Positions 1 through 10,994 of a stretch of DNA of 10,994 bases are shown here, piece after piece. The stretch is from a virus. Lineage: Duplodnaviria; Heunggongvirae; Uroviricota; Caudoviricetes. The notes beneath the pieces are model-generated. The model was not told where the DNA came from. It searched no databases and worked only from the letters and a program-made list of their open reading frames with translations. The position numbers and the translations under genes are program-made. Positions within the stretch are counted from its first letter, which is position 1, and every line of letters begins with the position of its first letter. The stretch is taken from IMG/VR virus record IMGVR_UViG_2617270998_000005; one strand, written 5' to 3'.

Positions 1-231
1 CATGGCGGCAGCAAGTTCAGAGGCAGGAACAACCTGTTCTCCGGCGGCGACAGCAGTAAGACTTCCTTCCTGGTATTGCTTACGCCAGAGAAATAACTGG
101 CTGGCTGCTACACCATGTTGCCGGGCAACGAGGGAGACCGTCATCCCCGGTTCAAAGCTCTGCTGAACAATTGCGATCTTTTCCTGTGTGGTACGCCGTC
201 TGCGTTTCTCCGGCCCTAAGACATCAATCAT
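1..231 (-). CDS. insC: IS2 transposase OrfA (InsC), N-terminal 77 codons; 3' part outside window
   Basis: Minus-strand ATG at 229-231. Translation [77 protein letters not shown] matches IS2 InsC from memory. The ORF runs off the window start. Confidence 0.9.
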
Positions 232-322
232 CTGTTCTCCAATGACTAGTCTAAAAACTAGTATTAAGACTATCACTTATTTAAGTGATACTGGTTGTCT
301 GGAGATTCAGGGGGCCAGTCTA
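1..322 (-). mobile_element. IS2: IS2 insertion sequence, left end (terminal inverted repeat plus 5' part of insC); remainder lies beyond the window start
   Basis: Reverse complement of 216-322 reads TAGACTGGCCCCCTGAATCTCCAGACAACC...ACTAGTCATTGGAGAACAGATGATTGATGTC, which matches the IS2 left terminus and insC start as I recall them. The element terminus is at position 322. Confidence 0.92.
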
Positions 323-498
323 GATGTATTGCATAGTATTTCGTATGAATTGATATAGATAAGAATCAGTCTTAATTCATTAGCAAATATTGAAACTCAA
401 AATGTCTGTTTTTGATACAAAGCTGACAACCAGACCAGTTCTAGCCATGTGCCATCAAAATGTCAATTCATATCTGAAGTAATGCTCTTTAATTTCGT

Positions 499-921
499 TC
501 ACCGTGGTAATGTTCGAATATTTCCCTTATAAAATGCCAAAATCCGCTGCATAACTTCGCTCTTCCGGCACTCGCGACAGATTATGTTCATACGCCTGTC
601 GTAGCGACGTATTTCTCCGTCAGGTAATGACCAGATAAGGTCCGGATCAACCACAGCAGGTTTCTTCACCTTTGCCCTCGAGAGTTTTTTGCGGGCGTTT
701 TGCCAGTCCTTACGCGCCTGTTCAGAGGGGAATAACCCGTAGCCGGAGTTGTATACATCGCCACTGGCAACCAGCTCTCTGGCAAGAACGCTCATCAGAT
801 ATCTTGTCGCACCTGTTTTAGCTTCCAGTTGCCGTAGCGTCTCACGACCGCTCTGGCGCACGAGTTCCACCACCTGCCCTTTAATTTTTTCCCGCTCTTC
901 TTGTGTAAAAACTTTTGCCAC
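499..921 (-). CDS. hypothetical phage protein (140 aa), immediately downstream of the O-like replication gene; function unknown
   Basis: Six-frame ORF. GTG start at 919-921 preceded by a strong Shine-Dalgarno (AAGGGGGA, about 5 nt spacing). No upstream in-frame ATG. Lies 40 bp after the O-like gene stop on the same strand. No family recognised. Confidence 0.55.
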   Translation of the reverse strand: MAKVFTQEEREKIKGQVVELVRQSGRETLRQLEAKTGATRYLMSVLARELVASGDVYNSGYGLFPSEQARKDWQNARKKLSRAKVKKPAVVDPDLIWSLPDGEIRRYDRRMNIICRECRKSEVMQRILAFYKGNIRTLPR

Positions 922-961
922 AAGTCCCCCTTAAAATTACCTCATGACCTGAAATCAACAC

Positions 962-1927
962 TTATCCCCTGAAACCAGGCGGAATTTCTGTATCCGGTTC
1001 AGAAATATGATTCACACAACGCTGTACAGACGAACGCCCCAGACGGATGACCAGTTCATCCCATTTTTCACGAAGTTTTGACGGGCTCATGATGTTTTTT
1101 ACCCAGAATGGATCTCGCTGTACCCGACCAAACATTTCGCAAATTTGTCTGTGGCTTCTGCCATCCAGCATCCGCATTGTGCGCACGTCATTGGCCCAGG
1201 CAGTCCAGTTAGGCTCTTTTGGTCGCATGATCTCGCCATCATCACTGGCTGCCTGTTCGTAGAGACCCACGATCCGCCCCCAGATCCACTGCGCACACGC
1301 CAAATCCTCCCTGCTACCCCACTGGCGTTTTTTCGCACTAAACACAACCGCGTCGGAGTTCCGGGTTAAAAAATCCTGTTCAGTCGTCTGCGGGTCCGGT
1401 TGCGAAGCTTCCGGACGAAAAGTGTTTTTATTCTCTGTAGTAATCTCTGTTGTATTCTCTGTAAGATCATCAGGCCATTTTGACCCGATGACATTGGGTC
1501 GTTTTGAACCAATGGAGCGTTTCATTTTGACCTCTTCCATCGTGTCATTTTGACCTGATGGAGCGGCGCATTTTGAACCGATGGATTCGCTCAATTTGCC
1601 ACCATCTAAAAGCTCGCTCCCATAGTTGATCGTGTAGAAATTGGTCATATCGCGCTTTGATTTATTGAGCTTTTCACAACGCAAAAGCCCCAGCGTTTTC
1701 AGACTTGCAAACGCGCGCTTTAACGTTGACTCTGACCAGAATGGGAACTGTTCCAGCCATTGTTCCGTTGTGTTGTAAATCCAGCGAACACCATCACATT
1801 CCATGCCGGAATTGGTATCTCTCAACCAGTAATGCAACTGCTGCAACACAATGGCTTCATTTAAGCCAATCTTCATCGCAAGCTGTGTGTTTATAACCAG
1901 TGGGCGTTCAGCAAAAAGAAGGCTCAT
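962..1927 (-). CDS. phage replication initiator, lambda O-like (321 aa from the internal ATG; the ORF track extends to a TTG at 1981)
   Basis: N-terminal region resembles a winged-helix replisome-organizer domain (by eye). The gene body contains the iteron array, as in lambda O/ori. The protein carries a matching SIGSK repeat. Position is downstream of the cro-like gene. ATG at 1925-1927 has a GGATGG-like SD; the TTG at 1981 would overlap the upstream gene by 74 nt. Start choice is uncertain. Confidence 0.7.
   Translation of the reverse strand: MSLLFAERPLVINTQLAMKIGLNEAIVLQQLHYWLRDTNSGMECDGVRWIYNTTEQWLEQFPFWSESTLKRAFASLKTLGLLRCEKLNKSKRDMTNFYTINYGSELLDGGKLSESIGSKCAAPSGQNDTMEEVKMKRSIGSKRPNVIGSKWPDDLTENTTEITTENKNTFRPEASQPDPQTTEQDFLTRNSDAVVFSAKKRQWGSREDLACAQWIWGRIVGLYEQAASDDGEIMRPKEPNWTAWANDVRTMRMLDGRSHRQICEMFGRVQRDPFWVKNIMSPSKLREKWDELVIRLGRSSVQRCVNHISEPDTEIPPGFRG
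1476..1590. repeat. origin-of-replication iterons: five direct repeats of about 23-bp period, core CATTTTGA(A/C)C followed by GATGG-like half
   Basis: Copies at 1476-1485 (cattttgacc), 1500-1510 (cgttttgaacc), 1523-1532 (cattttgacc), 1546-1555 (cattttgacc), 1569-1579 (cattttgaacc). A degenerate sixth may lie at 1591-1600. All are inside the O-like gene. Confidence 0.75.
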
Positions 1928-2429
1928 AATTCCATCCAGCTTTTTGTTGGTATTGCTGTCGATACGCAAGTTTGAAAGCAATTGCTTTTTCTATAAGTTC
2001 GTCAGTTTCACGATCCACTACGGCAGGATCAGCAAAAAGCAGTCCGGACTCCACCACATCGCCATATTCTTTGTTTAACCCGGCGATCATGTACGTGATG
2101 CTTTTTCCGTCACTAATTTCACGATACAACCTGAAATCATTAATCCGGATAGCCTCCATAATTGCAGGCACTAGCGCCGTGAACTTTTCACGCTTATCCC
2201 TGGTGTCGATAGCCTTCCAGCGTTCGAATATCTTCACTCGATTAACGCCAAGCGCTCGCTGATCAACCGCGCCACCTTCATCTGTGACACGCTGAACATC
2301 GATGTTCGGGCGCTCTTTCAAAGCCCAGAATGCTTCAGTGATTAATATCGTCGCCTGCTCCTGTGTCATTCCTGGTCGACATATCCAGGCATCCAGAGCC
2401 TCACGAGCCTGTTCAGGAGTGATTTTCAT
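1908..2429 (-). CDS. hypothetical phage protein (173 aa) between the cro-like gene and the replication initiator; possibly YdaT-like
   Basis: ATG at 2427-2429. Overlaps the dicC stop by 17 nt and the O-like gene start region. The YdaT-like suggestion rests on position (as in Rac ydaS-ydaT) and a weak remembered motif (REK...LVPAI), not on an alignment. Confidence 0.55.
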   Translation of the reverse strand: MKITPEQAREALDAWICRPGMTQEQATILITEAFWALKERPNIDVQRVTDEGGAVDQRALGVNRVKIFERWKAIDTRDKREKFTALVPAIMEAIRINDFRLYREISDGKSITYMIAGLNKEYGDVVESGLLFADPAVVDRETDELIEKAIAFKLAYRQQYQQKAGWNYEPSFC

Positions 2430-2640
2430 TGTTCAACCGCCCCGCCCGCTTCGTCTTACGATATTCGTCATAAACCTTGGGATCATACTGAAGCTCGCCG
2501 CCAGATGCCTCCTGTAGACGCATCGCGCGACCTTCAGGAACCAGCTCTTGCCATTGAGAAACAGCAGATGGGTCAACGCCAGCAGCTTTCGCTACTTTGG
2601 CTTTCGTACCGTAAAAATTAATTACGTCTGATTTAAACAT
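2413..2640 (-). CDS. dicC: Cro-like regulator DicC (75 aa)
   Basis: ATG at 2638-2640 with a GGAGGTG SD just upstream on the minus strand. C-terminal sequence VPEGRAMRLQEASGGELQYDPKVY...RAGRLNNENHS matches my recollection of E. coli DicC. Divergent from dicA. Confidence 0.8.
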   Translation of the reverse strand: MFKSDVINFYGTKAKVAKAAGVDPSAVSQWQELVPEGRAMRLQEASGGELQYDPKVYDEYRKTKRAGRLNNENHS

Positions 2641-2717
2641 CGCACCTCCAATATTGAGTTTTCTCAATGCTAATCACTCAAGGAATCTCAAGTCAAGGGT
2701 TATTAAGATATCTAAAT
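2641..2717. promoter_or_regulatory. dicC-dicA divergent control region with operator-like palindromes
   Basis: Perfect palindrome TTGAGttttCTCAA at 2654-2667. Three TCAAG(G) repeats at 2678, 2688, 2693. Palindrome AGATATCT at 2706-2713, just before the dicA ATG. Confidence 0.5.
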
Positions 2718-3125
2718 ATGAACGAGAAAACTTTAGGTCAACGCATTAGAGAAAGACGTAAGCAGGTAGGCTTAAGTCAAAACGGTTTAAGCAAAGCTGC
2801 TGGCGTATCTGGCTCATCAATTTCATTATGGGAAAGTGACCATACAGCCCCGCGCGGGCAAAATTTGCATCGCCTCGCCGAGGTATTGCAATGTTCACCA
2901 ACCTGGATACTGTTTGGCGACGAGGACAAAACACCAGCTCCCCCTGTTTCACTCGATAGTGCCTTAGACTTATCGGAAGATGAGTTAGAGATGCTGCGTT
3001 TGTATCGCGCACTTCCTAAATCAGAGCAACAAGCACAACTCAGCGAACTCCGCGCCCGCGTTGAGAATTTTAATCGCCTGTTCACCGAGCTATTAGAGGC
3101 TCGCAAACGCAACAAGCATCAATAA
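2718..3125 (+). CDS. dicA: phage repressor DicA (HTH_XRE family, 135 aa)
   Basis: Translation from the ATG at 2718 contains VLQCSPTWILFGDEDK and a C-terminal ...LRARVENFNRLFTELLEARKR, matching E. coli DicA as recalled. Length equals DicA (135 aa). The ORF-track start at 2667 lies inside the operator and is unlikely. Confidence 0.85.
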   Translation: MNEKTLGQRIRERRKQVGLSQNGLSKAAGVSGSSISLWESDHTAPRGQNLHRLAEVLQCSPTWILFGDEDKTPAPPVSLDSALDLSEDELEMLRLYRALPKSEQQAQLSELRARVENFNRLFTELLEARKRNKHQ

Positions 3126-3163
3126 TCATCCCTTCACAAAATTTTAAAGCCTTACATTTCAAT

Positions 3164-3198
3164 GTATTGGCTTTATCTTGCGCCAATACTTGAGTTTT
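3164..3198 (+). terminator. possible intrinsic terminator after dicA (stem GTATTGGC / GCCAATAC, 10-nt loop, then TTGAGTTTT)
   Basis: Inverted repeat 3164-3171 / 3182-3189 read directly. The U-tract is interrupted, so this is weak. Confidence 0.3.
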
Positions 3199-3245
3199 CT
3201 CATCAAAAAACCTTGACGAAAAATAATGAGAAAACTAAATTACCT
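3190..3245 (+). promoter_or_regulatory. dicB-operon promoter with flanking and overlapping operator copies
   Basis: TTGAGttttCTCA at 3190-3202 (same motif as 2654-2667) and an imperfect copy TGAGaaaaCTAA at 3227-3238. A -35 TTGACG at 3213-3218 and -10 TAAATT at 3236-3241 with 17-bp spacing, upstream of ydfA. Confidence 0.5.
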
Positions 3246-3317
3246 CCATCAAGACACCGCACGGTGTTCTCAGCAAACAGTTCCGCTACCCCGGCGTTAA
3301 GGGGAAATGAGGTCAGC

Positions 3318-3473
3318 ATGGATACTATCGATCTTGGCAACAGCGAATCTCTGGTATGTGGCGTGTTCCCCAACCAGGACGGTACGTTCACCGCGATGAC
3401 GTATACCAAAAGCAAAACGTTTAAAACCGAAAATGGTGCCCGTCGCTGGCTGGAAAGAAACTCAGGTGAGTGA
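3318..3473 (+). CDS. ydfA: small prophage protein YdfA (51 aa)
   Basis: ATG at 3318 with a GAGG SD. Translation MDTIDLGNSESLVCGVFPNQDGTFTAMTYTKSKTFKTENGARRWLERNSGE matches E. coli YdfA as recalled. It is the first gene of the dicB operon. Confidence 0.8.
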   Translation: MDTIDLGNSESLVCGVFPNQDGTFTAMTYTKSKTFKTENGARRWLERNSGE

Positions 3474-3474
3474 T

Positions 3475-4050
3475 ATGGATTTCGACACAATCATGGAAAA
3501 GGCTTACGAAGAATACTTCGAAGGCCTTGCCGAAGGCGAAGAAGCTCTCAGCTTCAGTGAGTTTAAACAGGCACTCAGAATAAGAATGTGCTCTCACAAT
3601 GACGCGGAGCACAAATATGAGAAGCAAAATCAGACCGCAGAAAATTTTGTTCTGGAACCCGGAGAAACGCTTTTCAAAATTCCCGTTACGTGCCCCATTT
3701 GCGGTTTTACATCAGAAGAACTTGACGACTCCTGTAACAATCAGGAAACAACCAAGTATGTCGAAGATGATACCGAGTGCGCACGAAGAACGATTATATC
3801 CACGAGTCCAAACTCCAGGACCAATAAATCTCACTTTGAGAGGGTGATTAATCCACTCCCCCAAACCAATAAAAAAGATGCCGGAGGACAAAAAACCCAA
3901 TGGAACAACGGGATATCTGTCAAAAAAAGACGTTCCATTAAAGACAAACAACGCAGCGCCAACAACTGTAAGCGCTTTATACCAGTAATCAATTTTCATG
4001 TTCTTAAGCGGATTTATTGGTGGTTGCGACATTGCTTAATGAATCCTTAA
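3475..4050 (+). CDS. ydfB/ydfC-region ORF (191 aa as a single open frame); N-terminal part credible, C-terminal part doubtful
   Basis: ATG at 3475-3477, overlapping the ydfA stop, with an AGGTGAG SD. The first ~120 residues look protein-like (MDFDTIMEKAYEEYFEGLAEGEE..., CPICG motif). The last ~70 residues are K/N/R-rich and coincide with a minus-strand hydrophobic ORF (3712..4032). It may be a fusion or may really end earlier. Confidence 0.45.
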   Translation: MDFDTIMEKAYEEYFEGLAEGEEALSFSEFKQALRIRMCSHNDAEHKYEKQNQTAENFVLEPGETLFKIPVTCPICGFTSEELDDSCNNQETTKYVEDDTECARRTIISTSPNSRTNKSHFERVINPLPQTNKKDAGGQKTQWNNGISVKKRRSIKDKQRSANNCKRFIPVINFHVLKRIYWWLRHCLMNP

Positions 4051-4309
4051 AACTGTGGTGATTTTAAGGATACCACCTCGCCTGACGTGGTTAAAAGCAG
4101 GCACACAACACGAAAGCGCACGGCGAAGTTCGTCTCACTGTACGGTGTCGTTAAATTTAATTCGACCGTGCGCTTCCGGTTGTGGCAACCCGCGAAATGG
4201 CGCGGCGGTAAGTATGGCGGGGTTATTCCTTCCCCGTTGAGGACACCGAGTTGTCAGGTTGACCATACGCTTAAGTGACAACCCCGCTGCAACGCCCTCT
4301 GTTATCAAT

Positions 4310-4365
4310 TTTCTGGTGACGTTTGGCGGTATCAGTTTTACTCCGTGACTGCTCTGCCGCCGTTT
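4310..4365 (+). ncRNA. dicF: DicF small regulatory RNA (about 53 nt; antisense regulator of ftsZ and other mRNAs)
   Basis: Sequence TTTCTGGTGACGTTTGGCGGTATCAGTTTTACTCCGTGACTGCTCTGCCGCC followed by GTTTTT matches DicF as recalled. It sits in the expected place between the ydfABC region and dicB. Confidence 0.8.
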
Positions 4366-4536
4366 TTAAAGTGAATTTTGTGATGCGGTGAATGCGGCTA
4401 AGCGCACGCGGAACAGTTAAAACCAAAAACAGTGTTATGGGTGGATTCTCTGTATCCGGCGTTAATTGTTAACTGGTTAACGTCACCTGGAGGCACCAGG
4501 CACTGCATCACAAAATTCATTGTTGAGGACGCGATA

Positions 4537-4725
4537 ATGAAAACGTTATTACCAAACGTTAATACGTCTGAAGGTTGTTTTGAAATTGGTGTCACTATCA
4601 GTAACCCTGTATTTACTGAAGATGCCATTAACAAGAGAAAACAAGAACGGGAGCTATTAAATAAAATATGCATTGTTTCAATGCTGGCTCGTTTACGTCT
4701 GATGCCAAAAGGATGTGCACAATGA
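4537..4725 (+). CDS. dicB: cell-division inhibitor DicB (62 aa)
   Basis: ATG at 4537 with a GAGGA SD. Translation MKTLLPNVNTSEGCFEIGVTISNPVFTEDAINKRKQERELLNKICIVSMLARLRLMPKGCAQ matches E. coli DicB as recalled. Confidence 0.9.
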   Translation: MKTLLPNVNTSEGCFEIGVTISNPVFTEDAINKRKQERELLNKICIVSMLARLRLMPKGCAQ

Positions 4726-4913
4726 ATTCAGCATTTGCGCTTGTTCTGACAGTTTTTCTTGTTTCCGGAGAGCCAGTTGATATTGCAGTCAGTGTTCACA
4801 GGACAATGCAGGAGTGTATGACTGCAGCAACCGAACAGAAAATTCCCGGTAACTGTTACCCGGTCGATAAAGTTATTCACCAGTATAATATCGAAATCCC
4901 GGCAGGTCTTTAA
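4722..4913 (+). CDS. ydfD: prophage small protein YdfD (63 aa; reported lysis-inducing in K-12)
   Basis: ATG at 4722-4724 overlaps the dicB TGA (ATGA). Translation MNSAFALVLTVFLVSGEPVDIAVSVHRTMQECMTAATEQKIPGNCYPVDKVIHQYNIEIPAGL matches YdfD as recalled. The N-terminal segment is hydrophobic. Confidence 0.85.
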   Translation: MNSAFALVLTVFLVSGEPVDIAVSVHRTMQECMTAATEQKIPGNCYPVDKVIHQYNIEIPAGL

Positions 4914-5006
4914 AACAGTTCCGTAATAAATATCCGGTTTCATTCTTATATGCCAGCAATGGCAGGGATTTGTTCATCCTTAAATCTGTCATGAGGTTAA
5001 AACAAA

Positions 5007-7478
5007 ATGAGTAAAGTCTTTATTTGCGCCGCTATTCCTGACGAACTGGCAACAAGGGAAGAAGGCGCTGTGGCTGTAGCCACAGCCATTGAAGCTGGCG
5101 ACGAACGCCGTGCTCGAGCAAAATTTCACTGGCAATTCCTGGAACATTATCCGGCTGCTCAGGACTGCGCTTATAAATTTATTGTCTGCGAGGATAAACC
5201 TGGCATACCCCGCCCTGCCCTCGATTCATGGGATGCTGAATATATGCAGGAAAACCGCTGGGATGAGGAGTCTGCTTCTTTTGTCCCGGTTGAGACTGAA
5301 TCCGATCCGATGAACGTCACTTTTGACAAGCTGGCCCCTGAAGTACAGAACGCTGTCATGGTTAAGTTCGACACATGTGAAAACATCACCGTTGATATGG
5401 TTATTAGCGCACAGGAATTGTTGCAGGAAGACATGGCAACATTCGACGGACATATCGTTGAAGCGTTGATGAAAATGCCAGAAGTTAACGCCATGTATCC
5501 GGAGCTTAAGTTGCACGCCATTGGGTGGGTTAAGCATAAATGTATTCCTGGTGCCAAATGGCCCGAAATTCAGGCAGAGATGCGCATCTGGAAAAAACGT
5601 CGCGAAGGTGAACGCAAGGAAACCGGAAAATACACGTCTGTTGTTGATCTCGCCCGCGCCAGAGTCAACCGGCAGAACACTGAAAACTCAACAGGAAAAA
5701 TCCACCCTGTCACTGCCGCCATTCGTCGCGAATACAAGCAGACATGGAAAACACTGGATGATGAACTGGCCTACGCTCTGTGGCCTGGTGACATTGATGC
5801 CGGAAACATTGACGGCAGCATCCATCGCTGGGCAAAAAATGAAGTTATCGACAACGACCGCGAAGACTGGAAGCGTATCTCGGCATCAATGCGCAAACAG
5901 CCTGATGCCCTTCGCTACGACCGCCAGACTATTTTTGGCCTTGTCCGTGAACGTCCGATCGACATTCACAAAGACCCTGTGGCACTGAACAAATACATTA
6001 CTGAATACCTGACTACAAAGGGCGTGTTTGAGAATGAAGAAACAGACCTGGGCACTGTTGATGTTCTCCAGTCATCAGAAACACAAACTGATGCAGTGGA
6101 AACTGAGGTATCTGATATCCCAAAAAATGAAACCGCGCCGGAAGCTGAACCATCTGTAGAGCGTGAGGGGCCGTTCTATTTCCTCTTCGCAGATAAGGAC
6201 GGAGAAAAATACGGTCGCGCAAACAAACTTTCTGGTCTGGATAAGGCACTGGCTGCTGGCGCCACTGAAATCACAAAAGAAGAATATTTTGCCCGAAAAA
6301 ATGGCACATACACGGGCTTACCGCAAAATGTAGATACCGCTGAAGATTCAGAACAACCAGAGCCGATAAAAGTTACCGCTGACGAAGTAAACAAAATTAT
6401 GCAGGCAGCCAATATCATCCAGCCTGACGCCGATAAGTTGCTTGCTGCATCACGTGGTGAATTTGTTGAAGGGATTAGTGACCCGAATGATCCGAAATGG
6501 GTTAAGGGGATCCAGACCCGCGATTCTGTGAACCAGAACCAGCATGAATCGGAACGGAACTACCAAAAAGCGGAACAAAACAGCCCAAATGCGTTACAAA
6601 ACGAGCCAGAAACGAAACAGCCTGAATCAGTGGCGCAACAGAAAGTGGAAAAAGTCTGCACCGCCTGCGGTCAGACCAGCGGCGGCAACTGCCCTGATTG
6701 TGGCGCGGTAATGGGCGACGCAACATACCAGGAAACATTCGATGAAGAGTATCAGGTTGAAGTTCAGGAAGATGATCCGGAGAAAATGGAAGGCGCTGAA
6801 CATCCACACAAGGAGAACACTGGCGGCAATCAGCATCACGATAGCGATAATGAAACTGGCGAGACGGCAGATCACTCAATTAAGGTGAACGGTCATCACG
6901 AAATCACATCCACCAGCAGGACGTGTGACCATCTAATGATCGACCTTGAAACCATGGGAAAAAATCCTGATGCCCCGATCATCTCAATAGGTGCAATATT
7001 TTTCGATCCGCAAACCGGAGATATGGGACCGGAATTTAGTAAGACTATCGATCTGGAAACTGCTGGCGGAGTCATTGATCGGGACACCATTAAATGGTGG
7101 CTTAAGCAATCACGCGAAGCGCAATCTGCCATTATGACCGATGAAATCCCGTTAGATGATGCACTGTTACAATTGCGGGAATTTATCGACGAAAACTCCG
7201 GTGAATTTTTTGTTCAGGTCTGGGGAAATGGAGCCAACTTCGACAACACGATTTTGCGCCGTTCATACGAACGGCAGGGGATCCCCTGCCCGTGGCGTTA
7301 CTACAACGATCGCGATGTACGCACAATCGTTGAGCTGGGGAAAGCCATAGACTTCGATGCCAGAACGGCTATTCAATTCGAAGGTGAGCGCCATAATGCA
7401 CTTGATGACGCCCGTTACCAGGCAAAATACGTTTCAGTTATCTGGCAAAAACTGATCCCGAGTCAGGCTGATTCTTAA
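5007..7478 (+). CDS. ydfE: YdfE-like large prophage protein (823 aa): N-terminal YdfE-homologous domain, acidic central region with a CxxC...CxxC zinc ribbon, C-terminal DEDDh-type 3'-5' exonuclease domain
   Basis: A GAGG SD precedes the ATG. The N-terminus MSKVFICAAIPDELATREEGAVAVATAIEAG... matches K-12 YdfE as I recall it. The C-terminus carries exonuclease motifs DLETMG (Exo I), WGNGANFDNTIL (Exo II) and HNALDDARYQAKY (Exo III). A CTACGQTSGGNCPDCG ribbon is encoded at about 6658-6705. Confidence 0.85.
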   Translation: MSKVFICAAIPDELATREEGAVAVATAIEAGDERRARAKFHWQFLEHYPAAQDCAYKFIVCEDKPGIPRPALDSWDAEYMQENRWDEESASFVPVETESDPMNVTFDKLAPEVQNAVMVKFDTCENITVDMVISAQELLQEDMATFDGHIVEALMKMPEVNAMYPELKLHAIGWVKHKCIPGAKWPEIQAEMRIWKKRREGERKETGKYTSVVDLARARVNRQNTENSTGKIHPVTAAIRREYKQTWKTLDDELAYALWPGDIDAGNIDGSIHRWAKNEVIDNDREDWKRISASMRKQPDALRYDRQTIFGLVRERPIDIHKDPVALNKYITEYLTTKGVFENEETDLGTVDVLQSSETQTDAVETEVSDIPKNETAPEAEPSVEREGPFYFLFADKDGEKYGRANKLSGLDKALAAGATEITKEEYFARKNGTYTGLPQNVDTAEDSEQPEPIKVTADEVNKIMQAANIIQPDADKLLAASRGEFVEGISDPNDPKWVKGIQTRDSVNQNQHESERNYQKAEQNSPNALQNEPETKQPESVAQQKVEKVCTACGQTSGGNCPDCGAVMGDATYQETFDEEYQVEVQEDDPEKMEGAEHPHKENTGGNQHHDSDNETGETADHSIKVNGHHEITSTSRTCDHLMIDLETMGKNPDAPIISIGAIFFDPQTGDMGPEFSKTIDLETAGGVIDRDTIKWWLKQSREAQSAIMTDEIPLDDALLQLREFIDENSGEFFVQVWGNGANFDNTILRRSYERQGIPCPWRYYNDRDVRTIVELGKAIDFDARTAIQFEGERHNALDDARYQAKYVSVIWQKLIPSQADS

Positions 7479-7550
7479 TGTTCAACTGTCGCCGGTTGTG
7501 ACTGGTATTCTGCAACCGGCGCTCGTCTAATGTAAGAGATAAAGAAATCG

Positions 7551-7802
7551 ATGAGCGAAGTAATCATGATTGTCTCTCCCGGCAAATGGGTATCCGAAGA
7601 GCAGTTAATTGCGCTGAAAGGAATAAAAAAAGGTACCTTAAAAAAGGCCCGGGAAAAATCGTTTATGGAAGGAAGGGAATATAAGCATGTCGCTCATGAC
7701 GGTATGCCATGGGATAACAGTCCATGCTTTTACAACCTGGAAGAAATTGATCGCTGGATTGAGCGCCAGGCATCAGCAAGACCAAGACGTCATCTTACTT
7801 GA
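7551..7802 (+). CDS. xis: putative excisionase (Xis-like, 83 aa)
   Basis: Small basic ORF immediately upstream of, and co-oriented with, the integrase gene. It contains a GREY...H segment reminiscent of lambda Xis. The assignment rests on position and size; the start (7551 vs 7566) is uncertain. Confidence 0.55.
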   Translation: MSEVIMIVSPGKWVSEEQLIALKGIKKGTLKKAREKSFMEGREYKHVAHDGMPWDNSPCFYNLEEIDRWIERQASARPRRHLT

Positions 7803-7836
7803 CTAAAAGCCACACTAACTAATGAGAGAAGTTGAA

Positions 7837-9117
7837 ATGAAATATCCGACAGGCGTGGAAAACCATGGAGGGAAATTACGTATCTGGTTTGTTTATAAAG
7901 GCGTAAGAGTCAGGGAAAACCTGGGGGTTCCTGACACAGCAAAAAACAGGCGCGTTGCAGGTGAGCTACGCGCCTCTGTTTGTTACGCAATAAAAACTGG
8001 TGTTTTCGACTATGCAAAACAGTTTCCCTCCTCACGCAATCTGGAAAAATTTGGTGAGGCCCGACAAGATTTAACCATAAAAGAACTGGCTGAAAAATTT
8101 CTGGCACTGAAAGAAACTGAAGTCGCAAAAACATCACTCAACACATACCGTGCCGTCATCAAAAATATCCTGAGCATAATCGGTGAAAAAAATCTTGCCT
8201 CATCGATTAATAAAGAAAAATTACTGGAGGTTCGTAAAGAGCTACTGACTGGATACCAGATCCCCAAAAGTAACTATATTGTTACACAACCAGGGAGATC
8301 GGCTGTAACTGTAAATAATTACATGACAAATCTTAACGCCGTGTTCCAGTTTGGTGTTGATAACGGTTACCTGGTAGATAACCCGTTTAAGGGGATCTCG
8401 CCATTAAAGGAATCAAGAACCATTCCGGATCCTCTTTCGCGGGAGGAATTCATCCGTCTTATCGATGCGTGCAGAAATCAGCAAGCCAAAAATTTATGGT
8501 GTGTTTCTGTTTATACTGGCGTTCGCCCTGGTGAGCTGTGTGCACTTGGATGGGAGGACATAGATCTGAAAAATGGAACAATGATGATCAGGAGAAATTT
8601 AGCAAAAGACCGTTTCACGGTACCAAAAACACAGGCGGGAACCAATCGGGGCATTCATCTTATTAAGCCAGCAATCGACGCTCTCCGGAGTCAGATGACA
8701 TTAACGAGACTGAGCAAAGAGCATATCATTGATGTTCACCTCAGAGAGTATGGCAGAACAGAAAAACATAAATGCACCTTTGTTTTTCAACCTGAAGTGT
8801 CAGCGAGAGTAAAAAATTATGGTGACCATTTTACCGTTGACTCAATAAGGCAGATGTGGGACGCAGCGATAAAACGTGCCGGACTCCGCCATCGAAAATC
8901 ATATCAGTCGAGACATACTTATGCCTGCTGGTCGCTGACAGCTGGTGCTAACCCGGCATTTATAGCAAACCAGATGGGCCATGCAGATGCGCAAATGGTA
9001 TTTCAGGTATACGGAAAATGGATGTCTGAAAACAATAATGCACAGGTAGCTTTGTTAAATACACAGTTAAGCGAGTTTGCCCCAACCATGCCCCATAACG
9101 AAGCAATGAAAAATTAA
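7837..9117 (+). CDS. int: phage integrase, tyrosine recombinase family (426 aa from the ATG at 7837; the ORF track starts at 7822)
   Basis: C-terminal catalytic region has Arg in TGVRPGE, an SRHTYACW box, and GHADAQMVFQVYGKW with the nucleophilic Tyr. The ATG at 7837 has a GAGAGAAG SD-like stretch; the ATG at 7822 has none. It lies at the prophage end next to a chromosomal gene. Confidence 0.88.
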   Translation: MKYPTGVENHGGKLRIWFVYKGVRVRENLGVPDTAKNRRVAGELRASVCYAIKTGVFDYAKQFPSSRNLEKFGEARQDLTIKELAEKFLALKETEVAKTSLNTYRAVIKNILSIIGEKNLASSINKEKLLEVRKELLTGYQIPKSNYIVTQPGRSAVTVNNYMTNLNAVFQFGVDNGYLVDNPFKGISPLKESRTIPDPLSREEFIRLIDACRNQQAKNLWCVSVYTGVRPGELCALGWEDIDLKNGTMMIRRNLAKDRFTVPKTQAGTNRGIHLIKPAIDALRSQMTLTRLSKEHIIDVHLREYGRTEKHKCTFVFQPEVSARVKNYGDHFTVDSIRQMWDAAIKRAGLRHRKSYQSRHTYACWSLTAGANPAFIANQMGHADAQMVFQVYGKWMSENNNAQVALLNTQLSEFAPTMPHNEAMKN

Positions 9118-9260
9118 TTTAATATTTATCAAATAGTTGACACGTATGACTCTTGAAATCCATAAATTCAAGCGCAGTGCCCAGCCATCCCGATACTGCT
9201 GCTTTCACCAAATCCTTAGTGCTTCTTTCGTGTTTTTCTATTGTCATAATGGTTATCTCT

Positions 9261-9291
9261 AAAAAAGAGGTAAGATGCGTACTACTTACTC
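9261..9291 (-). terminator. intrinsic terminator downstream of the rspB-like gene (minus strand)
   Basis: On the minus strand: stem GAGTAAG / CTTACCTC (plus 9267-9274 / 9285-9291, one bulge), 11-nt loop, then TTTTTT (plus A-run 9261-9266). It starts 14 nt after the stop at 9305. Confidence 0.6.
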
Positions 9292-9304
9292 GCCGTTATT
9301 GGTA

Positions 9305-9740
9305 TTATTCAGAAAAAGTGAGTAAGACTTTGCAGCAATGTTTTTGATCCTGTTCAAATAAACTAATGGCATCAGCAACATGCTGGAAATCAAACGTATG
9401 GGTAATTAATTTTTCTGGTTTAATTAACCCTTTACTTAACCAGTCGATAACGATCGGGAATTTATTTGCATTTAAGCGTGAAGAGAAAATAGAGAGTTCT
9501 TTTCCGGTAATTCCTTGCTGAATCACTTCAGACGGTTCACTGGAGAACCCCATCAATACAATACGTGCCGCTGGAGAAGCCAGCGTTACGGCCTCTTTCA
9601 GGATAGAAGGATGACAAGCCGCATCGATAATTAATGTCGGCTTGATGCCTTTTTCAGTGAAAATCTCGCCAAGCGGTGTCTGGCTGTTATTAATCGCCCA
9701 GTCAGCCCCGCTCTCTTTGAGCCTGTTCAGGATTCTGTGT
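9305..9740 (-). pseudogene. rspB: 3' fragment of an rspB-like zinc-dependent alcohol dehydrogenase gene, 5' part removed by IS insertion
   Basis: Translation ...KESGADWAINNSQTPLGEIFTEKGIKPTLIIDAACHPSILKEAVTLASPAARIVLMGF...KVLLTFSE is a C-terminal MDR/Zn-ADH cofactor domain, with no N-terminal catalytic domain. The upstream frame runs into IS sequence. The upper boundary near 9740 is approximate. rspB is the gene I recall flanking this prophage end in K-12. Confidence 0.7.
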
Positions 9741-10994
9741 AAATACCTTTTCTCAGAAGTGGCCGTCCAGGCGGTCACCGAACTCGATAATAAAGCGGCT
9801 CATTGCCATACGCCAGTCCCGCAGTGGCATCGTCCATTTCTGTGAAGCCGCCTGGATTGCCAGCCACACCACTTTTTTCACCGAGTCGTCTGTCGGGAAC
9901 ACTTTACGCTTTTTGATCGCATGGCGGATCACGCTGTTTAGCGACTCGATGGCATTCGTCGTATAGATCACTTTGCGGATGTCCGTTGGATAAGCGAAGA
10001 ACGTGGCAAGATTCGGCCAGTTAGCCTGCCAGCTTCGGCTTATCTGAGGATAGCGACAGTCCCAGGCCGCAGCGAACGCTTCCAGTGCCTGCTGGCCTGC
10101 CTCTTCCGTGGGAGCCTGATAAATCGCTTTCAGGTCGCGAGTGACGGCTTTGTAGTCCTTCCATGACACGAAGCGCAGGCTGTTGCGCACCATATGCACG
10201 ATGCATAACTGGATGCGGGCCTTCGGATATACTGTGTTGATGGTATCCGGGAAGCCTTTCAGGCCATCCACACAGGCGATGAGGATATCGTTCAGACCGC
10301 GGTTTTTCAGTTCAGTCAGCACATTGAGCCAGAACTTCGCCCCTTCATTTTCGGCCAGCCACATACCCAGCAGTTCTTTCTGACCTTCGATATTGATGCC
10401 CAGTGCCAGGAACACCGATTTGTTGATGACGCGACTGTCCTGCCGAACTTTCAGGACGATACAGTCAAGATAAACAATGGGGTAAACAGCATCCAGTGGT
10501 CGGTTTTGCCATTCTACAACCTGCTCCATCACGGCATCGGTAACCTTTGATATCAGTGCCGGTGAAACATCTGCGTCATACAGTTCTTTGAACGCAGCAG
10601 CTATCTCACGGGTGGTCATCCCTTTGGCATACAACGAGAGGATCTGGTTATCCATCCCGGTAATACGGGTCTGATTTTTCTTTACCAGTTGTGGTTCGAA
10701 GGTACCGTCACGATCGCGCGGAGTACGCAGTTCCAGTGGACCGTCGCCTGTGATAACGGTCTTTGTGGAAAAACCGTTGCGGGAGTTAGCTCCTGGTCTG
10801 GACTGATTTTTCTCATACCCAAGATGGTGTGTCATCTCTGCATTGAGAGCGGCTTCAACGCTGAGCTTTTTCAGCAGCCGATCAAACTGACTGAGGTCTT
10901 CAGGGGTTTTGAGGTTTTTGGCCAGTTCGTTAGCCAGAGCCTGTAACTGTTTTTCGTCCATAAATTAACCTTCATTTGATGCTGGATTGAACAT
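9700..10994 (-). mobile_element. IS256-family insertion sequence (partial; left end beyond window, right end approximate) inserted in rspB
   Basis: Transposase gene plus the abrupt end of rspB homology a few tens of bp past the transposase stop. Inverted repeats could not be defined because only one end is in the window. Confidence 0.7.
9753..10961 (-). CDS. tnpA: IS256-family (mutator-type) transposase, 402 aa
   Basis: Full-length ORF with a GAAGG SD before the ATG at 10959-10961. The sequence has typical IS256-family features (MDEKQLQALANELAK... N-terminus; ...YTTNAIESLNSVIRHAIKKRKVFPTDD... core). Exact IS name not assigned. Confidence 0.88.
   Translation of the reverse strand: MDEKQLQALANELAKNLKTPEDLSQFDRLLKKLSVEAALNAEMTHHLGYEKNQSRPGANSRNGFSTKTVITGDGPLELRTPRDRDGTFEPQLVKKNQTRITGMDNQILSLYAKGMTTREIAAAFKELYDADVSPALISKVTDAVMEQVVEWQNRPLDAVYPIVYLDCIVLKVRQDSRVINKSVFLALGINIEGQKELLGMWLAENEGAKFWLNVLTELKNRGLNDILIACVDGLKGFPDTINTVYPKARIQLCIVHMVRNSLRFVSWKDYKAVTRDLKAIYQAPTEEAGQQALEAFAAAWDCRYPQISRSWQANWPNLATFFAYPTDIRKVIYTTNAIESLNSVIRHAIKKRKVFPTDDSVKKVVWLAIQAASQKWTMPLRDWRMAMSRFIIEFGDRLDGHF

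Follow-up and report, generated by a model that had tools for sequence, protein, structure and literature searches.

We propose that nucleotides 1422–1606 of the window, by which we mean the whole 10,994-bp stretch of DNA analysed here, are the vegetative replication origin of a lambdoid prophage of the Qin-site, mEp460/HannyBb type, and that this origin lies inside the gene of its own initiator. We put the probability of this reading at about 0.8, and the comparative evidence laid out below supports the proposed origin well. An iteron origin inside the initiator gene is a known arrangement and is expected in an O-like gene. The present one is a variant of that known kind because its initiator has a non-lambda N-domain, its module is of the O-only type, its iterons adjoin a conserved block of 12-mers, and its initiator carries a mimic of the DnaT tail. 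The result offers a concrete map of the origin in a prophage replication module that is very common in E. coli, with near-full copies in 1516 of 5426 complete genomes. In addition, the chimeric initiator, the DnaT-tail mimic, and the conserved 12-bp tandem element make the problem of O-only replication testable.

The window derives from a lambdoid prophage that occupies the rspB (Qin) site, and its early region is 98–99% identical to those of the isolated phages HannyBb, mEp460_ev081, and PhiR42_1. The gene order is repressor, cro, a cII-like gene, the initiator gene, and a DUF977/Ren-like gene. The initiator gene (962–1927, minus strand), recognized as an open reading frame and by its translation, encodes 321 amino acids and matches PHROG 391, labelled 'replication initiation O-like', with an E-value of 1.6e-91. 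Directly upstream of it lies the cII-like/YdaT-family gene (1908–2429, minus strand; Pfam YdaT_toxin; PHROG 163, 'CII-like'). The small winged-helix DUF977/Ren-like gene next to the initiator (499–921, minus strand; Pfam DUF977, E 2.8e-29; PHROG 142) is found in the same gene order in relatives. A consensus scan revealed a candidate pR-like promoter at 2667–2696 on the minus strand (TTGACT, an 18-nt spacer, TAGCAT), a pattern match only, which would drive transcription across cro, the cII-like gene, the initiator gene, and the origin. The window also contains a DicF RNA and an immunity region of the dicA/dicC type. A search of the origin region against Rfam detected no RNA family. The prophage is interrupted by the end of an IS2 copy (1–322), as judged from 98% matches to IS2 copies and from the IS2 terminal sequence, which ends at 322; intact relatives align to the window only from 323 or 417 onward. 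At the prophage's other end, an IS256-family transposase cuts rspB.

The iteron array extends from 1468 to 1606, was identified by a core-pattern scan together with repeat finding, and is kept in relatives. On the coding (minus) strand the iteron core is GGTCAAAATG, and the coding consensus reads CATCrGGTCAAAATGnCCyGATG. The plus-strand core CATTTTGAMC, with at most one mismatch allowed, occurs at 1476, 1500, 1523, 1546, and 1569, and the core has a single match elsewhere in the window, at 7130. The array is made up of the coding-strand 23-mers R1 (1468–1490; CATCGGGTCAAAATGGCCTGATG), R2 (1492–1514), R3 (1515–1537), R4 (1538–1560), and R5 (1561–1583), and of a sixth unit, R6 (1584–1606). R6 is degenerate in the window and in HannyBb, unlike in the relatives, where it is a good copy. 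The successive spacings from R1 to R6 are 24, 23, 23, 23, and 23 bp, and an independent repeat search recovered the same 23-bp families. The longest chain of core matches spaced by 22–24 bp comprised five members, compared with a maximum of two, reached 3 times, when the window was resampled 1000 times with a first-order Markov model. Examination of dyad symmetry showed that R1, R2, and R4 are near-palindromic, with 8 of 11 arm positions complementary, and that R3, R5, and R6 have 5–6 of 11. These last three may be weak or unbound sites, comparable to the outer iterons of Stx phages, which were reported to be weak or unbound (PMC7466680).

An earlier, sequence-only reading of this DNA had described five iterons spaced by about 23 bp at 1476–1600, each with a GATGG half. 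Five good copies and the core positions were indeed found there, but the family has six units, of which R6 is the degenerate one, the array is slightly wider, and the GATGG half is present in four of the five copies and missing from R3. The matching peptide repeat (SIGSK) that it had pointed out is real: R5, R2, and R1 are translated as SIGSK, SIGSK, and VIGSK, whereas R4 yields PSGQN and R3 yields EEVKM. The iterons encode amino acids 107–153 of the initiator, and the neighbouring 12-mers encode amino acids 155–168. This part of the protein is predicted to be disordered, with AF2 pLDDT values below 50 for amino acids 85–177, between the folded N- and C-domains. A codon alignment demonstrated that synonymous sites are nearly frozen across the linker-coding region (amino acids 106–179; 1391–1612, minus strand). 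Identical residues share codons at a fraction of 0.89–0.98 in this region versus 0.43–0.73 in the flanking domains, as estimated from five relatives with 68–100% protein identity, two of which are nearly identical, and local recombination could inflate the identity.

Conservation of the array was then evident at several distances. In Citrobacter, E. coli, and Klebsiella relatives, the six repeats are in register. Homologous genes lacking the repeats had been named beforehand as the observation that would speak against an intragenic origin; in homologues with 50–80% N-domain identity from Klebsiella, Citrobacter, Erwinia, and Staphylococcus phages, phased repeats are retained at the equivalent place, and from E. 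coli to Staphylococcus phages the phasing is 22–24 bp. Distant relatives were collected by a tblastn search of phage records. Among those with 50–63% N-domain identity, Erwinia phage PEp14 has five GAAGAGGGCAAATTGCCCT repeats with spacings of 23–48 bp, mostly 23–24 bp, in Klebsiella phage SopranoGao GGGGCAAAATGCCCC repeats recur every 23 bp, and in Staphylococcus phage 96 GGACAAAATGGCCCGAC repeats recur every 22–23 bp, all located directly after the N-domain. The arms of the repeats in distant relatives vary, yet they stay symmetric around CAAAATG (GGGCAAATTGCCC, CTACCCAAAATGGGTAG, GTGTTCAAAATGAACAG, GTATCAAAATGATAC, and GGACAAAATGGCC). Such symmetric co-variation is expected if a dimeric winged-helix protein binds the repeats. 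When 85 distinct metagenomic viral loci of the initiator's N-domain family were compared with themselves, the shift that gave the best self-match upstream of the 12-mers was 23 bp in 72 and 22–25 bp in the rest. Klebsiella phage Kp4882-3 retains the N-domain, the iterons, and the 12-mers and has a different C-domain (Phg_2220_C type), from which it follows that the N-domain and the iterons are inherited as one unit.

Immediately downstream of R1 lies an AT-rich element of three 12-bp repeats (1422–1464; coding strand TTACAGAGAATAC AACAGAGATTAC TACAGAGAATAA) with the repeat unit ACAGAGAnTAC, which encodes the peptide TENTTEITTEN. The GC content of 0.30 at 1420–1459 is the lowest in the initiator gene and in the region 900–2000. 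A BLAST alignment with lambda O pairs TENTTEITTEN with the peptide that the AT-rich tract of lambda encodes. From the position of the 12-mer block, we presume that it serves as an unwinding or helicase-entry site. An exact-pattern scan for the ACAGAGAnTAC tandem found at least 120 viral loci. The initiator's N-domain family is encoded upstream of the tandem in 75 of the viral loci listed, and nearly all the remaining loci have open reading frames of 250–390 amino acids that resemble other winged-helix initiators and have 23-bp repeats of their own. A scan for TEITTEIT in any codons gave 120 loci, 116 of which use ACA-GAG-ATT, so that what is conserved is the nucleotide sequence, beyond the peptide alone. 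Across initiator genes from phages of Gram-negative as well as Gram-positive hosts (Stx, Bacillus, Staphylococcus, Acinetobacter, and Xanthomonas phages), the 12-mer segment is 86–97% identical; in an Stx1 phage it accompanies an initiator whose N-domain and iterons both differ from those of the window and whose gene precedes DnaC-like and DnaB-like genes. Three 23-bp repeats and three 12-mers also occur in pBSG3, a rolling-circle plasmid of Bacillus, about 550 bp upstream of rep, outside annotated genes and without a winged-helix domain in cis. In the searchable literature we found no description of the 12-mer, the iteron sequences, or the TEITTE peptide, and nothing relevant on mEp460.

The initiator is made up of a winged-helix-like N-domain, the disordered linker, a lambda-O-like C-domain, and a DnaT-like tail, and searches of the protein against Pfam and NCBIfam assigned it no family. 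The N-terminal domain (amino acids 9–103; 1619–1903, minus strand) is the presumed iteron-binding winged helix, as judged from an AF2 fold and Foldseek. The AF2 model, built from a shallow alignment (pLDDT 53 overall, about 65–74 in the N-domain), has helices and strands at 14–78 and 98–100. With this low-confidence model, Foldseek ranked the winged-helix N-domains of RepA from staphylococcal plasmids (4pql, 4pt7, and 5kbj) best, at probabilities of 0.98–1.0 with weak E-values of 0.025–0.14, and the TM-scores to these targets were 0.42–0.57; the fold matches are only suggestive since the model is poor. The N-domain family comprises 10,302 clusters at 50% identity, from phages of Gram-negative and Gram-positive hosts. 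Its Pfam matches are sub-threshold winged-helix hits only, with DnaD_N sub-threshold in 3 of 22 members, and a profile search of PDB sequences with the family found nothing useful. Comparison by hhalign of the family with the N-domain of lambda O (residues 1–118) gave a probability of 0.1%, that is, no detectable relation. The C-terminal domain (amino acids 183–296; 1040–1381, minus strand), helical in the AF2 model, is homologous to the P-binding C-terminal domain of lambda O: BLASTP aligned initiator residues 147–294 with lambda O 135–270 at 34% identity over 148 amino acids (E 1e-26). By these sequence comparisons, the initiator is a chimera of a non-lambda N-domain and a lambda-O C-domain. 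The small winged-helix gene of DUF977/PerC type was also considered as the source of the iteron binder, and this was less parsimonious, as relatives without that gene keep the iterons.

Some statements of the sequence-only reading on the gene and its surroundings have to be narrowed. It had called the gene O-like, which is true of the C-terminal half only, as no relation of the N-domain to that of lambda O was detectable. It had also suggested that the replication module is structurally intact. The initiator gene differs from that of the isolated phage HannyBb by 16 nucleotides and 3 amino acids, and the iterons and 12-mers by two positions, 1602 and 1498. Given this near-identity, the description is fair for the gene and the origin. 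The module has no P gene at all. Finally, IS2 had been placed two genes away; it lies one gene away, with its end 177 bp beyond the DUF977 gene.

The last 21 residues of the initiator (amino acids 301–321, VQRCVNHISEPDTEIPPGFRG; 965–1027, minus strand) were matched by phmmer to PDB chains of DnaT. They are identical to residues 159–179 of E. coli DnaT, its own last 21, at 17 of 21 positions (E 1.4e-4 among PDB chains). The PDB matches to DnaT were confined to these 21 residues, and the DnaT N-domain and the three-helix ssDNA-binding bundle are absent from the initiator. The NCBIfam DnaT model scored 16.9 bits on the whole initiator against a cut-off of 201, with residues 300–321 as the sole match. 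The tail motif (I/V)PxGFR(G/S) is retained in relatives with a different C-domain and also in several PHROG families. In DnaT, the C-terminal tail comprises 20 residues and has been described as highly flexible (PMC5778457), and the way in which the PriA-PriB-DnaT preprimosome recruits DnaB-DnaC was called still unknown in 2026 (PMC13377028). Our literature search found no described function of the DnaT tail and no phage mimic of it.

We examined the genes beside the initiator for a helicase or helicase loader. The module contains neither P nor any other such gene, the gene after the initiator being DUF977/Ren-like, and in the complete HannyBb genome no further replication gene is annotated, nor is any helicase or loader. 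In relatives, PerC-like, DUF977, or methylase genes stand beside the initiator, and no helicase or loader is found there. Viral loci with the 12-mer tandem were then divided into those whose initiators have the tail and those whose initiators do not. No helicase or loader was present in the first two downstream open reading frames of any of the 14 distinct tail-bearing initiators. The tail-less initiators (n = 54, a sample limited to those with a downstream open reading frame of at least 110 amino acids) were directly followed by DnaC-like (IstB_IS21) genes in 15 cases, DnaB_C in 14, and lambda_P in three. The contrast between 0/14 and 32/54 has a Fisher's exact p of 3.5e-5, uncorrected for relatedness. 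We hypothesize that the tail takes the place of a phage loader and does so by docking onto a host partner of DnaT.

From these observations, the following scheme can be drawn for the proposed origin. Transcription from the pR-like promoter would give rise to the 321-aa initiator. Dimers of its N-terminal winged-helix domain would occupy the dyad-symmetric 23-bp iterons, five or six in number, and build up a lambda-like 'O-some' there. The O-some would stress the adjoining AT-rich block of three ACAGAGAnTAC 12-mers and so lead to its opening. In a phage without a P, DnaC-like, or DnaB-like protein, the initiator itself must bring the host helicase, and it would do so most plausibly through the lambda-O-like C-domain and the DnaT-like tail. 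A further suggestion, which we offer tentatively and rate at clearly less than even odds, is that O-only phages may need no loader: the initiator tail would mimic the DnaT tail as a portable docking peptide, and loading would take place beside the iterons, at the widely conserved ACAGAGAyTAC tandem. The tail might then plug the origin-bound initiator into the host step of DnaT, recruiting DnaB-DnaC or engaging PriA/PriB. If true, this would explain the replication of O-only phages and identify the helicase-recruiting part of DnaT.

Three other explanations of the repeats were weighed against an origin. The repeats could be true initiator-binding sites that serve control (autoregulation, titration or 'handcuffing', or exclusion of related phages), with replication starting elsewhere or depending mainly on recombination. 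Plasmid iterons also serve copy control, which counts for this possibility, as does the absence of an encoded helicase loader. O-only phages such as LLS, moreover, are reported by Zheng, Casjens et al. (Genome Res 2025, PMC12315714) to need host recombination in order to grow efficiently. Against it, the array is joined to the AT-rich block exactly as in the lambda ori, and iterons are paired with 12-mers across many initiator families, including those that precede DnaC-like or DnaB-like genes. Such pairing across families is the pattern of an origin and not of a phage-specific control site, and we regard pure control sites as unlikely. A different objection accepts an origin that is intact in sequence and holds that it is dead in the prophage, a relic in a decaying element interrupted by insertion sequences. 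IS2 truncates the prophage just past the DUF977 gene, the IS256-family transposase interrupts rspB at the far end, and R6 has degenerated as it has in HannyBb and not in the relatives. The initiator, on the other hand, is full-length and three amino acids from that of an isolated phage, the origin region has two differences, and cro, the cII-like gene, and the promoter-like site are all present. Besides, the origin and initiator of cryptic lambdoid prophages can fire even when the prophage is defective. A dead origin is to our judgment about as improbable as pure control sites.

The least probable explanation by a good measure is that the repeats are a by-product of a low-complexity linker (SIGSK...) made by slippage, with no role as DNA. 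It is true that the linker encoded here is predicted to be disordered and contains a short peptide repeat. The 23-bp period, however, is not a multiple of three, so that one DNA core is read in three frames to give three different peptides, and this counts out a protein-level origin of the repeat. Each unit also has dyad symmetry, variation in amino acids goes along with frozen synonymous sites, and the arms co-vary symmetrically between phages.

Several known systems resemble parts of the proposed origin. E. coli DnaT (primosomal protein i) has only its flexible C-terminal tail in common with the initiator. Other systems compared were the RepA_N plasmid initiators (pSK41 and pTZ2162 RepA) and the DnaD-like phage replisome organizers. 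The former provide, through their winged-helix N-domain, the best match in fold, a weak one obtained with a low-confidence model; at the sequence level the initiator did not match Pfam RepA_N or DnaD. Families related to the initiator carry the PHROG labels 'DnaD-like helicase loader' and 'replication initiation protein'. RepA_N plasmids likewise have their iterons inside the rep gene. Another is the 'O-only' class, exemplified by phage LLS and counted in 34 of 314 lambdoid genomes in PMC12315714, which in 2025 called O-only replication not yet understood. Like this class, the window has one O homologue alone, with neither a helicase nor a loader, LLS being compared through its published description. 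The same paper names mEp460_4F5 as the phage most closely related to LLS in CI and Cro, and the mEp460_4F5 homologue of the initiator has iterons, 12-mers, and tail as in the window. The searched passages of that paper contain no origin anatomy and 0 occurrences of DnaT.

The lambda ori is the nearest model for the layout. The window departs from it in several respects: the N-domain is not of the lambda O type and has no match to Pfam Phage_rep_O, no downstream P-type loader gene is present (lambda has P and then ren at the position where the prophage carries the DUF977/Ren-like gene), the AT-rich tract consists of three conserved 12-mers, and the protein ends in a DnaT-like tail. Lambda and Stx phages have an AT-rich tract and four (lambda) or six (Stx) iterons in the middle of O (PMC7466680), and the annotated lambda iterons lie at O codons ~117–145, followed by the AT-rich tract. 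The window agrees with lambda in placing the proposed origin mid-gene, where the linker joining the DNA-binding domain to the partner-binding domain is encoded, and in having at least four dyad repeats about two helical turns apart, an AT-rich tract on the downstream side of the last iteron, and a homologous C-domain. Transcription from pR through the origin, a feature of lambda, has its counterpart in the pR-like candidate. The iteron unit is ATCCCTCAAAACGAGGGAT in lambda and CATCGGGTCAAAATGGCCTGATG in the window, and lambda, the Stx phages 933W and P27, and the window all have 4–6 direct repeats 20–24 bp apart with inverted arms around TCAAAA(C/T)G. The sequence-only reading had recognized a lambda ori-in-O arrangement and had called for alignment with lambdoid ori regions; in this comparison, layout and iteron anatomy match the annotated lambda ori, and linker position, iterons, AT-rich flank, and C-domain homology all agree with that arrangement.

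The initiator gene carries a tandem 12-mer block, ACAGAGAnTAC (peptide TExTTExT), at 1422–1464 on the minus strand, which adjoins the 23-bp iterons. Further copies were located in three of the compared loci, at 1947–1994 in L089, 1947–1970 in L091 and about 1800–1850 in L311. In a scan that was open to any codons, 116 of 120 viral loci encoding TEITTEIT used the codons ACA-GAG-ATT, and the element is conserved at the nucleotide level. The block is also present in initiators whose N-domains are unrelated to one another, encoded by phages whose hosts include E. coli, Klebsiella, Pseudomonas, Acinetobacter, Xanthomonas, Bacillus and Staphylococcus. No description of this element was found in the searchable literature.

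A similar arrangement was found in pBSG3 (L313, NC_014104.1), an 8.4-kb rolling-circle plasmid of Bacillus belonging to the Rep_1 family. About 550 bp upstream of rep, at 741–845, lie three 23-bp repeats with a CCTACAGGGAAA core and, after them, three 12-mers of the form ACAGAGATTAC; this stretch falls within no annotated gene, and no winged-helix initiator domain adjoins it. It could be what is left of a gene, or an origin-like cassette that stands on its own. Six other Bacillus plasmids, 8.4–8.9 kb in size, match the 12-mer segment (90% over 40 bp); of all these plasmids, pBSG3 was the one inspected.

The surroundings of the prophage were also inspected. The DicF small RNA (Rfam RF00039, 72.5 bits) lies at 4311–4362 on the plus strand, as expected for the immunity and cell-division region of a Qin-type prophage. 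An IS256-family (Transposase_mut) element at 9753–10961 cuts rspB, the chromosomal neighbour of the prophage, of which a zinc-dehydrogenase fragment remains at 9305–9778, both on the minus strand. Together with IS2 at 1–322, this element means that two different insertion sequences flank the prophage region.

RefSeq mostly labels the initiator a hypothetical protein, and some public annotations (P0001, P0002, P0004) fuse it with the YdaT/cII-like gene as one 448-aa protein. Many large proteins of 400–880 aa (P0126, P0129, P0149 and others) contain two tandem copies of the initiator's N-domain, and Pfam gave no match of note for them.

At the loci that carry the 12-mer, a gene for a helicase or loader followed 0 of 14 initiators with a DnaT-like tail (first two downstream ORFs) versus 32 of 54 tail-less ones (qualifying ORFs of at least 110 aa). 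The tail-less initiators (L095–L310) have other recurrent C-terminal endings, such as DKFGKSSNKLTF in 31 loci and acidic stretches with a final W, which may be alternative docking peptides. At L311, the one locus inspected, the initiator ends in DEFGKSSDNLTF and DnaC-like and DnaB-like genes come next. RAST-style records call the initiator 'Primosomal protein I', evidently because of its DnaT-like tail. E. coli DnaT ends in a flexible C-terminal tail, and the last 21 residues of the initiator (965–1027, minus strand) are identical to it at 17 of 21 positions.

Follow-up and report, generated by a model that had tools for sequence, protein, structure and literature searches.

Two reading frames on opposite strands of the same DNA are under selection in the immunity and early region of a Qin/Rac-like lambdoid prophage, and the module that they form is conserved and occurs at two positions. 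Within the window, i.e., the whole analyzed stretch of 10,994 nucleotides, this module lies next to the immunity switch, and the explanation that we consider probable is that the minus-strand frame (gene A) is a conserved inner-membrane protein gene and the plus-strand frame (ORF B) a genuine early gene with an open, unconstrained tail, the two forming a fully antisense-overlapping module. Judged from sequence comparison, the pair appears to be a well-supported case of antisense overlapping genes; such pairs are already known and rare, and the A/B pair is a new case. An earlier note on this DNA had drawn attention to the two overlapping frames. It did not foresee that the plus frame is also under selection, nor that the pair is a mobile module in many lambdoid prophages. 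The features of the locus are given below with their coordinates, strand, and basis.

2413-2667, minus strand: dicC/Cro-like gene, divergent from the repressor (ORF listing and RefSeq).
2667-3125, plus strand: ORF with a DicA-like HTH repressor, of which RefSeq annotates the last 135 codons (~2718-3125).
3318-3473, plus strand: ydfA (DUF1391), directly upstream of B in the same operon (RefSeq annotation of the identical locus).
3475-4050, plus strand: ORF B, 191 aa, TAA at 4048-4050 (ORF listing, RefSeq, phrog_35040).
3475-3576, plus strand: YdfB-derived N-terminus of B, 34 aa in common with K-12 YdfB (alignment).
3576-4066, no strand assigned: A/B cassette as found in E. coli, a 491-bp segment replacing the K-12 YdfB C-terminus and ydfC.
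3652-3711, plus strand: conserved B peptide LEPGETLFKIPVTCPICGFT, just outside A, with the CPICG motif at 3691-3705.
3712-4032, minus strand: gene A, 106 aa, stop TGA at 3714-3712 (ORF listing, homologs, dN/dS).
3712-4047, plus strand: B tail, 112 codons, of which the first 107 are antisense to A and in register with it, whereas the final 5 face the A ribosome-binding region.
4044-4048, minus strand: Shine-Dalgarno-like AAGGA, 11 nt before the A ATG (read from the sequence).
4067-4094, minus strand: promoter-like element for A, with a -35 TTAACC (4094-4089), a spacer of 16 nt from hexamer to hexamer, and an extended -10 TGgTATCCT (4075-4067).
4311-4362, plus strand: DicF sRNA, downstream of B in the same early operon (Rfam RF00039, 72.5 bits).
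Downstream of DicF, plus strand: dicB, ydfD, exonuclease, and excisionase (gene order).

The immunity switch, consisting of the DicA-like repressor and the DicC/Cro-like gene, adjoins the A/B module. Both frames are present in the ORF listing exactly as the earlier note had given them (plus 3475-4050, 191 aa; minus 3712-4032, 106 aa), and its placement of B downstream of ydfA is accurate, the start of B lying 1 base past the ydfA stop; the plus frame is already open from an upstream ATG at 3433 and continues so through 4050. B occupies the same position between ydfA and dicF as in the K-12 Qin dicBF operon, and its first 34 residues are those of YdfB, but here the 491-bp A/B segment takes the place of the YdfB C-terminus and the whole of ydfC, in agreement with the remark that K-12 has two small genes, ydfB and ydfC, in this region. 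Similarity of B to the full length of K-12 YdfB (42 aa) was not found, the match being confined to residues 1-34, and RefSeq describes a ydfB fragment that lacks its C-terminus. K-12-type homology ends near 3575, which points to a recombination junction downstream of the YdfB-derived N-terminus. At least 80% of segment 3576-4066 is present in 796 of 5,426 complete E. coli genomes (~15%), nearly all of them ≥99% identical. In RefSeq, B appears in some records as hypothetical protein WP_000344958.1 and in others as a truncated ydfB pseudogene, and the minus strand over A is unannotated in all 60 of the 60 sampled RefSeq E. coli records. The sole terminator match in a generic promoter/terminator scan was a weak terminator-like site at 3535-3516.

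Gene A belongs to an unnamed family of ~100-aa three-helix membrane proteins, mostly 100-115 aa long, for which a profile search against 1.84 billion representatives returned 486 clusters at 50% identity. Full-length homologs (~100-110 aa, 34-58% identity) were found in Yersinia, Herminiimonas, Reinekea, and many metagenomes, homolog identities ranged overall from 34 to 88% in the protein searches, and a genome scan also detected the family in gamma-, beta-, and deltaproteobacteria, Arcobacter, and several MAGs. Two motifs are invariant, DYWYK and GxGEW.NHP (GLGEWINHP in the window copy), with the invariant residues Y16, W17, Y18, K19, and A20 and G56, G58, E59, W60, N62, H63, and P64. AlphaFold with the family alignment predicts helices at residues 17-32, 42-62, and 85-105 and a beta-hairpin at 65-79 (mean pLDDT 82); the three hydrophobic segments that the earlier note had recognized in the minus product correspond to these three helices. 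No Pfam, NCBIfam, PHROG, or PADLOC model matches A: the Pfam search gave two sub-threshold unrelated hits and nothing else, the distant A homologs gave two unrelated sub-threshold hits against NCBIfam and the prophage copies none, and no known defence-protein model (PADLOC) was matched. Outside prophages, the Reinekea A is surrounded by small ORFs on the same strand with attC-like repeats between them, and other non-prophage copies adjoin unrelated genes. In the non-prophage loci compared, no conserved partner gene for A was found, and the antisense frame is not open there; a convergent CPSCG ORF in Desulfobulbaceae was considered as a partner and set aside, as it does not overlap A and is probably unrelated.

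Substitutions between diverged prophage copies concentrate at the third codon positions of A (11/7/35, 8/10/22, and 26/18/51 differences at positions 1/2/3), which was the outcome of the codon-position comparison across homologous prophages that had been suggested earlier, and dN/dS of A is ~0.06-0.16 (Nei-Gojobori). At shorter distances, SNPs were counted in 82 near-identical E. coli copies (a first IMG/VR scan had returned 80 such copies): of the 23 SNPs within the overlap, 12 are synonymous for A but only 4 for the plus frame, and three of the four SNPs seen in ≥3 copies belong to those 12. Differences within lineages leave the A protein unaltered, and those visible in translations alter B. 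Taken with the full-length homologs at 34-58% identity, the excess of third-position substitutions indicates that minus ORF A is a real gene and bears out the first of two options in the earlier note, namely a small membrane protein encoded antisense to the ydfB/C-region gene. Stops or frameshifts confined to one of the two frames in homologous prophages, or an absence of homologs of the minus product, had been named as results that would speak against the observation; homologs were found, and both frames are open in homologous prophages.

ORF B is itself probably a genuine early-operon gene. Its start is directly preceded by GGTGAGTGAT, and Shine-Dalgarno-like purine runs stand before the B ATG in 12 lineages. 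Where the earlier note took the plus product to be genuine for ~120 residues, a selected part outside the overlap does exist, but its length is ~79 residues (3475-3711). Between diverged lineages, dN/dS of B outside A is 0.05-0.26, with 0.46 in one near-identical pair; of the six frames across this segment, that of B alone is stop-free, and it also has the lowest pN/pS (0.31). The E. coli copies carry six synonymous and four nonsynonymous SNPs within 3475-3711. Two types of B can be told apart. B of the window type has the motif PGE..F.IP..CP.CGF.SEEL, of which a related version occurs in Roseateles; the CPICG-type motif is also found in L034, L038, L041, and Roseateles L006, with synonymous differences among lineages in its Pro, Cys, Gly, and Ile codons. 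The second type reads M.YEFFERL....PGSV.ID.....V.L.GW and shows, outside A, pN of 0.06-0.18 compared with pS of 0.12-0.88 between closer lineages. These patterns indicate that the N-terminal 30-80 residues of B are under purifying selection.

In family searches of Pfam, NCBIfam, PADLOC, and PHROG, the sole match of B was phrog_35040, of unknown function. A zinc ribbon or Lar-like assignment was rejected, as a single CPxCG is conserved and type-1 B proteins are without it; the profile matches concerned were a Lar-like PHROG at E = 0.29 and a rubredoxin-like Pfam model at E = 0.13. A tblastn search for stand-alone B N-terminal domains among deposited phages gave mEp390 alone, and a protein search of 5.8 billion sequences returned just four type-1 B proteins.

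The later part of the plus product, described earlier as K/N/R-rich, is indeed a hydrophilic tail rich in K, R, and N. Its frame is in register with that of A, such that codon position 1 faces position 3 and position 2 faces position 2, and plus-frame stops correspond to TTA, CTA, and TCA codons of A. The window copy of A uses none of these (P = 0.0004, from A third-position usage in other codon boxes), and the probability of their absence, calculated in this way, is 0.0002-0.016 per lineage, with an overall range of per-gene values of 0.0002-0.04; the A-ending or rare codons ATA, AGA, GGA, and CCA are used elsewhere in A, but TTA, CTA, and TCA never. Leu and Ser positions of A turn over among lineages without ever yielding a B-frame stop. 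The frame is stop-free in the enterobacterial prophage copies first compared (the window, L041, L042, L034-37, and Yersinia L038-40; GC 0.40-0.45). An IMG/VR query with the Pantoea homolog added ~25 further diverged prophage lineages, and after clustering at <85% nucleotide identity an in-register stop was absent in 18 of the 20 clusters, against a baseline of 10.4% for long ORFs in the same loci (binomial P = 3e-16, with lineages that are not fully independent and synonymous sites near saturation between clusters). Non-prophage A homologs at GC ≤0.55 have up to 17 stops in the in-register antisense frame (median 5), and 2 of 25 are stop-free, which differs from the prophage copies at Fisher P = 3e-8.

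The open B frame spans 116-326 codons (~150-210 in most lineages) and ends 16-36 nt past the A start codon in most lineages, continuing into downstream sequence in a few. It is interrupted in some copies: a TGA after CPVC breaks B in L042, frameshifted B products occur (P0073-P0081), two singleton nonsense SNPs were found among the 82 E. coli copies, one of which may be the allele with the in-register stop in L175, and A stands without an open B frame in two prophage lineages (L161/162/164 and L166). Over the overlap, B-frame dN/dS is 0.85-1.7, i.e., stop avoidance with no amino-acid constraint, and pS of A shows no reduction relative to the neighboring part of B outside the overlap. From lineage to lineage the tail sequence varies freely, and a single-sequence AlphaFold model of B has a pLDDT of 39, with values <50 from residue 35 onward. 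The comparison indicates that the B tail is kept open by selection and is otherwise free to vary.

In the loci compared, the A/B pair always lies beside a CI/DicA-type repressor, in two arrangements. In the left type (the window, L034/L170, L038, L171, L172, and Pantoea L007) the order is repressor, then (ydfA), then B, and 230-490 nt of RNA downstream of the B stop (the dicF region; 260 nt in the window) are untranslated. In the right type, CI lies on one strand and cro, B, and a cII-like gene on the other, with ~36 nt from cro to B (L132) and 16-29 nt from the B stop to the cII-like start. B is co-directional with the early lytic operon in both types and A is opposed to it. The cultured phages mEp390 and HannyBb carry the module, with only B annotated, and Burkholderia phage Bcep176 has A annotated, as gp33; a tblastn search of A against ~50,000 deposited phage genomes returned these three only and no Pseudomonas phage. 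Found in many lambdoid prophages, the pair is a conserved two-gene module that moves as one.

The putative signals of A are also shared between lineages. The promoter-like element at 4067-4094, a consensus match only, is the best sigma-70 match upstream of A and is kept in the window, L171, L041, L034, L038, and L159, whose A proteins are 51-58% identical; it scores below the threshold of the generic promoter scan, which gave no A promoter. Right-type lineages have a common TTCGCTTAAAAT element ~35 nt before the A start.

If A and B are the genes that we propose, A would be transcribed from its own promoter-like element when the early operon is repressed, i.e., in the lysogen, as is expected because A points against the early lytic operon and has such an element, and B would be made early, after induction or infection. 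Because the B tail is "open but unconstrained", its best explanation is that ribosomes would keep translating the early transcript across A to reach the next early gene. This is the cII-like gene 16-29 nt past the B stop in the right type; in the window it is dicF/dicB. Ribosomes that continue across A would prevent premature Rho-dependent termination, or else silencing through the complementary RNA of A, whereas an early stop in B would leave ~330 nt of untranslated RNA in the operon, exposed to Rho and to pairing with A RNA, and downstream early genes would be cut off. The close spacing of cro, B, and cII in the right type is consistent with such a requirement. In left types, escape from Rho polarity cannot by itself account for the open tail, because untranslated RNA follows B there (260 nt and dicF in the window).

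A known gene with a similar setting is sieB, which is located within the early-left operon close to the immunity region, encodes a small inner-membrane protein, and is expressed from the prophage (lambda, P22, and Rac); Esc, the antidote to SieB, comes from the same strand as an internal product in the same frame. A resembles it as a predicted membrane protein gene set against the early operon next to the immunity region, and in L041/L042 A is flanked by kilR/antirepressor-like genes and the repressor, the position that sieB has in Rac. However, similarity of A to the SieB family was not detected in sequence or profile (Pfam scan), and A is shorter (106 aa) and has its partner ORF on the opposite strand, unlike Esc. 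Because of its layout and mobility, A most likely would serve in the exclusion or abortion of infecting phages, as a sieB-like accessory ("moron") protein. A type I toxin-antitoxin system (hok/sok-like, with a toxin of <~60 aa and a non-coding antisense RNA) was rejected, as A has 106 aa and three helices and the opposite strand has a selected coding frame.

The closest documented system is the olg1 (sie1)/gene 10 pair of Pseudomonas phage Fc02, an experimentally studied, antisense and extensively overlapping coding pair in the lysis-lysogeny switch region, of which one partner is transcribed in the lysogen and the other directly follows the cro-like ner in the early lytic operon; both products exclude phages, one being soluble and the other found in the insoluble fraction (PMC9936078). 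A/B is likewise an antisense overlapping pair at the switch with one partner in the early operon, but the insoluble-fraction partner in Fc02 is the early-operon gene, whereas here the predicted membrane protein opposes the operon, and the Fc02 pair has experimental support and little comparative evidence, the reverse of A/B. The antisense overlapping genes described in E. coli (ano and others detected by ribosome profiling) are mostly young, short, strain-restricted, and expression-based (PMC5960689, PMC9927249). As in A/B, a coding ORF lies antisense within another gene and escaped annotation, but here the embedded gene A is the older and better-conserved partner, and the open antisense frame is kept in at least 18 diverged lineages. 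We found no description of the A/B pair in the literature.

The main competing reading, though an unlikely one, is that the B tail is instead a working part of a full-length protein and the region truly dual-coding, the tail forming a disordered charged domain or an Esc-like antidote to A in lytic growth; translation across A would then serve the product and not only the passage of ribosomes. The stop-free frame always extends just past the A start (by 16-36 nt in most lineages), the tail is attached to a conserved B N-terminal domain, the long untranslated stretches after left-type B weaken the polarity argument, and in Fc02 both antisense partners can be active proteins (PMC9936078). Against this stand the B-frame dN/dS over the tail, a synonymous rate of A that is not depressed, the free divergence of the tail between lineages, and the low-confidence, though single-sequence, model of B. 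The related picture of one DNA segment serving two life phases, with a membrane protein in the lysogen and a used hydrophilic C-terminal half of the early protein, e.g., an antidote to A, is one that we entertain tentatively; if true, the two genes would form a mobile sense/antisense pair with deep conservation and true dual coding.

Rather improbable is a module that acts at the level of RNA, in which the A transcript, as a long antisense RNA, would silence early-operon transcripts that leak or come in, for lysogeny upkeep or the exclusion of related phages, and the A protein would be secondary. Over its whole length the A mRNA is complementary to the early transcript beside the switch, and there is a precedent in STnc6030 of prophage BTP1, an antisense RNA that excludes phage (PMC7067206). 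The A protein, however, is strongly conserved (dN/dS ~0.1) and also occurs outside prophages, e.g., in cassette arrays, with no early operon to silence. An RNA role could exist in addition, but not as the main constraint.

We give very little credence to the reading in which only A is a gene and translation of the plus ORF over A would never reach its end, the frame being open by codon bias or chance. The in-register antisense frame is the one most often open by chance, ~10% of comparable windows being open, the B tail is without amino-acid constraint, and some copies have stops in B. Opposed to these points are the 18 of 20 open lineages, the avoidance of TTA, CTA, and TCA despite the use of ATA, AGA, GGA, and CCA, the Leu/Ser turnover that never produces a stop, the clearly coding upstream part of the plus ORF, and the many stops in non-prophage A homologs. 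That only the plus ORF is real and the hydrophobicity of the minus product an antisense artefact of a Lys/Asn-rich strand, the second option of the earlier note, can be dismissed even though annotation pipelines call the plus ORF and the antisense of such sequence is hydrophobic: A homologs exist where the plus frame is full of stops, and substitution patterns and dN/dS favor the A frame over the overlap.

The findings expose an annotation gap: ~15% of complete E. coli genomes, as well as phages HannyBb and mEp390, carry a member of the conserved A membrane protein family that is not annotated there. Pipelines call the longer antisense ORF instead. A is found both next to the immunity repressor and in integron-like cassette arrays, which makes it a candidate phage-exclusion gene. 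To our knowledge, few antisense overlapping coding genes of bacteria and phages are well supported, and for most of them the support is single-strain expression data; here the comparative evidence is strong, with a frame open across ~20 diverged lineages and a clear relaxation of amino-acid constraint. A frame that is "open but unconstrained" separates the need for translation through a region from the need for the resulting protein.

Two inverted repeats were located upstream of gene A, the minus-strand gene (3712–4032) that encodes a 106-aa predicted three-helix membrane protein:

4045–4069: perfect 8-bp inverted repeat, CCTTAAAA / TTTTAAGG, with a 9-nt loop

4080–4102: hairpin GCCTG-N13-CAGGC, overlapping the −35 element of the putative promoter of A

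The first repeat covers the stop codon of B, the 191-aa plus-strand ORF (3475–4050) whose tail is the in-register antisense of A, together with the Shine-Dalgarno sequence of A and part of its −10 element, and could act as an operator or an RNA hairpin. Counterparts with altered arm sequences occur at four loci that carry A homologs (L034, L038, L041, and L171). The second hairpin, which falls within sequence that is also common to K-12-type loci, is kept in several lineages and has a compensatory stem (GCCGGG...CCCGGC) at locus L159. In many of the lineages with the A/B pair between cro and a cII-like gene (L131–L136), as well as in a copy from Pantoea (L007), A starts with TTG rather than ATG and is preceded by AAGGA, a start codon usage that suggests deliberately weak translation.

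B itself occurs in several variant forms. Several of the database proteins similar to B (P0073–P0081) shift to the +2 frame at or just upstream of the CPIC motif (window 3691–3705), thereby entering the frame that in the window forms an 82-aa ORF (3599–3847), and the sequences of these proteins indicate that some strains of E. coli have frameshift alleles of B. A second variant from E. coli (L171 2692–3531; proteins P0067–P0070) has a B frame that continues stop-free into ydfC, giving an ORF of 271–280 codons in which a ydfA-upstream frame is followed by B and then by YdfC.

Damaged or shortened copies of A were found at two loci. E. coli NRG 857C (L183) carries a 45-bp in-frame deletion, corresponding to window positions 3822–3866, that removes 15 codons from the A and B frames alike; both ORFs remain open despite the deletion, but A has lost its invariant GLGEWINHPL motif and is probably inactive. 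The A homolog of Shigella flexneri SFBU0723 (L027) is interrupted by a stop after 11 codons (MSQPPINPLRT*), with similarity continuing past the stop, and is probably a pseudogene.

Phage records differ in the strand that they annotate. The annotated gene mEp390_039 of phage mEp390 (L184 2462–2917) is B, and its record note gives it as similar to gp33 of phage Bcep176 (L185 2366–2830), whereas gp33 lies on the strand and in the frame of A and is extended at its N-terminus; homologous DNA is thus annotated on opposite strands in these two records.

Homologs of A were also found outside prophages. In Desulfobulbaceae/Desulfocapsaceae MAGs (L028, L029, L031, and L033), a small, highly conserved convergent ORF (…DELRERAVGEEFDATCPSCGMFHLT…) lies 60–300 nt downstream of divergent A-like genes, without overlapping them. 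The homolog in Reinekea marinisedimentorum (L124 1–2900) sits among a run of small same-strand ORFs, followed by a ParD-like gene and separated by repeats with attC-like ends (…TAAC on one side and GTTAGG or GTTAGC on the other), and the region resembles the cassette array of a chromosomal integron. The chromosome of Arcobacter sp. Pygsuia-1 encodes three A homologs of identical protein sequence at positions far apart (L015, L016, and L017), suggesting that they belong to a repeated mobile element.

Follow-up and report, generated by a model that had tools for sequence, protein, structure and literature searches.

A prophage gene joining a RecE-like scaffold to a predicted DEDDh 3'-5' exonuclease

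The window, i.e., the whole stretch of 10,994 nucleotides of virus record IMGVR_UViG_2617270998_000005 that was analysed, contains on its + strand the DicF small RNA (4311-4362; Rfam RF00039, 72.5 bits), dicB (4432-4725; Pfam DicB, with the domain at residues 36-97), ydfD/DUF1482 (4668-4913; Pfam DUF1482), a gene for a protein of 823 residues (5007..7478) and, directly 3' of it, genes encoding an excisionase (xis, 7551-7802; PHROG 539 and RefSeq annotation) and a tyrosine integrase (int, 7822-9117; PHROG 1 and RefSeq annotation). The names of these neighbours are also backed by the RefSeq annotation of a 99.8% identical locus. An earlier note on this DNA had placed the long gene between the dicB operon and xis-int. 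It has instead the same orientation as DicF, dicB and ydfD, and gene order together with knowledge from K-12 suggests a place at the distal end of the dicF-dicB-ydfD operon and probable co-transcription with dicB. This operon is presumably repressed by DicA in K-12. A scan for promoters and terminators found fewer promoter-like sites than in shuffled sequences and is thus uninformative as to whether the gene has a promoter of its own. No RecT, Bet, Erf or Rad52-type match occurs among the window ORFs scanned and no annealase gene lies between the gene and xis/int, an absence likewise seen at eight other loci of the DEDDh type described below.

The gene, delimited by the ORF list and its translation, starts with an ATG codon located about 10 nt downstream of a GAGG-like ribosome-binding site, and the frame of 823 codons is open throughout, as the earlier note had read it. 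A profile match to PHROG 2082 covers the product from end to end and, in comparison with two phage orthologues, dN/dS lies at 0.03-0.31 for the folded modules and at 0.35-0.81 for the linkers; the gene is thus a genuine one, maintained by purifying selection. It is found with its DEDDh head in 3537 of the 5426 complete Escherichia coli genomes (65%), often in several copies, and the YdfE-type exonuclease gene is also carried by several isolated, free-living temperate phages; HannyBb, Tritos and mEp460 are inducible phages with the gene. A homologue search with the 823-residue protein returned near-identical E. coli sequences only; the diversity of the family was sampled through a library of representatives at 50% identity and a second search seeded with the protein P0135. 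YdfE-type proteins are covered by the Pfam families YdfE_N (PF27430), YdfE_C (PF27432) and Rv2179c-like; for the first two, precomputed assignments exist for P0001, a homologue with 93% identity, as well as for every listed relative. The RefSeq names of YdfE-type proteins read "exonuclease" or "3'-5' exoribonuclease" only. The function of the family had been described as uncharacterised, which agrees with a literature search that found nothing relevant on the function of the YdfE-type exonuclease, but a family present in this proportion of genomes and endowed with PHROG, Pfam and RefSeq entries is not an obscure one.

In E. coli K-12, the same locus, adjoining rspB in the Qin prophage, is occupied by ydfE (b1577), which is annotated as a pseudogene. 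Residues 1-256 of the 823-residue protein are 98% identical (250/256) to its product, and the homology ends at the IS2E insertion after codon 256, so that K-12 YdfE is devoid of the middle domain, ribbon, tether and exonuclease described here. The N-terminal resemblance to an IS2-interrupted YdfE, proposed in the earlier note, is confirmed by alignment.

The protein consists of a long N-terminal scaffold and a C-terminal catalytic head. The scaffold opens with an alpha/beta domain of the YdfE type (residues 1-100; 5007..5306), modelled by AlphaFold with a pLDDT of 85-93, which is a remote relative of the N-termini of RecE-type proteins (HHalign probability 91.5%, E 8.7e-7) and for which no solved structural relative was found. 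It is followed by a helical domain (residues 105-206; 5319..5624; pLDDT about 90, dN/dS 0.06-0.11) with which the part kept in K-12 YdfE ends, and by a second helical domain (residues 245-340; 5739..6026; pLDDT 81-91) that is homologous by BLASTP to RecE residues ~278-360. Next in the AlphaFold model, which takes in residues 1-470, comes a small beta/alpha unit with the signature GPFY...GRANKL...EEY.ARKNG (residues 386-432; 6162..6302; dN/dS 0.03-0.05). This unit is the best-conserved part of YdfE-type scaffolds, G388, P389, F390, Y391, G399, R404, K407, E421 and I422 being invariant in 47 sequences, and it aligns poorly, with gaps and dissimilar residues, with K-12 RecE. Furthermore, residues 475-622 (6431..6873), which correspond to RecE 455-588, are the only ones whose DNA matches K-12 recE (blastn, 77% over 443 nt), and as protein they are nearly identical to RecE; they comprise the LLAASRGEF..DPNDPKWVKGIQTRD motif, a ribbon and an acidic tether. 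As for what the scaffold binds, no structural relative was found that could tell.

A close known counterpart is RecE, the exodeoxyribonuclease VIII of the Rac prophage of K-12. The two proteins share the N-terminal domains (remotely homologous, HHalign 96%), the helical middle domain, the LLAASRGEF...KWVKGIQTRD motif, the ribbon and the acidic tether, and both genes occupy the same early-operon slot, after a kil-type gene and before xis-int. The NCBIfam RecE model NF007259 is matched at positions 264-602 of 877 by residues 241-625, with a score of 275 bits that is below the equivalog cut-off of 1269, and the alignment ends at RecE 591; the two proteins part ways at the start of the RecE nuclease domain. 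Beyond this junction, the C-terminal PD-(D/E)XK 5'-3' dsDNA exonuclease of RecE is swapped for an unrelated DEDDh 3'-5' exonuclease; moreover, recT follows the RecE gene and no recT follows the gene described here. With residues ~262-625 homologous to RecE and an N-terminus remotely related to that of RecE, a kinship that the earlier note had overlooked, the protein is a mosaic of the RecE family and not an orphan. The alignments thus show that residues 1-625, apparently non-catalytic, are homologous to the part of RecE called "of unknown function" in a 2023 review, according to which efficient linear-linear recombination requires full-length RecE (PMC11611040).

The ribbon, a putative Cys4 zinc-binding element (CTAC-x7-CPDC; 6657..6701), is formed by four of the 11 cysteines of the protein, C551, C554, C562 and C565, spaced as CxxC-x7-CxxC. 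It is conserved in RecE, where it aligns with CNACGQTGGDNCPDCG, and weak Pfam matches to the DZR and RZ zinc fingers were obtained. Segments rich in Asp and Glu lie on both sides of it. Upstream, residues 341-385 include 14 acidic residues and one basic residue, with a pLDDT below 50 for residues 344-384; downstream, an acidic and His-rich tether (residues 566-635; 6702..6911; dN/dS 0.75-0.81), probably disordered in view of its composition, links the scaffold to the head, and residues 566-640 count 19 acidic (D/E) against 4 basic (K/R) residues. Ribbon and tether are nearly identical to those of RecE. The C-x2-C...C-x2-C ribbon ahead of the exonuclease motifs and the long acidic linker that had been pointed out earlier are therefore both present.

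The head (residues 642-813; 6930..7445) belongs to the DEDDh, or DnaQ-like, exonucleases of the Rv2179c/DexA type. It matches the Pfam family PF16473 (Rv2179c-like) with an E-value of 3e-67 and 226.2 bits for a cut-off of 27, over positions 2-177 of the 177 of the profile, and more weakly PF00929 (RNase_T). The motifs DLETMG (residue 646), FDNTIL (745) and HNALDD (796) provide the predicted catalytic residues D646, E648, D746, H796 and D801, encoded by the codons at 6942, 6948, 7242, 7392 and 7407, which align with D7, E9, D119, H186 and D191 of T4 DexA and complete the pentad; the C-terminal DEDDh exonuclease proposed in the earlier note thereby rests on a profile match and on five aligned residues. 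DexA (exonuclease A; PDB 8KEL and 8KEN) is the sole solved structure detectable by sequence with the head (E 7e-8). It is of the same fold family with about 28-32% identity, but it is a stand-alone protein of 227 residues with extra loops, whereas here a 635-residue scaffold precedes the domain. PF16473 was built around Rv2179c from Mycobacterium tuberculosis, which acts in vitro as a stand-alone exoribonuclease. The head scores strongly within this Pfam family, and searching PDB sequences directly with the 823-residue protein did not detect Rv2179c. Membership of the DEDDh superfamily predicts a 3'-5' polarity. Two-component recombinases such as RecET or lambda Red rely on a 5'-3' nuclease that generates 3' tails, which the DEDDh head is not predicted to be.

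Sampling of the family shows that the scaffold carries interchangeable heads, namely the RecE nuclease, a Rad52-like annealase and the DEDDh exonuclease. PF12684 occurs in relatives that have retained the RecE-type head, and a RecT gene follows the PD-(D/E)XK versions. The Rad52-like head of P0135-type proteins was recognised by fold comparison and weak Pfam matches only, a profile search against PDB sequences giving no match. DEDDh heads, for their part, occur in several genera on both N-terminal types, with the same conserved ribbon and tether in between. A protein with YdfE and HTH_ParB parts (P0352) was considered as a fourth type of head and set aside, as it is probably a one-off deletion fusion with a downstream ParB-like gene (seen in L007). 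Many entries named "exodeoxyribonuclease VIII" are without the RecE nuclease domain and some bear the Rad52-like annealase instead. It is possible, although we hold it with considerable doubt, that the ~600-residue non-catalytic region of RecE serves enterobacterial lambdoid phages generally as a platform that delivers interchangeable heads for DNA transactions to one common target.

The head also exists by itself. Stand-alone DEDDh exonucleases of ~190 residues in two other lambdoid phages, Yersinia phage YeP1 and Escherichia phage SKA5, are 55-59% identical to it over its full length, with the motifs MIDLETMG and HNAL(A/D)D, and are likewise encoded by the last gene before xis/int; they differ by having no scaffold and by their neighbours, which are HD-hydrolase, EaE and Ea22 accessory genes. 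As the closest stand-alone heads occupy the same slot, the fusion could stem from a deletion that joined a RecE-type scaffold to an accessory gene, which weakens any argument drawn from gene position. Taken to its end, this scenario would make the protein a fortuitous fusion of a decaying RecE-like gene with a downstream accessory exonuclease, devoid of function as a unit, and K-12 does tolerate a truncated copy, just as truncated or internally deleted representatives of the family occur (e.g., P0121). Strong purifying selection on all folded modules, an intact frame in 3537 genomes, frequently in multiple copies, and the recurrence of DEDDh heads on both N-terminal types with the same ribbon and tether in several genera already disfavour it, and we regard it as very improbable.

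According to the main competing explanation, the protein would be an HREX-type nuclease for defence between phages: its head would selectively degrade the 5hmC-modified DNA of T-even phages entering the cell, thereby shielding the lysogen or the cell under induction. The homology of the head to T4 DexA, the location of the gene in a prophage next to dicB and the presence of stand-alone relatives among Ea-type accessory genes speak for it, as does the precedent of EcD (or HREX; GenBank HAK9828821.1), an E. coli-encoded DEDDh exonuclease of the DexA family that, as reported, degrades T4 DNA but not unmodified DNA and protects against T4 upon expression from a plasmid (PMC12153337, NAR 2025). In the same work, W152 and D169 of DexA are proposed to recognise 5hmC, D169 reading the hydroxymethyl group (PMC12153337). 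In pairwise alignment, however, W152 is replaced by Y766 and the loop with D169 is absent, while the "tetramer" Asp of DexA (D90), which is lost in EcD (A78), is kept as D718. Furthermore, EcD, compared through its primer-derived N-terminus (MIDTET) and the residues described in PMC12153337, is a stand-alone enzyme distinct from the 823-residue protein. The 20-nt core of the EcD reverse primer gave one chance match among viral contigs, which is not an exonuclease, and PADLOC found no match for the 823-residue protein or its neighbours. The presumed repression by DicA, a scaffold common to recombination enzymes and the retention of the gene by free-living temperate phages also argue against a defence gene. 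The residue features do not support an anti-phage role, which we consider unlikely; of the two functions suggested in the earlier note, recombination accessory is the better supported and anti-phage or anti-defence is without direct support.

A part in taking over the host or countering its defences while the phage grows lytically, by scavenging host DNA or oligonucleotides for their nucleotides or by destroying host ssDNA or oligonucleotides that trigger or transmit immunity, appears to us rather improbable. Such a part would suit an enzyme without an annealase partner whose gene belongs to an early lytic operon and neighbours the host-directed dicB and ydfD, and DEDDh enzymes commonly act on short oligonucleotides. 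However, no lambdoid phage is known to degrade the host chromosome. T4 DexA does scavenge host DNA (PMC12153337), but nothing indicates a specific host target here, and a RecE-type scaffold that also bears annealase or RecE nuclease heads would be left unexplained. An exoribonuclease that trims or degrades RNA 3' ends, with the DicF precursor, other transcripts of the operon or host RNAs as possible substrates, would be in line with the name of the best Pfam family, taken from the M. tuberculosis 3'-5' exoribonuclease, with the many RefSeq entries reading "3'-5' exoribonuclease" and with the co-orientation of the gene with the processed DicF. These RefSeq names nevertheless look like transfers from the domain name, sequence reveals a single relative of solved structure, which is a DNA exonuclease, the other heads of the scaffold act on DNA, and DicF is made in K-12 even though ydfE stops short of the head there; we find this reading distinctly improbable.

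The explanation we prefer, with roughly even confidence, is that of a tethered 3'-5' DNA exonuclease acting during the lytic development of the prophage. The protein would be made once a DicA-type repressor is lifted, as in the dicB operon of K-12. Its scaffold would recognise what the RecE scaffold recognises, either a DNA structure or a partner and probably linear DNA ends or recombination and replication intermediates, and bring the tethered head to it. There, the head would trim DNA 3' ends, as does T4 DexA in double-strand-break repair and host-DNA scavenging, and the protein would therefore process DNA ends by itself during the lytic development of the phage, unlike classical recombinases, which pair an exonuclease with an annealase. 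Speaking against this explanation, a 3'-5' exonuclease cannot make 3' tails for annealases or RecA and no annealase is encoded next to it, so that a role in recombination is not mechanistically obvious.

Recombineering and direct cloning use RecE/RecT as a standard tool, and about two thirds of the complete E. coli genomes contain a variant of the RecE scaffold with a 3'-5' exonuclease and without annealase. The natural chimeras, the unit at residues 386-432, the ribbon and the clear swap junction are tools for asking what the scaffold binds, and the annotation of "exodeoxyribonuclease VIII" entries without the RecE nuclease domain is corrected. These results also have a bearing on the recent proposal that prophage exonucleases resembling DexA are defence genes, the alternative being genes of phage DNA metabolism. 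If RecE-type scaffolds do act as a common delivery platform, the DEDDh version would not be an accessory nuclease but a previously unrecognised single-protein, annealase-independent system for DNA-end processing or modulation of recombination. A very common but unstudied prophage gene of E. coli thus offers a way into the unexplained front part of RecE.

The gene at 5007-7478 on the plus strand is an uninterrupted frame of 823 codons, opening with an ATG preceded by a GAGG-like ribosome-binding site, and its product, for which we found only generic annotation and no experimental characterisation, belongs to the RecE family but bears an exchanged catalytic head. Residues 642-813 cover the whole Pfam profile PF16473 (Rv2179c-like 3'-5' exoribonuclease domain, E 3e-67), and the only solved structure found by sequence is that of the T4 exonuclease DexA (E 2e-6 at full length, 7e-8 with the domain alone). 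The motifs DLETMG, FDNTIL and HNALDD, reported in the earlier note, lie at residues 646, 745 and 796, and the five catalytic residues D646, E648, D746, H796 and D801 pair in the alignment with D7, E9, D119, H186 and D191 of DexA; as judged from this alignment, the DEDDh active site is complete. The Cys4 zinc ribbon is formed by C551, C554, C562 and C565 (CxxC-x7-CxxC) and bordered on both sides by D/E-rich segments. K-12 ydfE (b1577), which is annotated as a pseudogene, has a product sharing 98% identity with residues 1-256, and the similarity stops at the IS2E insertion. The intact frame, exonuclease domain, ribbon with acidic linker and kinship to an IS2-interrupted K-12 remnant, all noticed in the earlier note, are thus confirmed in every respect; its interpretation was incomplete, as the protein is no orphan and its membership of the RecE family had been overlooked.

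Residues 262-625 align with residues 278-591 of RecE (exodeoxyribonuclease VIII; BLASTP, E 1e-60), with near-identity in the LLAASRGEF...DPNDPKWVKGIQTRD stretch, the ribbon and the acidic, His-rich tether. Residues 241-625 match positions 264-602 of the NCBIfam RecE equivalog model with a score far under the family cut-off, and identity to K-12 recE at the DNA level (77%) is confined to 6431-6873 (residues 475-622, RecE 455-588). The N-terminal 205 residues are remotely but collinearly related to the RecE N-terminus (HHalign probability 96%, E 2.5e-9, 196 columns; 0.1% for an unrelated control alignment). Since these matches extend across residues 1-625 and end at RecE 591, the protein is RecE-like over its whole non-catalytic length but bears a head unrelated to that of RecE and of opposite predicted polarity. 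Database entries name it 'exonuclease', '3'-5' exoribonuclease (domain-containing protein)' or, wrongly, 'exodeoxyribonuclease VIII'; the scaffold is now covered by the Pfam families YdfE_N and YdfE_C, and our literature search returned no paper on the function of the gene.

A search of residues 1-640 against 1.84 billion representatives of 50%-identity clusters yielded only 249 relatives at E <= 1e-3, and modules were mapped by BLASTP in representatives of at least 480 aa. YdfE-type N-termini carry the DEDDh head (3), the RecE-type PD-(D/E)XK head (3), a Rad52-like third head (13) or a fourth head (4), and RecE-type N-termini carry the same heads in 3, 6, 1 and 0 cases, respectively. In the representative P0128, the N-terminus of RecE itself (100% identical over 277 residues) is joined by way of the ribbon to a head that shares 98% identity with that of the 823-aa protein. 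The third head (KKSLTDAxKKALSxLGFxADV) has no significant Pfam match, and weak matches to Rad52_Rad22 occur in 11 of 13 members (best E 0.0015, under the gathering score). The fourth head (~260 aa, PHROG 26058, no Pfam match) is borne by YdfE-type scaffolds in Enterobacter (P0125, P0258, P0260, P0267). P0352 from Enterobacter cloacae (555 aa; YdfE_N, YdfE_C and HTH_ParB) was set aside as a probable one-off deletion fusion, since a related locus has an HTH_ParB gene of its own (9639-10466) a few genes further down. One platform is fused to two established recombination activities, which is our main reason for assigning the DEDDh version to the metabolism of DNA ends or recombination.

The window represents a Qin-like lambdoid prophage, whose minus strand bears an O-like replication gene, a CII/YdaT-like gene and cro; its plus strand bears a repressor gene, a ydfA-like gene, a 205-aa ORF, DicF, dicB, ydfD, the 823-aa gene, xis and int. 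The DicF sRNA (4311-4362, +; Rfam RF00039, 72.5 bits) is full length, intact and upstream of dicB, and the order DicF-dicB-ydfD-823-aa gene-xis-int makes the 823-aa gene distal in the dicB-operon orientation. This slot is that of recE-recT in Rac, and corresponds to that of gam-bet-exo in lambda; in the window we recognised no Gam-like gene, and none of the ORFs scanned matched an annealase family. While RecT comes after the PD-(D/E)XK versions (in K-12 Rac as well as in a Pantoea prophage whose version has a YdfE-type N-terminus), DEDDh versions are directly followed by xis/int without annealase in every locus examined, namely the window, the relative that is 99.8% identical to it, phages HannyBb, Evi and mEp460, the 813-aa RecE-N-type version of phage vB_EcoS-640R1 and a dog isolate, the Rac-like prophage of P0128 (sieB-kilR-ydaE-[gene]-xis-int) and two further representatives. 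The DEDDh head therefore replaces the nuclease and annealase pair, not the nuclease alone. Rad52-head versions occupy the same slot, after KilR or, in Citrobacter, after a GamL-family gene; in the Citrobacter koseri prophage the scaffold-annealase gene is directly preceded by this gene (PF28165, 5697-5990 of the locus) and has a Sipho_Gp157 gene downstream of it, an order (kil-gam-[scaffold-annealase]) resembling the lambda Red region.

The 205-aa ORF (3433-4050, +; PHROG 35040, no Pfam or PADLOC match) overlaps the end of the ydfA-like gene and takes the place of K-12 ydfB and ydfC; its match to the shorter PHROG 2061 is limited to the first ~48 residues. The listed DicB ORF starts with a GTG at 4432 and has 35 N-terminal residues beyond the 62-aa DicB domain, so that translation probably begins at a later codon. 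Just past the integrase, a 402-aa Mutator/IS256-family transposase (9753-10961, -; PF00872, E 5e-118) follows the end of identity with reference E. coli genomes at 9718, where these run on into rspB; an IS element was thus apparently inserted at, or close to, the junction of prophage and chromosome. The first ~320 bases of the window have no match in the 99.8%-identical reference prophage, which carries a SIR2-family gene (1801-2760) upstream of a DUF977 gene, outside the part matching the window. The replication-distal cargo of these prophages is variable.

Compared with the Evi and mEp460 orthologues, dN/dS is 0.03-0.31 in folded modules and 0.35-0.81 in linkers. The N-terminal modules of the Evi orthologue (6001-8481 of its locus) are 95-99% identical in protein to those encoded at 5007-7478 (dS 0.06-0.37), whereas its DEDDh module alone is highly diverged (72%, dS 1.07), which argues for recombination inside the gene between lineages and again points to module exchange. 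Of 5426 complete E. coli genomes, 3537 contain at least 80% of the gene, in up to 10 places each, and it also occurs in isolated temperate phages. The gene is real, selected and extremely widespread; that it is a functionless fusion is highly improbable.

A DEDDh active site, an acidic linker and a RecE-type scaffold are hence combined in an early-operon slot devoid of annealase. The protein may be a 3'-5' DNA-end processor, a reading we regard as evenly balanced: it would be expressed upon derepression of the dicB-type operon, its scaffold would take the head to whatever the RecE scaffold targets, and the head would strip nucleotides off DNA 3' ends. [quoted passage not shown] One weak point is that recombinogenic 3' tails are not made by a 3'-5' exonuclease. 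Besides, the stand-alone proteins most closely related to the head (~190 aa, 55-59% identity; from Yersinia phage YeP1 and Escherichia phage SKA5) are also encoded last before xis, amid HD-hydrolase, EaE and Ea22 accessory genes, so position alone is not proof of a recombination role and the scaffold-head fusion may have begun as a deletion.

The main alternative, a prophage defence of the HREX type, is unlikely. EcD, a DexA homologue that E. coli encodes as a stand-alone protein, is reported to degrade T4 DNA, to spare unmodified DNA and to protect against T4 (PMC12153337, 2025), but it is not the 823-aa protein, as its cloning primer encodes an MIDTET... N-terminus. Compared through this N-terminus and the published residue descriptions, the features tied by the EcD authors to 5hmC specificity are not carried over to our head: a Tyr stands opposite DexA W152, the D169 loop is missing, and the Asp lost in EcD (DexA D90) is retained. 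PADLOC gave no match for the 823-aa protein. A part in host takeover or counter-defence is quite doubtful; an RNA-directed role, to which the name of the PF16473 family would point, has a low probability. The interest of this protein resides less in its nuclease domain than in the bearing of such natural head-swaps on the unexplained scaffold of RecE.
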